Shown here: positions 1 to 64,000 of the stretch, piece by piece
Position numbering within the stretch: the stretch's first letter is position 1
How the letters are laid out: each line of letters begins with the position of its first letter
Origin: Escherichia phage WG01
Length of the DNA: 64,000 nt
Direction: 5' to 3' (one strand)
Sequence record: NC_031928.1
Notes under the pieces: model-generated
Seen by the model: only the letters and a program-made list of their open reading frames with translations
What the model was told of the DNA's origin: nothing
The model's database searches: none
Made by a program: the position numbers and the translations under genes

Positions 1-1088
<1,088 letters not shown>

Positions 1089-1117
1089 ACAATAAAGCAT
1101 AACCAAGAGGATTCAAA

Positions 1118-3100
1118 ATGTCTTTATTATCACCGGGCATTGAGCTCAAAGAAACGTCCGTACAGAGTACTGTCGTTCGTAACGCAACGGGTCGTGCAGC
1201 GCTGGTTGGTAAATTCCAGTGGGGCCCTGCTTTCCAGGTAACTCAGATTACTAATGAAGTTGAACTGGTCGACTTATTTGGAGGTCCTAATAACGAAGTT
1301 GCTGATTACTTCATGTCGGGTATGAACTTCCTCCAGTATGGTAACGACCTTCGTACTGTTCGTGTTGTTAACCGTGAATTCGCTAAAAACGCGTCTCCGG
1401 TAGCGGGTAACGTCCAAACCACTATTACTACTGCAGGTTCTAACTATGCGGTAGGCGATAAAATTAATATCAAATATAACCAGACTGTTGTTGAATCTGA
1501 AGGTCGTGTAACTTCGGTCGATACAGACGGTAAAATTCTATCAGTGTTTATTCCTACCGGCAAGATTATTTCTTATGCTCGTTCTGTTAACCAGTATCCG
1601 AACCTAGGCCCTGCGTGGACTGCTGAAGTTACTTCTGCCTCTTCCGGTGTTTCTGGTACTATTACTGTCGGTAAAATTGTAACCGATTCCGGTATTCTGT
1701 TGACTGAAGCAGAGAACAGTGAAGAAGCTATTACTTCCCTGGAGTTCCAAGCATCTCTTAAACAGTTTGGTATGCCTGGTGTGGTCGCCCTTTATCCTGG
1801 TGAAATTGGTAGTACTCTGGAAGTTGAAATTGTTTCTAAAGCGGCTTATGATGCTGGTTCTACTAAAATGTTGGATATTTATCCAAACGGTGGTACTCGT
1901 GCTTCTGTAGCTAAAGCGGTATTCAACTACGGCCCGCAAACAGATGACCAATACGCAATTATTGTTCGTCGTGATGGCGCTATCGTAGAATCTGTCGTAC
2001 TTTCTACCAAAGAAGGTGAAAAAGACGTTTACGGTAATAACATTTATCTTGACGACTATTTCGCTAAAGGTACTTCTAACTATATTTTTGCTACCTCTTT
2101 GAACTGGCCTAAAGGCTTCAGTGGTATCATTAATCTTATGGGTGGTGTATCTGCTAACGATCAGGTTACTGCGAGTGATTTGATGCAGGGTTGGGATTTG
2201 TTTGCCGACCGTGAAGCACTCCATATTAACCTTTTGATTGCTGGTGCCGTTGCCGGTGAAGGTGATGAAGTTGCTTCTACCGTCCAGAAACACGTTGTTA
2301 GTATTGCTGATGAACGTCAGGATTGCTTGGCATTTATTTCTCCTCCTAAAGGACTGTTGGTTAACGTTCCATTGACTCGTGCAGTAGATAATCTTATCGA
2401 CTGGCGTACCGGTGCAGGTACTTTCGATACCAACAACATGAACATTAGCACCACTTATGCTGCTATTGATGGTAACTATAAATATCAGTATGACAAATAT
2501 AATGACGTAAACCGTTGGGTGCCTCTGGCCGCTGATATGGCTGGTTTGTGTGCACGTACTGATGATGTTTCTCAGCCTTGGATGTCTCCGGCAGGTTATA
2601 ACCGTGGCCAGATTCTTAACGTTCTGAAATTGGCAATTGAACCGCGCCAAGCTCAACGTGACCGCATGTACCAAGAAGCTATTAACCCAGTTGTTGGTTT
2701 TGCTGGTGGCGATGGTTTCGTATTGTTTGGTGATAAGACTGCAACCAAAGTTCCATCTCCGATGGACCACATTAACGTTCGCCGTCTGTTCAACATGCTT
2801 AAGAAAAATATCGGTGATGCCTCTAAATATAAACTGTTTGAATTGAACGACAACTTCACTCGTTCAAGCTTCCGTATGGAAGTTTCTCAGTACTTAGATG
2901 GTATTAAGGCACTTGGTGGGATTTATGAAGGACGTGTGGTTTGTGATACTACAGTGAACACCCCTGCGGTTATCGACCGTAATGAGTTTATTGCTAATAT
3001 CTACGTTAAACCGGCCCGTTCTATTAACTACATCACGTTGAACTTCGTTGCAACGAGCACTGGTGCTGATTTTGATGAATTGATTGGACCTTTAGTATAA
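1118..3100 (+). CDS. 18: tail sheath protein
   Basis: 660 aa, MSLLSPGIELKETSVQ... N-terminus and length as T4 gp18; SD AAGAGGA upstream; late promoter TATAAATA at 1081. Confidence 0.95.
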   Translation: MSLLSPGIELKETSVQSTVVRNATGRAALVGKFQWGPAFQVTQITNEVELVDLFGGPNNEVADYFMSGMNFLQYGNDLRTVRVVNREFAKNASPVAGNVQTTITTAGSNYAVGDKINIKYNQTVVESEGRVTSVDTDGKILSVFIPTGKIISYARSVNQYPNLGPAWTAEVTSASSGVSGTITVGKIVTDSGILLTEAENSEEAITSLEFQASLKQFGMPGVVALYPGEIGSTLEVEIVSKAAYDAGSTKMLDIYPNGGTRASVAKAVFNYGPQTDDQYAIIVRRDGAIVESVVLSTKEGEKDVYGNNIYLDDYFAKGTSNYIFATSLNWPKGFSGIINLMGGVSANDQVTASDLMQGWDLFADREALHINLLIAGAVAGEGDEVASTVQKHVVSIADERQDCLAFISPPKGLLVNVPLTRAVDNLIDWRTGAGTFDTNNMNISTTYAAIDGNYKYQYDKYNDVNRWVPLAADMAGLCARTDDVSQPWMSPAGYNRGQILNVLKLAIEPRQAQRDRMYQEAINPVVGFAGGDGFVLFGDKTATKVPSPMDHINVRRLFNMLKKNIGDASKYKLFELNDNFTRSSFRMEVSQYLDGIKALGGIYEGRVVCDTTVNTPAVIDRNEFIANIYVKPARSINYITLNFVATSTGADFDELIGPLV

Positions 3101-3225
3101 TCTATTATCCCAGGCTGTAATATAAAGAACCTAAAACCATTATACCATGAGTTTGGTTACAGCGTACATCACGTAGAATTGCGCCTGGGATTGATTATTC
3201 TTTAGGAATATGATTTATCAACTGT

Positions 3226-3233
3226 TATAAATA
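3226..3233 (+). promoter_or_regulatory. late promoter TATAAATA upstream of gene 19
   Basis: Exact consensus; followed by leader hairpin 3247-3267. Confidence 0.6.
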
Positions 3234-3246
3234 AATTAATCAGAAC

Positions 3247-3267
3247 GTTCCTGGTGTGTCCAGGAAC
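3247..3267 (+). promoter_or_regulatory. stem-loop in gene 19 leader
   Basis: GTTCCTGG-TGTG-TCCAGGAAC between late promoter and SD. Confidence 0.4.
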
Positions 3268-3285
3268 TGACTTAAGAGGCATCCC

Positions 3286-3777
3286 ATGGAGTTGACAGAT
3301 ATCACTCGTGCGTTTGAGTCAGGTGACTTTGCACGCCCTAACCTTTTCGAAGTGGAAATTCCATTTCTGGGTAAAAACTTTAGCTTTAAATGTAAAGCAG
3401 CACCTATGCCGGCAGGCATTGTAGAAAAAGTACCGGTTGGCTACATGAACCGTAAAATTAACGTAGCCGGTGACCGTACGTTTGATGATTGGACCATTAC
3501 CATTTATAACGATGATGCACATGACACCCGTCAAGCAATTGTCGATTGGCAGAATCTCTGTCACGGTATGACCAATGAAATTACCGGTGCAGCACCTGCA
3601 GAATATAAGAAACAAGCAGTAGTTCGCCAGTTCCATCGTGACGGCAAGACTGTGACCAAAGAAGTTACAATTTACGGCTTATGGCCTACTAACGTTGGTG
3701 AAGTCCAGATGGATTGGGACAGCAACAACGAGGTAGAAACTTTCGAATCTACGTTCGCTATCGATTGGTGGGAATGA
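3286..3777 (+). CDS. 19: tail tube protein
   Basis: 163 aa, same length as T4 gp19; follows gene 18; SD AAGAGG. Confidence 0.93.
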   Translation: MELTDITRAFESGDFARPNLFEVEIPFLGKNFSFKCKAAPMPAGIVEKVPVGYMNRKINVAGDRTFDDWTITIYNDDAHDTRQAIVDWQNLCHGMTNEITGAAPAEYKKQAVVRQFHRDGKTVTKEVTIYGLWPTNVGEVQMDWDSNNEVETFESTFAIDWWE

Positions 3778-3778
3778 G

Positions 3779-3786
3779 TATAAATA
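3779..3786 (+). promoter_or_regulatory. late promoter TATAAATA upstream of gene 20
   Basis: Exact consensus, just after gene 19 stop. Confidence 0.6.
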
Positions 3787-3794
3787 GAATTATC

Positions 3795-3812
3795 AAGGAG
3801 CTTCGGCTCCTT
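3795..3812 (+). promoter_or_regulatory. UUCG-tetraloop stem-loop between genes 19 and 20
   Basis: AAGGAGC-TTCG-GCTCCTT, 9 nt downstream of the late promoter. Confidence 0.45.
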
Positions 3813-3834
3813 ATCCCATTCATCGGAGACTCTA

Positions 3835-5409
3835 ATGGCAAACTTTAATACAATATTAAGTTTTCTTAAGCCATGGGCTAATGAAGACGAAAAAGAATAT
3901 AAACAACAAATTAATAACAATTTAGAGTCTGTCACCGCACCTAAGCTTGATGATGGCGCTCGCGAAATTGAGACACAAGAGCAAAATATTCCTTATAATG
4001 CTCTTATGCAACAGATGTTTGGTAGTAATGAGCCTGAAGTTAAAAATACCAGGGAACTTATTGATACCTACCGTAATTTAATGAACAACTATGAAGTCGA
4101 CAACGCCGTACAGGAAATTGTGTCTGACGCTATTGTCTATGAGGATGATAAAGAAGTAGTTGCATTGAATTTAGACGGGACAGAATTTAGTCAAGCAATT
4201 AAAGATAAAATCTTGGCCGAATTCAGTGAAGTTTTAAACCTTTTAAATTTCCAACGTAAAGGTACTGACCATTTCCAACGCTGGTATGTAGACTCAAGAA
4301 TTTTCTTTCATAAAATTATAAACCCTAAAAAAATGAAAGATGGCGTACAAGAGCTTCGTCGCTTAGACCCACGCCAAGTCCAATATATTCGTGAAATCGT
4401 TACACGTATGGAAGATGGCGTTAAAGTTGTAGACGGATATCGCGAGTTTTTCGTTTATGATACAGGCCATGAAAGTTATTGCGCTGATGGACGCATTTAT
4501 TCAGCCGGGACTAAAGTTAAAATTCCTCGTGCTGCAGTGGTTTATGCTCATTCTGGATTATTAGATTGTTGTGGTAAAAACATCATTGGCTATTTGCAAC
4601 GTGCTATTAAGCCTGCAAACCAGCTTAAATTGATGGAAGACGCAATGGTCATCTACCGTATTACACGTGCTCCTGACCGTCGTGTGTTTTATATCGATAC
4701 AGGTAATATGCCTTCACGTAAGGCTGCAGCACAAATGCAACATATCATGAACACGATGAAAAACCGTGTGGTGTATGATGCTTCGACAGGTAAAATTAAA
4801 AACCAACAACACAATATGTCCATGACTGAAGACTATTGGTTGCAACGTCGTGATGGTAAAGCGGTAACAGAAGTTGATACAATGCCAGGTGCTACTGGTA
4901 TGAGTGATATGGATGACGTTCTTTATTTCCGCACAGCACTTTACCGTGCGTTGCGTGTTCCTGAATCACGTATCCCTAGCGAGTCTAATTCTGGTGTTAT
5001 GTTTGATGCCGGTACAGCAATCACTCGTGACGAATTAAAATTCTCTAAATGGATTCGTCAACTACAAAACAAATTTGAAGAAATTTTCCTAGACCCGTTA
5101 AAAACAAACCTCATTCTTAAAAAGATTATTACAGAAGATGAGTGGGAAAAGGAAATAAATAATATTAAAGTTACGTTTAACCGTGATAGCTATTTCAGTG
5201 AAATGAAAGATGCTGAAATCATGGAACGCAGAATCAATATGCTAACGATGGCTGAACCATTTATTGGTAAGTATATTTCACATCAAACGGCTATGAAAGA
5301 TTTCCTCCAAATGACCGACGAAGAAATTAATCAAGAAGCTAAGCAAATTGAAGAAGAGTCTAAAGAGGCTCGTTTCCAAAACCCAGATGAAGAAGAAGAG
5401 GATTTCTAA
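3835..5409 (+). CDS. 20: portal vertex protein
   Basis: 524 aa; strong recalled similarity to T4 gp20 ([10 protein letters not shown]..., [21 protein letters not shown]...); SD GGAG. Confidence 0.95.
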
Positions 5410-5654
5410 TGGAAGATTTAATCGAAGCTATTAAATCAAACGACCTCGTAGCAGTTCGTAAAGCAGCAGCCCCGCTTATCGAATCTCGAGTAACCGCTTT
5501 GATTGAAGCCCGTAAAGCAGAAATTGCTCGCTCCGTTATGATTGAAGGCGAAGAAGCTGACGAAGATGACGAAGACGACGAAAAATCCGATAAAGCAGAT
5601 AAGAAAGACAAAAAAGAATCTGACGATGCGGATGATGACGAGGACGACGAATAA
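5409..5654 (+). CDS. 67: prohead core protein
   Basis: 81 aa with acidic C-terminal tail; TAATG coupling to gene 20; position as T4 gene 67. Confidence 0.8.
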
Positions 5655-6082
5655 TGTTCCTTATCCCTGATGATTACGAATTAACTCTAGAAAGCGTAGA
5701 GGCCAAAATTCCAGAAGCACAGGGACGTTTTGCTGCTCTTTCTGAAGCGCTCGAGAAAAGCGATATAAATAATCTTGTAGAGAACATGATTGCTGAAGGC
5801 GATATCGAATGTGCTATCGCTCTTGGTTCTTTAAATGAATCAATGGCTCTTAACGAATTTATCGTTAAACACGTTTCCTCTAAAGGTGAGCTTACTCGTA
5901 CTAAAGATATTAAAACCCGTCAACGTAATGCGTTCCAAACGACAGGTTTATCTAAAGCAAAACGCCGTCAGATTGCTCGTAAAGCATCTAAAACCAAACG
6001 TGCTAATCCGTCTACTCAAGTACGTGCCGAACGTAAGCGTAAGAAAGCCCGTTCTAAACGTAAAGCTTTTGGACTTAACTAA
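5654..6082 (+). CDS. 68: prohead core protein
   Basis: 142 aa, basic C-terminus; TAATG coupling; position as T4 gene 68. Confidence 0.75.
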
Positions 6083-6717
6083 TGAAACCTGAATTGCTCA
6101 TCGAACATTGGGGACAACCAGGTGAAATTATCGATGGGGTTCCTATGTTGGAATCTCATGATGGAAAAAATTCTGGGCTTGCTCCCGGCCTTTATATAGA
6201 AGGCATTTTCATGCAAGCAGAGGTAGTTAACCGTAATAAACGCCTTTACCCAAAACCTATTTTGGAAAAAGCCGTTGCCGATTATATGGCAGAACAGGTT
6301 GCTACTAAACAAGCTTTAGGAGAATTAAACCACCCACCTCGTGCTAACGTTGACCCTATGCAAGCTGCTATCATTATTGAAGATATGTGGTGGAAAGGTA
6401 ATGATGTTTATGGACGTGCACGTATCATCGAAGGTGACCATGGCCCGGGTGATAAACTAGCTGCAAATATCCGAGCTGGCTGGGTTCCTGGTGTTAGTTC
6501 TCGCGGTCTTGGTTCTTTAACTGAAACCAATAAAGGATATAAGCGTGTAAACGAAGGTTATAAATTAACCGTCGGTGTTGATGCAGTATGGGGACCATCT
6601 GCTCCTGATGCTTATGTAACTCCGAAGCAAATTACAGAATCACAAACGGTAGAAACCGATACCAGTGCCGATGACGCCTTTATGGCTCTCGCAGAGGCCA
6701 TGAAAAAAGCGTTATAA
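6082..6717 (+). CDS. 21: prohead core protease
   Basis: 211 aa, position and size as T4 gp21; TAATG coupling. Confidence 0.88.
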   Translation: MKPELLIEHWGQPGEIIDGVPMLESHDGKNSGLAPGLYIEGIFMQAEVVNRNKRLYPKPILEKAVADYMAEQVATKQALGELNHPPRANVDPMQAAIIIEDMWWKGNDVYGRARIIEGDHGPGDKLAANIRAGWVPGVSSRGLGSLTETNKGYKRVNEGYKLTVGVDAVWGPSAPDAYVTPKQITESQTVETDTSADDAFMALAEAMKKAL

Positions 6718-6720
6718 ATA
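6713..6720 (+). promoter_or_regulatory. late promoter TATAAATA upstream of gene 22
   Basis: Exact consensus overlapping gene 21 stop. Confidence 0.6.
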
Positions 6721-6747
6721 TTATTATCTAAACAACAGGACTACAAA

Positions 6748-7563
6748 ATGCTTAAAGAACAACTGATCGCCGAAGCACAGAATATTGATGCTTCCGTTGC
6801 TCTTGACAGTATTTTCGAATCAGTTAATATTTCTCCGGAAGCAAAAGAAACTTTCGGCACTGTATTCGAAGCTACCGTCAAGCAACACGCCGTGAAACTG
6901 GCTGAATCTCACATCGCTAAAATCGCTGAAAAAGCGGAAGAAGAAGTCGAGAAAAATAAAGAAGAAGCTGAAGAAAAAGCCGATAAGAAAATCCAAGAAG
7001 CTGCCGGTCGTTTCCTTGACCACGTTGCTAAAGAATGGATGGCTGAAAACCAGCTGGCTGTTGATAAAGGTATTAAAGCCGAACTGTTCGAATCCATGTT
7101 GATGGGTATGAAAGAACTGTTTGTTGAACACAATGTGGTTGTTCCAGAAGAAGCAGTAGATGTTGTTGCTGAAATGGAAGAAGAGCTCCAAGAGCAGAAA
7201 GATGAAACCGCTCGTCTGTTCGAAGAAGTTGGTATGCGCGATGCGTATATTAATTACGTACAGCGTGAAGTTGCTGTTACGGAAGCAACTAAAGACCTGA
7301 CCGAATCTCAAAAAGAAAAAGTCAGTTCTCTGGTAGAAGGCATGGATTATTCCGATGCATTCGGTAAAAAAATTGGCGCTATTGTTGAAATGGTTAAAGG
7401 TCAGTCTGACGTTGGAAACCCAATCACCGAAGCCGCTATAAATAAAAATGTAGACGATGCTGCGGCACTGAATTACATTTCAGAAGCAGTTGAAGAAAAA
7501 GGCGCTAAGCCTACCCTGTCCTTCGCGGACCTGTCTGCAATCGCAGCATCACGAATTTCTTAA
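6748..7563 (+). CDS. 22: prohead core scaffold protein
   Basis: 271 aa, acidic, coiled-coil-like (EEEVEKNKEEAEEKADKK); late promoter TATAAATA at 6713. Confidence 0.88.
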   Translation: MLKEQLIAEAQNIDASVALDSIFESVNISPEAKETFGTVFEATVKQHAVKLAESHIAKIAEKAEEEVEKNKEEAEEKADKKIQEAAGRFLDHVAKEWMAENQLAVDKGIKAELFESMLMGMKELFVEHNVVVPEEAVDVVAEMEEELQEQKDETARLFEEVGMRDAYINYVQREVAVTEATKDLTESQKEKVSSLVEGMDYSDAFGKKIGAIVEMVKGQSDVGNPITEAAINKNVDDAAALNYISEAVEEKGAKPTLSFADLSAIAASRIS

Positions 7564-7584
7564 TTTAATAAGGTTATACAACAC

Positions 7585-9144
7585 ATGAAAAAGAATGCAT
7601 TAGTTCAAAAATGGTCCGCTCTGCTGGAAAACGAAGCCCTTCCTGAAATCGTGGGTGCTTCTAAACAAGCTATCATCGCTAAAATTTTCGAAAACCAGGA
7701 ACAAGACATCCTGACTGCTCCGGAATATCGTGATGAAAAAATCTCTGAAGCATTTGGTTCTTTCCTGACCGAAGCTGAAATTGGTGGTGACCACGGTTAT
7801 GATGCTACCAATATCGCAGCTGGCCAGACTTCTGGTGCTGTAACTCAGATTGGGCCGGCAGTAATGGGTATGGTTCGTCGTGCTATTCCTCATCTGATTG
7901 CTTTTGATATTTGTGGTGTTCAGCCTCTGAATAACCCTACCGGCCAGGTATTTGCCCTTCGTGCAGTTTATGGTAAAGACCCTATCGCTGCTGGCGCTAA
8001 AGAAGCTTTCCATCCGATGTATTCTCCGGATGCTATGTTCTCTGGTCAGGGTGCTGCTGAATCTTTCGAAGCACTGGCTGCAAGCAAAGTTCTGGAAGTT
8101 GGTAAAATTTATTCTCACTTCTTCGAAGCTACCGGTGCTGCACACTTCCAGGCTGTTGAAGCCGTAACCGTTGATGCTGCTGCTACTGATGCCGCTAAAC
8201 TGGATGCTGCTGTTACCGCTTTGATTGAAGCTGGTAAGTTGGCTGAATTGGCTGAAGGTATGGCTACTTCTATCGCTGAACTTCAGGAAGGCTTTAACGG
8301 TTCTACCGATAACCCGTGGAACGAAATGGGCTTCCGCATCGACAAACAAGTTATCGAAGCTAAATCCCGTCAGCTGAAAGCAAGCTACTCTATCGAACTG
8401 GCACAGGACCTTCGTGCAGTACACGGTATGGATGCAGATGCTGAACTGTCCGGTATCCTTGCTACCGAAATTATGCTCGAAATCAACCGTGAAGTTATCG
8501 ATTGGATTAACTACTCTGCACAGGTTGGTAAATCTGGTATGACCAACACCGTTGGCGCTAAAGCTGGTGTGTTTGACTTCCAGGACCCGATTGATATCCG
8601 TGGTGCTCGTTGGGCCGGTGAGAGCTTTAAAGCCCTTCTGTTCCAGATTGATAAAGAAGCAGCCGAAATCGCTCGTCAGACCGGTCGTGGTGCTGGTAAC
8701 TTCATCATCGCTTCCCGTAACGTAGTTAACGTACTGGCTGCAGTTGATACTTCTGTAAGTTATGCAGCTCAAGGTCTGGGTCAAGGTTTCAACGTTGACA
8801 CAACCAAAGCAGTATTTGCCGGTGTTCTTGGTGGTAAATATCGCGTTTACATCGACCAGTATGCACGTTCCGATTACTTCACCATCGGTTATAAAGGCGC
8901 TAACGAAATGGACGCAGGTATCTACTACGCTCCGTACGTTGCACTGACCCCGCTGCGTGGTTCCGATCCGAAGAACTTCCAACCGGTAATGGGCTTCAAA
9001 ACTCGTTACGGTATCGGTATCAACCCGTTCGCTGACCCGTCTGCACAGGCTCCTACCAAACGTATTCAGAGCGGTATGCCTGACATCGTTAACAGCCTTG
9101 GTCTGAATGGTTATTTTCGTCGGGTTTATGTCAAAGGAATTTGA
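7585..9144 (+). CDS. 23: major capsid protein
   Basis: 519 aa; size and sequence character as T4 gp23; strong codon bias; followed by a UUCG-loop terminator. Confidence 0.95.
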   Translation: MKKNALVQKWSALLENEALPEIVGASKQAIIAKIFENQEQDILTAPEYRDEKISEAFGSFLTEAEIGGDHGYDATNIAAGQTSGAVTQIGPAVMGMVRRAIPHLIAFDICGVQPLNNPTGQVFALRAVYGKDPIAAGAKEAFHPMYSPDAMFSGQGAAESFEALAASKVLEVGKIYSHFFEATGAAHFQAVEAVTVDAAATDAAKLDAAVTALIEAGKLAELAEGMATSIAELQEGFNGSTDNPWNEMGFRIDKQVIEAKSRQLKASYSIELAQDLRAVHGMDADAELSGILATEIMLEINREVIDWINYSAQVGKSGMTNTVGAKAGVFDFQDPIDIRGARWAGESFKALLFQIDKEAAEIARQTGRGAGNFIIASRNVVNVLAAVDTSVSYAAQGLGQGFNVDTTKAVFAGVLGGKYRVYIDQYARSDYFTIGYKGANEMDAGIYYAPYVALTPLRGSDPKNFQPVMGFKTRYGIGINPFADPSAQAPTKRIQSGMPDIVNSLGLNGYFRRVYVKGI

Positions 9145-9175
9145 TAACATAAGTTATTAATTCTTAAAATTATTT

Positions 9176-9200
9176 GGGAGACTTCGGTCTCCCATTCTTG
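9176..9200 (+). terminator. rho-independent terminator after gene 23
   Basis: GGGAGAC-TTCG-GTCTCCC followed by T-rich tract. Confidence 0.7.
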
Positions 9201-9208
9201 TTTCTGTA

Positions 9209-9475
9209 TTATGCAATCTTAACTCGGCGGTTGATGATATCACGGAAGTCAATACGATTTTCTTGGATTTTCAGCCAGTTACCAGATTTGTCTTTGGTAT
9301 GGGTAGAGTATTCACCGTTCCACCAGAAGTCGGTAGCATAAGCCATGGCTTCGTATTTCTTAACTAAGGCATTCACTGCATTACCATTAGGATTGTTACC
9401 GAATTTTTCTACCAGAGCTTTGATGTCTTTATCAAGAGCGGAAAGAGTAGTACGAATAAAGTTTAACTTGTTCAT
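9209..9475 (-). CDS. hypothetical protein (88 aa), early-promoter-driven ORF between genes 23 and 24
   Basis: ORF-track start 9490 lies inside the SD (ATGAGGAGATTAAAAATG); real start taken as the ATG at 9475; own early promoter upstream. Confidence 0.55.
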   Translation of the reverse strand: MNKLNFIRTTLSALDKDIKALVEKFGNNPNGNAVNALVKKYEAMAYATDFWWNGEYSTHTKDKSGNWLKIQENRIDFRDIINRRVKIA

Positions 9476-9494
9476 TTTTAATCTCCTCATGTTT

Positions 9495-9536
9495 TGATAG
9501 GTCTATAGTAACATGTGAGAATCTTGCTGTAAACAA
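9495..9536 (-). promoter_or_regulatory. sigma70-like early promoter cassette (copy A)
   Basis: -35 GTTTAC, spacer, extended -10 TGTTACTATAG, leader ACCTATCAAAACATGAGGAGA. Confidence 0.55.
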
Positions 9537-9540
9537 CTTT

Positions 9541-9548
9541 TATAAATA
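9541..9548 (+). promoter_or_regulatory. late promoter TATAAATA upstream of gene 24
   Basis: Exact consensus about 30 nt before the ATG. Confidence 0.6.
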
Positions 9549-9576
9549 AACATATACCCTCAATAAGGAAAGCGCA

Positions 9577-10860
9577 ATGGCAAAGATTAACGAATTACTG
9601 CGCGAGTCAACAACTACTTCCAGCAACTCATTGGGTCGCCCTAATCTTGTTGCTTTGACCCGTGCTACAACCAAATTGATTTACCGTGATATTATCGCCG
9701 AACAACGTACTAGCCAGCCTATTGCTGCACTGTATGGTGTCAAATATCTTACCCCTGATAATGAATTTAGTTTCCAGACAGGTGCCTCTTATGGTGGTGA
9801 AGTTGGTTCTAAAGACCGTGAAACTATCCCAGAACTCACAGATAAGGCCCAGGCGATTGCTCAGGGTGAATATTTCAAGTACCAGAATGTGGTTTATAAG
9901 GCTCTTAAAGCAAGCCCACTCGCGTCCACTAGCGCCCCAGAATTGGCTGATGCTCTTCAAGAAGGTTTAGTGTCATTAACATGTCGTCTGGTTCCTGATG
10001 CTGCCCATACCACTAAATTTGAAGCGAGTGATGTAGAAATCTCTGATGCTGTATTCCAGGTTAATAAATGGAATGCTCCGGTTAAGACCCGTAAATTGAA
10101 GACGGCTTTGACTGTAGAATTAGCGCAGGATATGGAATCAAATGGCTTTGACGCGCCGGCGTTCTTAGAAGACCTCTTGGCTACAGTAATGGCAGATGAA
10201 ATTAATAAAGACGTTCTGCAATCTCTAATAACCGTATCCAAACGTTATAAAGTTACTGGTGTATCTGATAACGGCATCATCGATTTGTCTTATGACAGTG
10301 CTCCTGAATCTGCACGTAAACTTTATGAACTCGTTTGTGAGATGAATTCTGAAATCCAGAAAACTACTTCTTATTCTGGCACGTTTGTTGTGGCTTCAAG
10401 TCGTGTGGCTGCAATGCTTGCAGGTTCTGGCTGGTTAAAACATAAACCCGAAGATAATAATTGGCTTCCGGAAACTGCATACGGATATTTGTTGAATGGT
10501 CTGCCTCTGTTTTGTGACGTTAACAGTCCATTAGATTATGTTACCGTTGGTGTTAAAGAGAATTACGGCGGTAATGAAGTTGTCGGTTCTATTTTCTACG
10601 CTCCCTATACCGAAGGCTTAGATTTAGATGACCAAGAACACGTCGGTGCTTATAAGGTTATTGTTGACCCGGATTCATTACAACCTTCTATTTCTCTGAT
10701 GGTTCGTTATGCACTATCAGCTAACCCGTACACCGTGGCTAAAGACGATAAAGAAGCTCGTGTTATCGATGCAACCAATATGGATTTAATGGCTGGACAG
10801 AGCAATATGTCTTATCTGGTTGGCGTTAAACTTCCGGCAATTATTTACGAGGCTGATTAA
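9577..10860 (+). CDS. 24: capsid vertex protein
   Basis: 427 aa, N-terminus MAKINELLRESTTT... as recalled for T4 gp24; late promoter TATAAATA at 9541. Confidence 0.9.
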   Translation: MAKINELLRESTTTSSNSLGRPNLVALTRATTKLIYRDIIAEQRTSQPIAALYGVKYLTPDNEFSFQTGASYGGEVGSKDRETIPELTDKAQAIAQGEYFKYQNVVYKALKASPLASTSAPELADALQEGLVSLTCRLVPDAAHTTKFEASDVEISDAVFQVNKWNAPVKTRKLKTALTVELAQDMESNGFDAPAFLEDLLATVMADEINKDVLQSLITVSKRYKVTGVSDNGIIDLSYDSAPESARKLYELVCEMNSEIQKTTSYSGTFVVASSRVAAMLAGSGWLKHKPEDNNWLPETAYGYLLNGLPLFCDVNSPLDYVTVGVKENYGGNEVVGSIFYAPYTEGLDLDDQEHVGAYKVIVDPDSLQPSISLMVRYALSANPYTVAKDDKEARVIDATNMDLMAGQSNMSYLVGVKLPAIIYEAD

Positions 10861-12140
10861 TGTCTAAGATTGTAGACCTAATTAAAGAATCCACATTGAC
10901 GGCTGCCAGCTCGGTTGGCCGTCCTGCTCTTCTTTCATACACCCAAGCAACTAATAAACGAATCTTTAAAGCCCTAGTTGCTGAACAAAAAACAAATCAA
11001 CCGGTTGCTGCTCTGTATGGGGTACGTGTACTGAATCCTGACGACAAAATGACTTATCTTGGTGGAGCAACATTTGCGGGCCAGATTGGTATGACGGAAC
11101 GTGAAAATATTCCAGAATTTACTGATTCATCTACAGCTTATGCGGTCGGTGATATGTTCCAGTTTGAAAGCGTAGTGTTTAAAGTTCTAGAAGCATCTCC
11201 TTTCGCCGGAACCACAGAAACCAACCTCAGCGAAGTTATTTCTGAAGCAGTGGCAGCCGGCCATATCCGTATGGTGTCGGATGCTGCTATTACTTCTAAA
11301 TTTGAACAAGGCCATCCTGAAATTGCTGAAACCGGATTCCGTATCGACAAATGGCAATCTGAAGTTAAATCACGTAAACTGAAAACTTCATTGACAGTCG
11401 AATTAGCCCAAGACCTAGAATCTAACGGGTTTAATGCTCCTAATTTCGTTGAAAATCTGCTAGGCATTCAAATGGCAGAAGAAATTAATAAGGATGTATT
11501 ACAGTCATTAATTACCGTGAGCTCTCGTTTTAAAGTCCAGGGTGTTTCTGAAAAGGGTGTATTAGACCTTACCAACCCTCGCTACGATAATGCCCAGGAC
11601 CGTGCTCGCACATTATATTATTATATGTGTGAGATGAACTCTGCCGTCCAACGACAGACTTCTTTTGCCGGGACTTATGCAGTAGCTAGTTCTCGTTGTG
11701 CTGCTATTCTCGCCGCCTCTGGTTGGGTTGAGAAAAAGGAAGACCAGGACGAATTGGCTTATGGTATATTAAAGAATGGCCTACCACTTTATGCCGATAT
11801 GAATAGTCCATGTGATTATGTTATTGTTGGTGTAAATGCCCAGATGGGTGAAGGACAGACGGTCGCATCTTTATATTATGCGCCTTATACGGAAGGTTTG
11901 AATGTGGTTGACGAAGAAGGTGATACTTCAGTTGGTGAATTTAAGGTTATTGTTGACCCGGAAAGCTTACAACCTACAGTAGCATTGCTTGCCCGTTATG
12001 CATTGACTGCAAACCCTTATACCGTCGCTAAGGACGATAAAGAAGCCCGCATTATTGATGGTTCTGATATGGACAAAATGGCTAATCAAAGTCAATTGAG
12101 TTCTTATCTCGGCGTAAAATTACCGCCTTTAGAAAAATAA
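10860..12140 (+). CDS. capsid vertex protein paralog (gp24-like, diverged)
   Basis: 426 aa, collinear with gp24 (shared blocks RKLKT.LTVELAQD.ESNGF.AP.F, INKDVLQSLITVS, ANPYTVAKDDKEAR.ID); TAATG coupled to gene 24. Confidence 0.85.
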   Translation: MSKIVDLIKESTLTAASSVGRPALLSYTQATNKRIFKALVAEQKTNQPVAALYGVRVLNPDDKMTYLGGATFAGQIGMTERENIPEFTDSSTAYAVGDMFQFESVVFKVLEASPFAGTTETNLSEVISEAVAAGHIRMVSDAAITSKFEQGHPEIAETGFRIDKWQSEVKSRKLKTSLTVELAQDLESNGFNAPNFVENLLGIQMAEEINKDVLQSLITVSSRFKVQGVSEKGVLDLTNPRYDNAQDRARTLYYYMCEMNSAVQRQTSFAGTYAVASSRCAAILAASGWVEKKEDQDELAYGILKNGLPLYADMNSPCDYVIVGVNAQMGEGQTVASLYYAPYTEGLNVVDEEGDTSVGEFKVIVDPESLQPTVALLARYALTANPYTVAKDDKEARIIDGSDMDKMANQSQLSSYLGVKLPPLEK

Positions 12141-12160
12141 AAGGGACCTTACGGTCCCTT
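12141..12160. terminator. bidirectional terminator between gp24 paralog and rnlB
   Basis: AAGGGACC-TTAC-GGTCCCTT flanked by A-run and T-run. Confidence 0.65.
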
Positions 12161-12166
12161 TATCGT

Positions 12167-13174
12167 TTATTTGGATACTAGTTCAATCCATACATGTCTT
12201 AATGTTTCTTTTACACACTCAACGAGCTGCTTTTTAACTTCAACGGGATTTTCCGCATCAGTTAATTCCAATTCTTCACGGGCGGCTTCTTCAAGGATAT
12301 CCTGGACTGTCAAGCCCATCACCTTTCCGAAATCCTTCGGCGATACTTCGCCAATCTTACTGATGACATTGTTAATGCGGTTAACAGTCACATAATCGGT
12401 GAATTGCCACATCAAATCCATATCGTCTTGGGACAATACCACTGCAACTTTAATAGGCTTATCAGACTTTTTCTTCTCGCTGAATTTAGAGTTCTTACAT
12501 TTAATCGCCACACGATTTCCGTTTGGAAGCCAGGTAGGAACATCAGGTTTCAATACAAAGCCTTCAGCCGTGAATACCTTACCTTCTACCTTAGGAATAA
12601 AATCGGTTGAGTTTGCAATAGTTAAGCCTGCGTTATCCACTGCAAAATTATAATCAGGAACAACTGAATCAAAATCATTAGGAAGTTTAATAAGGTCTTC
12701 AAAGCTACCAGTGGCCAGACATGGAGCTACCTTAAACTTATGGATAATACAGAAGGCTTCCATCAATGTATCGGTTAGAACAGATTCTGAGCCATCTTCT
12801 TTAGTAACTCGGATATCGAACACATAAAAGTCTTTATCGCCGTAGTCCACATTCTTCTGGATACCTGTCCCAGCGAATTCGCCATAAATCTGGTATGACT
12901 GATAATTAATCGATTCAATTAGATGTTGAACTGATTTAATAGAATCAGCGTAGTTCTTAAGTACAATTTCATAACCATAGAAATCTTCAGCAGGGAGGAT
13001 AGGGCCAGTGCGCTTGGCGCATGTGACTGCGTCACGTTCTATGATTAAACTAAAGTTGGTTCCATGAATCTTCTCACGTGCTACCCATTCACCACCAGTC
13101 AAACCGTTAGTACGGAGTTTTTCGATAAACTTACTGTTGTAGTGGTTTTCGAGACTGCTATATTTCTTGAACAT
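12167..13174 (-). CDS. rnlB: RNA ligase 2
   Basis: 335 aa; [20 protein letters not shown]...[15 protein letters not shown] matches recalled T4 Rnl2 incl. lysine-nucleotidyl KxHG motif. Confidence 0.9.
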
Positions 13175-13239
13175 AAATCACCATAATAAATATAATTAAA
13201 TAGAAGAGCTAGTAGTCTTCTGTCACCAAGCCAAATGGT

Positions 13240-13275
13240 TTAACGGAAGGACCTAGACCCATTATATCACACCTA
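13240..13275 (-). promoter_or_regulatory. early promoter with extended -10 upstream of rnlB
   Basis: Minus-strand TGTGATATAATG. Confidence 0.45.
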
Positions 13276-13288
13276 AATTTAAAGCATA

Positions 13289-13498
13289 TTACTTTGAACT
13301 AGAACGCGCTTTGCGCCGAACCTTGTTGTTCAATCTTTTACGATAAACAACCTTTTCTTTCGCTTTAAATTTGGCCTTGGCTTGTTCTACATCAACCCAT
13401 GCTTTGGCCATGTCCTTAGCGGTCCCGCCCATTTTTTTAGCAATTTCTATAAAATTCAACCCAGATTCGTGTAAAAAATGTACTTTAACCTTATCCAT
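13289..13498 (-). CDS. hypothetical small protein (69 aa), possible helix-turn-helix
   Basis: ORF-track start 13537 is GTG; internal ATG at 13498 chosen; preceded by a GTTTAC-type promoter. Confidence 0.45.
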   Translation of the reverse strand: MDKVKVHFLHESGLNFIEIAKKMGGTAKDMAKAWVDVEQAKAKFKAKEKVVYRKRLNNKVRRKARSSSK

Positions 13499-13580
13499 AA
13501 CAATTCTCTCGTTGAGTTGGTAAACCCATCTTAACACAGAATTTTTAACTTGTAAACAGGAATTTTGTACTTTAATGCAA

Positions 13581-13600
13581 AATGGGCCTTGCGGCCCATT
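13581..13600 (-). terminator. hairpin after hoc
   Basis: AATGGGCC-TTGC-GGCCCATT. Confidence 0.5.
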
Positions 13601-13601
13601 A

Positions 13602-14450
13602 TTAATAAATGTAATCGTATATAATACCAGCTTCTAAAGCGGTGCGATGAATAATTCGACCATTACGAGATTCTTGTACATCAACCTCTGAATAGTCGGT
13701 AATCATTTTTTGAAGTGTATATCGGTGCAAATAATACGGGCTATCCGGGTCATCTGTTTTCCAGTCTTTGCCTTCAAGAGTCATTTTCTGGATTTCATCC
13801 ATAACCCACCAACCAACCCAAATATATGCTGAATTACGAACAGGGAGTGGATGAACGTAAGGTAATTCGCCATCCGGAACCGGTGCGACTTTAGCCGTGA
13901 CTGTTACATTACCGGTTTTTGTGACAGTCGCCGGGTTATAATCAGTCGCCGAAACCACAACAGAAACTTCAATAACCTGTGAACCTTCAGTGCTTGTATC
14001 GATTGCTAGAGTATCCGTGGTGCCAACTACAGGAGAACCGTCTTTCTTCCAAGAATAGGCAAAAGTAGCACCAGCAGGAGCGCCGACCACATCCGCTTTA
14101 AAAGAAGCTGGAGTGCCTTCCGGAACATTAATCGAAGCTGGGGTTAATGTCACAGAAACACCGGAAATGGTTTTATTCTGGATAGTTAAAGTTGTTTCGG
14201 CTTCAGCTGTTTCTGGTTCGCCGTCAGCCGGTGTAGTTGTTGCAACAACTTTAATAGTCTTGCTGCCTGCCGGGCCAACAGCAACATAATCCATTGCAGC
14301 AGTCACAGAAGATTGAGGAACGCCATCAACGGTCCAGACAAATGATTCGGTACCTTCAGCTGCAGCACCGGAACCGGTCGCAGTGAAATTGGTTGTTGCT
14401 CCAATAACGGCCGTAGCCGCCAAAGGAGCCATATCTACGGTATAAGCCAT
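13602..14450 (-). CDS. hoc: Hoc-like outer capsid decoration protein with Ig-like domains
   Basis: 282 aa; Ig-like I-set signature (FAYSWKKDGSPV) and C-terminal block resembling the T4 Hoc capsid-binding domain; position as T4 hoc. Confidence 0.65.
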   Translation of the reverse strand: MAYTVDMAPLAATAVIGATTNFTATGSGAAAEGTESFVWTVDGVPQSSVTAAMDYVAVGPAGSKTIKVVATTTPADGEPETAEAETTLTIQNKTISGVSVTLTPASINVPEGTPASFKADVVGAPAGATFAYSWKKDGSPVVGTTDTLAIDTSTEGSQVIEVSVVVSATDYNPATVTKTGNVTVTAKVAPVPDGELPYVHPLPVRNSAYIWVGWWVMDEIQKMTLEGKDWKTDDPDSPYYLHRYTLQKMITDYSEVDVQESRNGRIIHRTALEAGIIYDYIY

Positions 14451-14459
14451 AATAAACCC

Positions 14460-15131
14460 TTATTTTAAAGTGACAAAAGATGAGTTACGAGTTTCACGTA
14501 CTAATACTGAACCATTACGATTAATGTAATAAATCAGACTAAATAATGTTTGGTGGGCAGAAGGATGTTGGAAAGCAGTTGGACGTTCTTTCCAATCCGG
14601 AGTCTCAGAAATCCATTGGTAAATCCACCAAGGAACGGTGCAATAACCTGGGTTCTTACCGATAAGCAAAAGATTAGGACTGAAGTTTTCAGGTAAAGAG
14701 AATACAGGTTTTTCAGATTCAACAACCTTGGCTATAGCCCCTTTGAATTTCTCTTCGTCAAATGGAACATCCTCTTCGATAATCTCTACCTTAGGAAGTT
14801 CGGCTACCTCAACGACTTCTACTGCAGCCTCAGGGGCATCGAACAACAGGGTGGCTTCTTCTTTAGCTGGTTCAGCACCATCAACAAATTCGTTAGCACC
14901 TGTAAGTTCGTCGGCAGCATCAATCAAATCAGAAATGGACAACCCTTCGGTTTCTGGGAGTGGTTCGTCAGCCAAGGCTTTAAGGCCTTCAGAGATATCG
15001 ATAATCAAATTATCAAACGAACGGGTTTTCTTAAGTTTTAAACCGAACTGTTCGCCGTATTCGATTAACTTAGCTTTAGCTTCTTTTTTATCTTCGAGTG
15101 CACGAAGCTCTTCAATATATTGAGTATCCAT
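14460..15131 (-). CDS. inh: putative inhibitor of prohead protease (Inh-like)
   Basis: 223 aa, acidic central region; position between hoc and uvsW as T4 inh; late promoter upstream. Confidence 0.5.
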   Translation of the reverse strand: MDTQYIEELRALEDKKEAKAKLIEYGEQFGLKLKKTRSFDNLIIDISEGLKALADEPLPETEGLSISDLIDAADELTGANEFVDGAEPAKEEATLLFDAPEAAVEVVEVAELPKVEIIEEDVPFDEEKFKGAIAKVVESEKPVFSLPENFSPNLLLIGKNPGYCTVPWWIYQWISETPDWKERPTAFQHPSAHQTLFSLIYYINRNGSVLVRETRNSSFVTLK

Positions 15132-15150
15132 AATTAGTCTCTTGTTGGTG

Positions 15151-15172
15151 TATAAATATAACTATATTTATA
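15151..15172. promoter_or_regulatory. divergent late promoters (TATAAATA on both strands) between inh and uvsW
   Basis: Plus-strand TATAAATA at 15151-15158; minus-strand TATAAATA (as TATTTATA) at 15165-15172. Confidence 0.5.
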
Positions 15173-15186
15173 ACTGAGAATTACTT

Positions 15187-16683
15187 ATGCAAATTCAAGT
15201 ACATTTTGATAATTTTAGTCATGTCCGTATTGAATGCGATGAATCTACATTCTACGAACTCAGAGACTATTTTAGCTTTGAAGCTGATGGATATAAATTC
15301 AACCCTAAATTTCGTTATGGTCAATGGGACGGACGTATTCGCCTTCTGGATTACAACCGTAAACTTCCTTATGGATTGGTCCCTCAAATTAAAAAGTTCG
15401 CTGAACAATTTGAATACTCTCTGTGGATTGACCCACGTATTCTTGAACAGGAAGATATTTCTCGTGAAGATTTTGATTCATGGGTGGCTTCTCAAGAAAT
15501 TTATTCAGGGTCTACCAAGATTGAGCCTCATTGGTATCAGAATGAAGCCGTATACAACGGCCTGACAAAACGTCGCGCAATTCTGAATTTACCTACATCT
15601 GCAGGTAAATCATTAATCCAGGCACTCCTGAGTCGATATTACGTTGAGAACTATGAAGGTAAAATCCTCATCTTAGTTCCTACTACTGCACTTGTCGACC
15701 AGATGATTAACGACTTCATCGATTATCGTCTGTTCCCTAAAGCCGCAATGCTTGGTATTCGTTCAGGTACTGCTCGTGATTCCGATGCAATGATTTATGT
15801 TTCAACTTATCAAACCGCTATCAAGCAACCTAAAGAATGGTTTGCTCAGTTCGGTATGTTTATGAACGACGAATGCCATTTGGCTACAGGTAAATCTATT
15901 TCTACTATCATCGAAGGCCTAACCAACTGTATGTTTAAATTCGGTTTGTCGGGTTCTTTAAAAGATGGTAAAGCTAATTTAATGCAATATATGGGTTTGT
16001 TTGGTGATGTGTTTAAGCCAGTATCCACCTCCCAGTTAATGGAAGAAGGACAGGTTACTGACCTTAAAATCAACAGTATTTTCCTTCGATACCCAGACGA
16101 ATTCACGGTTAAAATGAAAGGTAAAGATTACCAATCAGAAATCAAGGTCATTACTAAGGCTACTCGTCGTAATAAATGGGTTGCTAATTTAGCTGTTAAA
16201 CTCGCTAAGAAAGAAGAGAACGTATTCCTGATGTTTAAAAACATCGAACACGGTAAAACTCTTTTTGAAATGGTTAAAGAGCAACATAAAGAAGTTTATT
16301 ACGTATCAGGTGAAGTTAATACCGAAACGCGTAATGCTCTGAAAGTAATGGCGGAAAATGGTAAGGGTATTATTGTTGTGGCAAGTTATGGTGTGTTCTC
16401 TACTGGTATTTCCGTTAAGAACCTTCACCACGTTGTATTTGCCCATCCAGTAAAATCTAAAATCATTGTACTCCAGACAATTGGTCGTGTACTCCGTAAA
16501 CATGCCTCTAAATCAACAGCACAGGTGTGGGATATCATCGACGACATGGGTGTTAAGCCTAAATCAGCTACGGCTAAAAAGAAATATGTTCATTTGAACT
16601 ACGCCCTCAAACACGCTTTAGAACGTATTCAACGTTATGCTGATGAGAAATTTAATTACGTAATGAAACAGGTGGATTTATGA
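15187..16683 (+). CDS. uvsW: UvsW RNA-DNA and DNA-DNA helicase
   Basis: 498 aa; SF2 helicase motifs (PTSAGKS Walker A, DECH box); late promoter TATAAATA at 15151. Confidence 0.9.
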   Translation: MQIQVHFDNFSHVRIECDESTFYELRDYFSFEADGYKFNPKFRYGQWDGRIRLLDYNRKLPYGLVPQIKKFAEQFEYSLWIDPRILEQEDISREDFDSWVASQEIYSGSTKIEPHWYQNEAVYNGLTKRRAILNLPTSAGKSLIQALLSRYYVENYEGKILILVPTTALVDQMINDFIDYRLFPKAAMLGIRSGTARDSDAMIYVSTYQTAIKQPKEWFAQFGMFMNDECHLATGKSISTIIEGLTNCMFKFGLSGSLKDGKANLMQYMGLFGDVFKPVSTSQLMEEGQVTDLKINSIFLRYPDEFTVKMKGKDYQSEIKVITKATRRNKWVANLAVKLAKKEENVFLMFKNIEHGKTLFEMVKEQHKEVYYVSGEVNTETRNALKVMAENGKGIIVVASYGVFSTGISVKNLHHVVFAHPVKSKIIVLQTIGRVLRKHASKSTAQVWDIIDDMGVKPKSATAKKKYVHLNYALKHALERIQRYADEKFNYVMKQVDL

Positions 16684-16907
16684 AAACCTTTAAAGAAGTT
16701 ATTCAAGAAGCATCTATTGAAAGCTTCATGGCTAAAATTGGTTCTTGTCAGACTATGGACGGTCTGAAGGAACTAGAGAAGTATTACAAAACTCGTAGTA
16801 AGGAAGCTGAACTTCGTGATTCGGACGATATTAGCGTGCGTGATGCATTGGCTGGTAAGAGAGCTGAATTGGAGTCGATGGACGACGAGGAAGAGGAAGA
16901 TTTCTAA
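16680..16907 (+). CDS. uvsW.1: UvsW.1-like small acidic protein
   Basis: 75 aa; ATGA overlap with uvsW stop; acidic C-terminus. Confidence 0.7.
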   Translation: MKTFKEVIQEASIESFMAKIGSCQTMDGLKELEKYYKTRSKEAELRDSDDISVRDALAGKRAELESMDDEEEEDF

Positions 16908-16916
16908 ACAAAAAAG

Positions 16917-16938
16917 GCCCAACCTTTCGGAAGGGCCA
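16917..16938 (-). terminator. terminator after small uvsY.-2-like ORF
   Basis: GGCCC...GGGCC imperfect hairpin followed on the minus strand by TTTTTTGTTT. Confidence 0.5.
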
Positions 16939-16966
16939 ATAACCATAAATGGCTATACACACTAGA

Positions 16967-17134
16967 CTAAAGTAGTAATTGGGTTTCGTTCAGCTGTTCT
17001 TCAGTGTTTTCCGTAACCGGCAAGCTTTGAACGTAATTATAGCATGAGCCCGGATGAACCGGACCTTTTTCTGTTTCAACAACCAATGCAGCATCGATTG
17101 GAGTTTTACAGACAACGCAAATCTTATCTGACAT
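16967..17134 (-). CDS. small Cys-containing protein (55 aa), uvsY.-2 position
   Basis: Not in ORF track (under size cutoff); hand-translated MSDKICVVCKTPIDAALVVETEKGPVHPGSCYNYVQSLPV...; CxxC plus a third Cys; terminator hairpin follows. Confidence 0.5.
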   Translation of the reverse strand: MSDKICVVCKTPIDAALVVETEKGPVHPGSCYNYVQSLPVTENTEEQLNETQLLL

Positions 17135-17162
17135 GATTGTCTCCTTAGTTTAACTTACATAC

Positions 17163-17261
17163 CTATTTATTACTTGCTAAAGCAGCATTAATGAATTCTT
17201 GGAGAAGTTTCATCTTATCGGCATCTACTTTAATGGGTTTGGTATTTTTAGTACGTCTCAT
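17163..17261 (-). CDS. tiny ORF (32 aa), uvsY.-1 position
   Basis: Not in ORF track; hand-translated MRRTKNTKPIKVDADKMKLLQEFINAALASNK; TAATG coupled to uvsY stop. Confidence 0.35.
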   Translation of the reverse strand: MRRTKNTKPIKVDADKMKLLQEFINAALASNK

Positions 17262-17695
17262 TATTTACCCGCCTCAAATTGTCTCATCTCATGCATGGTC
17301 TTAAGGTTAAAACCACGCGCCTTAATAGCATCAAGTGCTGAACTACAAAAGTCTTGTAATAAAGCCCAATACTGAATTGATGTGTCGATTTTAATTACAC
17401 TAGAATCCGCAGCCATAACGGTCTTTAATTCAGATTTCTCATATTGGTCCATACAAACCTCATCACCAGGCTCTCCACGTCCCGTGTAGAAATCTAATCG
17501 CTTCTTAAGTGAGGTCTTTTTCTGGATTTCTAATCTCATTATTTCTTTCTTACAATTCGTATACAGCCTTAGCCATTTGCTGTGCAGCAAAACGTTGTTC
17601 TGTACTTCATATTGTAAACGAGTTCCATCAATCTTTAAATCCTCGTCTAATGCGTCCTGGAATGATTCTAACTTATATTCAATCTCTTTACTCAT
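17261..17695 (-). CDS. uvsY: UvsY recombination mediator
   Basis: Start moved to ATG at 17695 with SD AGGAAA; C-terminus ...QYWALLQDFCSSALDAIKARGFNLKTMHEMRQFEAGK matches recalled T4 UvsY. Confidence 0.85.
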   Translation of the reverse strand: MSKEIEYKLESFQDALDEDLKIDGTRLQYEVQNNVLLHSKWLRLYTNCKKEIMRLEIQKKTSLKKRLDFYTGRGEPGDEVCMDQYEKSELKTVMAADSSVIKIDTSIQYWALLQDFCSSALDAIKARGFNLKTMHEMRQFEAGK

Positions 17696-17726
17696 CGCAT
17701 GTTTCCTGTGTAATAACCATAGGACC

Positions 17727-17753
17727 ATTATACACTATTCATTTGAACAGCAA
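17727..17753 (-). promoter_or_regulatory. candidate MotA-dependent middle promoter for uvsY
   Basis: Minus-strand TTGCTGTTCA (MotA-box-like) about 12 nt upstream of TATAAT. Confidence 0.4.
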
Positions 17754-18143
17754 TTAACCACTCTGTGAGAGCTGGATTCTAATTTGCTCTAATGTATCTG
17801 GGTCATCAACGATACTAAACTGAACGGTCACGATAATCGAGTTATCATCGTACACAGGTGTCACACCTACAGCTAGAGCAGAAATTCTGGGTTCGAAGTT
17901 CCGCACTGCGGAAACTATATTACGCTTAATGGTATCCGTGATTAATGGAGTAATATTCTCAAACAATTGGTTGCTGATGTCACAACCGAATTCAGGCATA
18001 AAAGGGCGCGAACCCTTGCGAGTAGTAATAATGCCTAACAAACTATTTTTTACTGCGCGAGCACCTGTAGCTTTAGCGACGTCTCTATTCCAAGACGTCC
18101 TCATTTCAGGGTCTAAATCTGAATACATTTTATTGATATTCAT
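17754..18143 (-). CDS. 25: baseplate wedge subunit
   Basis: 129 aa, size and position as T4 gp25. Confidence 0.88.
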   Translation of the reverse strand: MNINKMYSDLDPEMRTSWNRDVAKATGARAVKNSLLGIITTRKGSRPFMPEFGCDISNQLFENITPLITDTIKRNIVSAVRNFEPRISALAVGVTPVYDDNSIIVTVQFSIVDDPDTLEQIRIQLSQSG

Positions 18144-18766
18144 TACATCACCTTAAAGAACTCTTTAAGTCCCTCAATAACGTGGACGGTGTGTTCACCA
18201 CATTCACAAGAAATAGGTATAGCCAAAATAGGCTTAGGGGCGACTAGTGCATCATAAACTTCTTTTATATCTTTTTCTGTTATCACAGAATAAAGGTCAT
18301 CAAGTTCCGCATCGCTTAAATCGGAAAGAAGAAGCTTTTCGCCTGCAGAAGTTAAAATATAATCGATACACCCTGCGACCATCATAGCTCTATTTTTATC
18401 TTCAAAGAGTTTAGGATATCTGAAAACAATTTTAAAGTTGCCAAAGTCTTTAATAACATCCGGCTCTTTACCCAATGTTGCTCGAGTTAGTGTCATAGGG
18501 ACAACCTGTGAGCGGCCACAACTACAACTCCACTCACGTTCTATATTCACTTCAGCTAATGAATGGGCCCATAGGTTTATCACCAGGAGCTCAGATTCTT
18601 GCTTGTTTAAATCACGGGCATCTGTGCAATTCGAAATGAGTTCATTGATAAAGGACTCTATTCTGCCTTCTAATTTAGCTTGGAGCAAGTCCTTATACTC
18701 TCTGAGGGTAAATGCTCTGCATTTTATGGTTTTGTTTTTAATTTTTACGTCAAAAGTATAATTCAT
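18143..18766 (-). CDS. 26: baseplate hub subunit
   Basis: 207 aa, position and size as T4 gp26; late promoter on minus strand at 18785-18792. Confidence 0.8.
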   Translation of the reverse strand: MNYTFDVKIKNKTIKCRAFTLREYKDLLQAKLEGRIESFINELISNCTDARDLNKQESELLVINLWAHSLAEVNIEREWSCSCGRSQVVPMTLTRATLGKEPDVIKDFGNFKIVFRYPKLFEDKNRAMMVAGCIDYILTSAGEKLLLSDLSDAELDDLYSVITEKDIKEVYDALVAPKPILAIPISCECGEHTVHVIEGLKEFFKVM

Positions 18767-18784
18767 TGTCTTCTCCTTTAAGCT

Positions 18785-18796
18785 TATTTATAAATA
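18785..18796. promoter_or_regulatory. overlapping divergent late promoters between genes 26 and 51
   Basis: TATTTATAAATA: TATAAATA on plus strand 18789-18796 and on minus strand 18785-18792. Confidence 0.55.
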
Positions 18797-18816
18797 CATC
18801 AATAAGAGGACACCCT

Positions 18817-19569
18817 ATGGCTAATATAGTACGTTGTGAAATGCCTGATGGAGTCCACCGATTTAAACCTTTTACAGTAGCTGATTATCGTGATTTTATT
18901 TTGATTCGAAATGACATGAATAATAAATCACCTGAAGAGCAAAAACAAATTTTAGATGAGTTACTGGAAGAATACTTCGGTGAATATCCTATGTCATGGC
19001 GCCCGTATATGTTCATTGAACTTTACACGTCATCACTCGGCAAGACCAAAATTCCTATCCGATACACTTGTAGTAAGTGTGAAAAGGATAGACAAGTTTT
19101 ATTCAATTTGAAACAGACCAAGTTAGATAATCCCACAATTGAAGTGGCCGGCTTGAAGCTAACATTCAAATTTCCGGAAATAGAATATCAAGACAAATCC
19201 GAATTGATTCTGAACACCCTCCAAACCGTGGAAGATGAAAACGGGAAATATAATTGGACTGACCTTTCTGAAGAAGACCAATTAGCCGTAATAGATGCTA
19301 TAGACTTATCCACTTTAGAGGATATAGTCAAACAAACTAGCCCTATTAATTTTGAACTAAAATATGGATGCTGTAATCGTAGAACAATTACGTATACCGA
19401 TATTTTAGAGGTGTTTAAGCTTATAGTCAACCCGGATGAGATATTTTTATTTTACCAAATAAACCATTTATTGGTAAAGAACAATTATTCATTAGAAAGC
19501 ATTATGCAGATGATTCCAATCGAACGCGGTATTGCTTTGTCTTTGGTTGAAAAGGACCTTAAGAAATGA
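18817..19569 (+). CDS. 51: baseplate hub assembly catalyst
   Basis: Start moved to ATG 18817 with SD AAGAGGA; 250 aa (T4 gp51 249 aa); late promoter TATAAATA at 18789. Confidence 0.8.
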
Positions 19570-20735
19570 GTTCAAAAACTATGCAACGTGAAGGCTTTCC
19601 TAATATTAGTATACGCCTTTACGAAGATTATGACGCCTGGTTAGAGCATCGTTTTGTTGAACTAGGCGCGACATTTACTACTCTAACAATGCGAGATGGG
19701 CTTTACGGTAGTAATGAAGGGTTGCTTCAGTTTTATGATGCAAAGAACCTTCATACTAAAATGGATGGTGAGCAGATTATTCAAATTTCTGTTAAGAATG
19801 CTAACTCTGAACGTACCCAATCAAGAATTTATGGAAGTAAACACTTTGCTGTAGGAGTGGATTCGAAGGGCGACAATATCATAACAATACAACTCGCCCC
19901 AATCCACTTTTTAGAGAATCTTAAATTTAGTCGTATGTTCTTCCCGAGTGTTCAAGAAACATTAACTGAAATGATTGGTGTTATTTATCAAGACCGTCCG
20001 CTTCTTGCTCCTCCTTTGAACGGGATAAACGTTTACGTTCCTAATGTTCCTTGGTGTGATTCAATGGACCGTTATATGGAATTTGTACGAGAAGTAGGTA
20101 TGGCCGTTGAATCTGATAAATTTGTATTTGTCTGGGAAGATATAGATGGTATTTCTATCATGGACTACGAATTTATGGTTAACCAAGAGCCTATTAATTT
20201 TGTAGTGGGTGAGCCGCGATTAATAGGTCAATACGTTCAAGATATGGATACACCTATCGCATTTGATTTTGAATGGTTAACTAAAGCCAACCAACATTCC
20301 AGAAAACCATATGAAAACGCTACTGTATACGCCCACTCTTTCTTAGACAAAAACGCCACACGAATTACTTTTGGTGACGGGCAAAACAGTATATTGGTTT
20401 CTCGCTCCGGTGGATATTCTGATTATACCTACCGAAACGGTTTTGAAGAAGCCGATAGATTAGTTACTATGGCCCAATACGATGGATACGCTCATTGTAA
20501 GGTATATGGTAACTTTGAACTAACTCCAGGCGATAAGATTAATTTCTATGACCCTAAAAACCAATTCCAGTACGATTTTTATGTAGACGAAGTTATTCAT
20601 GAAGTGAGTAACAATACATCAATTACAAACCTTTATATGTTTACTAATGGTAAGCCTATTAAGATTGAAGAACCGCCGAAGGTTAAAAATGAACTTAAAA
20701 CTGATACTCCCGATCAAGAAAATAACGCTGGGTGA
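19566..20735 (+). CDS. 27: baseplate hub subunit
   Basis: 389 aa; ATGA overlap with gene 51 stop. Confidence 0.88.
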
Positions 20736-21216
20736 CAAAGAGATTTCCATTCCTAAATTGGGTCTTAAACACCAGAAATTGGTTAAAGATGAAAAGGACC
20801 CTTACAAGGCCCTCTATATGACAATGGAATCCATTTGTAAAGGACTGTCTGCAGCAGAAACAGATTTTGCTGCTTTACACCTTTTAGAATTCAACGGACG
20901 ATTAAAAGAAAAAGTAACTAAAGATGGATTCACATATAATTTAAATGACCTTTATATTTGCCAACGACTTGAATTCCAGTTCCAAGGTAAAACGTTTAAA
21001 TTTAAATCACATGAACCATTTCAAACATTTGGTCCTGTTGATAGTGTACTACAATCTCTTTATCTTGGTGATGATGTACCAGATTTTCTGGATATGCCTG
21101 CCTTTGTTGCTACATGGGCCGACGATATAACTTCTACTGTAGCTATCCCTGGTCCTAATGGTCCTATCAAAGGATTGCTTAAAATCATGGATATCTTAAA
21201 TGAAGAACGAATCTAA
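20689..21216 (+). CDS. 28: baseplate hub distal subunit
   Basis: Internal ATG 20689 chosen (175 aa; T4 gp28 177 aa); start uncertain, may be 20647. Confidence 0.7.
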
Positions 21217-22936
21217 TCAGAATAGTTTTCGTCGCAATAAACTGATTGAAGAAATGGCTCCTCAGCGTCGTGCTGAGGCGCTAGCCCAAACTCAGAACGA
21301 CGAATTAGGAAATATATCAGATGTTTTATCCGATTCCCAGGCGGCGTCTGAATTGCTCTCTGAAGTTGTTGAGACAAAGTCTAACCAGATTATTAATTCT
21401 GTAGACCGAGTAGACAAAAGCGTCCAAGATGTTGTCGCTGGAACAGAATTAACGGCCGAAGCCATATCAGAACAAACCCAACAGTCTAAAGCTCTTTCGG
21501 ATGCATTAAACGAAAAGATTAATAAGCTTTCTAATATGTTGGAGGCTAAATTTTCTGGTATTTCTATTCCACCGGAAGGGAGCTCATTAAAGGTTATTGA
21601 AGACTCTATTCCAGAAGAACCTAAGGCCGAAACTCCTAAAGTTCCTGCTGTTGTTGAAGATATTCTTCCACCTGAAGATAATAAACCTGACGCCGAATTT
21701 ATGCCTGAGCCTCCTAAAAATTCAGATGAAGGTAAAGAAGGTGATAAGACTTCTCTTTCTGATAAAATTGAAGCCCTTACTAAAATAACTGAAAAGGGAT
21801 TTAAAGCTTCTATAGGCGTCGCTGATAGAATTTCAGGCATGCTTTTTAAGTATACCATTACCGCTGCCGCTGAAGCTGCTAAACTCGCAGCAGGTTTAGT
21901 CCTTTTAATATTTGGTATAGATGCCATTCGCGTATACTTCCAATATTTCATGGACCAATTTGAGTCAGGGTGGAAAGAATTTAACGATAAGTTTAAAGAG
22001 TGGGGACCATTACTTGAAGGGCTAATGACATGGGCCAAGAATGCTGAAGCCATGTTTAGTGAAGGAAACTGGTTAGGTCTGGCTGAAGCTATTATTCGTG
22101 GTATGGTTAATCTTACCAAAAATATGGCACAACTTTTAATGCTTGGTATTTCTAAGTTGATTTCTGCTATTTTAAGTAAAATACCTGGTATGGGTGATTT
22201 AGCTGAAAACGTAGAGGCTTCTGCTTTAATGTCATATCAGCAAAATACCGGAGCCACTTTGGACGATGAAGACCAAACTAAAGTGGCCAAGTACCATGAT
22301 AGACGTTCAGCCGAGGCTTTAGAAACAGCCGAGAAAATGAATAAGAAGTATAAGGATAAACCTGAGCTTATAAACCAGGCAGAGAAATACGGTAATCTTA
22401 CTAAAGAACAAGCCGACCAATTACGCGCAGGTGGAATTGACACAAGCTTCCGTGACCTCCCTGAAGAAGAACGTTTAGAGTATTTCAAGAAACGTGATAA
22501 AGCTCAGGCTGATATTATTCGTTTGACACAAACCGCTGATAATATAATGAAGCCAGATTCTAAAGATATCGAAAATGCTAAAGCATTTAAAGCTGATATC
22601 GAGAAACAATTGGCCGACCCTATTATGGCTAAAGGTGGGGCACCGAAAGACCTTAATATCCAGCAATTACTTGATAAGATGAATAAATCTTTAGAGAAAT
22701 TTAATGAAGCTGAAAAGCCTAAACCTGCTTCTGTAGCGGAATCTCCTGAAAATACCCAGGTTAAAAAGGTTGATGAGCAAATGAGAGCAAAGGAAAATGC
22801 TAAATATAGTCAGCAAGCTCCAACTCAAATAAATCAGCAAACGAATATCAAGAAAACGAGTAAGACAAGCTATAATATGCCTCCACAGTCCTCTACTCCT
22901 GCTCCTGGTATGCGTCAAGCTACTAAAGTTAATTAG
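21200..22936 (+). CDS. 29: baseplate hub subunit / tail length determinator
   Basis: 578 aa, size and position as T4 gp29. Confidence 0.85.
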   Translation: MKNESNQNSFRRNKLIEEMAPQRRAEALAQTQNDELGNISDVLSDSQAASELLSEVVETKSNQIINSVDRVDKSVQDVVAGTELTAEAISEQTQQSKALSDALNEKINKLSNMLEAKFSGISIPPEGSSLKVIEDSIPEEPKAETPKVPAVVEDILPPEDNKPDAEFMPEPPKNSDEGKEGDKTSLSDKIEALTKITEKGFKASIGVADRISGMLFKYTITAAAEAAKLAAGLVLLIFGIDAIRVYFQYFMDQFESGWKEFNDKFKEWGPLLEGLMTWAKNAEAMFSEGNWLGLAEAIIRGMVNLTKNMAQLLMLGISKLISAILSKIPGMGDLAENVEASALMSYQQNTGATLDDEDQTKVAKYHDRRSAEALETAEKMNKKYKDKPELINQAEKYGNLTKEQADQLRAGGIDTSFRDLPEEERLEYFKKRDKAQADIIRLTQTADNIMKPDSKDIENAKAFKADIEKQLADPIMAKGGAPKDLNIQQLLDKMNKSLEKFNEAEKPKPASVAESPENTQVKKVDEQMRAKENAKYSQQAPTQINQQTNIKKTSKTSYNMPPQSSTPAPGMRQATKVN

Positions 22937-22944
22937 GATTAATA

Positions 22945-24033
22945 ATGAAAGTAAAAGAACTTGACTTTGATGTAGCCTCCTTGTTTAAAGGAGGTTCAAA
23001 GACCTCCGCAGGTCAATCTAAAACACCACCAATAAAAACCACGGTAACCGCTCAGTATCCAGCTGAGCGGGCTTCAGGTAATGATACCTCAACCGATATG
23101 GTATTAAACGACCTCTATAAAAATGGATTGCTTTTTACCGCATATAATTTTAGTTCTCGTGTATCTCCGGATTTGCGTAACGACCGTTCGAGTCAAATGA
23201 CTAAAAAGTTCTCAAGTGCAGCCAGCAAATTAACAGGCAATAGTGGAACATATAGTGCTGTTAAAAACTTATTTGGTGGAAATACTAAGGGCGTTAAATT
23301 TGATACCCAAGCCTTAGCTAATATCCTTTTACCTCGTTCTAAATCTGATGTGGATTCCGTATCACACAAATTTAATGATGTTGGTGAGTCCTTAATTACT
23401 AAAGGCGGTGGTACTGCTACAGGTATTTTAAGTAACGTTGCTAGTACCGCGGTATTTGGTGCATTAGAATCTGTGACTAACGGCGTAATGGCTGATTCAG
23501 GCGAACAGATATACACTACAGCTCGTAGTATGTACGCCGGTCCGGATAACCGTACTAAGGTATTCACTTGGGAAATGACTCCACGAAATGCCCAAGACCT
23601 TATCCAGATTATTAAAATATACGAAATCTTCAACTATTATTCTTACGGCGAAACGGGTAATTCGGCTTTCGCAGGTGAATTAAAAGAGAAGATTGATACT
23701 TGGTATCGTTCTACATTTAAAAAAGAAGCTATTGACAAGTTTGATGGTAAGCTATTAGGGGAAAGTATTACAAGCTTCCTTTCTAATGTTATTGTGGTAA
23801 GTAACCCAACCATTTGGTATATCCGAAACTTTGGTGATAGCAGTTCATATGATGGTCGTGAAGATATTTTTGGCCCATGCCAAATCCAGAGTATCCGTTT
23901 TGATAAAACTCCGGACGGCCATTTTAACGGATTGGCTATTGCTCCTAACTTACCATCTACGTTTAGTTTAGAAGTTACTTTCCGTGAAATTATTACTCTG
24001 AACCGTGGCTCACTTTATACGGAAGGATTCTAA
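22945..24033 (+). CDS. 48: baseplate tail tube cap
   Basis: 362 aa, position and size as T4 gp48. Confidence 0.85.
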   Translation: MKVKELDFDVASLFKGGSKTSAGQSKTPPIKTTVTAQYPAERASGNDTSTDMVLNDLYKNGLLFTAYNFSSRVSPDLRNDRSSQMTKKFSSAASKLTGNSGTYSAVKNLFGGNTKGVKFDTQALANILLPRSKSDVDSVSHKFNDVGESLITKGGGTATGILSNVASTAVFGALESVTNGVMADSGEQIYTTARSMYAGPDNRTKVFTWEMTPRNAQDLIQIIKIYEIFNYYSYGETGNSAFAGELKEKIDTWYRSTFKKEAIDKFDGKLLGESITSFLSNVIVVSNPTIWYIRNFGDSSSYDGREDIFGPCQIQSIRFDKTPDGHFNGLAIAPNLPSTFSLEVTFREIITLNRGSLYTEGF

Positions 24034-24962
24034 TGTATACTTTACAAGAATTTCAGAATCAGGCAATTAATATTGACCTACAAAGGAATAACCTGTTTAG
24101 TGTGGTATTTGCCACAGTTCCTTCTTCTAAATCTCAGACGCTCCTCGACCAGTTCGGTGGAGCTTTATTTAACAATATCCCATTGAATAGCGATTTGTTT
24201 GGTATTACACAAGGAGAGTTGACCCAAGGTGTTACGACATTAGTGACAGCGGGCACTCAGAAGTTGATTCGTAAGTCAGGCATAAGTAAATATTTGATTG
24301 GAGCTATGTCATCCAGGGTTGTGCAGAGCTTACTAGGAGAGTTTGAAGTAGGTACATATCTGATGGATTTTTTCAATATGGCCTATCCTACGGCAGGTCT
24401 TTTAGTCCACGCCGTTAAAATCCCGGATAATACTTTGAACTATGAAATGGATTTGAACCACAACTCACCTAACATCAAAATTACCGGAAGAGAATATTCT
24501 CCATTAGTATTAAGCTTCCGTATGGATTCTGAAGCTGCTAACTACCGTGCTTTTAATGATTGGGTCAATAGTGTTCAAGACCCTATTACACAATTAAGAG
24601 CATTACCGGAGGATGTTGAAGCTGACATTCAAGTCAACCTTCATTCCCGTAATGGATTACCCCATACAGTAGTAATGCTTAATGGTTGCGTTCCAATGAG
24701 CGTATCTTCCCCGGAATTATCTTACGACGGTGATAACCAAATTGCTTCATTTGATGTTACATTTGCTTATAGAAGTGTACAGACTGGTGCAGTTGGCAAA
24801 CAAGCTGCTTATGAATGGTTGGAAGATAAAGTCCTTAAAGGCGTGGCGGGTATAAGTGAGAGCAATTCCCTGAGTTCTTCAGTAGCTAAATTAAGCCGAC
24901 TTTCAGGAGCTTCTAGTGGATTAACAGGATTGGTTAATAGTGGAATATCGAGGTTGTTATAA
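24033..24962 (+). CDS. 54: baseplate tail tube initiator
   Basis: 309 aa; TAATG coupled to 48; palindromic terminator follows. Confidence 0.85.
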   Translation: MYTLQEFQNQAINIDLQRNNLFSVVFATVPSSKSQTLLDQFGGALFNNIPLNSDLFGITQGELTQGVTTLVTAGTQKLIRKSGISKYLIGAMSSRVVQSLLGEFEVGTYLMDFFNMAYPTAGLLVHAVKIPDNTLNYEMDLNHNSPNIKITGREYSPLVLSFRMDSEAANYRAFNDWVNSVQDPITQLRALPEDVEADIQVNLHSRNGLPHTVVMLNGCVPMSVSSPELSYDGDNQIASFDVTFAYRSVQTGAVGKQAAYEWLEDKVLKGVAGISESNSLSSSVAKLSRLSGASSGLTGLVNSGISRLL

Positions 24963-24969
24963 CAAAAAA

Positions 24970-24987
24970 GGAGAGCATATGCTCTCC
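24970..24987. terminator. bidirectional terminator between gene 54 and the alt block
   Basis: Perfect palindrome GGAGAGC-ATAT-GCTCTCC flanked by A-run and T-run. Confidence 0.7.
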
Positions 24988-24996
24988 TTTAGGGGT

Positions 24997-25287
24997 TTAT
25001 TTACGGAACGAAATGAAACCTGCTGTGGTCATTAGTGGTTGCTTTTTAACAAACACCGTAACCGAAATAGGAGCTTCGGATTCGAGTTGTCCTGTCACTA
25101 CACCGTTAAAAATGTTTTCGGTTTGTTCTGGATAAGAAAAATTCTCAACAGGTCGGATATCAAACTGTTTGTCTTCACCGAAAACTCGACGTAATTCATT
25201 ACCCACTGCACTGTCAAACTCTTCAGAAGCAGGGATAACGTTTTCAACTACCAGTTCTTGACCATTAAAACGGAATGCAGATTTCAT
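24997..25287 (-). CDS. hypothetical protein (96 aa) downstream of the alt cluster
   Basis: Minus-strand ORF between the bidirectional terminator and the alt cluster. Confidence 0.5.
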   Translation of the reverse strand: MKSAFRFNGQELVVENVIPASEEFDSAVGNELRRVFGEDKQFDIRPVENFSYPEQTENIFNGVVTGQLESEAPISVTVFVKKQPLMTTAGFISFRK

Positions 25288-25344
25288 AATGTTCTCCTCA
25301 TGTTTGTGTAAGGTAATAGTACCACATCCTTGTGGTGTTGTAAA

Positions 25345-27468
25345 CTACATTTTGAATTTATTTGATAAAGAAGAGATATCCAAAGACGCTGCAAGGATTT
25401 CCATAGCCTCGTTGCTTTCAGAAACAGATTCATTAACCAAGAATTGACTGAACCCATCCATCAGGCGAACTTCACCAGTTTCCATCAAATGGTCACCATC
25501 GTAAACAGATTCGCTGAGCTCTGAAGGAGGTGTTACGGTAGCTTCCATAAGGTATTTGTGAGATACTCTATCATTCATGGCAAAAGCCGCTACTTTATCA
25601 ACCTTCAACAATAATCCACGCGGAAGGATAATTTCTGCTTCTTCGGCATATTCTGTAAGGTCACCAGGAGCGATAACTTTAACTGCTTCAGCACCTCGAA
25701 TAACCATACCAATTTCAGCAATTCTATCTGCAGGACCTTCAGGTGCAATTGGATTACCAAACTCGTCTTCTTCCCATTCTACCTCTTCGTCATCGACTTC
25801 ACCTACATCAGATGAACTACCACTAGCCAATTTAAACAACTCATCAGCGGAGGATAAAGAACCTTCACCGCCAACAAAAACGGCTTGGTTGTCGAGGGCC
25901 ATATAATTTTTACCAAATTCACCAAAGATGTTAGGTTTTAGTGAGGCTGACACAAAGTTCTTAAAGTAAAATGTTTTGTTATCGATATTATGGCGCAGAA
26001 TTTTGTATGGCAAATCCTGACCACGATACAAAATAGTACCCTTAGGAAGTTTAATACCCTTAGTAAATGCCGAGTCTAAATCCTTAATCAATTTAATAGC
26101 CGTTGTATTGTTTTCGGATTCAGGTTTACCTAAAAGGAATAAGTTCATAGGAGCATATTCAGCCGCGCAATATTCAATAATAGCATTGCTTTCGTCTTTG
26201 GTTAGGTCCTTAGGTTTAATGAGCTCGCCTGAATAAGCATATGCATCACTAATAGAATCGTTAACCAGTTTATAAACGGCTTCCATAGCGAAAGCAATTC
26301 TAGATGCTTTCTCTGAAGGGGAACCCTTAAAACGGGTACTCAGGTTATTAACAATTTTCTTAATAATATCCAGACTATTGGTTGTATTGATTTGCGAAAG
26401 GCCACTTAAAAGTCTATCGACTTCTGTATTAAAAAATGCCATATTATTAGAGTAAATTTCAAACCCTTGTTTATCTCTATTAGCATAATTTAGTTTAAAT
26501 TTACTATCAGTCATTAAAGCGTGTGTGAGAGCAATAGTGTATCTAAAGTTGGCAAGGTCCTCGCTCTTAGATTTAAACTGAGAAGCCTGACGCATTTTAG
26601 TAATGGCACCTTTTTTAAAGTTCTGACTAATCTGTTCAATACCTTCGTTCTCAGGGCCTTCAGCCGTGTGAACCGGTACAGAAGCTTCAAACTCGTTATA
26701 AACCTGCAATTCTTTAGGGGACAAAGTTTCAGGCTCAGCAGTAGAATACTGCGCCGCCGCTGCCATACGACGCGAAATCTTAGTACGAGTAATGACAGCC
26801 TTATCAGTACGTTTCTCTTCAACTTGTGCAATAGATGCCGCTACGGCTTCGACCTTACTTACAGCCTGGCCGGTTTTCTTAGAAACATACACTTCGCCAA
26901 CTTTAGACTCAACTTTAGTATAAAGATCGGCATTAATTTCAGGCATACCCTTGATATCTTCAATATTAGCACCACGACGTACTAAAAGAACGTAGGTATG
27001 TTTTCCGCTGAATTGGAACATGTCGTCAACAACTTTAAACTTACCACCGGTACGAGCCATAGCCAAGCGAGCTAATACGCGCTGAACGGTAGGACCTTTA
27101 CCTTTCATTTTCTTGGTAGGGAACCGGAAAAGAACTGCATCCATTTTAAGTTTGTTTACTTGTTCGTATACAGTATCAAAAATGGTATTCAGCGTACCAA
27201 GTGGGTCAGAACCTAACCCACCTTTCAACTCGGCTGGGCTACCCTTAGCAGACAAACTCATCAAAATAACATGAACATATTTGTCGCCCGGCTTAACCAT
27301 TTTAATAGCGTCTCCTTGAGACGCATAAGATACCATACGAGCAACCAGATTATCATTACCTGGTGCTTGGATAGAGAAAATCTGTGGAATACCGGAACCC
27401 GGTTTAAGATTTGTTACTGGATAGTTTTTAGCGGAATCACTATCAAAAACCTCATTTAAATTTTCCAT
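25345..27468 (-). CDS. alt: Alt-like ADP-ribosyltransferase, paralog 1
   Basis: 707 aa; conserved N-terminal ~230 aa shared with the two neighbours; C-terminal ART-like motifs YRGQ, FVSASL, EAEIILPRG. Confidence 0.85.
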   Translation of the reverse strand: MENLNEVFDSDSAKNYPVTNLKPGSGIPQIFSIQAPGNDNLVARMVSYASQGDAIKMVKPGDKYVHVILMSLSAKGSPAELKGGLGSDPLGTLNTIFDTVYEQVNKLKMDAVLFRFPTKKMKGKGPTVQRVLARLAMARTGGKFKVVDDMFQFSGKHTYVLLVRRGANIEDIKGMPEINADLYTKVESKVGEVYVSKKTGQAVSKVEAVAASIAQVEEKRTDKAVITRTKISRRMAAAAQYSTAEPETLSPKELQVYNEFEASVPVHTAEGPENEGIEQISQNFKKGAITKMRQASQFKSKSEDLANFRYTIALTHALMTDSKFKLNYANRDKQGFEIYSNNMAFFNTEVDRLLSGLSQINTTNSLDIIKKIVNNLSTRFKGSPSEKASRIAFAMEAVYKLVNDSISDAYAYSGELIKPKDLTKDESNAIIEYCAAEYAPMNLFLLGKPESENNTTAIKLIKDLDSAFTKGIKLPKGTILYRGQDLPYKILRHNIDNKTFYFKNFVSASLKPNIFGEFGKNYMALDNQAVFVGGEGSLSSADELFKLASGSSSDVGEVDDEEVEWEEDEFGNPIAPEGPADRIAEIGMVIRGAEAVKVIAPGDLTEYAEEAEIILPRGLLLKVDKVAAFAMNDRVSHKYLMEATVTPPSELSESVYDGDHLMETGEVRLMDGFSQFLVNESVSESNEAMEILAASLDISSLSNKFKM

Positions 27469-27471
27469 TAT

Positions 27472-29553
27472 TTACCCTTGGATGAATTTTTCTGGGATGT
27501 CATAGAGGTCTATGCATGAAGCCAAAAGAGGCAGTACATCAAACCGTGTAGATTTAACAAATGAATCAAAAGATAAGGGGCTTTCGGAAGTATCGAAGTC
27601 ATCTTGATATACGACCAACTCGCCGGTTTCCATTAGTACATCACCATCATATACCACAGATTCTTGAAGCTCATCTGTTGTCATAACTTCAGCTTGAATG
27701 AGTTTTGTATTACTAGATGTTGTTCCATCATTATTAGAAGCATCTGTTATTTTATTAACTTTGACCATTAATCCACGCGGTAGAATAACTTCAGCTTCAG
27801 TTGCTATTCCGAGATTTCCTGGATATACGACATTAACTTTATGGGCCCCATCAATAGCCCATCCTATTTGAACTTTAACATAATCAGGATTTTCTTTATA
27901 TGCTCTTATTTCATTAGGATTAATAGTTATTCCTTCTTCATTTTTATCAACTGTCAATTCGTTGCGAACTTCCGGTTCTAAAAGACCAATACCAGCGTGC
28001 GTAACACCAAAACGTCCGAAAATTATAGGAGTTAAAGAAGTAGATACAAAATTTCTAAAATAAAACACTTTATTTTTAACTAGTGCTTCGTATATAGGAG
28101 CAGTCATACTCTGGGCACGATAAACTGTAATGCCTTCCGGTATACGGTCACCATTTTCAAAAGCTGAATCTAAATTATTTACAGCGGATTCGATATCTTT
28201 TTCGCTCATAACCTCATAGTTCTGAGGATTATAACGTCCTAAAAGAAGATTATTTATGTCTGTATATCCTGAACCACAATATTCTCTGATACCACGCTTT
28301 TGTGATGGAGTATATTTAGAACCTTCACGAGCAATAGTAATATCAACCATAATACCACCACCCACACCAGCAAAACTATACACGCGTTTTTTAATGAACT
28401 TAGTCTTGGCTGCTTTCCACTTGGCCTCTGTCAATTCGTTCCAAAGGTCATCAGGTTGGCCTTTACGAGTTCTGTTATGGATAGCCAGCCACTCGCCTTT
28501 ATATTCTTCGAAAATGGTATTAATAGCAGAGGCATATTTTTCTAGAGCTTTAACAGATGTCAAAGGTTCGTTTTTTATTGCTGTAAGAATTTTCTCTTTA
28601 ATTTTCTCTTGGATTTCACCAATACCGTGAAGTGGGAACAATTTATAGTCGTAATGCAATTCTTCAGCAGTGCCTTCAGCTACTATATTAGCAACCTTAT
28701 TTTTAGCCGCAGGAGAATTGTTATTAGTAACCATTTCCTGAGCCTCAGGGATTAATGGAACTGTTGCCGGTTTATTAAAATCCGCTGCAGTAGCTTCATA
28801 TTTCTTAAACAATTCACTTTCATTACGATAAGATTCCAATGATTGGCTTGCTGCAATGGCGCGCCTAGAAATCTTAGTCTTGGTTATAACCATTTTATCA
28901 GTGCGACGTTCTTCAACCTTAGCAATACTACCGGCGATAGCAGTTTCTTTAGTAACCTGCACGCCTTCTTTTTTAGAAATATAAACTTCACCGACATCAG
29001 AATCTACCTTAGTATACAATTCAGCATTAATTCCAGGCATACCTTTGATATCTTCTATATCAGCTTGTTTACGAACTACCAGGATGTAAGTATGTTTACC
29101 GGTAAATTGGTACATAGCCGGAACTACTTTAAAACGTCCACCTGTTTTCTGTGCTACCAAACGTTGGATAATCCGTTGAACGATAGGGCCTTGACCTTTC
29201 ATTTTCTTAGTAGGGAAACGGAACATCACGGCATCCATACGAAGCTTTTTAACCTGTTCGAATACTACGTCGAAAATGGTATTAATAGCATCAATAGGAG
29301 TAGGGCCTAAGCCACCTTTAAGTTCTGCTGGAGTACCTTTAGCTGAAAGGCTCATAAGGATAACGTGGGCATATTTATCACCCATCTTAACCTGTTTAAT
29401 AGCATCGCCTTCAGAAGCATAGGATACCATACGTGCTACTAACTGAGACTCCGCGTCTCCAATCTTCCAAATCTGAGGTACTTTAAGTTTTGGGTTCAAG
29501 TTCACAACAGGCAGTGTACCTTCGGACTCGAACACTTCATTTAATTGGGTCAT
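27472..29553 (-). CDS. alt: Alt-like ADP-ribosyltransferase, paralog 2
   Basis: 693 aa; same architecture; motifs YRAQ, FVSTSL, EAEVILPRG. Confidence 0.85.
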   Translation of the reverse strand: MTQLNEVFESEGTLPVVNLNPKLKVPQIWKIGDAESQLVARMVSYASEGDAIKQVKMGDKYAHVILMSLSAKGTPAELKGGLGPTPIDAINTIFDVVFEQVKKLRMDAVMFRFPTKKMKGQGPIVQRIIQRLVAQKTGGRFKVVPAMYQFTGKHTYILVVRKQADIEDIKGMPGINAELYTKVDSDVGEVYISKKEGVQVTKETAIAGSIAKVEERRTDKMVITKTKISRRAIAASQSLESYRNESELFKKYEATAADFNKPATVPLIPEAQEMVTNNNSPAAKNKVANIVAEGTAEELHYDYKLFPLHGIGEIQEKIKEKILTAIKNEPLTSVKALEKYASAINTIFEEYKGEWLAIHNRTRKGQPDDLWNELTEAKWKAAKTKFIKKRVYSFAGVGGGIMVDITIAREGSKYTPSQKRGIREYCGSGYTDINNLLLGRYNPQNYEVMSEKDIESAVNNLDSAFENGDRIPEGITVYRAQSMTAPIYEALVKNKVFYFRNFVSTSLTPIIFGRFGVTHAGIGLLEPEVRNELTVDKNEEGITINPNEIRAYKENPDYVKVQIGWAIDGAHKVNVVYPGNLGIATEAEVILPRGLMVKVNKITDASNNDGTTSSNTKLIQAEVMTTDELQESVVYDGDVLMETGELVVYQDDFDTSESPLSFDSFVKSTRFDVLPLLASCIDLYDIPEKFIQG

Positions 29554-29561
29554 AATCTATC

Positions 29562-31457
29562 CTATTTAAATAAATTTGCTAATTTTTCCATAGAATCTTC
29601 ATACATAATTCTATCATAATTTCCAAACGAGAATCCGGTGCTATATGAATTTTCCTCTGTGATTTGCTCGGTAGCTACAACTTCACATTCCACTAAAACA
29701 TATTTACCAATTGAACCCATAGGTCCCTTGGAAGCACCGTATACTTTATTAATCTTAAGCATAACCCCACGAGGAAGAATTACTTCGGTTTCTGTAGACC
29801 AATTAGCCAAGTCACCGGGCACAATAACCTTAATTTTATCAGCACCTTTAATAATTAACCCTAGCTTAATGGTATCTCTAGCACTTCCGGTCGCACTTTT
29901 AATGGTGTCTTCAAGATTACTATCTATATCGCTAGAAAGAGCTTCAGGGTCTAAGTTGGATTGAGCATGACCCATTTCACCGAAAATATTAGGAGCCAAT
30001 GAAGTTGATGCAAAAATAGGAAGATACATCACCTTATGTTTTATAGAATTCAAAGCCATTTCGGTAGGCATTATCTGAGAACGATACACTATGGTTCCTT
30101 TAGGAAGTTTTGTACCATTTTCAAATGTAGAATCCAACTCACCAATCATTTTTATCATTTCATCGGTGGTATCTGTTTTACCTAGCAAAAAGTTGTTTAT
30201 ATGGTTGTAGCCGCCACGAGTATACTTTTTGACTGCCTCTTCTTGAGGTTTGGATAAATTAGGATTATCAGATATCTTAAACAACGGTTGGATAGATTTT
30301 GTATAAACTGCTACTAAGGATTTTATTACTTCCTTGATTTTAGATTCTCTAGCCCAAGTACCTTTAACTGAATCATCTAAAAGGGCCGCAGCGACTAGTC
30401 TAAGAATGTCTACATGAGATTTACCTGATTTTAAAGCCTCTATGACACTATTAGATTTATCTAAAGAATCTGATGCCTCTAAAGCAAACTTTATATCAGC
30501 AATTAGTTTAAGTTTGCGCTCGTCTACTTCAAATGATGGATTAACACCGTTAAAAATATAATCCAAATATTCTGCCATTTCTTTAGAGGCGTCTTTTAAT
30601 ATTTTATTACTGGCTAAAGCTATTTGGCTTTCTTTAGAATCTTCAGAAGAATGAACGGAACTAGTAGCAGAATAATCTGCATAAGCTTTTTTGTGCTCTG
30701 CCGAAAATTTACTCAATCCTGTAGGCTCGGCGGTAGAATATAACGCATTTATAGCGGCCCGTTTAGAAACCTTAGTCTTGGTTATAACCATTTTATCAGA
30801 ACGTGATTTTTCTATTTCGTCTATAGACTTAGCTATAGCTTCTAATTTGGTAACATCTTCGCCTGTTTTCTTTGAAACATACACATCACCGACTTCAGAT
30901 TCGACTTTAGTATACAATTCCGGATTAATATTAGGAATACCGTTTATTGATTCTATATTTTTATTTTTACGATAGATAAAAACATATGAATGTTTGCCTG
31001 TATATTGATACAAGGCATCAAGGACCTTGAATTGCCCACCTGCTCTAGTAGCTATTAATTTGGCTAGAACTCGTTGTACAGCTTTTTCCTGACCTTTCAT
31101 TTTCTTAGTAGGAAAACGGAACATAACGGCATCCATACGGAGCTTTTTAACTTGTTCATAAACCGTATCAAATATAGAACGAATAGCGGAAATGGGGTTA
31201 CTACCTAAACCACCTTTGAGTTCTGCCGGGGCCCCTTTAGATGATAGGCTCATTAAAATAATATGAACGTATTTGTCACCCGGTTTAACTTGGCGGATTG
31301 TATCACCTTCAGAAGTATATGAAACCATGCGTGCAACAAGGTTCTCATTACCTTCAGCCTTTATATTCCAAATCTGTGGTACTTTAAGTTTAGGGTTTAA
31401 ATTGACAGCTGATAAATCTATAGCGCCGTCAAATACCTCATTCAATTGTTCGGACAT
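29562..31457 (-). CDS. alt: Alt-like ADP-ribosyltransferase, paralog 3
   Basis: 631 aa; motifs YRSQ, FASTSL, ETEVILPRG; SD AAGAGGAA. Confidence 0.85.
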   Translation of the reverse strand: MSEQLNEVFDGAIDLSAVNLNPKLKVPQIWNIKAEGNENLVARMVSYTSEGDTIRQVKPGDKYVHIILMSLSSKGAPAELKGGLGSNPISAIRSIFDTVYEQVKKLRMDAVMFRFPTKKMKGQEKAVQRVLAKLIATRAGGQFKVLDALYQYTGKHSYVFIYRKNKNIESINGIPNINPELYTKVESEVGDVYVSKKTGEDVTKLEAIAKSIDEIEKSRSDKMVITKTKVSKRAAINALYSTAEPTGLSKFSAEHKKAYADYSATSSVHSSEDSKESQIALASNKILKDASKEMAEYLDYIFNGVNPSFEVDERKLKLIADIKFALEASDSLDKSNSVIEALKSGKSHVDILRLVAAALLDDSVKGTWARESKIKEVIKSLVAVYTKSIQPLFKISDNPNLSKPQEEAVKKYTRGGYNHINNFLLGKTDTTDEMIKMIGELDSTFENGTKLPKGTIVYRSQIMPTEMALNSIKHKVMYLPIFASTSLAPNIFGEMGHAQSNLDPEALSSDIDSNLEDTIKSATGSARDTIKLGLIIKGADKIKVIVPGDLANWSTETEVILPRGVMLKINKVYGASKGPMGSIGKYVLVECEVVATEQITEENSYSTGFSFGNYDRIMYEDSMEKLANLFK

Positions 31458-31485
31458 AATAATTCCTCTTTAATAACCTTATTTA

Positions 31486-31507
31486 TGCCAGAAAAGGCCC
31501 GAAGGCC
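31486..31507 (-). terminator. terminator between ligase operon and alt cluster
   Basis: GGCC-CGAA-GGCC (UUCG on minus strand) followed by TTTTC. Confidence 0.5.
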
Positions 31508-31690
31508 TTAAAGTGGTAGCAACGTACGGTATACTTCAAATTTAGGACCCTTTTCATAGCGGTCGAAATTATCTTTAAAATCAGCGAATGCGATTTCATT
31601 TTCAAATTCAAGGACAATTTGGGACACTGCAGTGGAGACATCCCCACCTTCTTTATATCCAATAACCACGGTTTCTAAATAAGCTTTCAT
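31508..31690 (-). CDS. hypothetical small protein (60 aa)
   Basis: ATG 1 nt after the ligase stop (TAATATG); ORF-track N-terminal extension overlaps the ligase gene. Confidence 0.5.
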   Translation of the reverse strand: MKAYLETVVIGYKEGGDVSTAVSQIVLEFENEIAFADFKDNFDRYEKGPKFEVYRTLLPL

Positions 31691-31691
31691 A

Positions 31692-33215
31692 TTATAGTCC
31701 AGTTTGAGACCAATCACCAAATACATCTTCAAATGTATCAGCTTCTGTTTTATCGAAACGCCAACCTTTAATGATTGGAAGGAAAATACCTACAGTATCG
31801 GTACGTCCTTTAGAATGAACCCAACCATTACATTCACAGTCAGCAATACGTCCAATCAACTTACCTTCACGAGCTTGTTTCATAAGAAGTTCACGGTCTA
31901 AATCAGGACGGTCTTCCAATGGAATCAATACTTTTTTACCTGATTTATCTTTCTTATGGGTGGTATCTTTAAAGCCTGAACCACAGTCGCTTGTAATTCG
32001 ACGACAACGTGATACCAACTCGACACCACCTAGCTTGTTAGGGTCCTTCGAGTGTTCATAATAACCCACCACTTCTAAAGCAATATCGATTACTTCTTTG
32101 AACTTGATAAGATTCTTAGAACGACGGTTTTCCCAGTAGGAGTCCATGTTCTTAAGGATAATGCCTTCCAGACCTTGGTCGACATATTTCTTATAAACGA
32201 CTTTAGCTTCTTCAAGATTATTAACCCACTGGTTTTCGATAGCTTCAACACGCGTTGTACCATGCGATACGACATTATGAGCAACCATAAGTTCTAAGGC
32301 TGTAAAGCGTACATCATACTTATCGCCTTTAATTTTACCTTCGGAATATACGACATCCAATGGGACATAATCCCATGCCTGTAATACCATACCAGCGGCT
32401 TCAGTAGCCGAAATAGTTCCTTGAAGAGCTTTGTTAGCCAAGCCATTTGACGTAGAACGATCGGCGACAGTTTGGAATTCCTTAGCCTTACTTAATTCAG
32501 GAAGTTCCTCGTCAAACATACTAAACAAATCATTAGATGCTTTAGGTTCTACCTTAGGAGTATGGTAAACTAATTCGCCATCAATCATAACGCCATTAGG
32601 ATGGCGTTGTCGAGCTTCTTCGGTCATGGCCATTAATTCAGCCGCCAAAAGATTAAGCCCTTGATATTCGTTACCACCACGAGTAAGGAATGTCACACCA
32701 TCGTTACGAACTTCGGCAAAACAACGAGCACCATCAGCTTTTAATTGAGCAAACGCTGGCCATTTAATATTTTTCTTAATCAAAGCTTCATCATAAGAAC
32801 TCGCCAACATCTGCGGTTGTTCAGGGATTAAACCTTTCCAAACCTTGTTAGCAATAGAAATCGATGCACCACATTCAAGGTCGCGCATCATTACACGACG
32901 TAATACCTCGGCATCCGGGGCCTTAGCATCAGCAATGATTTGAGCCAGTTCTTCAATAGCCGCATTACCCGTAATCTTACGTGTGGCTAATGTGAATTCA
33001 GCGAAATCAAGAAGGTCTTCAAGAGTAATCATACCAAAGGATTGAGATGTAAATCCAGGTTCTGGCCACTTTTTAATACCGTAGTTCAGACGACGGGTAT
33101 AAGCCATACGATAAACACGTTTCAGAAGCTCATTGTTCTTTTCACGAGCAATAATGGCTTCTTTAGCTTTAGTAGAATCAATAGCAGCAATTTCGTTTAA
33201 AATATCTAAAATCAT
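31692..33215 (-). CDS. 30: ATP-dependent DNA ligase
   Basis: Start moved to ATG 33215 (MILDILNEIA..., SD GAGGTGA) matching recalled T4 gp30 N-terminus; KADGAR adenylation motif. Confidence 0.92.
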   Translation of the reverse strand: MILDILNEIAAIDSTKAKEAIIAREKNNELLKRVYRMAYTRRLNYGIKKWPEPGFTSQSFGMITLEDLLDFAEFTLATRKITGNAAIEELAQIIADAKAPDAEVLRRVMMRDLECGASISIANKVWKGLIPEQPQMLASSYDEALIKKNIKWPAFAQLKADGARCFAEVRNDGVTFLTRGGNEYQGLNLLAAELMAMTEEARQRHPNGVMIDGELVYHTPKVEPKASNDLFSMFDEELPELSKAKEFQTVADRSTSNGLANKALQGTISATEAAGMVLQAWDYVPLDVVYSEGKIKGDKYDVRFTALELMVAHNVVSHGTTRVEAIENQWVNNLEEAKVVYKKYVDQGLEGIILKNMDSYWENRRSKNLIKFKEVIDIALEVVGYYEHSKDPNKLGGVELVSRCRRITSDCGSGFKDTTHKKDKSGKKVLIPLEDRPDLDRELLMKQAREGKLIGRIADCECNGWVHSKGRTDTVGIFLPIIKGWRFDKTEADTFEDVFGDWSQTGL

Positions 33216-33225
33216 AATCACCTCA

Positions 33226-33504
33226 TTAGTCATGGATTCTATTATAAGCCACATCAGCCAAAAGCAAGTCTAATCGCTTATGATAAGAGAACACAAATCT
33301 CATTCGCCCATCAGATTTGAACTTGGACATAAAGTGGACATAAATGAATCCCTGTTCGACGCATTCGCGCCAAACAGGATGGTCTTTAGCCGGATTTACA
33401 TCAAATGAGTAATCATGATTCACATGACGAATAAACTGGTTTACATGACCATAATCCATTGTAGTGGTAGGACCATAGTCTGAAATTGTATGAACTACAA
33501 ACAT
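33226..33504 (-). CDS. hypothetical protein (92 aa), 30.1 position
   Basis: Internal ATG 33504, one nt after the upstream stop. Confidence 0.45.
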   Translation of the reverse strand: MFVVHTISDYGPTTTMDYGHVNQFIRHVNHDYSFDVNPAKDHPVWRECVEQGFIYVHFMSKFKSDGRMRFVFSYHKRLDLLLADVAYNRIHD

Positions 33505-33505
33505 A

Positions 33506-34144
33506 TTAACCTCGAGCAATCCATTCAACTGCGGCATTATTACGAAGGGATTCGATTGCTGCGATATCGTCCCATGAATTAACCTTTACGGCTAAATTAG
33601 GTTTAAAGTCACGTTCACCACGAGCTAACCAATAAACTTGGATATCCATGAGAACATTAGATGCAGCATCACAGTGGTGAGCCAAATCATCAACATAAAA
33701 CTTAATACGTTTACCGTAAGTATTTTTAGCTCTTATGAAGAGGTCTTCTTTTGATTCTGAATGACCACACATCAGAATCTCCTTGAATGCGCCAGGGAAC
33801 AAAGCATTCAAATTGAATTGTCTATTCAGCAGGGCATCAATTGAGTCGCCTAGCGCAGTCACGGCTACAAAATCGAAGTCTTTTTTGAGCCTGTTGATAT
33901 GTTTTAATGCGTCCATGTAAGGAGACAGATAACGAATAAAATCTGACTGATTATATTTCTCGATTAAACGAGCGCCTAATTCATTATCACAATTAAACAG
34001 CTCGCCTGGAGATAAGAAACGTTCGTCCTGAATCATATTCAAAATATGTTCTAAAGGCAAATTATATTTCTGTGCGAAATAAGGCAAGCCGGACTGCCAA
34101 CTTAAACATACTCCATCGATATCTGTTAAGATAACTGGTTTCAT
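33506..34144 (-). CDS. HAD-superfamily hydrolase-like protein (possible deoxyribonucleotidase-type)
   Basis: 212 aa; N-terminal LTDIDGVCL resembles the HAD DxDG[VT] nucleophile motif. Confidence 0.55.
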   Translation of the reverse strand: MKPVILTDIDGVCLSWQSGLPYFAQKYNLPLEHILNMIQDERFLSPGELFNCDNELGARLIEKYNQSDFIRYLSPYMDALKHINRLKKDFDFVAVTALGDSIDALLNRQFNLNALFPGAFKEILMCGHSESKEDLFIRAKNTYGKRIKFYVDDLAHHCDAASNVLMDIQVYWLARGERDFKPNLAVKVNSWDDIAAIESLRNNAAVEWIARG

Positions 34145-34599
34145 AATAAATCTCTCAATTTGTTTAGGATGTCGATAAACTCTTTTTCAGTTAGTATTGT
34201 ATCACATTCTGTAAGGTGGCTCGCCATCGAATGCTTTAAAACTTTGCCCTTTGTAGCTTGTAATGCGTCGCGGAATCCTTTGTTTTGGAGCGCTGCTTCA
34301 AAATAAGCATTTGTATACAACTCTTTCCATGATGCAGAGTATCTTGAAAAGGGAATTCCAAGCCAGAAAAGCGTCCCACGGTCCGCAGCTCTTGCATAAG
34401 CTCTTCCAGTTTGTTGTGCGGCCAGACCGGACATCCCAAATATACGTTTTTGTTGTTCATGATTTCTCACCTTACACCCTTGGAGGAATCCTTCGAGCCC
34501 TCCAAATTGGATACCATCCATAACGAAAGGCCATTTAGCAAAGTTACTTAATGCACACGATGGCCACGGAAAATTACTTCTGATTTCTAACTCAGACAT
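34141..34599 (-). CDS. NADAR (YbiA-like, DUF1768) domain protein
   Basis: Start at ATG 34599 overlapping the upstream stop (ATGTCTGA); 152 aa; LSNFAKWPF.MDGIQFGGLEGFLQGCKV resembles the E. coli YbiA N-terminal signature. Confidence 0.6.
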   Translation of the reverse strand: MSELEIRSNFPWPSCALSNFAKWPFVMDGIQFGGLEGFLQGCKVRNHEQQKRIFGMSGLAAQQTGRAYARAADRGTLFWLGIPFSRYSASWKELYTNAYFEAALQNKGFRDALQATKGKVLKHSMASHLTECDTILTEKEFIDILNKLRDLL

Positions 34600-34804
34600 C
34601 TTTGACACTGATAATCTTGGTTGCATACCACATGCCATGGTCTGGCAATCTTTCTTTAATTGACTGCCCGCGATATGTTTTTCGCATAACAACAGTTTTA
34701 ATAGCATCTTCATCGCAAGCATATGGCGGTGATAAATCAATAACACGATAAGTCACTTCAACCAGTTCCAAGCCAAACAGCTTTTTAAATAATTTCTTAA
34801 TCAT
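34592..34804 (-). CDS. hypothetical protein (70 aa), tandem paralog A
   Basis: SD AAGGAG; paralogous to the next ORF (shared ...KKL..KL.G.E.VEVTYRV.DLSP...SIK.RLP..G.W....IISVKD). Confidence 0.6.
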   Translation of the reverse strand: MIKKLFKKLFGLELVEVTYRVIDLSPPYACDEDAIKTVVMRKTYRGQSIKERLPDHGMWYATKIISVKDV

Positions 34805-34813
34805 GAAGACTCC

Positions 34814-35026
34814 TTAAATATCTTTGACACTGATAATCTCTACATCAGCCCAATGACCATAACCAGGTAGACGGTCTTTAATAGATAATCCGCCGTCAGA
34901 TTTCAGCATTTTAATTGTTTTAGTATATGGTTCATCTTGTGGATGCACAGGAGATAAATCAGTTACACGATAAGTCACTTCGACCATTTCCGTACCTAAT
35001 AATTTCTGAATCAATTTCTTAAACAT
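34814..35026 (-). CDS. hypothetical protein (70 aa), tandem paralog B
   Basis: SD GAGGA; paralog of 34592-34804. Confidence 0.6.
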   Translation of the reverse strand: MFKKLIQKLLGTEMVEVTYRVTDLSPVHPQDEPYTKTIKMLKSDGGLSIKDRLPGYGHWADVEIISVKDI

Positions 35027-35027
35027 A

Positions 35028-35222
35028 TTATCCTCGCTTTAAACATTTGATTACAGACAGTTCACCGCCCATGCGAACGTCTTCAGTTCCATCGACCCAT
35101 AAGACGGTGTAGGCTTCTTTAATAGTAACATTACCTAATTTAAAAGCAGGTAGAACCTTTGAAATCATTCCAGGAATACCTACGCCTTTTAACTGGACTG
35201 TTTGCGATAAAAATAGTTGCAT
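35028..35222 (-). CDS. hypothetical protein (64 aa)
   Basis: TAATG coupled to upstream ORF; SD GAGG. Confidence 0.4.
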   Translation of the reverse strand: MQLFLSQTVQLKGVGIPGMISKVLPAFKLGNVTIKEAYTVLWVDGTEDVRMGGELSVIKCLKRG

Positions 35223-35509
35223 TAGAACCTCATCTGAAAGCCGTGTGATTTAACATTACCACCATAGATGTCAGAGGTATTGACTTCACGGGCGACACTT
35301 GGGTCGATATTGATATCATGGTTTAGCTTAGTGATTGCTAAGGTATCACGACCATTAACAGTACGGAATTCTACTGGACATACAACATCAGCATAGGCCT
35401 TAATAGATTCACGAGTAGGTTGTTTGTCGGCAGGAACGTCTTTACCTGCTTTAGAGAAAACAACTTCACAGAAATTTTTACGAGTATCGAAATAAGTGGT
35501 CATAAACAT
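35222..35509 (-). CDS. hypothetical protein (95 aa)
   Basis: Internal ATG 35509 with SD GAGGAAA; ORF-track extension overlaps a GGAGGC-UUCG-GCCUCC hairpin. Confidence 0.45.
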   Translation of the reverse strand: MFMTTYFDTRKNFCEVVFSKAGKDVPADKQPTRESIKAYADVVCPVEFRTVNGRDTLAITKLNHDINIDPSVAREVNTSDIYGGNVKSHGFQMRF

Positions 35510-35524
35510 AATATTTTCCTCAAA

Positions 35525-35540
35525 GGAGGCCGAAGCCTCC
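35525..35540 (-). promoter_or_regulatory. intercistronic UUCG-tetraloop hairpin
   Basis: Minus-strand GGAGGC-UUCG-GCCUCC between two coupled small ORFs. Confidence 0.5.
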
Positions 35541-35550
35541 ATTTTTAAGA

Positions 35551-35916
35551 TTAGATGTCGAATTCGTTCAGAACTACATCAAAGATTGCTTCCAGGTGTT
35601 CAGGTTTAGCTCGGTTGCTCAGGATGTGACGAATCCAAGTTTTAACCAGAAGCTTACGATTAACACCGTTCCAGCAAGGATGGGTACCTAAATCACGTTG
35701 ACGGAAATCATCATCTAAAGCGATTTTAAAAGTAGAACCTTCCATTGTGATTGAAACCGTAATACCATTTTCAAAGCGCATATAAACGTAGTTAGGAGTC
35801 ATGCACTGTTCGATTTCGCACACTGTACCGTTTTCGTGTTTCCACAGGCAAATAACTTCGGAAGAACCAGCGATACCGTTAGAAACATATTTACGTTCGA
35901 AGTTGATGTAGTTCAT
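35551..35916 (-). CDS. hypothetical protein (121 aa)
   Basis: Internal ATG 35916 preceded by CTGGAGAATAAAA and a promoter cassette repeated upstream of the next gene. Confidence 0.5.
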   Translation of the reverse strand: MNYINFERKYVSNGIAGSSEVICLWKHENGTVCEIEQCMTPNYVYMRFENGITVSITMEGSTFKIALDDDFRQRDLGTHPCWNGVNRKLLVKTWIRHILSNRAKPEHLEAIFDVVLNEFDI

Positions 35917-35949
35917 TTTTATTCTCCAGTTTGTTTTCGTATTATTTGG

Positions 35950-35990
35950 TACAGGTCTATAATAACACAACCTGTACCAAAGTAAAACAT
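35950..35990 (-). promoter_or_regulatory. early promoter cassette (copy G)
   Basis: -10 TATTATAGACC then leader GTACCAAATAATACGAAAACAAACTGGAGAATAAAA. Confidence 0.45.
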
Positions 35991-36323
35991 TTATTTCACG
36001 ACATTCCAATTTTTCATATCAAGTTTACCAACTTTTTTCATCTGAGCAATCAGACGTTCAGCGCGTGTACGGGCATTAACATAATAGAATTCACCATTTT
36101 TGTTTTCTTCAATACGACCAGTAATTACAGTTTTCAGTTCATAAATCCAACCTGTAAAGAAGTTGTGAAGCTCGATGGTGAATGTAAAATCAGTACCCAT
36201 ACCTTCAGTTGTTTCAACTTCGATGATATCACCTTCAACTGCAGTCAGGACCCACATGGTTTCTTGATATTCACCGTTGAAACATTTAGCTTTAACAGAT
36301 GCATTCAGATTTACAGTTTTCAT
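35991..36323 (-). CDS. hypothetical protein (110 aa)
   Basis: ATG 36323 preceded by CTGGAGAATAAA and a promoter cassette. Confidence 0.5.
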   Translation of the reverse strand: MKTVNLNASVKAKCFNGEYQETMWVLTAVEGDIIEVETTEGMGTDFTFTIELHNFFTGWIYELKTVITGRIEENKNGEFYYVNARTRAERLIAQMKKVGKLDMKNWNVVK

Positions 36324-36354
36324 TTTATTCTCCAGTTTGTTTTAGTATTATTTG

Positions 36355-36395
36355 GTACATGTCTATAGTATCACGCCTACCGGAGATGTATACCC
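36355..36395 (-). promoter_or_regulatory. early promoter cassette (copy F)
   Basis: Extended -10 TGATACTATAGAC then same leader as copy G. Confidence 0.45.
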
Positions 36396-36421
36396 TTTTT
36401 TTTAAAGATTTAGAAACAAAA

Positions 36422-36443
36422 ATGGGACTCCGAAGAGTCCCAT
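36422..36443 (-). terminator. terminator after the 53-aa ORF
   Basis: ATGGGACTC-UUCG-GAGTCCCAT on minus strand followed by T-run. Confidence 0.6.
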
Positions 36444-36446
36444 AAC

Positions 36447-36608
36447 TTATGCCTGAGGCTTACCAAAGCAAGCAGCATCTGCACGCAATACTGCACGAGC
36501 ACGAGCTTGAAGCTTATCAACTACCTGATTGATACGCTTGTTGGACGCACGCTTGTAACCAGCGCGTTTAGAGGTACCGTCAACTACTTTAACTTCTTTC
36601 TTAGCCAT
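36447..36608 (-). CDS. small basic protein (53 aa)
   Basis: Not in ORF track; hand-translated MAKKEVKVVDGTSKRAGYKRASNKRINQVVDKLQARARAVLRADAACFGKPQA; UUCG terminator hairpin immediately after the stop. Confidence 0.45.
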   Translation of the reverse strand: MAKKEVKVVDGTSKRAGYKRASNKRINQVVDKLQARARAVLRADAACFGKPQA

Positions 36609-36870
36609 TTTAAATCTCTTAAATTAGGATGCAGGACTTATTGGCGTTGCCTGCGCAAGCCCTCAAGGGGAACATAGGTTTCGGATATTTAACGACAGGA
36701 TAACCATAAACCTCGTCATCATACCAACCACGACTTAGACAGATAACCTTTTTCTGACGCGTGATAGTACAAAATACATTCAAGAGGTACACCGTAAAAC
36801 TGTTGGGGTCTTAAAACTATAATGATTCGCAAATCATTAATCAAACAGTTCGACGGCTCCTCGATTTAAC

Positions 36871-37119
36871 TTACTTCAGGGTAATAATAAAATGACGTAC
36901 TGCTTTACGAGCTGCTGAAGCCAAAGGCTTAGCAAATTTCAGTTCATCTTTATCTTCCAGTTCAGCAGCCAGAGTAGCCTGAGCAGGATTCAGATGTTTG
37001 AAATAACGCAGGATTTCCAGTGCTTCGGCTTCAACATCAATAGATGCGCCGTAGTTTTCGTGACCGTTGTTCCAAGCGTTGCGTTGCAGTTCAAGAGCGT
37101 GATTCAATTGTTTGTTCAT
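36871..37119 (-). CDS. rIII: rIII lysis-inhibition accessory protein
   Basis: 82 aa, same length as T4 rIII; sequence matches recollection; position before gene 31. Confidence 0.8.
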   Translation of the reverse strand: MNKQLNHALELQRNAWNNGHENYGASIDVEAEALEILRYFKHLNPAQATLAAELEDKDELKFAKPLASAARKAVRHFIITLK

Positions 37120-37257
37120 TTTAGTTTCTCAATTCGAGATAAAGATTGGTGGACACGTTCTTCTGAATTTCACTTCCTTTCGGCAAGTCTCTCAGTTGTA
37201 GTCCACCGCTTAGGATTCTCCGGTTAACTAACTAGTCCGGCAGCCAATCCATATTAT

Positions 37258-37265
37258 TATTTATA
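37258..37265 (-). promoter_or_regulatory. late promoter TATAAATA upstream of rIII
   Basis: Minus-strand TATAAATA about 140 nt upstream of rIII, before a long leader. Confidence 0.4.
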
Positions 37266-37589
37266 TCACTTATAAAGGCAAGGAATAGCTTTATAGTGAC
37301 AGGTAACGAATTTTTGTTTAATTTCTTTAGGTTGTTTAATACCCAATGCAACCAAAGGATGAGGCACGTTAGCAATCTTACCAACAGGAAGTGGAGTCAA
37401 ATCACCTACTTCACAAAAATCTTCAGGGACATCAGGTCCTACAGAATAAATTTCACAAAGTTCAGGGATTTCACCTTGATGAAGTTTGCCAATAACGATA
37501 CCAGATGCAGTAGTTTCTTCATCACCAGCTTGTTTTGGTTCGGAAACGAGAATAACATATTCTCCGACCGCTTTAATAGGAAGTTCCAT
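37266..37589 (-). CDS. 31: co-chaperonin for GroEL (GroES analog)
   Basis: 107 aa; ...[19 protein letters not shown]...[23 protein letters not shown] matches recalled T4 gp31. Confidence 0.9.
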
Positions 37590-37647
37590 ATTTAATCCAT
37601 ATTGTTTTGTTGATAGATTAATAATAACACGCTATTCTTAAAGCATA

Positions 37648-37947
37648 TTACAGGACAAGCAGAGTTTCAGTCTGAAGGCCGTTAATAGAAATCAGCTTAT
37701 CGAAACGGAATGAGCGCCAATCATTAACCTTGGTATCAAATACTCTGATATAATTAACAGGTTCTTTATTGGCTTCTGGCCCAGGGGCCTGGACTTCTTT
37801 ATACGGCAGCAGGTCTAAGTCGCGAGTACAAGTCATACGACGGGCACTACCATCAGCTTTTTCAAACAGGACTTCGTGAAAACCAACAGACAAAATAGTC
37901 TTGACTTTTTCACGGAGACGAATAGTTTCTTGTTCGGTTAAAATCAT
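37648..37947 (-). CDS. hypothetical protein (99 aa), 31.1 position
   Basis: Minus-strand ORF. Confidence 0.5.
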   Translation of the reverse strand: MILTEQETIRLREKVKTILSVGFHEVLFEKADGSARRMTCTRDLDLLPYKEVQAPGPEANKEPVNYIRVFDTKVNDWRSFRFDKLISINGLQTETLLVL

Positions 37948-37949
37948 AA

Positions 37950-38183
37950 TTATTCCAGAATAGTTTTGATAGTGGTTGCATTACGCTCTTTTAGAGCTCT
38001 TAATAGGCTATGGCAATTATCAAGAATAGGCACCGTTTTATATTTCATTTCAGCGCGAACCCACTCGGATTTATAGTACGATTTCCAACGAGAGAAAAAG
38101 TACTTTTTATATTCTACTGAATAGGCTATCAGGTTTTCACCTTTTGAGTTCAGACCTGAAAATTTAACTAGACGAAATTTCAT
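37950..38183 (-). CDS. hypothetical protein (77 aa), 31.2 position
   Basis: Minus-strand ORF abutting cd. Confidence 0.45.
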   Translation of the reverse strand: MKFRLVKFSGLNSKGENLIAYSVEYKKYFFSRWKSYYKSEWVRAEMKYKTVPILDNCHSLLRALKERNATTIKTILE

Positions 38184-38728
38184 TATTCACCACAATAGTT
38201 TTGAATTGATTCCCAGTTCAAAGAACGGAGACCTGTACGATTATACTGGATAACTTCGATGCCTGATTCACGGAGGATATCGTCCCACCCTTCAGGATTT
38301 CGGTCATAGAGCTCAGCATAAACCAATGTTTTAATTCCAGACTGTGCAATAGACTTAGCACAATCAGCGCACGGAGATAACGTCACGTACATCGTAGCGC
38401 CATCAATAGAACTTCCGGTACGAGCTGCAAACAAAATAGCATTCAGTTCGGCATGGATTTCATTTTTAGATGACCATGCAGCGTGAGCCATACGGTGTTC
38501 TTTAAGAAGAACGGATTTGTGCGACATCCGAGTTGGGTCATACACAACACGAGTCCAGTCTTGTTCTACAGCATGGTCGCAACAGTTAACACCACCGGAA
38601 GGTGAACCATTATAACCTGTAGAGATAATGCGGCCATTCTTTTCGATAACCGCACCCACTTTCCATGAACAACATTTTGATTCTTGAGAAATCAGATATG
38701 CAATCTGAAGGTATGTGCTTGCTTTCAT
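38183..38728 (-). CDS. cd: dCMP deaminase
   Basis: 181 aa; zinc-binding deaminase motifs HAELNAI and SPCADCA. Confidence 0.9.
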   Translation of the reverse strand: MKASTYLQIAYLISQESKCCSWKVGAVIEKNGRIISTGYNGSPSGGVNCCDHAVEQDWTRVVYDPTRMSHKSVLLKEHRMAHAAWSSKNEIHAELNAILFAARTGSSIDGATMYVTLSPCADCAKSIAQSGIKTLVYAELYDRNPEGWDDILRESGIEVIQYNRTGLRSLNWESIQNYCGE

Positions 38729-38958
38729 TCTATGAACACTCGCTGCGCTTCGACCAGACCATCAGAACCAAGTTTCAACTGGGTAATCTGGCCGCCATTT
38801 TTAGGATTAACGATAACCAATACCGCACGTGGTGATTCCTGAATTACTCGCAGAGTTGCATCAGGAAAATGTACAGAAACCTTATTAATCAGGGCCTGAG
38901 CAAATTCTTTAACTTTAACTTGGAACTGCTCTACAGTAATAGGTTGTTCGCTCAGCAT
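38725..38958 (-). CDS. hypothetical protein (77 aa)
   Basis: ATGA-type overlap with cd start. Confidence 0.5.
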   Translation of the reverse strand: MLSEQPITVEQFQVKVKEFAQALINKVSVHFPDATLRVIQESPRAVLVIVNPKNGGQITQLKLGSDGLVEAQRVFIE

Positions 38959-39512
38959 TAGATGGTCTCCAACTTAAGTTGTTTGGTAGTGGTAGCTTGG
39001 GTAACGTCGCCTTTAACAATATAACACACTTGTTGGAACGAACTGGTCAAAAGCTCTTCAGCCTGACGATCGGCTTGTTCCTTTGTGTTATGGCGAGAAT
39101 GAACTTCAATCTTACCATTTTTAACAATAAGCACTTTCCAATCGGCCGGAGTTTTAATAGGTTTGATTTCAGGGTTCTGGAAAACTAACTGCAGTTCTTT
39201 AGGGTCTACCACTTCGATAAAGTATTCGAATTCATGGCTAAAAAAGCCTGATGAATTAAAAAGAACACTATTTGCATCATTAGGATTACCTGTCATTTTG
39301 CTCGGGTCGACAAACATCATCTCGTCATATACACGAATTCGGCTTACACGTGGCTTCCCGTTATGGTAATCAATTTCAACTTCAAACGGATTCATACCCA
39401 CATACTTAGCAAAAGCTGTATTGAGGCCATAAGCACCGTTATTAGTGAATTTGTTTTTAGTGTATTCACCAACGAACTTATAAAACTTACGCTCTTCAAA
39501 GAACTGGCTCAT
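38958..39512 (-). CDS. hypothetical protein (184 aa)
   Basis: Internal ATG 39512 with SD GAGGAAA downstream of a strong hairpin. Confidence 0.5.
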   Translation of the reverse strand: MSQFFEERKFYKFVGEYTKNKFTNNGAYGLNTAFAKYVGMNPFEVEIDYHNGKPRVSRIRVYDEMMFVDPSKMTGNPNDANSVLFNSSGFFSHEFEYFIEVVDPKELQLVFQNPEIKPIKTPADWKVLIVKNGKIEVHSRHNTKEQADRQAEELLTSSFQQVCYIVKGDVTQATTTKQLKLETI

Positions 39513-39533
39513 TTCGATTTCCTCATTTGTTTC

Positions 39534-39561
39534 GGTAGGACTACTATACCACAGTCCTACC
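39534..39561 (-). promoter_or_regulatory. intercistronic stem-loop
   Basis: GGTAGGACT...AGTCCTACC, 9-bp stem. Confidence 0.45.
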
Positions 39562-39574
39562 ATAGTGTAAACAC

Positions 39575-39853
39575 TTAAATTGCTTCGACAACTACCGTTT
39601 GTTTCTGGAAGTCCATTTTGCATGAAATAGCCAAAATGTGGTTATCAATTTTAAATGGGACAATTGCAATTGCTGCACCAGGCGTGAGTTGAACAGTGAT
39701 TGCATCAACTGCATCCGGGAACATGATTTCCAGAATAGCAGACAAACGACCATGCACCTTTAGTTCAGTCGACGTGTCGACGGGTTCGTATAGGTAATCA
39801 GATACAATCTGACTAAAAACTACTTTAACAATTTCAGAATAAGTAGGGAACAT
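39575..39853 (-). CDS. hypothetical protein (92 aa)
   Basis: Minus-strand ORF followed by hairpin. Confidence 0.5.
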   Translation of the reverse strand: MFPTYSEIVKVVFSQIVSDYLYEPVDTSTELKVHGRLSAILEIMFPDAVDAITVQLTPGAAIAIVPFKIDNHILAISCKMDFQKQTVVVEAI

Positions 39854-39860
39854 AATTACC

Positions 39861-40076
39861 TCAGTGTACTGTATGGACCTTCACGTTAACAATAAACCGG
39901 TCAACGACTTCAGTCAGAGGAACGAACTCAACATAGTACTCGCCTTTGTAACGTTCATTGAGGTCATTACGAAGGGCCGCTAGTGAGTTAATGAGGGTAG
40001 GAGACATATTCTGACCTACCAGTTTCTGAAGCTCTTTATAAGCTTCTTCTTCAACTTCGTGGTGTTTGTTATACAT
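39861..40076 (-). CDS. hypothetical protein (71 aa)
   Basis: Start at ATG overlapping upstream stop (ATGTATAA). Confidence 0.45.
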   Translation of the reverse strand: MYNKHHEVEEEAYKELQKLVGQNMSPTLINSLAALRNDLNERYKGEYYVEFVPLTEVVDRFIVNVKVHTVH

Positions 40077-40265
40077 AATGTTCTTCCAAGAAGGCAAGGA
40101 GTTCAGGAGCGGATTTAAAAATACCACCATCGACCTTGTCTTCATCTTTATAGTCCATAACATCCAGGCCAATACGTCCATCAGTTAAAGGCCATACGCC
40201 GAAGAAAAAGCATTTACGTTTTTCAATTTCTTCGATTGTACGAAAAATCTTTTCGATATTATTCA

Positions 40266-40266
<1 letters not shown>
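40069..40266 (-). CDS. hypothetical protein (65 aa)
   Basis: Start adjacent to pseT stop. Confidence 0.45.
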
Positions 40267-41466
<1,200 letters not shown>

Positions 41467-41470
<4 letters not shown>

Positions 41471-41949
41471 ACACCAAGTTCCTTATAAAGTTCTTCACGG
41501 CAAGTTTTAAGGGTTTTACCTGATTCGTAAGCAACACTTTCAGGAACATCACCGAGGGTTACTGCGGATTGCATTTGTCCATGGCGTTTAGCCGCATATT
41601 CAAAACTTTTTACTAGCTCGCGAATACGTTCTTTTTCATTGTACTCTTCAATGAATTCAGGGTATTCCCAAACCGGGCGCATCATACGATACCACTGTTG
41701 GATGGTGATATAATTACTTCCATTCAAATTAATAATCTGCGAAGGCTCAATAGACCCTGGAGCATAAAAAGTTACCTGTCTTACTACATCAATACCGTCC
41801 ACAATAGCCCAAGCAAAATTGAAAGTTGCCTTCTTTTCAAGCGGTGTACTTGCACAGGACCCTAATTTTAAGAGCTTTTGTAATACAGGAGATTTAACGC
41901 CTGAAATGTATTCAGGCTTAGCCACAAAACTGTTATCACGTAAAGTCAT
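41467..41949 (-). CDS. hypothetical protein (160 aa)
   Basis: Internal ATG 41949 with SD GAGGAAA. Confidence 0.5.
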
Positions 41950-42012
41950 AATAATTTCCTCAAATTTTATAATCCGTAGGAGCATTATACTCTGCTCCCA
42001 AGAGTTTGTAAA

Positions 42013-42120
42013 CTACTTTCCGAAAAGACCGCCAATACATATACTAATCAGAATTCCAAAACAAAAGCAGACAAAACCAAATCTAACAATATCCCATCCA
42101 TCAGTACACGCTTCAATCAT
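42013..42120 (-). CDS. small hydrophobic protein (35 aa) coupled to the o-spanin
   Basis: Not in ORF track as such; ATGA overlap with o-spanin stop; hand-translated MIEACTDGWDIVRFGFVCFCFGILISICIGGLFGK with C-terminal TM-like segment. Confidence 0.4.
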   Translation of the reverse strand: MIEACTDGWDIVRFGFVCFCFGILISICIGGLFGK

Positions 42121-42407
42121 TTGCACTTCTCCTCTTTTAGACCGGAACGATAATAACATAACATGGATTTCTGGTCTTGTACATATCTTTTTACGTCGTT
42201 CAACCAAATACGATGTTCTTGGGAATCTTCAAATGGCATTCCAACCCAGGCCTTACCGTCGATTACCTTAACCTGCCATTTAACATTATGTTCGGCGATA
42301 GGTTGTGGCCACGAAGGATGTAGTTGTTGCTTAGGCACTACAGGGATGTCCTGGGCACATCCAACTAACAAGCCAATAGATAATACTACTACAGATAATT
42401 TAATCAT
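42117..42407 (-). CDS. o-spanin (outer-membrane lipoprotein, Rz1-like)
   Basis: 96 aa; signal peptide with lipobox LLVGC; terminal Cys residues; follows the i-spanin with 4-nt overlap. Confidence 0.65.
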   Translation of the reverse strand: MIKLSVVVLSIGLLVGCAQDIPVVPKQQLHPSWPQPIAEHNVKWQVKVIDGKAWVGMPFEDSQEHRIWLNDVKRYVQDQKSMLCYYRSGLKEEKCK

Positions 42408-42757
42408 TCTGTAATGCTCCTGAAGTCTTCTGTAAAGGAATCGAAGGACTTGTTGATTTGTTTTTCGACCAATCCTGGCTTACTTGCCACCACGTGCGCC
42501 TTCTTCGAATCTTTACGGAGCTTTTCATTTTCTACCTTAATTTTATCCATTCGGGCATTCATTTCAGTAGTACGGAATTCAATATCAGAGTATTGGCCAC
42601 GTAGGTCATCTACGGCTTCGGCATTCTGTTTGGCCGTTTGCTGGGTTGTTTTCAGTTCTTCAGTAAGGGTATCAATACGACTTGATTGATACGAAATAAA
42701 ACCATAAGCACCTACTGCAATGGCTCCAGCTAAAAGGTAAATACTTAATTTAGACAT
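42404..42757 (-). CDS. i-spanin (Rz-like)
   Basis: 117 aa; N-terminal TM helix then charged coiled-coil-like periplasmic domain. Confidence 0.65.
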   Translation of the reverse strand: MSKLSIYLLAGAIAVGAYGFISYQSSRIDTLTEELKTTQQTAKQNAEAVDDLRGQYSDIEFRTTEMNARMDKIKVENEKLRKDSKKAHVVASKPGLVEKQINKSFDSFTEDFRSITE

Positions 42758-43245
42758 TTGGTAATAATCTCGATGATGTCATCACGTGACAGGGAATTAA
42801 TAAGAACCGTTTTAGGATTTTCACACTGAATTTTATACGTTTCAAACATAAAACATAATTCTTCAGCAGTATGGTAAGGACTTGAAATGCCAAGGCGATT
42901 AAACTTGTCGCTTAATGGGTCGCAAATCAAATAGAACGTGATGCCTGAGATTTTAACATTAGGTTGGCTAATATTAATAAACACCTCGGCATCGTATTTG
43001 GAAAGGTTGTTTTGGAGAAACTCGACCATAGAGTTAACAGCTTGAGGCATTGCTTCACGCTTTTCTTCAGCGTAACGGGTAGAGTATTCTTTTTGCTTGA
43101 TTTTCTTTTTAGCATTTTTAGCTAAAGTAACACGAAGATCGGTCAGGTAACCTACTGCACGAGAACCTTTAAAAACTTGGATGCCGTCAGTAGAGTCACC
43201 AAAAGCCTTAACAACCATTTCGTTAGTAATCATTTGCATATTCAT
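42745..43245 (-). CDS. hypothetical protein (166 aa), positionally equivalent to T4 alc
   Basis: ATG 43245 with SD GAGGAGAAAA and early promoter cassette; size and position as T4 alc but sequence not recognised. Confidence 0.45.
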   Translation of the reverse strand: MNMQMITNEMVVKAFGDSTDGIQVFKGSRAVGYLTDLRVTLAKNAKKKIKQKEYSTRYAEEKREAMPQAVNSMVEFLQNNLSKYDAEVFINISQPNVKISGITFYLICDPLSDKFNRLGISSPYHTAEELCFMFETYKIQCENPKTVLINSLSRDDIIEIITKCLN

Positions 43246-43264
43246 TTTGTTTTCTCCTCATTAG

Positions 43265-43305
43265 TTGGTAAGTCTATACTAACACGTCATGAGGAGATGT
43301 AAACT
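43265..43305 (-). promoter_or_regulatory. early promoter cassette (copy E)
   Basis: -35 GTTTAC, -10 TAGTATAGAC, leader TTACCAACTAATGAGGAGAAAA. Confidence 0.5.
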
Positions 43306-44452
43306 ACTCTACCACAATTTCTTTCAAATATTTTTCAGGGATTTGGGCCTTATGATTTTTCAAGAACACAGAGTTAATCTGGTCCATGACCGTATCATAA
43401 TTAATACCGCCTACGTACGCCTGCATAAGAATAGAGAACAACCCTGGGAAGTCCTTAAGGATTAGCTGTCCAGTAACGGCATAGTCTTTACGGTCGCGAC
43501 CTTTGAGTTGAGAGTAAGCTGCTTCTAACAAGGCTAATGATTGTTCTAGGTAATCTAAATGGATGCGTTCAAAGGCATCGATTTTCTCGATAGCAAAGGA
43601 ATCTGTACTGAACAGACCACGAAGGTCATCAGTTCCACCAGCCACTACAACTTCAAACAAACGTTCGTTGTTGTTAATGGAATCTTTGGTATGATGCAGT
43701 GCACTGTACCAGGCGGTTTTGAGTTTAAAGAACGTACCATCTTTCAGTACAAAGATGAAACCTTCAATACCTTCTTGTTTACGGATGTTTTCTACGAAAT
43801 CACCTTCAGCGAGGTCATAGCTTTCAACCAAATGCTTACGCAGGGCCCCATCTTTAAACAATTCAGCATACGGAATATATTCACCTGTTTCATTATTACG
43901 AACGTTTAACAGGATGAGGTTTGTTTCTTGGTAAGCCAGCACGATACGGTTGGTAGGTGCTACATATTCAAGGTTGCAGGTATACCCAGCTTTGGTGATT
44001 TCTTCTAGACGTGCGGCAAAAGCCTCGTTCTCAGGGAGACGAAGGAACCGTAAAGAATCATGCACCATTGATGAATGGATAGAGCCTTTAGATTTAACAG
44101 AAAGATACTGTCGGTCCATGAATGTAGAAATCAGAGAACCATCTTCCTTAGCCATTACGAGGTCGATATTTTCTGGCGACAAATCTAGACCGATAGTCAT
44201 AGGGTTTTCGTCGAGGTTAAAGAACTTTTGCATAGGACGAGCGGCAATACGTACAGGACCTTTCTCGTCCATTTCAAACATAATGCCTCGGCACTCTAGT
44301 GCGCCGTCTTCCAACCAATCACTGTATGATGCGTAGTTATAACTAAAGATGCGATAGTTGACTCCTAGAGCACTCTGAAAGTCTTTAAAGAAGAACTTAG
44401 ATTTAGTCGAGTTTTTAACCAGGGCCATCAAGTTATCATATAATTCAATCAT
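43304..44452 (-). CDS. rnlA: RNA ligase 1
   Basis: 382 aa; ...YRIFSYNYASYSDWL...ALECRGIMFEMD... matches recalled T4 Rnl1. Confidence 0.9.
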   Translation of the reverse strand: MIELYDNLMALVKNSTKSKFFFKDFQSALGVNYRIFSYNYASYSDWLEDGALECRGIMFEMDEKGPVRIAARPMQKFFNLDENPMTIGLDLSPENIDLVMAKEDGSLISTFMDRQYLSVKSKGSIHSSMVHDSLRFLRLPENEAFAARLEEITKAGYTCNLEYVAPTNRIVLAYQETNLILLNVRNNETGEYIPYAELFKDGALRKHLVESYDLAEGDFVENIRKQEGIEGFIFVLKDGTFFKLKTAWYSALHHTKDSINNNERLFEVVVAGGTDDLRGLFSTDSFAIEKIDAFERIHLDYLEQSLALLEAAYSQLKGRDRKDYAVTGQLILKDFPGLFSILMQAYVGGINYDTVMDQINSVFLKNHKAQIPEKYLKEIVVE

Positions 44453-44862
44453 TGCTTTATCCTATGTTGGGTATTCCAAGGTGGATTAAATTTCTTTATG
44501 AACATTGGCTCTTCAAGAGACATGGTCTCAACTGACATAGTTCCAAGTTCGTTAGTCATCGACAGATTAAAGCACTGCCGTGCATAGAACTCTACCTTTT
44601 TACCTGCCATTAATGCTTCATGAATCAGAATGGACTTGGTCGAATCTGACGTTTGGTCCTTACGATTAATAGCGGTTCGGTAGTAGTTGATGCGCTTACG
44701 AAGATTTTTAGTCTTCCCGATGTAGACTAGTATATCATCAACCGCTATAGCATATATGACATTTTGTTTATTTGGTACTGTGAGTGGAGCAATGCTGGCG
44801 TCATCTTGGAGTTCTAGGGTGACGTACTTGATAAAGCTAAATTCGTCTGCGATTTCTTTCAT
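44449..44862 (-). CDS. denA: endonuclease II (GIY-YIG family)
   Basis: Internal ATG 44862; 137 aa; MKEIA.E.SFIKY...VIYAIA.DD.LVYIGKTKNLRKRINYYRTAINRKD matches recalled T4 DenA. Confidence 0.85.
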   Translation of the reverse strand: MKEIADEFSFIKYVTLELQDDASIAPLTVPNKQNVIYAIAVDDILVYIGKTKNLRKRINYYRTAINRKDQTSDSTKSILIHEALMAGKKVEFYARQCFNLSMTNELGTMSVETMSLEEPMFIKKFNPPWNTQHRIKQ

Positions 44863-44870
44863 AGCAATAA

Positions 44871-44884
44871 GGGGCCGAAGCCCC
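44871..44884 (-). promoter_or_regulatory. UUCG-tetraloop hairpin between nrdB and denA
   Basis: GGGGC-CGAA-GCCCC (UUCG loop on minus strand). Confidence 0.5.
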
Positions 44885-44889
44885 ATTCC

Positions 44890-46068
44890 TTAAAAATATT
44901 TCTTGTACGATGCCATTACTTTTTCATCGACATCGTTATCAATTTGTGCTACAAGGTAAGAACTGATTTCCACTTCCTGAGGAGCAGCCTGTACAGCATC
45001 AGAGTTCAGGTATTCGCGAATCCAAGGATAAGGATGGCGGGCAGGAGCATCGGTAATAGGACACGGTAAGCCACATTGCTTCATACGAGAAACTGTCAGG
45101 TAATCGACAAAAGCACCCATGTTCTGAGTATTTAATCCAGGGCAAGTACCATCTTTGAACAGGTGAGCAGCCCATTCTTTTTCTTGACGGTTAACTTCCA
45201 TGAAAATATCAACTGCTTCTTGTTCACACTCTTGAGCAATTTTAACCCATTCGTCACCGTCAGTACCAAGTTGGAGTTGACGAATAATGTACTGAGTACC
45301 TTTAAGGTGAAGCTGTTCATCACGTGCAATGAACTTCATAATCTTAGCATTACCTTCCATGATTTCCATGTTTTTATGGAAGTTAAAGGTGCATGCGAAA
45401 GATACATAAAAACGAATAGCTTCCAATGCGTTGATTACATGAAGGCAAAGGTAAAGGGATTTCATTAGCTCACGCTTCCAATACATCTCATGCTCAATAG
45501 CATCTTCAATATCGTCTTCGTCTGCATTAATTTCTTTTTGGTATTCGATATCAGCTTTAGCATTCTGCCAATAGCGAGTTTTCTCAATAACGTCGTCGTA
45601 ATAACGACCAATAGATTCAGCACGTTTCATAATAGCGTCATCTAACAGAATTTCATCAAATACCTTTGACGGGTCTGTATAGAGGTTACGCATGATATGG
45701 GTATATGAACGAGAGTGAATAGTCTCACTAAAGGTCCATGTAGCCACCCATGTATCAAGGCTAGGGTCTGAAATCAAGGCTTGAAGTGCAGCAGAAGGAG
45801 CACGTCCTTGGATACTATCCAGAAGTGATTGATACTTCAGGTTATTGGTAAAAATATTTTGTTGGAATTGTGGAAGCTTATTAAATTGAGCAGCATCCAT
45901 CATCAAGTTGACTTCTTCTGGACGCCAGAAAAAACTCAACTGCTTTTCACAAAGCTCTTCGAATACTTTATGACGTTGGATATCATAACGAGCAATACCC
46001 AATCCTGAACCAAAGAACATCGGTTCGGCTAAAACATCAACTGGGGTGGTATTAAAAACTGTAGACAT
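44890..46068 (-). CDS. nrdB: ribonucleotide reductase small subunit
   Basis: Internal ATG 46068 (MSTVFNT..., as T4 NrdB N-terminus); uninterrupted, no intron. Confidence 0.9.
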   Translation of the reverse strand: MSTVFNTTPVDVLAEPMFFGSGLGIARYDIQRHKVFEELCEKQLSFFWRPEEVNLMMDAAQFNKLPQFQQNIFTNNLKYQSLLDSIQGRAPSAALQALISDPSLDTWVATWTFSETIHSRSYTHIMRNLYTDPSKVFDEILLDDAIMKRAESIGRYYDDVIEKTRYWQNAKADIEYQKEINADEDDIEDAIEHEMYWKRELMKSLYLCLHVINALEAIRFYVSFACTFNFHKNMEIMEGNAKIMKFIARDEQLHLKGTQYIIRQLQLGTDGDEWVKIAQECEQEAVDIFMEVNRQEKEWAAHLFKDGTCPGLNTQNMGAFVDYLTVSRMKQCGLPCPITDAPARHPYPWIREYLNSDAVQAAPQEVEISSYLVAQIDNDVDEKVMASYKKYF

Positions 46069-46121
46069 GTTATTCTCATTTGTTAGTGACTCATCCATGA
46101 GCCAATTATAATCAGATTTTA

Positions 46122-48377
46122 TTAAAGCTTACAAGCTGCACAATCGTCGGCTTTAGGAGTTTCGATTTCATAGTCATCAGTACCAGAGCCATCACGGGTA
46201 TTATGATAGTAAAGGTTCTTACCACCGTAGTACCAGAAATACAGCAGGTCATCAAGCATTACCGACATCGGAACTTTTCCTTTTGGAAAAATCTGTGGGT
46301 CATAATATGTATTAGCTGATGCCGATTGACACACCCATTTCAACGCTATTGCCACTTGGGTAAGATAAGGTTTATTACCTTTCTTAGCGAGGCTCCAAGC
46401 GTAATCGTAGAGTCCTTGGTTATGTTCTACATTAGGAACTACCTGACGGAAGTTACCTTCTTTAGATTCTTTAATACTTACCGGACCACGTGGAGGTTCG
46501 ATACCGTTTGTAGAGTTGGAAACCTGGCTGCTTGATTCACACGGCATAAGTGCTGATAATGTGCTATTACGGATGCCATGTTTAGCCAAGTCTTCCCGCA
46601 ACGACGTCCAGTCACAAACATAGTTAGGGGCTGCGATTTGGTCAATCTTTTTATTGTACCAGTCGATAGGTAATTCGCCTCGAGACCATTTAGTGTCTGA
46701 ATAATACTCGCAATGTCCTTTTTCTTCGGCCAGCTTGATGGATGCTCGGATAAGTCCATATTGTAATCTCTCAAACAATTCATGAGTTAAATCGTTAGCG
46801 TCTTCATAAGAAGCAAAGTTGCTTGCTAACCAAGCGGCGTAGTTCGTAACACCAATACCCAGGTTACGACGTTTCTTAGCCTTCAGAGCTTCAGGAACAG
46901 GATAATCTTGGTAGTCCAACAGGTTATCAAGTGCACGTACCTGGACTTCAGCAAGTTCGTTGATTTTGTCTTGGTCCTGCCAATCGAAGTTATCCAGCAC
47001 AAATGCAGACAACGTACACAATCCGATTTCAGCGTCCGGACTATTCACATCAGTAGTTGGGATAGCAATTTCACAACACAAGTTGCTCTGGCGAATAGGA
47101 GCTTTCTCACGAATAAATGGTGTGAAGTTGTTAGTGTTATCAACGAATTGAGGATAAATTCGTGCAGTGCCTGAACGTTCAGTCATGAACAATTCAAAGA
47201 GGTCACGTGCCTTAATACGTTTCTTACGAATACTAGGGTCTTTTTCTGCGGCTTCATACAATTCACGGAAACGGTCTTGGTCTTCGAAATAAGAATAGTA
47301 AAGCTCACCACCCATTTCATGAGGACTAAACAGAGTAATGTAATCATTCTTACCGAAACGTTCCATCATCAGGTCGTTCAACTGGATTCCATAGTCCATA
47401 TGACGAATACGGTTCTCATCGACACCCTTGTTGTTTTTCAGAACGAGCAGATTTTCAACTTCCAAATGCCAAATAGGATAATAAGCAGTAGCAGCGCCGC
47501 CACGGATTCCACCTTGTGAACATGATTTAACAGCAGTCTGGAAATGTTTCCAGAATGGAATAACACCGGTATGCTTGACTTCGCCCATGCCAATACGAGA
47601 ACCTTCAGCACGAATCATACCAACGTTGATACCAATACCGGCACGTTTAGAAATGTATTCAATTATTGAGTTAGCAGTTTTGTTAATAGATTTCAGTGAG
47701 TCGCCTGCTTCAATAACCACACAAGAACTAAATTGACGGGTTGGTGTACGTGCTCCAGCCATAATAGGAGTTGGTAATGAAACCTGACGGGTACTTACAG
47801 CATCATAAAAACGAATAATATGTGCTAAACGATTACCCGGCTCGTCTTGGTGTAAGGCCATACCAATACACATGATAGCGAACTGAGGGGTTTCGTAGAT
47901 TTTACCGGTTGTTTTATCTTTAACCAGATATTTCTCTTTAAGCTGCATCGCACCAGCATAAGTCAATTCGAAATCGCGTTCATGCTTTATATGAGATTCT
48001 AAGAAAGTAATTTCTTCTGCAGAATATCGAGACAACAATTCAGGGTCATATTTACCTTCGTTAACACAATAGGAAATATGGTCGATAAAGCTACGTGGTT
48101 CGAACTGCCCATAAACTTCTTTACGCAGTGCAAACATCAATTCTTTTGCAGCAACATATTGGTAATCAGGCTCTTCAACCGAGATAAGGTTGGCTGCTAC
48201 CTTAACAGTCAGATTTTGGATATCTTTGGTAGTCATACCGTCACGAAGATGGGATTTGATTTCTTCGTATAATTCATAGGGGTCGATTTGGGTTCCTTCA
48301 CAGCCCCAAGTCAGAACTTTAATAATTTTTTGTGCGTCAAAATCTTGGGATACACCACTACTTTTTTGTACTTGCAT
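46122..48377 (-). CDS. nrdA: ribonucleotide reductase large subunit
   Basis: 751 aa; N-terminus matches recalled T4 NrdA; C-terminal CxxC tail. Confidence 0.95.
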   Translation of the reverse strand: MQVQKSSGVSQDFDAQKIIKVLTWGCEGTQIDPYELYEEIKSHLRDGMTTKDIQNLTVKVAANLISVEEPDYQYVAAKELMFALRKEVYGQFEPRSFIDHISYCVNEGKYDPELLSRYSAEEITFLESHIKHERDFELTYAGAMQLKEKYLVKDKTTGKIYETPQFAIMCIGMALHQDEPGNRLAHIIRFYDAVSTRQVSLPTPIMAGARTPTRQFSSCVVIEAGDSLKSINKTANSIIEYISKRAGIGINVGMIRAEGSRIGMGEVKHTGVIPFWKHFQTAVKSCSQGGIRGGAATAYYPIWHLEVENLLVLKNNKGVDENRIRHMDYGIQLNDLMMERFGKNDYITLFSPHEMGGELYYSYFEDQDRFRELYEAAEKDPSIRKKRIKARDLFELFMTERSGTARIYPQFVDNTNNFTPFIREKAPIRQSNLCCEIAIPTTDVNSPDAEIGLCTLSAFVLDNFDWQDQDKINELAEVQVRALDNLLDYQDYPVPEALKAKKRRNLGIGVTNYAAWLASNFASYEDANDLTHELFERLQYGLIRASIKLAEEKGHCEYYSDTKWSRGELPIDWYNKKIDQIAAPNYVCDWTSLREDLAKHGIRNSTLSALMPCESSSQVSNSTNGIEPPRGPVSIKESKEGNFRQVVPNVEHNQGLYDYAWSLAKKGNKPYLTQVAIALKWVCQSASANTYYDPQIFPKGKVPMSVMLDDLLYFWYYGGKNLYYHNTRDGSGTDDYEIETPKADDCAACKL

Positions 48378-48443
48378 AATTTCCTCAATATGTTAGGTTC
48401 TATAATTATTCTATCATAGAACCTGTTAAGCATGGACTGATAT

Positions 48444-48737
48444 TTATAGGTCTTCTAATGAGAACGTGTCTTTGAAAAGTTTGTTAACAACCAGGGCTAT
48501 CATATCCCCATGACAGTCCTTAGGTTTACAGGTACACGCTATACGCATACCTCTAAGGGTTTCAAGATGTTCTCTTTTAATTTCGCCCGATTTTATTTTA
48601 GCAATAAAGTATTCTTTAAAGTTCTTGATGTTTTCCTCGCGGGTTCCATCTTTAAATGGATTACCCCACATAGTTCCACGTTGGATATTGACATCAAAGT
48701 CTTCTTTATACTTGTTAACAACTCTGCAAACTCTCAT
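48444..48737 (-). CDS. hypothetical protein, DUF4326-like (97 aa)
   Basis: Internal ATG 48737 chosen to avoid 65-nt overlap with td; WGNPF...CTC...CHGD motif pattern; start uncertain. Confidence 0.4.
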   Translation of the reverse strand: MRVCRVVNKYKEDFDVNIQRGTMWGNPFKDGTREENIKNFKEYFIAKIKSGEIKREHLETLRGMRIACTCKPKDCHGDMIALVVNKLFKDTFSLEDL

Positions 48738-48798
48738 TATAGCACCAAATTCAGCCCAACCATAATAACCAAAAACAGAGTACAGATTATTTGAATTT

Positions 48799-50484
<1,686 letters not shown>

Positions 50485-50499
50485 TTTATTCTCCTTAGT

Positions 50500-50540
50500 T
50501 GATAAGGCTATAGTATCACTACCATAGCCTGGTGTAAACT
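50500..50540 (-). promoter_or_regulatory. early promoter cassette (copy B)
   Basis: -35 GTTTAC, extended -10 TGATACTATAG, leader CCTTATCAACTAAGGAGAATAAA. Confidence 0.55.
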
Positions 50541-50767
50541 TATTTTTGAATTAGGCCCATATAAAATTTAGCGTCTTCCGGGTGCATACCGTCACAATAC
50601 TCGTCAGCCATAAAGCGGGTAAGGTCTTCAAGAGGACCTTGGACTTCAATTTGCATACTACAGAATTGAGTATCTTTAATATGGGTCATAACTAAAGAAG
50701 GATAACGATTACGGATAACTTCGTAAGTGTATTCAAAATCAACGATATCAATATTAACCTTAGCCAT
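50540..50767 (-). CDS. hypothetical protein (75 aa)
   Basis: Internal ATG 50767 with SD GAGGAAAA and own promoter cassette. Confidence 0.5.
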
Positions 50768-50789
50768 TTTATTTTCCTCACTCATTAGT

Positions 50790-50830
50790 TGATAGGTCTA
50801 TAGTATCATGTTTAAAGGCGTTGTAAACAT
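50790..50830 (-). promoter_or_regulatory. early promoter cassette (copy C)
   Basis: -35 GTTTAC, -10 TGATACTATAGACC, leader TATCAACTAATGAGTGAGGAAAATAAA. Confidence 0.55.
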
Positions 50831-51091
50831 TTATTTTTGAATTTTATCAAGCCATTTACCAAGTTTAATCATTTCTTTGGTAGCTTTTTCCATACTTCTA
50901 AATTTAACCAGTAAAGGTTGGGCATCAACACCCATAACTAAGGTGGTTACAAGACTATGTTCACCTACAAGCCATAATGAATAAGTTTGGATATCGAGCC
51001 CGTAATTTCGGTCTTTATGAACTCGTACACCCATCACTTCAAATTTCTCACTGGCTTTTTCTACTGCATCCAGGAAATCATCTTTAGTCAT
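50831..51091 (-). CDS. hypothetical protein (86 aa)
   Basis: ATG 51091 one nt after upstream stop (TAATATG). Confidence 0.45.
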   Translation of the reverse strand: MTKDDFLDAVEKASEKFEVMGVRVHKDRNYGLDIQTYSLWLVGEHSLVTTLVMGVDAQPLLVKFRSMEKATKEMIKLGKWLDKIQK

Positions 51092-51092
51092 A

Positions 51093-51482
51093 TTAGGCCT
51101 TAAAAGTTTTTTGCAAAAGTTCAATGATTTGGTCAACGTTCTGTTCGGTGACAATGCAATGGATTTGAGTCACACCGGCCTTAGCAATAGGCTCATCGAT
51201 TTCTTTATCTTCCACAACATATTCACAGAAGCAATAGAACTCATCTTCATGCAACTCAAAATAATTTGGCACCAACCCAAATGCATTATAAATCTCGCCA
51301 TTTGCACATTCGATTTCAGTCACAAATTTGTCGCCATCCATAGTCAACATATCCTTTACTTCAAACCAACCTCCGTTGTCTTGGATAAGGTCGACCATGC
51401 TTTTATTATTTTCATATTCGTCCATTTCAATAAAGTCTTTAATGCATTCAGGACGAAGTTCATAAGTTTTACCGATTTCCAT
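51093..51482 (-). CDS. hypothetical protein (129 aa)
   Basis: ATG 51482 with SD GAGGAAA and own promoter cassette. Confidence 0.5.
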   Translation of the reverse strand: MEIGKTYELRPECIKDFIEMDEYENNKSMVDLIQDNGGWFEVKDMLTMDGDKFVTEIECANGEIYNAFGLVPNYFELHEDEFYCFCEYVVEDKEIDEPIAKAGVTQIHCIVTEQNVDQIIELLQKTFKA

Positions 51483-51504
51483 TTTATTTCCTCATCTATT
51501 AGTT

Positions 51505-51545
51505 GATAGGTCTATAGTATCACGTTTAAAGGCGTTGTAAACCAT
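51505..51545 (-). promoter_or_regulatory. early promoter cassette (copy D)
   Basis: Nearly identical to copy C. Confidence 0.55.
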
Positions 51546-51594
51546 TAAATGCCAAAAAGGGAAGACCGAAGTCTTCCCATTATAAATCAATAAC

Positions 51595-52500
51595 TTATAG
51601 ACCAGCTAACAGGTCGTCCAGACCATCGTCATCAGAAGGACTTACTGACGGCTCAGGAGTAGTGGAACGAGTCGGTGTAGATGGTTTAGAATCATATGCA
51701 TCAAGGTCTGCACTGAATGCGTCCAGGTCATCACCAATCTTATCAGCGGCTGCAGAAGCTTTAGCGGCAGCACCACCAAGAGCAGCTGTACCAACAACTT
51801 TCTTAAACTTGGCTTCGTTAGTTTCGAATGATTTGAAATCGAGCAGTTTAGAAAGGTCGTGCATTTCTTCCATCAATTTAGCTTGGTAAGCTTCATCATT
51901 GATGTTAGGAATTTCAGACTGACCCATGAATTTGGAATCGTCATAGTTCTTGAAGTCGCCAACTTTCTTAGATTTCAGTACGAAGTTCGCACCATCAAAC
52001 GGACATGTTACGTCAACCGGCACTTCACCAATATCGGTATCAACTTCAACCATCTGGTTGATTTTATCCATAATTTTCTGACCGAAACGGAATTTAAACA
52101 CTTTACCTTCGTTAGCAGGCACTGCACTATCCTTAATAACAAGGATGTTAGCCCAGAAGGAAGTTTTACGTTTCATCAGTTTGTATTCGGCATTATTAGT
52201 ATTAAAGGTATCATTCTGGTTCATGTATTTACATACAGGACATGAATCGAAATCACCGTGTGTAGACGTACAGTTTTCAATGTACCATTGACCATTTTTC
52301 TTAAAGCCGTGGTTAACGAGCTTAATGAATGGAGATGGATTTTCTTCGTTTTTCGAAGGTAGGAAACGAATTACCGCAGTACCAACGCCATTGTCATCTT
52401 TCAATTTCCATTCAGCTTTATCATCGGAAGAGAAAGAAGAACCACCTTTCATTGCAGACAGTTGAGCAGCCAGTTGGGAAGGGTCTTTACGTTTAAACAT
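51595..52500 (-). CDS. 32: single-stranded DNA-binding protein
   Basis: 301 aa (same as T4 gp32); MFKRK...RFLPSK...[13 protein letters not shown] matches recollection; acidic C-terminus. Confidence 0.95.
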
Positions 52501-52589
52501 ATTATTTACCTTAGCAGATTTAGCAGTTATATTTTATTAACAGTTTTTAACAGATTGAGTTAGTATATTAACACAGTTGGTTTGAAGCA

Positions 52590-53243
52590 TTAAAACTTAC
52601 AAGATTTGATAGTTTCAATGAACAATTTACGAGCTTCTAAATTATCGATTATAAGAATTTTCTTATAAGCATTTAATTTAGTCGAATACTTAGACCACAC
52701 TAAATCGTTGGTCTGTTCATCATGTTTATCAATTATATCCATAAATGAATCAAGCAAAATAAACGTTTCGAATGAAATAACATTCGATTGAAGGAGCTTA
52801 AAAATATAGCTCGAGTTAACTTTTTTATTATAATCAAAAATTTCAGAAAGCGCTTTAACTTCCACTTTCTTACTGAAATAATAGATGTTTTTGATATCGT
52901 CCTCAAAAACTTGTTTTATTCTTTTAAGTCTACCGATATATTCTCGGTAAAAGACTAAGGCGTCGGCATCACTGATGTCGCCAATCCATGCGTCTTGGTT
53001 AGCCACCAAGTTACTCATGAAAATAAGAGCAAGCTCTTTCAAAGTGTATTTATCACTCAATTTCTCAAAGAAATATTTGTCACGACGTTTTTGATAAGCC
53101 GTATCAGAGATTCGCATGACCCAGTTATATTTTATAACGTCGTATTTGGCATTGAAGTGATGTTTGAGCATTAAGTATAGTGAATATACGCTCTTACCAT
53201 TCACCATACGGTTATTGTTTGGTGGCATGCGAATCTTAATCAT
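52590..53243 (-). CDS. 59: helicase loader (gp59)
   Basis: 217 aa, same length as T4 gp59; strong recalled similarity. Confidence 0.9.
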   Translation of the reverse strand: MIKIRMPPNNNRMVNGKSVYSLYLMLKHHFNAKYDVIKYNWVMRISDTAYQKRRDKYFFEKLSDKYTLKELALIFMSNLVANQDAWIGDISDADALVFYREYIGRLKRIKQVFEDDIKNIYYFSKKVEVKALSEIFDYNKKVNSSYIFKLLQSNVISFETFILLDSFMDIIDKHDEQTNDLVWSKYSTKLNAYKKILIIDNLEARKLFIETIKSCKF

Positions 53244-53542
53244 AACAAGAAATCCAGAGTATTAGTTTTTTGCGTTCGAGCCATTGAAGGTCGAAGCAAG
53301 TTATCATCAATGGCTTCGTTCATAATTTTATCAATAATTCCTGCAGGCAAATAACGAGCAAAGTTACCTTCAGGGATGCTATTCTCTTCCAACCATGCGG
53401 TAGCCGCTTCGAGGTAACTACAACCTTCAGCTTCAACAAAGGCCTCAATATCAAGGCCATTCTGTTGTTTGTTTACTAATACATGGACAGGTTCGGAAGC
53501 GGTATTAACCGCTCCATCAAAATCATTCAAAGATTGTGTCAT
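53240..53542 (-). CDS. 33: late promoter transcription accessory protein
   Basis: 100 aa; position between 59 and dsbA as T4 gene 33. Confidence 0.7.
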   Translation of the reverse strand: MTQSLNDFDGAVNTASEPVHVLVNKQQNGLDIEAFVEAEGCSYLEAATAWLEENSIPEGNFARYLPAGIIDKIMNEAIDDNLLRPSMARTQKTNTLDFLL

Positions 53543-53792
53543 ACAGTTCTACCACTTCAGTTTTTTCGTCTTCGAAACGTTCACGAGTGCCTTTATGGTA
53601 CAGGGAGAACAGTTGGTTAAACATTTTACCGTCTACACCAAGTTCAGTCTTAGCACGGTCTTTGATATCTTTAATTTCGTCACCGTAAGCTTCCATTTTT
53701 AATTTAGTATCAGAAGCCGACTTAATCAGTTGTGCCAATGTGTTACCATGTTCTTCTTGATTGAATTCAACTTTCACTTTTTCTTTAGCCAT
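53523..53792 (-). CDS. dsbA: double-stranded DNA-binding protein
   Basis: ORF-track start 53801 is GTG; ATG 53792 gives 89 aa MAKEKVKVEF... with SD AAGGTGA. Confidence 0.8.
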   Translation of the reverse strand: MAKEKVKVEFNQEEHGNTLAQLIKSASDTKLKMEAYGDEIKDIKDRAKTELGVDGKMFNQLFSLYHKGTRERFEDEKTEVVELYDTIFE

Positions 53793-53802
53793 TATATTCA
53801 CC

Positions 53803-54750
53803 TTAATAAAAATCAGCTACTGTAGCAGTTAGTTTAGACAAACCAGATTTAACGAAATAAGGATAAACTTTAGATTTCGAAGGTTTGTTATACGTATTAT
53901 ATCTTTCAGTAATTAAAGCAACAATATCATCTGGAATAAAGTCCATATCAATTAAGATTTGGTTTTCACAGAAACGTTCATATTGTTCTTCAGTAAGAAG
54001 TGTTTTAATTATATCATGGTCGTAATAATTCAGAGCAATTGCTTCAAGTTCCTTGGCACGAGTGCTAGGAGTACGTTCGCCTTCAACCATCGTCAACCAG
54101 TAATCACCACGAACTTTAATACTCGCGACGTTATCTTTACGGTCACCTTTAACAACCTTAGTCACGCAATCAAGCAATGAATCGCCAGATTTTGTTTTGA
54201 CGAATTTTTTCTGCATTGGAGACCATTGTTTTACCCCAGGGAATTTATGGAGCTGGGTAAAGTCACCATCCGAAGAACCGATCATAACAGGATGGCCTAA
54301 AGCCGTGAGGATTCGGGTTAAAACAGCAATATGGTCATCAGCTTCGATTGTATCGATATTCATAACAATATAAGGCATGTTTTGTTCCAGTTCATCAACA
54401 ATAATATGCATTGCTGTGAATAAACCTTCCCAATCAAATGGTGATTCGTCACGTGCCTTAGCACGGTTTTTCTTATAATAAGGTGAATAGCGACGACGCC
54501 AATAACCTGATTTAGAGTTATCAACACAAATAACCAGTTGGTTGTACCCCTGTTTTTTAAAGTCTTTAATATTTTTCTTAATTGAATTCAACACGAGGTG
54601 TCGAAGCATTGCTGTAGTTACTTTAGGAAATCCAGCATTCTCACCAAACTCTTGGAAAGCTGCAGCCATAATGATTTGGCTGAAATCTAGGAGTAAAAAT
54701 CCATCTTTTTGTTGGTCTTCTTCAGGAAGTAAAAAATCTAAATCGTTCAT
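53803..54750 (-). CDS. rnh: RNase H (5'-3' exonuclease, FEN-1 family)
   Basis: Internal ATG 54750 with SD GAGG (315 aa); collinear with recalled T4 RNase H. Confidence 0.85.
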   Translation of the reverse strand: MNDLDFLLPEEDQQKDGFLLLDFSQIIMAAAFQEFGENAGFPKVTTAMLRHLVLNSIKKNIKDFKKQGYNQLVICVDNSKSGYWRRRYSPYYKKNRAKARDESPFDWEGLFTAMHIIVDELEQNMPYIVMNIDTIEADDHIAVLTRILTALGHPVMIGSSDGDFTQLHKFPGVKQWSPMQKKFVKTKSGDSLLDCVTKVVKGDRKDNVASIKVRGDYWLTMVEGERTPSTRAKELEAIALNYYDHDIIKTLLTEEQYERFCENQILIDMDFIPDDIVALITERYNTYNKPSKSKVYPYFVKSGLSKLTATVADFY

Positions 54751-54817
54751 ATGAACCTCTGTCCAATTAGTGTAGAGGTTCATTATATCACGACCCTAGA
54801 AGAAGTAAACACTTTGC

Positions 54818-54825
54818 TATAAATA
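54818..54825 (+). promoter_or_regulatory. late promoter TATAAATA upstream of gene 34
   Basis: Exact consensus about 30 nt before the ATG. Confidence 0.6.
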
Positions 54826-54857
54826 GTTCTATACCCTGAAAACGAAAAGGAAATAAA

Positions 54858-57800
54858 ATGGCCGATATTTTAAAACCTGCCTTCCGTGCTACATCCGGAC
54901 TCGATGCTGCAGGCGAGAAAGTTATCAATGTTGCCAAAGCCGATTACAATGTATTAGACGACGGCGTCAACGTTGAATTCTTTATAGATGAGAACACCAT
55001 CCAGGCGTACGACGAGACGCGCGGATATAAGAAAGGGTTTGCCGTAATCCATGACCAACGTATCTGGGTTGCTCAACGTGATATCGATGCTCCAGCAGGA
55101 ACCTTTGTACCGGGTTATTGGACTGCAACTCGTACTGACCCTAAATGGATTACCGTAGCATCTCCTACACGCCAGCTGGCTTCCGGTGAATATATTGCTG
55201 TGGATTCTGCTGCTAGCTTTACTACATTTACCCTGCCTCCGAACCCTACTGATGGTGATACCATCGTAATCAAGGATATTGGTGGCCGTGTAGGTTATAA
55301 TGAAATTAAGCTCCAGTCTAGTTCTGCTCCAGGTGGTGGTAATCAGAAAATTGTCCGTTTCGGTAACCAGTTCACTGAGACCTTAATTACGAAGCCTTTT
55401 TCCTATAATATGATTATCTTTGCCAACCGTTTATGGCATTTCTGGGAAGCAGCTAATGAAGAACGTGGTATTCGTGTAGAACCGAACACCGCCCAGTTCC
55501 AATCACAAGCGGGTGATAACGTTTTACGTCGTTATACTTCAGGTGCAGTAATTAAGTTTACTCTTCCTAAGTATGCGAACCAAGGTGATATTATTAAAAC
55601 CGTTGATATCGATGGTTTAGGAAGTAAATTCCACTTAATCGTTGAAACATTTGATGCGTCATCTTCATTAGGTAAGCCCGGCCAGCATAGCATGGAATTC
55701 CGTACTTCAGGTGATGGATTCTTTGTTTATAACTCTACCGAAAAATTATGGTATGTTTGGGACGGCGACCGACAAACTCGTTTACGTGTAATTCGTGACG
55801 ATGTTGAACTCTTGGCTAACGAAAGTGTTATTGTTTTTGGTCCTAATAACACGACACCCCAGACAATTAATATCACATTACCTACCGGTGTGGCCCAGGG
55901 TGATGTCGTTAAGATTGCTCTGAACTATCTCCGTAAAGCTCAGACGGTAAATATTAAGGCTGCCGTAGGAGATAAGATTGCTTCATCCGTCCAGTTGCTT
56001 CAATTCCCTAAACGTTCAGAATATCCGCCAGAAACCGAATGGGTATTGAATGACGTACTGACCTTTAATGGCAATATAAGTTATACTCCGGTTATTGAAC
56101 TGAGTTATATCGAAGACACCACTACAGGTGGCAAATATTGGGTTGTTGCCCAGAACGTTCCTACTATAGAACGTGTGGATTCTAAAGATGATTTAACTCG
56201 TGCTCGTTTAGGTGTTATTGCCCTTGCGTCCCAGACTCAAGCAAACGTCGACCATGAAAATAATCCTGAAAAAGAACTGGCAATTACTCCGCAGACTTTA
56301 GCTAATCGTGTAGCGACTGAATCTCGTCGTGGTATTGCTCGTATTGCTACTACTGCTCAAGTGAACCAGGACACAACCTTCGCATTCCAGGACGATTTGA
56401 TTATTTCTCCTAAGAAATTAAACGAACGTACTGCAACCGAAACACGTCGTGGTGTTGCTGAAATTGCTACGCAAGTTGAAACCAATGCTGGTACAGATGA
56501 TACTACAATCATCACTCCTAAGAAGCTACAAGCACGCCAGGGTTCGGAAAGTCTTTCAGGTATTGTAACATATACCTCTACTGTAGGAACCACTCCTGCG
56601 ACTGCTAGGGACACCGTAGGTACTAACGTTTATAATAAGAACGTAGGCAATTTGGTTATTTCTCCTAAAGCTCTTGACCAGTATAAAGCTACCCAAGTTC
56701 AACAGGGTACGGTATATCTTTCTAACCAATCTGAAGTTAACGCAGGTCAAACTGCAAGTGGATTTGCCAACAGTGCTGTTTCTCCTGAAACATTACATGC
56801 TCGTGTGGCTCTTGATACTCGTACAGGGTTAATTGAAATTGCTACGCAACAGGAAACTGATACTGGAACAGATTATACTCGTGCAGTAACGCCTAAAACG
56901 TTAAATGATAGGAAAGCTACGGAAGGATTGACTGGTATTGCTAGAATTGCAACACAGGTAGAATTTGATGCTGGTACGTTAGATAATGTTATTTCAACTC
57001 CGTTGAAAGTTAAAACAAGATTTAATGATACTGCTAGAACTTCTGTCTCAGCAGCCAGTGGTTTGGTTGAATCAGGAACCTTATGGAACCATTATACACT
57101 AGATATTAGAGAAGCAAATGAGACTCAACGTGGTACTGCTCGCCTGGCAACCCAGACCGAAGTCAACGTTGGTACCGATGATAAAACTATCATCACTCCT
57201 TTGAAATTGCATTCTAAAAAATCTACTGAAAGTTCTGAAGGTATTATTCGTGTTGCAACGAATACCGAAACAACTGCAGGAACTTCTAAAGTTCTGGCTG
57301 TAAGCCCTTCTGGTTTAAAATATGTAGTACAAACCGAAACCACTTGGGAAGCTACTGCACTTCGTCGTGGATTTGTTAAACTAACCGAAGGTGCTTTAAC
57401 CCATTCAGGAAATAAAGTTACTGGTTCTGGTGTTAAATTTAACTCAGGTACAGGCCTTTACGAGAACGATGATACTGTTCTGAATGCAGCGAACTATCCT
57501 AAAACAGGTTATGCTGTTTCATCTTACGAGATGAATAAAACTTTACAGAACTTTTTACCTATAAATGCTACGGCTGTGAACTCCGAGAAATTGGATGGCC
57601 TAGATTCACTTCAGTTCATTCGTAGAGACGTTGACCAAACGGTTAATGGTTCTTTAACGTTGACAAAACAATTGAACCTGGCAGCTCCTCTAGTGTCTTC
57701 TAGTACTGCTAATATTACCGGCAATACTATTTTAGGTTCTCTGGAAGTAACCGGAAATTCTACTTTTAAAAATGATGTATCTGTTAGCTCAGGTAAATCT

Positions 57801-58907
57801 ATTAAATTTGTAGGCCCTCAGTCAGGCGCTGGTACTTGGAACTCTCAAGGTGATACTTTAGCTCCGATTTTTGCCGAGATAAATTCGACCCCAGATGCCA
57901 AGTTCCATCCTATTGTTAAACAACGTTTAGGGCAAGGTACGTTCTCTTTAGGCACTGTAAATGATGGAACTCGTGATTTTAAAATACATTATCTTCCATC
58001 GCCGGGTTCTTTAGAATCTTTCTACTGGACCTTTAATACGACTGGTGACTTTGCTGTTAATAGTGGTTCCATTAGTATTTCTAAGAATGCTAATATCACA
58101 GGTATAACCACTTCTAACGGTGTTTCTACAACTACATTAAATGCTTCTGCTCTGTCTTCATTACAAAACGTAACTACTTCAGGTACTATCGTTTCCACCG
58201 GACAGGTATCGGCAAATAATGGTTTGGTTGCTCAAAAATACGTCCGCTCTGTTGGTGTTAAACCTACATTAGCATCGCAGGCCCCTACTGCAGAAACAGT
58301 TGGCTTCTGGTCTGTCGATATCAATGATTCGGCTACATTTAACCTATTCCCAGGTTATTGGACGATGAAAACTAAACGTCAGGTTAATATTGATACGGTC
58401 CAAACTAAACCTGCCGGTGTTTCTGATGAGATATGGAATGCTTCTGGTTGGTTGACAGAAACGGGTGCATTTAGTTCTCCGGCTATTCGTTATCGTAACG
58501 AAGACGGTAGTTTTGGTGACGAAGTTCTCAGTACGACGGGTCAGAAATTACGTGGTACTTGGTTTGATTATTCTGTTCGTGATAAGGAAGTTAAATATCC
58601 TGGTACGTTAACTCAGTTTGGTAATACATTGGATTCATGTTATCAGGATTGGGTGTGCTATCCTACAGGACCGAATGGTGGTACTATTCGTTATACACGT
58701 ACCTGGCAGAAAAATAAAAACGCATGGACTACGTTCTCTATGGTCTATACGGCAGATAACCCTCCTTCTGCGGAAGAGGTTGGTGCATTGCCTGCTGATA
58801 ACGCTACAATGGGTAACATTACAATCCTTGATTGGTTACGTATTGGTAACGTTCGTATTATTCCTGACCCGGTCACTAAATCCGTTAAGTTTGAGTGGAT
58901 TGAATAA
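54858..58907 (+). CDS. 34: long tail fibre proximal subunit
   Basis: 1349 aa; late promoter TATAAATA at 54818; internal repeats typical of gp34. Confidence 0.9.
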   Translation: MADILKPAFRATSGLDAAGEKVINVAKADYNVLDDGVNVEFFIDENTIQAYDETRGYKKGFAVIHDQRIWVAQRDIDAPAGTFVPGYWTATRTDPKWITVASPTRQLASGEYIAVDSAASFTTFTLPPNPTDGDTIVIKDIGGRVGYNEIKLQSSSAPGGGNQKIVRFGNQFTETLITKPFSYNMIIFANRLWHFWEAANEERGIRVEPNTAQFQSQAGDNVLRRYTSGAVIKFTLPKYANQGDIIKTVDIDGLGSKFHLIVETFDASSSLGKPGQHSMEFRTSGDGFFVYNSTEKLWYVWDGDRQTRLRVIRDDVELLANESVIVFGPNNTTPQTINITLPTGVAQGDVVKIALNYLRKAQTVNIKAAVGDKIASSVQLLQFPKRSEYPPETEWVLNDVLTFNGNISYTPVIELSYIEDTTTGGKYWVVAQNVPTIERVDSKDDLTRARLGVIALASQTQANVDHENNPEKELAITPQTLANRVATESRRGIARIATTAQVNQDTTFAFQDDLIISPKKLNERTATETRRGVAEIATQVETNAGTDDTTIITPKKLQARQGSESLSGIVTYTSTVGTTPATARDTVGTNVYNKNVGNLVISPKALDQYKATQVQQGTVYLSNQSEVNAGQTASGFANSAVSPETLHARVALDTRTGLIEIATQQETDTGTDYTRAVTPKTLNDRKATEGLTGIARIATQVEFDAGTLDNVISTPLKVKTRFNDTARTSVSAASGLVESGTLWNHYTLDIREANETQRGTARLATQTEVNVGTDDKTIITPLKLHSKKSTESSEGIIRVATNTETTAGTSKVLAVSPSGLKYVVQTETTWEATALRRGFVKLTEGALTHSGNKVTGSGVKFNSGTGLYENDDTVLNAANYPKTGYAVSSYEMNKTLQNFLPINATAVNSEKLDGLDSLQFIRRDVDQTVNGSLTLTKQLNLAAPLVSSSTANITGNTILGSLEVTGNSTFKNDVSVSSGKSIKFVGPQSGAGTWNSQGDTLAPIFAEINSTPDAKFHPIVKQRLGQGTFSLGTVNDGTRDFKIHYLPSPGSLESFYWTFNTTGDFAVNSGSISISKNANITGITTSNGVSTTTLNASALSSLQNVTTSGTIVSTGQVSANNGLVAQKYVRSVGVKPTLASQAPTAETVGFWSVDINDSATFNLFPGYWTMKTKRQVNIDTVQTKPAGVSDEIWNASGWLTETGAFSSPAIRYRNEDGSFGDEVLSTTGQKLRGTWFDYSVRDKEVKYPGTLTQFGNTLDSCYQDWVCYPTGPNGGTIRYTRTWQKNKNAWTTFSMVYTADNPPSAEEVGALPADNATMGNITILDWLRIGNVRIIPDPVTKSVKFEWIE
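56310..57390 (+). repeat. 34: in-frame tandem peptide repeats inside gene 34
   Basis: Recurrent unit of about 30 aa (R-G-x-A-x-[IL]-AT-Q-x-E-x-x-x-G-T-D-x-x-x-[IA]-[IV]-T-P-x-x-L), at least 5 copies. Confidence 0.6.
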
Positions 58908-58915
58908 GAGGTATT

Positions 58916-60037
58916 ATGGAAAGATTTATGGCAGAATTTGGACAAGGATATGTCCAGGTTCCTACATTATCTGAAAACAATGCTGTAAGGTATAAACTTA
59001 GTATAGCGGGTAGTTGTACTAAGTCTACCACAAAAGCATATGTTAAATTTCAAGATGGGAACTTCGGTTCCCAGAATTTTCAAAATGGATTAAACCTTAT
59101 AGAAATTGATGTTAGTGCTGAACCTAAAATAGTGGCTAACAAAACTTATAGTTTTACAAAAGATTTTGATGTTATTTCTGAAGCTTTTATAACGTATATA
59201 AATTCTATACCGGCCAATAGAATAGTTTGTTTAGTATCTTCTGGTAGATTAAATGCTTCACAAAAACTTATCGATTGGTTCCGTGCAGCAGGAAGTACCG
59301 CATTCCCGTCTAAATGGTTGATAGACCGGTTTGAGCCGTCTTATTCTGCATTTTATGTTTCAGGAAGGAATGCTATAGTAATGGAACATGTGCTTTATAA
59401 TGATGGGGTATTGGTCGAAGATGTTTCTACTCCATTAGAAGTGGTATTTGATGATATCAGTGATGTCGGTGGTACAGGATATCCTGTCAGAATTGTTGAA
59501 GACGAAAGCACTTATCTAAGCAATGATGGAGATGAAATTAAGCGATTTCCTACCGAATCTCCTACCACCCCATTAACAGATTATAACATGAAGCCAGGTG
59601 AATTCTTTTACCTTAAGTTTCAATTAATGCGCGACCAAGCTTTAAAAGACGTAGGGACTTCTCAGATGTCTGTTAGATTTTTTAATGCCTCAGGTGCTTT
59701 AACTGGGACAGTTAATATGGACGTTCCTTCCAACGTTCCTGCTGGCGCATGGATGACATTTGAACGGGTAGTAATGGTTCCTGAAGGTACTACAGACTTT
59801 ACTCTTTATGCCAGAAAAACAGCTTCGGCTGGCCAAGGCGGAGTTCGAAATGTTATGTTCGGTGAGATATCTGAATCAGAACCTCAGCCAAAACCTGCTG
59901 AATTTGGTGTTAACGGTATTCGTATGAACTTTGGTACGGAAACTAAAAATATGGGTACTACCATAGCCCAGCTATATGATAAAACAGGCACTAAACCTGG
60001 TCAGGTTTGGGTCGCTGAATTTAGAGAAAAATATTAA
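58916..60037 (+). CDS. 35: long tail fibre hinge connector
   Basis: 373 aa (T4 gp35 372 aa); terminator hairpin follows. Confidence 0.85.
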   Translation: MERFMAEFGQGYVQVPTLSENNAVRYKLSIAGSCTKSTTKAYVKFQDGNFGSQNFQNGLNLIEIDVSAEPKIVANKTYSFTKDFDVISEAFITYINSIPANRIVCLVSSGRLNASQKLIDWFRAAGSTAFPSKWLIDRFEPSYSAFYVSGRNAIVMEHVLYNDGVLVEDVSTPLEVVFDDISDVGGTGYPVRIVEDESTYLSNDGDEIKRFPTESPTTPLTDYNMKPGEFFYLKFQLMRDQALKDVGTSQMSVRFFNASGALTGTVNMDVPSNVPAGAWMTFERVVMVPEGTTDFTLYARKTASAGQGGVRNVMFGEISESEPQPKPAEFGVNGIRMNFGTETKNMGTTIAQLYDKTGTKPGQVWVAEFREKY

Positions 60038-60060
60038 GGAACCTTCGGGTTCCTTTTTCG
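60038..60060 (+). terminator. rho-independent terminator after gene 35
   Basis: GGAACC-TTCG-GGTTCC followed by TTTTTCGTTTT. Confidence 0.7.
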
Positions 60061-60112
60061 TTTTCTACGGCCATAAATATATAAAAGGCTATAACTCCCA
60101 AAGGAAACTCAA

Positions 60113-60760
60113 ATGGCAGATTTAAAATTAGGTTCTACAGCAGGAGGTTCAGTATTATGGCACCAAGGTAATTTTCCCTTAACGCCTGTATCAAATGACC
60201 TTCTTTACAAAACATATAAAGTTTATACCGAATATAATAAACCGCAAGCCACTGATAACGACTTTGTTTCAAAAGCAAATGGTGGTAATTATAAGAATAA
60301 CGTGTATTTTGAAAAAGGGCTGACCTTTAATGATACTAATGGATACGGTATTAAATTAGGAACAAGAACTGGTGGAGCACCGTTCACGGCTTCTTTCCGT
60401 ATTAAAGGCGCTTTTGGATATGAAACGGAAGATGGTACTCCGTTCATGATATTCAACCCAAGTACAGTAGTAGGTGCTAAACGCCTCACAGTAATGGGTG
60501 ATTCATTATTCAGACAAGTATATGACGAATCAGGTCGTGTATTCAGTCCAGGCAACACCCCTACTAAAGCTCAAGTAGGATTATCGTTAGTAGATAACGC
60601 AAAACAGGTCCAAATAAATAATACTAACATGCAAACAATGACCGGGGTACTTGCTGCTCCTAACTTTATTTCGCTGAATCCGGCCTCTGACGCAGGACAC
60701 GTTCCTCGTTTTGACCAGATTGTTATTAAAGATTCTATTCAAGATTTTGGTTATTATTAA
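60113..60760 (+). CDS. 36: long tail fibre distal subunit, small
   Basis: 215 aa, position and size as T4 gp36. Confidence 0.85.
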   Translation: MADLKLGSTAGGSVLWHQGNFPLTPVSNDLLYKTYKVYTEYNKPQATDNDFVSKANGGNYKNNVYFEKGLTFNDTNGYGIKLGTRTGGAPFTASFRIKGAFGYETEDGTPFMIFNPSTVVGAKRLTVMGDSLFRQVYDESGRVFSPGNTPTKAQVGLSLVDNAKQVQINNTNMQTMTGVLAAPNFISLNPASDAGHVPRFDQIVIKDSIQDFGYY

Positions 60761-60768
60761 GAGGCATT

Positions 60769-63700
60769 ATGGCTACTTTAAAGCAAATCCAATTTAAAAG
60801 AAGTAAAGTAGCCGGTGTACGTCCGGCACCGGCCCAGTTGGCTGAAGGCGAACTGGCTATTAACTTAAAGGACCGTTTACTTTTTACTAAAGACGATACT
60901 GGAGCGATTATCGACCTTGGCTTTGCTAAGGGTGGAAATATCGATGGTAATGTTATTCATAAAGGCAATTACAACCAAACCGGCGATTATACACTTAATG
61001 GTGTATTTACTCAAATTGGTGATTTCAATCTCAATGGTATTGCTCGTGTAACTCGTGACATTATTGCCGCTGGCCAGATAATGACCGAAGGCGGCGAGCT
61101 TATTTCTAAGAGCGCCTCAACTTCTCACCTTCGTTTCTTTGATGGTGATGATCGTGAACGTGGTATTATCTTTTCTCCAAATAATGCGGGTCTTACCAAT
61201 CAAGTAGTTAATATTCGCGTCCAAGATTACGCTGCAGGAAGTGAAAGCACCTACGCGTTTTCAGGCAATGGTGTATTTTCTTCACCAGAAGTTTTTGGGT
61301 GGAAATCTGTATCAACTCCGGTAATTTATACCAATAAAGTTATTACTAATAAAAAGGTTAAAGGTGATTATGACATCTATTCGTTGGCTGACAACACTCC
61401 ATTTGAAGAAGGCGAAACGGCTATTAACCACCTCCGTGTTATGCGAAATGCTGTAGGAGCAGGTATTTTCCACGAAGTTAATGTTAATGACGGAATAACC
61501 TGGTATTCCGGAGATGGCTTAGACACTTATCTTTGGTCGTTTAACTGGGCCGGTGGATTGAAAGCCGGTCATTCTATTTCTGTAGGTCTTCCAGGTGGTT
61601 CTAAAGGATATTCTGAATTAGGAACTGCATCAATTGCTCTTGGTGATAATGACACCGGGTTAAAATGGCACCAAGATGGTTATTTCTTTAGTGTAAACAA
61701 CGGCACAAGAACTTTCCTGAGCGGCCCTGCAGAAACCACCAGTCTTAGAAAAATGGTTATGGGTTATTCTGTAAACGGTACCGATTTAACCACTCCTCCG
61801 TCGGAAAACTATGCTTTGGCGACGGTTGTCACTTATCATGATAATAACGCGTATGGCGACGGTCAAACTCTTTTAGGTTATTATCAAGGTGGCAATTATC
61901 ACCACTATTTCCGTGGTAAAGGTACTACAAACGTTAACACCGCTGGTGGTTTGTTAGTTACTCCGGGTAATATTGATGTTGTTGGCGGTTCGGTTAATAT
62001 TGATGGCCGCAACAATGCTTCTACACTAATGTTCAGAGGAAATACTACAGGAAGTAGTTCAGTTGATAATATGACTATCGCCGTTTGGGGTAATACCTTT
62101 ACTAATGTTGATGGTGACCGTAAAAACGTAATGGAAATATCTGATGCCACTAGTTGGATGTGGTATATTCAGCGCAAAACCGATGACAAAGTTGAAGCCC
62201 ATTTAAACGGTGCCTTACGTGTAAATGGAAGCATCGACGTCGGCAGAGAAGTTAACGTCTCCGGCACTATTGCTGGTAATGCGGTCAATGCTCTTAGAAT
62301 TTGGAACGACGACTACGGTGCCATTTTCCGCCGTTCGGAAGGAAGTCTTCATATTATTCCTACCGCCTTTGGCGAAGGTAAAACTGGTGATATCGGACCA
62401 CTTCGTCCATTTAGTTTGGCATTAGATACTGGTAAGGTTGTTATTCCTGACCTGGATTTGAGTCATACAACTTTTGCTGAAAATGGTTTTATTAAATTTG
62501 GCGGTCATGGTGCAGGTGCAGGTGGTTATGATATTCAATATGCACAAGCAGCTCCTATTTTCCAAGAAATTGATGATGACGCAGTAAGTAAATATTATCC
62601 TATTGTTAAGCAGAAATTCTTACAAGGAAAAGCTGTTTGGTCTTTAGGTACTGAAATTAATTCCGGGACTTTTGTTTTGCATCATTACAAAGAAGACGGG
62701 ACCCAAGGTCATACATCAAGATTTAATGCTGATGGTACAGTTAATTTCCCGGATAACGTACAGGTCGGTGGTGGTGAAGCTACTATTGCTAGAAATGGTA
62801 ATATTTTCTCTGATATTTGGAACGGATTTAATGGTGCAGGTAATATAACTAACATTCGCGATGCCATTGCTACTCGTGTTTCTAAAGAAGGTGACACGAT
62901 GACAGGCCGCTTAACTCTTAAAACCAACTCAGATGCCGTGGTTATTGATTATCCAGCAGATGAAGCAGGTTATGTTAAGGGTAAAAAAGGTGGTGTTGAT
63001 AACTGGTATGTAGGTAATGGTGGTGCTGATAATGGTTTAGCCTTCTGGAGCTTCCAATCCCAAGGCGGTATTAATATTAACCCGAATGGTGAGGTTATTC
63101 TATCTCCACAGGGCACTAGTATATTCAGTATAAACCGCGACCGCATCTATATGAACGGTGCCCACTGGGTTGCGCGTAAATCTGGTGCGTGGGGCGACCA
63201 ATGGGGTTTAGAAGCACCTTATTTCCTTGAGTTTGGTAGCGTGGGTGAAGACAGTTATTATCCCATTATTAAAGGCCGATCTGTAATTAGTGGTCAGGGT
63301 TATACTACTTCTGTTGAATTAGGCATGCGTCGTACTCCACAACAATGGGGACAAGCTATAATTCGTGTTGGCAACGCTGAACGTGGCGACGGTCCCGTAG
63401 GTATTTTCGAATTCCACTCTAGTGGTAGATTTTACTCCCCGTCTTCAGTCCAGACCCCTTCAATTTCTGTCAATACTGATAATGGATTGGGCGCTTCTAG
63501 TATTGCTATTGGTGATAACGACACAGGTTTAGTCCATGGTGGTGACGGCCGAATTAATATGTATGCCAATAGTATGCATATTGCAAGCTGGGGAGCCGGT
63601 TACCATATCCATGAAGGTCTTTGGGATACCACTGGTGCCTTGTGGACTGAAACAGGAAGAGCTATTATTTCTTTTGGTCATTTAGTCCAACAAAACGATA

Positions 63701-64000
63701 GCTATTCAACATTTGTTCGTGACGTTTATGTTCGTTCTGATATTCGTGTTAAAAAAGACCTTGTTAAATTTGAAAATGCTTCACAGACACTTTCAAAAAT
63801 TAACGGTTACACTTATATGCAGAAACGTGGCCTGGATGAAGAAGGTAATCAGAAATGGGAACCTAATGCCGGTTTAATTGCTCAAGAAGTTCAAGCTATT
63901 TTACCTGAATTGGTTGAAGGCGACCCTGACGGTGAAGCTTTACTTCGTTTAAACTATAACGGTGTAATTGGTTTAAATACAGCTGCAATCAATGAGCACA
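60769..64000 (+). CDS. 37: long tail fibre distal subunit, large (3' end beyond window)
   Basis: Absent from ORF track because no stop is reached; ATG 60769, frame hand-checked open to 64000; N-terminus MATLKQIQFKRSK... matches recalled T4 gp37. Confidence 0.85.
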   Translation, partial: MATLKQIQFKRSKVAGVRPAPAQLAEGELAINLKDRLLFTKDDTGAIIDLGFAKGGNIDGNVIHKGNYNQTGDYTLNGVFTQIGDFNLNGIARVTRDIIAAGQIMTEGGELISKSASTSHLRFFDGDDRERGIIFSPNNAGLTNQVVNIRVQDYAAGSESTYAFSGNGVFSSPEVFGWKSVSTPVIYTNKVITNKKVKGDYDIYSLADNTPFEEGETAINHLRVMRNAVGAGIFHEVNVNDGITWYSGDGLDTYLWSFNWAGGLKAGHSISVGLPGGSKGYSELGTASIALGDNDTGLKWHQDGYFFSVNNGTRTFLSGPAETTSLRKMVMGYSVNGTDLTTPPSENYALATVVTYHDNNAYGDGQTLLGYYQGGNYHHYFRGKGTTNVNTAGGLLVTPGNIDVVGGSVNIDGRNNASTLMFRGNTTGSSSVDNMTIAVWGNTFTNVDGDRKNVMEISDATSWMWYIQRKTDDKVEAHLNGALRVNGSIDVGREVNVSGTIAGNAVNALRIWNDDYGAIFRRSEGSLHIIPTAFGEGKTGDIGPLRPFSLALDTGKVVIPDLDLSHTTFAENGFIKFGGHGAGAGGYDIQYAQAAPIFQEIDDDAVSKYYPIVKQKFLQGKAVWSLGTEINSGTFVLHHYKEDGTQGHTSRFNADGTVNFPDNVQVGGGEATIARNGNIFSDIWNGFNGAGNITNIRDAIATRVSKEGDTMTGRLTLKTNSDAVVIDYPADEAGYVKGKKGGVDNWYVGNGGADNGLAFWSFQSQGGININPNGEVILSPQGTSIFSINRDRIYMNGAHWVARKSGAWGDQWGLEAPYFLEFGSVGEDSYYPIIKGRSVISGQGYTTSVELGMRRTPQQWGQAIIRVGNAERGDGPVGIFEFHSSGRFYSPSSVQTPSISVNTDNGLGASSIAIGDNDTGLVHGGDGRINMYANSMHIASWGAGYHIHEGLWDTTGALWTETGRAIISFGHLVQQNDSYSTFVRDVYVRSDIRVKKDLVKFENASQTLSKINGYTYMQKRGLDEEGNQKWEPNAGLIAQEVQAILPELVEGDPDGEALLRLNYNGVIGLNTAAINEH

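Follow-up and report, generated by a model that had tools for sequence, protein, structure and literature searches.

Promoter-early stem-loop (PeSL) cassettes of T4-like phages, modules that aid the shuffling of small genes, have been described in RB49 and phi1 (Arbiol et al. 2010, PMC2839356) and also in T4/PST and KVP40/nt-1 (Comeau et al. 2014, PMC4122927). Their stem-loops often lie between the -35 and -10 elements or overlap the -10, with G-T pairs allowed, and crossovers have been mapped, in RB49 mini-circles, between the -10 and the SD or ATG (PMC2839356, PMC4122927). The early promoters of T4 belong to the 'uber' UP/-35/TGn/-10 class (Hinton 2010, PMC2988021; Nolan et al. 2006, PMC1524935), and the translation-initiation regions of early T4 genes contain RegB/S1 cleavage sites, for which the strong consensus is GG*AGRAYARAA (Uzan & Miller 2010, PMC3014915). 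The window, that is, the whole stretch of 64,000 nucleotides analysed here, derives from a Dhakavirus, a T4 relative similar to JS98. Three cassettes located between gene 32 and frd, termed D, C and B, are, judging from their sequences, most likely strong sigma70 early promoters with a short leader and a T4-type RBS, and would represent the Dhakavirus version of the PeSL cassettes. The idea of portable modules is not new, being that of the published PeSL model (PMC2839356, PMC4122927).

Organisation of the gene 32-frd interval

On the minus strand the gene order of the interval is gene 32, frd.2, orf86, frd.3, frd.1 and frd. The upstream neighbour, gene 32 (51595..52500, minus strand), is a 301-aa ORF annotated in relatives as the ssDNA-binding protein gp32. 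It is followed by an intrinsic terminator (51553..51578, minus strand) consisting of the hairpin GGGAAGACTTCGGTCTTCCC and a T-run, which provides a stem-loop upstream of cassette D; the terminator scan assigned it a stem of 8 bp (5 GC) followed by TTTTT, and it is kept in all 15 Dhakavirus loci compared. The frd.2 homologue of unknown function (51093..51482, minus strand, 129 aa) matches Pfam PF03197 FRD2 (E = 2.5e-35). The ATG of the 86-aa ORF, orf86 (50831..51091, minus strand; phrog_4423, E = 1e-49), is located one base past the frd.2 stop codon, and because of this one-base gap the two genes are probably translationally coupled. The frd.3 homologue (50540..50767, minus strand, 75 aa; Pfam PF05798, E = 1.7e-38), also of unknown function, and the frd.1 homologue (50245..50484, minus strand, 79 aa; DUF5417, Pfam PF17438, E = 4e-35), likewise of no known function, precede frd (49656..50236, minus strand), which is annotated as dihydrofolate reductase in relatives. 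The gene content of the interval is variable among Dhakaviruses. Since the small ORFs behind D, C and B belong to unrelated protein families according to Pfam, the repetition is confined to the regulatory DNA. No terminator was predicted between cassette D and td in the terminator scan, and read-through from each of the three promoters is therefore predicted to reach frd downstream. Literature searches yielded nothing usable on the function or start sites of frd.1, frd.2 and frd.3, on JS98 early promoters or on T4 start-site mapping, nor any Dhakavirus transcript or reporter data.

Anatomy of cassettes D, C and B

The original prediction of minus-strand cassettes ahead of small ORFs holds for all three copies, in each of which the -35, spacer, -10 and ATG could be mapped. 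All of them show the predicted GTTTAC, a spacer of 17-18 nt and an extended -10 (TGA-TACTAT, agreeing with TGn and TAnnnT), followed by an SD and the ATG. Cassette D (51483..51542, minus strand) has its -35 GTTTAC at 51542-51537 and, after a TGn, its -10 TACTAT at 51519-51514, the 17-nt spacer ending in TGA. Its predicted +1 is at ~51507, the SD GAGG (51493-51490) precedes the frd.2 ATG at 51482, and the cassette precedes both frd.2 and the 86-aa ORF. The part upstream of its promoter is made up of the terminator T-run and GGCATTTAATG. Cassette C (50768..50843, minus strand) carries the A-rich AAATTCAAAAATAA, a -35 at 50828-50823, a 17-nt spacer, a -10 at 50805-50800, a predicted +1 at ~50793 and the SD GAGGAAAA ahead of the frd.3 ATG at 50767; the final codons of orf86 (IQK*) form its A-rich upstream part. 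Cassette B (50485..50552, minus strand) carries the A-rich AATTCAAAAATAA, which overlaps the frd.3 stop codon, a -35 at 50539-50534, an 18-nt spacer, a -10 at 50515-50510 and a predicted +1 at ~50503, with the frd.1 ATG at 50484. AATTCAAAAATAA is common to B and C, lying at about -50 to -38 and overlapping the last codons of the upstream ORF.

The 3' ends of the cassettes, with SD and start codon, read GAGGAAATAAAATG (D), GAGGAAAATAAAATG (C) and GGAGAATAAAATG (B). With start sites predicted from the distance to the -10 alone, the 5' UTRs of the three cassettes are only 19-26 nt in length. None of them has a MotA box, the hallmark of a middle promoter: TGCTT is absent at -30 and the -35 region is GTTTAC.

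A genome-wide family of probable early promoters

The repeats are genuine and far above chance, with three exact matches (zero mismatches) to TGATACTATAGNCYTATCAACTAA against 0.00 expected from shuffles and four matches to the -35/extended -10 pattern against 0.21 expected. The description of the three cassettes as near-identical is correct for the pair C and D, which are 94% identical from -35 to ATG (63-64 nt; family median 64%), in line with the claimed near-identity over about 60 nt, and which differ at a single base across the first 44 nt. It is not correct for B, whose identity to C and D is only 71-75%; unlinked family members with -35 elements at 43304 and 9534 are equally close (73-78%). 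B is an ordinary family member, and only C and D are near-identical.

Copies of the cassette are not limited to the gene 32-frd interval. The window contains at least 11 such promoters, namely D, C, B and at least eight others on the same strand (-35 at 54810, 43304, 39572, 36393, 35987, 25345, 13557 and 9534), and those at 36393 and 35987 make up another similar pair (81% identical, 406 bp apart). The proposed BLAST comparison with relatives did return repeated copies, but these are not specific to the interval, as a 79-nt probe from C matched each Dhakavirus genome at 14-17 places. The family-wide consensus is RTGnTAcTAT-AGACCTAyCAAc. In the information profile of the 11 window promoters, C occupies -3 in 10 of the 11 and T occupies -1 in all of them, and the profile contains the features listed for T4-type early promoters (PMC1524935, PMC2988021): GTTTAC at -36 to -31, TGn, T at -7, A at -11, an A-rich region in the -40s and C-rich positions -3 to -1. 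The consensus together with the homology to T4 suggests that host RNA polymerase would start at D, C and B straight after infection. With no terminator from D to td, transcripts would accumulate downstream, and frd.1, frd and td would be fed by three promoters.

Leader conservation and a predicted RegB/S1 site

Conservation had been proposed to run past the promoter into the leader, beyond what promoter consensus could explain. Since the predicted 5' UTRs are so short, most of this leader conservation would be family-wide promoter consensus. The stretch from -6 to ~+5 (AGACCTAyCAAc) is conserved throughout the early-promoter class of this phage, and the SD-proximal stretch is a standard T4-type translation start, so that the proposal is only partly right, identity beyond the class consensus being confined to the C-D spacer. 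AGACCTAyCAAc may be seen as the discriminator, the start site and the beginning of the transcript, common to the class, rather than as a separate RNA element. The SD-proximal part would act as the translation start and, in B, also as the site of a predicted RegB/S1 cut silencing frd.1 after the early period.

This predicted RegB/S1 site, GGAGAATAAAA (50484..50494, minus strand), lies in the frd.1 SD-to-ATG stretch, outside the B hairpin described below, and matches GGAGRAYARAA perfectly. The consensus has three matches in the window against 0.39 expected, all of which adjoin start codons; the three GGAGAATAAAA sites belong to cassette B and to the cassettes at 36393 and 35987. C and D contain GAGGAAA(A)TAAAA without GGAG and hence are not canonical RegB sites. 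A RegB homologue (59.5% identity) is present in Dhakavirus CLB_P2, and tblastn with T4 RegB found none within the 64-kb window. An Rfam scan of 50000-52000 gave no match at E <= 1.

Hairpins in and around the promoters

A hairpin showing compensatory changes is located inside cassette B (50505..50530, minus strand; MFE -15.6 kcal/mol, z = -3.4). Its 5' arm AGGCTATGGTA lies in the spacer, its loop is GTGA and its 3' arm TACTATAGCCT comprises the -10 hexamer and the discriminator; as no U-run follows, it is not a canonical terminator. RNA folding gave no hairpin for C of the window (MFE -1.8 kcal/mol, z = -0.4) and likewise -1.8 kcal/mol for D. The JS98-type allele of C forms a 10-bp stem (-15.4 kcal/mol, z = -5.0), and the hairpin-forming cassettes range from -14 to -18.8 kcal/mol with z from -3.2 to -5.5. 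In a covariation test on related sequences, from which the tested structure was itself derived, 84.6% of cells were paired as compared to 27-48% in slid controls, four pairs showed compensatory change and 0 of 500 shuffles was as good. The hairpin of the T4 frd.1 promoter (-15.9 kcal/mol, z = -3.8 in its own fold) is off by one base in the register of this alignment and was counted as largely unpaired. Across several T4-like genera, hairpins of the spacer, -10 and discriminator are kept by compensatory changes, with G-U wobbles on the sense strand only.

The B hairpin, built from spacer, -10 and discriminator, would exist in read-through RNA or single-stranded DNA only and would probably act as an attenuator or RNA-end stabiliser. 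The gene 32 terminator would serve as the stem-loop of D, and that of C appears to have been lost. A different pairing is seen in the alc cassette at 43304, where CTCCTCAT in the promoter spacer is complementary to the cassette's own SD ATGAGGAG, a pairing predicted to be possible in read-through RNA only. In the T4 genes e and soc, hairpins hide the RBS in read-through transcripts but not in transcripts from the promoter inside the hairpin. These resemble the alc cassette in that SD pairing is predicted in read-through RNA only, whereas the internal promoter in the window is early, not late, and B, C and D leave the SD free. It is a doubtful proposition that spacer/-10 hairpins are a general device for telling read-through RNA from locally initiated RNA, beyond terminator-like insulators. 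If so, read-through RNA would carry an attenuating, processed, 3'-end-protecting or (in alc) SD-sequestering element that RNA from the embedded promoter would be without, and gene conversion between cassettes, as in C of this lineage, could toggle hairpin control gene by gene.

Probable gene conversion of the C spacer

C and D have 16 of their 17 spacer bases in common, at positions that are of low information family-wide. The C spacer is D-like in the window, E33, PSD9, QL01, MX01, LHE83 and ABTNLsp5, a partial hybrid (atctgctttaaaca) in IME08, KIT01 and C6, and the hairpin-forming aaggtctataggca in JS98, MN04, dhaeg and dhabil. C of the window departs from the spacers of related lineages at several clustered positions; against the JS98-type allele it shows five clustered differences, all of them matching D, between nearly invariant flanks. 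As the Gaprivervirus promoters ahead of frd.3 carry the GGTCTAT/ATAGACC arms too, the hairpin allele of C would be the ancestral one. The presence of the D spacer in the clade of the window and of the hairpin C spacer in related lineages implies that the C-D identity is derived, the spacer of D having apparently overwritten that of C through gene conversion between cassettes 714 bp apart. Two identical promoters are present at the gene 32-frd locus also in L027, which belongs to a second genus.

The distances used were those within Dhakavirus (0.4-6.9%), together with the tree topology among those phages; ungapped distances of 36-42% to UGJNEcP3 and the Gaprivervirus loci were set aside as register artefacts caused by indels. 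A hybrid origin of the D leader of the window (caactaaTAGatgagg, also present in MX01) from the C leader was considered but not relied on, the pattern being too short.

Module shuffling among relatives

The order and copy number of the promoter-gene modules differ between T4, Dhakavirus and Gaprivervirus, as the suggested synteny comparison brought out, and permuted modules, every boundary having its promoter, occur in T4, Dhakavirus, VR20, VR25 and IME341. Cassette positions are conserved in the 15 Dhakaviruses compared, with the sole exception of B in LHE83, which is replaced exactly, from the upstream A-rich (UP-like) edge to the SD, by promoter cassettes of Gaprivervirus type. In LHE83 the junctions fall, in addition, at the ends of the frd.3 and frd.1 coding sequences, which are conserved. 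Ordinary homologous recombination of co-infecting phages, with no special role of the cassette, would explain this event, and so would co-conversion from the homing endonuclease encoded beside gene 32 in LHE83. Two of the four indel types in the interval, a 113-aa ORF before frd and a 68-aa ORF before td, are without a promoter at the junction, and a pattern search of IMG/VR found no natural D/C deletion product (gene 32 terminator, one hybrid cassette and frd.3).

The original prediction that the repeats could act as portable modules and as homology for recombination is backed by the C spacer conversion, the module permutations and the replacement of B in LHE83. Near-identical stretches of 45-95 nt across the genome would be substrates for homologous exchange, by which the C spacer may have been overwritten here and modules in relatives reordered, duplicated or replaced at cassette edges.

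Alternative explanations

The cassettes might reflect promoter consensus only (UP, -35, TGn, -10 and start site) and have no role in recombination or shuffling. The class-wide consensus, which spans -35, TGn, -10 and -6 to +5, agrees with this reading, as do the position of B, no nearer to C and D than unlinked promoters, the interval indels without promoters and the description of T4 early promoters with 'additional regions of consensus' (review, PMC2988021). The C/D spacer sequence at issue here is AACGCCTTTAAAC. However, low-information spacers in the family sit poorly with 16 of 17 bases common to C and D, and D agrees with C at all five clustered differences from the JS98-type allele, between near-invariant flanks. 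The two identical promoters in L027, from a second genus, and the differing module order of close relatives, with a promoter at every boundary, argue in the same direction, and we consider it unlikely that consensus is the whole explanation.

It is very improbable that the leader is a transcribed cis-regulatory RNA element, either a repressor or nuclease site or a riboswitch-like structure. The perfect strong RegB/S1 match adjoining the ATG of B, the RegB homologue encoded by Dhakaviruses and, common to the leaders, AUCAACUAA and an A-rich stretch from SD to AUG would fit such an element, but leaders of 19-26 nt, the lack of an Rfam match at E <= 1, the absence of a significant fold in C and D and of GGAG from both of them do not. 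Moreover, transcription is predicted to start downstream of the conserved AGACC, and the shared motif is found also in promoters of unrelated window genes including the alc, rnh, 30.7 and 30.8 homologues. The direct C and D repeats, separated by 714 bp, and a similar pair at 36393/35987 (81% identical, 406 bp apart) might instead be what is left of a small mobile element or a recent tandem segmental duplication, and not functional regulatory modules. The ORFs behind C, D and B come from different protein families, which leaves no duplicated segment, and the interval contains no transposase, terminal inverted repeats or target duplications. As positions are kept across 15 Dhakaviruses but for B of LHE83, with equivalents in T4, such an origin seems extremely remote.

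Comparison with known systems

The preferred reading, that of early promoters forming a Dhakavirus version of the PeSL cassettes, extends the PeSL picture to a fourth T4-like branch, the Dhakavirus (JS98) group, and adds a clean, datable case of one cassette partly overwriting another 714 bp off together with multi-genus module reordering at one locus. It may be of use in annotating the early transcription units of therapeutic Dhakaviruses and in understanding swaps of small accessory genes. It raises no new question, as mechanism and concept are already in print.

Like PeSL cassettes, those of the window combine an A/T-rich stretch and a sigma70-type early promoter with the SD and start codon of a small ORF whose function is unknown. 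They are clustered and repeated genome-wide, and relatives differ at them by indels, replacements and reordering. The apparent exchange points at the locus (the A-rich edge; the -10 to SD/ATG region) agree with the RB49 mini-circle map. The stem-loop of the published cassettes has a counterpart inside the promoter in B (-15.6 kcal/mol), is provided in D only by the gene 32 terminator and is absent from C. The genus also differs, since for the Dhakavirus group the cited papers mention only 'PeSL-like sequences' of JS98 near gene 43. The -35 is GTTTAC here, as in T4, and TTGACA in RB49, and the stems, which take in the -10 hexamer, are rich in A/U, in contrast to the GGGG/CCCC stems of RB49.

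With the T4 early promoters the cassettes share the GTTTAC -35, TGn, TAnnnT, the A-rich upstream region, C residues at -3 to -1 and the placement ahead of early-gene orthologues and novel small ORFs. The same locus of T4 contains homologous promoter-like sequences, one past the gene 32 terminator and another in front of frd.1, the latter with the same TGATACTAT and the same type of hairpin as cassette B. The window phage differs in its -10 consensus, TACTAT and not TATAAT, in the stronger conservation of AGACCTAyCAAc after the -10 and in gene order (frd.2-orf86-frd.3-frd.1 as compared to frd.3-frd.2-frd.1 in T4). As regards the RegB/S1 sites of T4, C and D are without GGAG and no regB is present in the window; the sites in B and in the cassettes at 36393 and 35987 are perfect matches at the expected location, ending at the start codon, and are candidates for cleavage.

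Organisation of the 32-frd interval

The 3-kb interval between gene 32 and frd is 99.5% identical to that of Escherichia phage vB_EcoM-E33 and 91-98% identical to those of QL01, PSD9, IME08, JS10 and JS98; all six, E33 included, are members of Dhakavirus, T4-like Tevenvirinae. All features of the interval lie on the minus strand. Gene 32 (52500-51595) is followed by an intrinsic terminator located by a terminator scan (51578-51559 plus a T-run), by cassette D, by frd.2 (129 aa, Pfam FRD2) and by an 86-aa ORF (orf86) whose own ATG lies one base past the frd.2 stop codon. Cassette C then precedes frd.3 (75 aa, Pfam Phage_FRD3) and cassette B precedes frd.1 (79 aa, DUF5417), with frd and then td located downstream.

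The three cassettes share the layout GTTTAC, a 17-18 nt spacer ending in TGA, TACTAT, AG(A)CCT(A/T)TCAACTAA, a Shine-Dalgarno (SD) sequence, an A-rich stretch and ATG. Three exact copies of the 24-nt core TGATACTATAGNCYTATCAACTAA are present where dinucleotide shuffles predict none, confirming that the cassettes are real repeats, and the -35/extended -10 pattern has four matches against 0.21 expected. The original prediction of three near-identical copies holds for C and D, which share 94% identity between -35 and ATG, but B is only 71-75% identical to either and is an ordinary family member. Since the predicted 5' UTRs are only 19-26 nt long (D 25, C 26 and B 19 nt, for a start site 7 nt past the -10), the conserved leader is made up of two parts: one, comprising the discriminator, the start site and the earliest transcribed bases, is shared across the entire promoter class, and the other is the ribosome-binding site. 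The leader conservation noticed earlier is therefore mostly class-wide promoter and ribosome-binding-site consensus, and true excess similarity is confined to the C-D spacer. No Rfam match to the leaders was obtained (50000-52000 of the window, E <= 1), and no fold was found for C and D of the window (-1.8 kcal/mol, z near 0).

The leaders of C and D also contain an ATGAGG motif (50785 and 51494, respectively), which as ATGAGGA(G/A) is present in most family members. An in-frame ATG six codons upstream in the C leader would extend Frd.3 by MSEENK, a longer form annotated in some relatives, while the D leader holds a mini-ORF, ATG-AGG-AAA-TAA (MRK*), overlapping the frd.2 start.

A wider family of early promoters

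Eight further same-strand copies of this architecture are present in the window (-35 at 54810, 43304, 39572, 36393, 35987, 25345, 13557 and 9534), preceding rnh, alc, the T4 30.8 and 30.7 homologues and several small ORFs of unknown function. Wider occurrence was borne out by blastn with a 79-nt C probe, which detected 14-17 places per Dhakavirus genome. Alignment of the 11 window promoters on the -10 gives the consensus RTGnTAcTAT-AGACCTAyCAAc, with C at -3 in 10 and T at -1 in all 11. Logos for other T4-like phages show C at -3 to -1, A-rich -40s and the -35 GTTTAC (PMC1524935), and 'additional regions of consensus' besides UP, -35, TGn and -10 have been described for T4 early promoters (PMC2988021).

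The cassettes before the T4 30.8 and 30.7 homologues form a second neighbouring pair (35916-36393, minus strand), 406 bp apart, with 81% identity from -35 to ATG and 92% over a 52-nt stretch from the -10 region through a shared long leader. In the 35987 cassette the -10 is covered by a 12-bp hairpin (-18.8 kcal/mol, z = -5.5), of which the 36393 partner has a degraded version. In the cassette preceding alc (43245-43304, minus strand; Pfam ALC), the spacer TCTCCTCAT is complementary to the cassette's own SD region ATGAGGAGA (-16.4 kcal/mol, z = -3.5). Such pairing could hide the SD in read-through transcripts only; those begun at the cassette's own promoter would lack the 5' arm. Elsewhere in the window (25567-31468), three tandem units of about 2 kb (families D1, D2, D4, D9 and D17 of the repeat search) start 2094 and 1898 nt apart and match at 61-82% identity in several blocks; they presumably represent three paralogues.

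The translation start of B, GGAGAATAAAATG, contains GGAGAATAAAA, a perfect match to the strong RegB/S1 cleavage consensus GG*AGRAYARAA (PMC3014915). This consensus has three matches in the window against 0.39 expected, all on the minus strand and all abutting a start codon behind an early promoter; the other two are the 36393 and 35987 cassettes, both of which end in a perfect GGAGAATAAAA. GGAG is absent from C and D, which read GAGGAAA(A)TAAAATG. The Dhakavirus CLB_P2 encodes a RegB homologue (59.5% identity), and tblastn with T4 RegB detected none within the 64-kb window.

Stem-loops over the -10

Within B, AGGCTATGGTA of the spacer forms a stem with TACTATAGCCT, made up of the -10 hexamer and discriminator (-15.6 kcal/mol, z = -3.4). 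The T4 promoter before frd.1 has a similar hairpin of different sequence, GGGTAGTAGTG/TACTATTACCC (-15.9 kcal/mol, z = -3.8). In frd.3 promoters of the JS98 clade and Gapriverviruses GGTCTAT(AG) pairs with (CT)ATAGACC, and in a more distant lineage GGGTTAT pairs with ATAACCC. Across an alignment of 13 promoters, 84.6% of cells are paired, as compared to 27-48% for controls with the partner shifted by 1-3 columns; both-sided changes are seen in four pairs, and none of 500 shuffles reached the observed covariation. The wobbles are G-U on the sense strand. This covariation supports the structure but does not prove it, given that the aligned promoters are related and themselves served to define the pairing. 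Because the predicted start site is downstream of the 3' arm, the hairpin could form only in read-through RNA or single-stranded DNA, and as no U-run follows it, the B hairpin is not a canonical terminator. B has its own hairpin, D is supplied with one by the gene 32 terminator and C has none in the lineage of the window.

Similarity of cassettes C and D

Among 15 Dhakavirus loci, the D spacer is constant, aaNNcctttaaac(a/g)tga, and the C spacer has three alleles. A D-like allele (aaYgcctttaaaca) is found in the window, E33, PSD9, QL01, MX01, LHE83 and ABTNLsp5, an intermediate allele atctgctttaaaca in IME08, KIT01 and C6, and a hairpin-forming allele aaggtctataggca in JS98, MN04, dhaeg and dhabil, with a G-U variant in UGJNEcP3. 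The hairpin allele is ancestral, since its arm also occurs in Gaprivervirus frd.3 promoters and the phages with D-like and intermediate alleles group within one Dhakavirus clade on flanking coding sequence. In the clade of the window, five clustered spacer positions of C are changed, all to the D state, between almost invariant flanks. The simplest reading of these sequences is gene conversion of C by D, 714 bp upstream, with loss of the C stem-loop; the intermediate allele resembles a shorter conversion tract. Among the closest relatives, cassettes C and D are both polymorphic (C or T) at one shared spacer position, which suggests repeated exchange. In a T4-like relative of another genus (L027), the frd.3 and frd.1 promoters (752-816 and 1441-1500) share 44 identical nt that take in both hairpin arms (GGGTTAT/ATAACCC), an independent case of two homogenised cassettes of this locus. 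The C-D spacer similarity is thus best read as a recombination footprint.

Shuffling of modules among relatives

As the synteny comparison proposed in the original prediction bears out, the order of promoters (P) and genes varies: 32-P-frd.3-frd.2-P-frd.1 in T4, 32-P-frd.2-orf86-P-frd.3-P-frd.1 in the window and QL01, frd.2-P-frd.3-P-frd.2'-orf86-P-frd.1 in VR20 (frd.2', a frd.2 paralogue), P-frd.2'-orf86-P-frd.3-P-frd.1 in VR25 and frd.2-orf86-P-frd.3-P-frd.2'-P-frd.1 in IME341. In Dhakavirus LHE83, a segment with 90-94% identity to the VR20, IME341 and LQ5 group has replaced B and carries a hairpin promoter, a frd.2 paralogue and a second hairpin promoter. Its left junction falls within the final dozen bases of frd.3, at the onset of the A-rich part of B, and its right junction within GGAGAATAAAATG and the first eight codons of frd.1. 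These positions match the experimentally mapped crossover zones of RB49 mini-circles, an A/T-rich region and the -10 to SD/ATG (PMC2839356), although they also coincide with conserved gene ends. As a further caveat, a pattern search of IMG/VR yielded no natural D/C deletion product.

Two other indels of the interval also qualify the link between cassettes and exchange: a 113-aa ORF before frd and a 68-aa ORF before td have no promoter at their junctions, which lie at short SD-ATG similarity. The 113-aa ORF, located between frd.1 and frd, is present in C6 (L008, 2640-3000), JS98, ABTNLsp5 and dhaeg and absent from the window, whose junction TGAGGAAATTATG (50236-50250) reads as if the flanking SD-ATG regions TGAGGAAAATATAATG and TAAGGAATTAAAATG had been fused, therefore pointing to exchange at ribosome-binding-site microhomology with no promoter. 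The position immediately upstream of gene 32, held by gene 59 in the window, is taken up in LHE83 by a homing endonuclease gene (L007, 1-171), an arrangement resembling T4 segG, and in MX01 by a hypothetical gene (L013, 1-171). A homing endonuclease in this position could drive co-conversion of the interval, which would be another way to account for the LHE83 replacement.

Relation to PeSL cassettes

The proposal of portable modules and recombinational shuffling is supported by the comparative evidence and coincides with the published model of promoter-early stem-loop (PeSL) cassettes. D, C and B share with PeSLs the sigma70 early promoter, A-rich upstream region, SD and ATG at the 3' end, the placement ahead of small ORFs of unknown function within a variable interval and the association with exchanges. 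The PeSL stem-loop itself is present in B, is represented at D by the gene 32 terminator and is missing from C of the window's lineage. PeSL descriptions cover RB49/phi1, T4/PST and KVP40/nt-1, and name JS98 only for 'PeSL-like sequences' near gene 43 (PMC2839356, PMC4122927); the Dhakavirus 32-frd locus is therefore a new instance of PeSL and not a new kind.

Follow-up and report, generated by a model that had tools for sequence, protein, structure and literature searches.

The window analysed here, a 64,000-nucleotide stretch of DNA from Escherichia phage WG01 (NC_031928.1), ends within gene 37, the source being a T-even coliphage of JS98-like type in the genus Dhakavirus. PHROG and Pfam matches give the gene order gp34-35-36-37, all on the + strand. 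Gene 34 (54858..58907) encodes the proximal long-tail-fibre subunit of 1349 aa (PHROG 972, 1728 bits; Pfam Gp34_2nd, 110 bits), and is followed by gene 35 (58916..60037), which encodes the 373-aa proximal hinge connector (PHROG 1154, E = 5.7e-158) and has the same position as in JS10 and T4. Gene 36 (60113..60760) encodes the 215-aa distal hinge connector (PHROG 1425, E = 2.2e-57); an identical gp36 protein is found on PSD9 and on two metagenomic contigs, each with a gp37 of the S74 type and then a gp38 adhesin downstream.

Gene 37, for the distal long-tail-fibre subunit, occupies 60769..64000 with codons 1-1077 of 1100 (PHROG 1699, 1258 bits). Translation of the window gives 1077 stop-free codons from the ATG at 60769, for which the chance expectation at the local base composition is ~3e-31, and both the gp36 stop (TAA, 60758-60760) and a Shine-Dalgarno sequence (AGAGG, 60760-64) lie ahead of this start. 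A previous reading of the sequence alone (hereafter, the sequence-only reading) had reported this open frame as running to the window end and missing from the list of open reading frames, and in this it was correct; the gene is unlisted because its frame overruns the window, and the practical lesson is that open reading frame tracks lose genes that a window edge cuts. The encoded protein is identical to residues 1-1077 of WG01 gp37 (P0001, 1100 aa; 100% identity, 100% coverage), from which the 23 residues beyond the window, TAEIAELKSEIEELKALIKSLLK, can be read as a terminal helix. All three peptides that had been quoted as diagnostic, SDIRVKKDL, GYTYMQKRG and AGLIAQEVQAILPELV, lie within residues 990-1046.

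Architecture of the distal fibre subunit

Residues ~1-700 (60769..62868, + strand) form an N-terminal and shaft region in common with T4 gp37; BLASTP aligns the two proteins over ~800 residues at 34% identity (E = 3e-99), with the alignment ending near residue 700. This region includes a Gp34_trimer-like domain (Pfam PF21446, residues 447-549) and the gp36-binding N-terminus, and the T4-like N-terminus proposed by the sequence-only reading is evident in residues 1-60, which are nearly identical. Binned identity against Dhakavirus relatives defines a mosaic distal shaft and tip at residues ~651-950 (62719..63618, + strand), the most variable stretch among Dhakaviruses that are otherwise ~98% identical. 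In 50-residue bins against PSD9, KIT01 and PSD2002 the identity here drops to 48-80%, compared with 96-100% in the gp37 N-terminus and chaperone domain, and gene 37 is only 80-86% identical to its counterparts in PSD9 and QL01, against 98% for the upstream DNA.

Residues 904-989 (63478..63735, + strand), which form the tip at the distal end of mature gp37, are of the S16 type. From the protein sequence alone, residues 904-1077 align with the S16 gp37 tip (PDB 6F45, chain A; E = 4.5e-37), and a family profile matches the same entry with E = 1.7e-53 in an alignment that reaches the last residue. The structure of the S16 beta-helical tip is described in PMC6851490, and by analogy the end of the corresponding tip in WG01 gp37 is the predicted docking platform for gp38.

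The extreme C-terminus of the 1100-aa protein, residues 990-1100, constitutes an intramolecular chaperone domain, of which residues 990-1077 are encoded in the window (63736..64000, + strand). The sequence-only reading had proposed a self-cleaving chaperone module of the Peptidase_S74 type and had named a profile search as the means of checking it; that search was positive, with PF13884 matching residues 990-1049 at 45.1 bits (E = 1.3e-11; gathering score 22 bits) over model positions 1-57 of 58, and with the same result for the full-length WG01 protein. Together with the S16 tip and chaperone alignment, this supports the proposal at the domain level. T4 gp37 gave no S74 match in a Pfam search with a reporting limit of E <= 0.01. 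The family profile also matches the auto-processing domain of MYRF (7dc3, E = 2.5e-5), which we take to be an autoprocessing S74 relative, and the heptad-like end of WG01 gp37 aligns with the terminal helices of both S16 and MYRF. Among structures, our sequence and profile searches reached S16 and MYRF only, and not the entries for endosialidase (3GW6) and T5 pb1 (4UW8). An AlphaFold2 monomer of the tip and chaperone, built from a 13-sequence alignment, was judged unusable (mean pLDDT 44.5); in this poor model a helix spans model residues 162-205 and only the last three 10-residue blocks have a pLDDT of 63-85.

The predicted autocleavage site

In the S74 family, including endoNF, T5 pb1 and MYRF, the catalytic dyad consists of the serine at the cleavage site and a lysine five residues downstream. 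Alignment with the S16 site, DLNVS^SDRRIKK, predicts autocleavage of WG01 gp37 at R989^S990 (63733..63753, + strand), with Ser990 (63736-63738), which corresponds to position 1 of the Pfam S74 model, and Lys995 (63751-63753) as the putative catalytic residues. The window motif, R989^S990-DIRV-K995, aligns with SDRRIK in S16 and with (A)DLRAK in MYRF, and takes the form R^SDIR[V/C]K in all 120 homologues compared. In S16, the final 113 residues of gp37 are an intramolecular chaperone that cleaves itself at S^SDRRIKK (PMC7917993), and autoproteolytic release of the chaperone has been reported for this homologous protein (PMC7917993, PMC7289586).

One feature of the site counts against a straightforward S16-like cleavage: the P1 residue is arginine in the window gp37 and serine in S16. 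This could be taken to mean that the S74 domain has degenerated and stays on the mature fibre uncleaved, with gp38 attaching elsewhere or serving only as an assembly factor, and the latter would also accord with several records that label gp38 an 'assembly catalyst'. We regard this as very unlikely. The serine and the lysine at +5 are kept in 120/120 homologues, the domain is 96-100% identical in close relatives even where it stands beside a mosaic tip, and it shares 56% identity with its S16 counterpart, for which cleavage is reported (PMC7917993). The label itself is a legacy of T4 naming; the T4 record carries its own note that gp38 of the T2 subfamily is unrelated to T4 gp38. The name 'gp38' is shared by the T4 chaperone and the T2/S16 adhesin, which are unrelated proteins, and legacy annotations are therefore misleading.

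The gp38 adhesin and gp57A

Gene 38 lies beyond the window, and its product is tied to the window by WG01 protein identity and its adjacency by eight related loci. WG01 gp38 (P0249) has 265 aa and begins MAVGGPWVGSSAV; it matches the Pfam families GP38 (PF05268, 212 bits) and Gp38_N (PF21721, 73 bits), and its entire length can be aligned with both the S16 adhesin (6f45_D, E = 2.5e-47) and PP01 gp38 (9v85, E = 1.8e-58). [quoted passage not shown] In each of the eight related loci an S74 gp37 gene is followed, after a gap of ~30 nt, by a GP38-family gene of 257-264 aa and then by the holin gene t.

These observations bear on the proposition that a gp37 with an S74 domain would be a self-sufficient, adhesin-less fibre like T5 pb1 or the endosialidase tailspikes, requiring neither gp38 nor gp57A. 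Its premises have some substance, in that the S74 domain is genuine, no T4-type gp38 chaperone is seen in relatives, and the S74-type domains of T5 and K1F do act without a separate adhesin (PMC7289586). Nevertheless, the presence of a GP38-family adhesin in WG01 largely refutes it; in addition, the gp37 tip shares homology with the tip on which gp38 docks in S16, the adhesin gene is immediately downstream in 8/8 loci, and gp57A has been kept; we consider it extremely unlikely. The view that such a fibre functions without gp38 is not supported, since WG01 has a 265-aa adhesin whose gene directly follows gene 37 in every one of the related loci. The narrower claim of the sequence-only reading, gp38-independent folding, survives in part. 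In place of a T4-like 183-aa gp38, the relatives and WG01 have GP38 adhesins of 257-265 aa, and because the relatives have no such chaperone gene, independence from a T4-type gp38 is effectively true; it is the GP38-family adhesin in WG01 that speaks against the claim in its broader sense. T4 gp38 itself has no Pfam match. Of the pairing that the sequence-only reading had set against its own proposal, a T4-type C-terminus with a gp38 chaperone or adhesin downstream, the adhesin exists but the T4-type C-terminus does not.

The position of gp57A is different. Independence of this factor cannot be deduced for gp37 because WG01 keeps gp57A (P0146; Pfam GP57, 98.5 bits), and the accessible literature contains no statement on whether gp37 of the S16/T2 type needs it. 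Recombinant S16 fibres have reportedly been made with co-expression of gp57A. In WG01 it probably assists gp34 and gp12, and possibly gp37 also. That in T-even fibres of the adhesin type the chaperone domain has taken over from both T4 folding helpers, such that gp37 trimerises without gp57A or a gp38 chaperone and gp57A is retained for gp34 and gp12 only, is an idea we think unlikely to be right.

The likeness to T4 extends to the ~700 N-terminal gp37 residues (34% identity), the operon position and the presence of gp57A in the genome, but T4 has a Collar domain and a needle tip, and its gp38, a 183-aa chaperone, is unrelated and does not form part of the virion. Pfam searches found Collar and Phage_fiber domains in T4 gp37 and in neither the window protein nor full-length WG01 gp37, and since homology to T4 also ends near residue 700, the non-T4 tip architecture anticipated by the sequence-only reading is upheld. 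Almost no credence can be given to a T4-type gp37 with a needle C-terminus beyond the window and a T4-type gp38 chaperone downstream, for although T4 gp37 and the window protein are homologous over their N-terminal ~700 residues, that homology then ceases, Collar and Phage_fiber domains are lacking, and the identical full-length protein stops 23 residues past the window; T4-type identity was rejected on this domain content and on where the WG01 protein ends. The gp37 fibre therefore groups with those of T2, T6 and S16 and not with that of T4.

Fibre assembly and relatives

We consider it very probable that WG01 gp37 belongs to a T2/S16-type fibre in which the chaperone domain cleaves itself off and a separate gp38 adhesin caps the tip. 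By homology, trimerisation of three gp37 chains would begin at the C-terminus, with the 111-residue chaperone (990-1100) acting as its nucleus. Once the trimer had folded, the Ser990/Lys995 dyad would cut between R989 and S990, as the conserved site and the autocleavage reported for S16 suggest, releasing a fragment of 12.3 kDa from the 118.7-kDa chain and leaving a mature gp37 of 106 kDa with the C-terminal sequence ...FVRDVYVR. Cleavage would then uncover hydrophobic pockets at the tip, and, following the S16 structure, one copy of gp38 would dock there through its N-terminal three-helix domain with the three tryptophans; in S16, removal of the chaperone domain exposes the docking surface for gp38 (PMC7917993). 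The outer-membrane receptor would be contacted by the glycine-rich C-terminal domain of gp38 and not by gp37.

The closest structural precedent is the S16 (gp37)3-gp38 tip complex (PDB 6F45; PMC7917993 and PMC6851490, both citing Dunne et al. 2018). The two systems have in common a homologous gp37 tip and chaperone domain, the position of the cleavage motif, a GP38-family adhesin with three N-terminal tryptophans, and the gene order 34-35-36-37-38-t. They differ in the length of the chaperone domain (113 aa in S16, 111 aa in WG01), in a 12-residue insertion in the WG01 tip, in the hypervariable loops of gp38, which are unlike, and in host, Salmonella for S16 and E. coli for WG01. Fibres of the T2/T6/PP01 type, in which the gp38 adhesin is part of the virion, are also close; PP01 and RB27 gp37 are 76-77% identical to that of WG01 and have the same S74 domain, and WG01 gp38 matches PP01 gp38 (9v85) and belongs to the same family as T6 gp38, but these phages are of the genus Tequatrovirus, not Dhakavirus, and the distal shaft is mosaic. 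According to Drexler, Riede and Henning (1986), T2 gp37 is reportedly processed at its C-terminus. With the K1F endosialidase and T5 pb1 the resemblance comprises the Pfam family, the C-terminal position, the Ser/Lys site and the terminal helix, and such chaperone domains are common to the S16, T5 and K1F fibres and spikes (PMC7289586). There, however, the mature trimer binds or degrades the receptor, whereas in WG01 cleavage would, by analogy with S16, uncover a docking site for the adhesin.

The combination of an S74 gp37 with a gp38 adhesin is the majority architecture among T-even phages (the T2/T6/S16 type) and is already known structurally from S16; S16-like fibres are found in most T-even phages (PMC6851490). 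As a discovery, therefore, an ordinary distal long-tail-fibre gene in a well-known arrangement carries little weight, and the receptor-binding proteins of WG01 have, as cited in a review, already been used for host-range engineering (Chen et al., in PMC13517834). For predicting host range, the parts to inspect are gp38 and the mosaic gp37 residues ~650-950, and not the chaperone domain.

Among the Dhakaviruses, JS98, Bp7, QL01, PSD9 and PSD2002 have 92-98% upstream nucleotide identity with WG01, the same architecture and a downstream gp38 adhesin, and residues ~650-950 of gp37 are recombinant. JS98 and Bp7 carry a second allele of the chaperone domain, 105-106 aa long and only ~50% identical to that of WG01, and the alleles (111 aa versus 105-106 aa) may recombine as cassettes, even inside the domain. 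The final 82 nt of the window have one exact match among viral contigs, on a contig that carries a different, 1107-aa gp37 allele.

Gene 37 and its C-terminal chaperone domain

The sequence-only reading had held that the gene 37 frame stays open to the end of the window yet is unlisted in the ORF track, and this is borne out by translation: 60769-64000 (+) contains 1077 stop-free codons, a run with a chance of about 3e-31 at the local base composition, and all of the C-proximal peptides quoted in that reading are found in the translated protein. The gene is missing because the track omits ORFs that leave the source sequence. Its ATG (60769) lies 9 nt past the TAA that ends gene 36 (60758-60760) and is preceded at 4 nt by a Shine-Dalgarno sequence (AGAGG); the spacing between the two genes is identical in JS10, PSD2002 and UPEC01. 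The product matches PHROGs family phrog_1699, 'long tail fiber protein distal subunit' (1258 bits), and the three ORFs upstream encode gp34, gp35 and gp36 according to PHROGs and Pfam. A protein search retrieved P0001, the 'long tail fiber protein distal subunit' of Escherichia phage WG01 (1100 aa), which is 100% identical over all 1077 residues; the window therefore lacks only the final 23 residues of gp37, TAEIAELKSEIEELKALIKSLLK.

The intramolecular chaperone proposed for the C-terminus was recovered by an HMM search, in which Pfam Peptidase_S74 ('Chaperone of endosialidase') matched residues 990-1049 at 45.1 bits (gathering score 22), with model position 1 falling on Ser990. PF13884 is carried by 120/120 of the matches listed, these being the best 120 of 1173 proteins found at E<=1e-10. 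A profile of 13 sequences of the family also matches 7dc3 (E=2.5e-5), a domain of myelin regulatory factor that we take to be an autoprocessing relative of S74. The same profile aligns with 6F45 chain A ('Long tail fiber distal subunit') at E=1.7e-53, reaching the final residue, while the last 174 residues of gp37 in the window align with that chain at E=4.5e-37. This structure is the (gp37)3-gp38 tip complex of Salmonella phage S16 (PMC6851490), and within the window the chaperone domain shares 56% identity with its S16 counterpart. AlphaFold2 gave only a poor monomer model of the tip and chaperone domain (mean pLDDT 44.5).

The motif DVYVR^SDIRVKK aligns with the S16 cleavage site given in PMC7917993, where Dunne et al. 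are cited; gp37 is therefore predicted to be cut at R989|S990 (nt 63733-63738), five residues upstream of Lys995. The core of this motif, R^SDIR[V/C]K, is kept in 120/120 top homologues. Cleavage there would yield a mature gp37 of 106.4 kDa and a chaperone fragment of 12.3 kDa, as computed. That the tip is unlike that of T4 also holds, since a Pfam search detected no Peptidase_S74 in T4 gp37 at E<=0.01, T4 has Collar and Phage_fiber (needle) domains in its place, and BLASTP homology between the two proteins ends near residue 700. The architecture is itself already known: the S16 structure and chaperone domain are published, S16-like fibres are apparently present in most T-even phages (PMC6851490), and S16 has been grouped with T5 and K1F among autocleaving intramolecular chaperones (PMC7289586).

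The gp38 adhesin and fibre assembly

The further suggestion of 'gp38/gp57-independent folding', with a self-sufficient tip, does not hold for gp38: the 'gp38' of this lineage is an adhesin unrelated to the T4 chaperone of that name, as a T4 RefSeq note also states, and WG01 has it. We examined eight related loci (PSD2002, JS10, UPEC01, PSD9, the ENA metagenome contig L011 and the Logan read-assembly contigs L005, L006 and L012), in which an S74-bearing gp37 is followed after about 30 nt by a 257-264-aa GP38-family gene and then by the holin gene t; L006, which ends inside gene 37, does not reach the downstream genes. The downstream proteins match Pfam GP38 ('Phage tail fibre adhesin Gp38') and Gp38_N. 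WG01 gp38 itself, annotated 'Receptor-recognizing protein gp38' (P0249; 265 aa; GP38 212 bits, Gp38_N 73 bits), was retrieved from a protein cluster, and its whole length can be aligned both to the adhesin of S16 (6f45_D, E=2.5e-47) and to PP01 gp38 (9v85, E=1.8e-58). Its 39-residue attachment domain contains W7, W20 and W35, which fit the three-tryptophan docking mode of S16 (PMC6851490, PMC7917993).

WG01 also encodes gp57A (P0146; Pfam GP57, 98.5 bits), and gene 57A of JS98 sits at a T4-like position. This protein is also required for gp34 and gp12 (PMC7289586); we found no statement in the accessible literature on whether adhesin-type gp37 requires it.

By analogy with homologous fibres, the chaperone domain would nucleate gp37 trimerisation from the C-terminus, and a putative Ser990/Lys995 dyad would then perform the cleavage. 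Release of the domain would uncover docking pockets for gp38, a single monomer of which would cap the trimer and bind the outer-membrane receptor through its glycine-rich loops.

Several records, including those for L002 (7344-8117) and L003 (7335-8108), label GP38-family adhesins as 'distal long tail fiber assembly catalyst', and another has 'tail protein and peptidase'; these labels are legacy transfers of T4 naming that misstate adhesin function. P0241, a protein of 303 aa that is labelled E. coli and encoded on a contig of 25.7 kb, combines Peptidase_S74, Gp38_N and GP38, apparently a fusion of the chaperone-domain end of gp37 to gp38. This probably reflects an error of annotation or a frameshift artefact in a contaminating phage contig; a read-through fusion is possible.

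Variation among related phages

Over the 20.8 kb upstream of gene 37, identity is 98.2% with Shigella phage PSD9, 97.9% with QL01 (an Escherichia phage) and 92% with JS98, which assigns the window to a T-even phage of the JS98 type (Straboviridae, Tevenvirinae, Dhakavirus); against the phage collection, gene 37 DNA reaches only 80-86% identity. In 50-residue bins, the N-terminus and chaperone domain of gp37 keep 96-100% identity with PSD2002 and PSD9, while residues ~650-950 show only 48-80%, which is the mosaicism typical of receptor-binding proteins. A review (PMC13517834) attributes to Chen et al. 2017 the swapping of receptor-binding-protein host-range regions between WG01 and QL01. The chaperone domain has two alleles that are only ~50% identical, one of 111 aa (WG01, PP01, RB27 and others) and one of 105-106 aa (JS98 and Bp7; P0090/P0107). 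At least one protein (P0099) joins a 111-type body to a JS98-type terminal helix, implying recombination within the domain.

Other features of the window

No tRNA genes, and no Rfam families at the gathering threshold, were found in the 64-kb window, which fits a window that spans the late structural and replication region and not the tRNA cluster; in JS98 that cluster sits near genes 57A/57B. A 516-aa antisense ORF (7600-9150, -) runs codon-for-codon opposite the whole of the major capsid gene 23 (7585-9144, +). It has no Pfam match, while the + strand gives a 409-bit match to Pfam Gp23, and it is almost certainly not a gene but a consequence of the extreme codon bias of gene 23, whose 520 codons include one TTA, no CTA and no TCA, with CTG supplying 18/31 leucines; the fibre genes use TTA most often for leucine. 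A 388-aa ORF (1604-2770, -) within the tail sheath gene 18 (1118-3100, +), also without a Pfam match, is probably a similar artefact, since the 661 codons of gp18 are likewise depleted (TTA 5, CTA 2, TCA 3). Lastly, residues 57-130 of gp35 (58916-60037, +) give a borderline match to Pfam ILEI (interleukin-like EMT inducer/PANDER-like; 28.4 bits, cut-off 27) that recurs, rated 'weak', in the gp35 of every related contig and may reflect a common beta-sandwich fold in this hinge connector.
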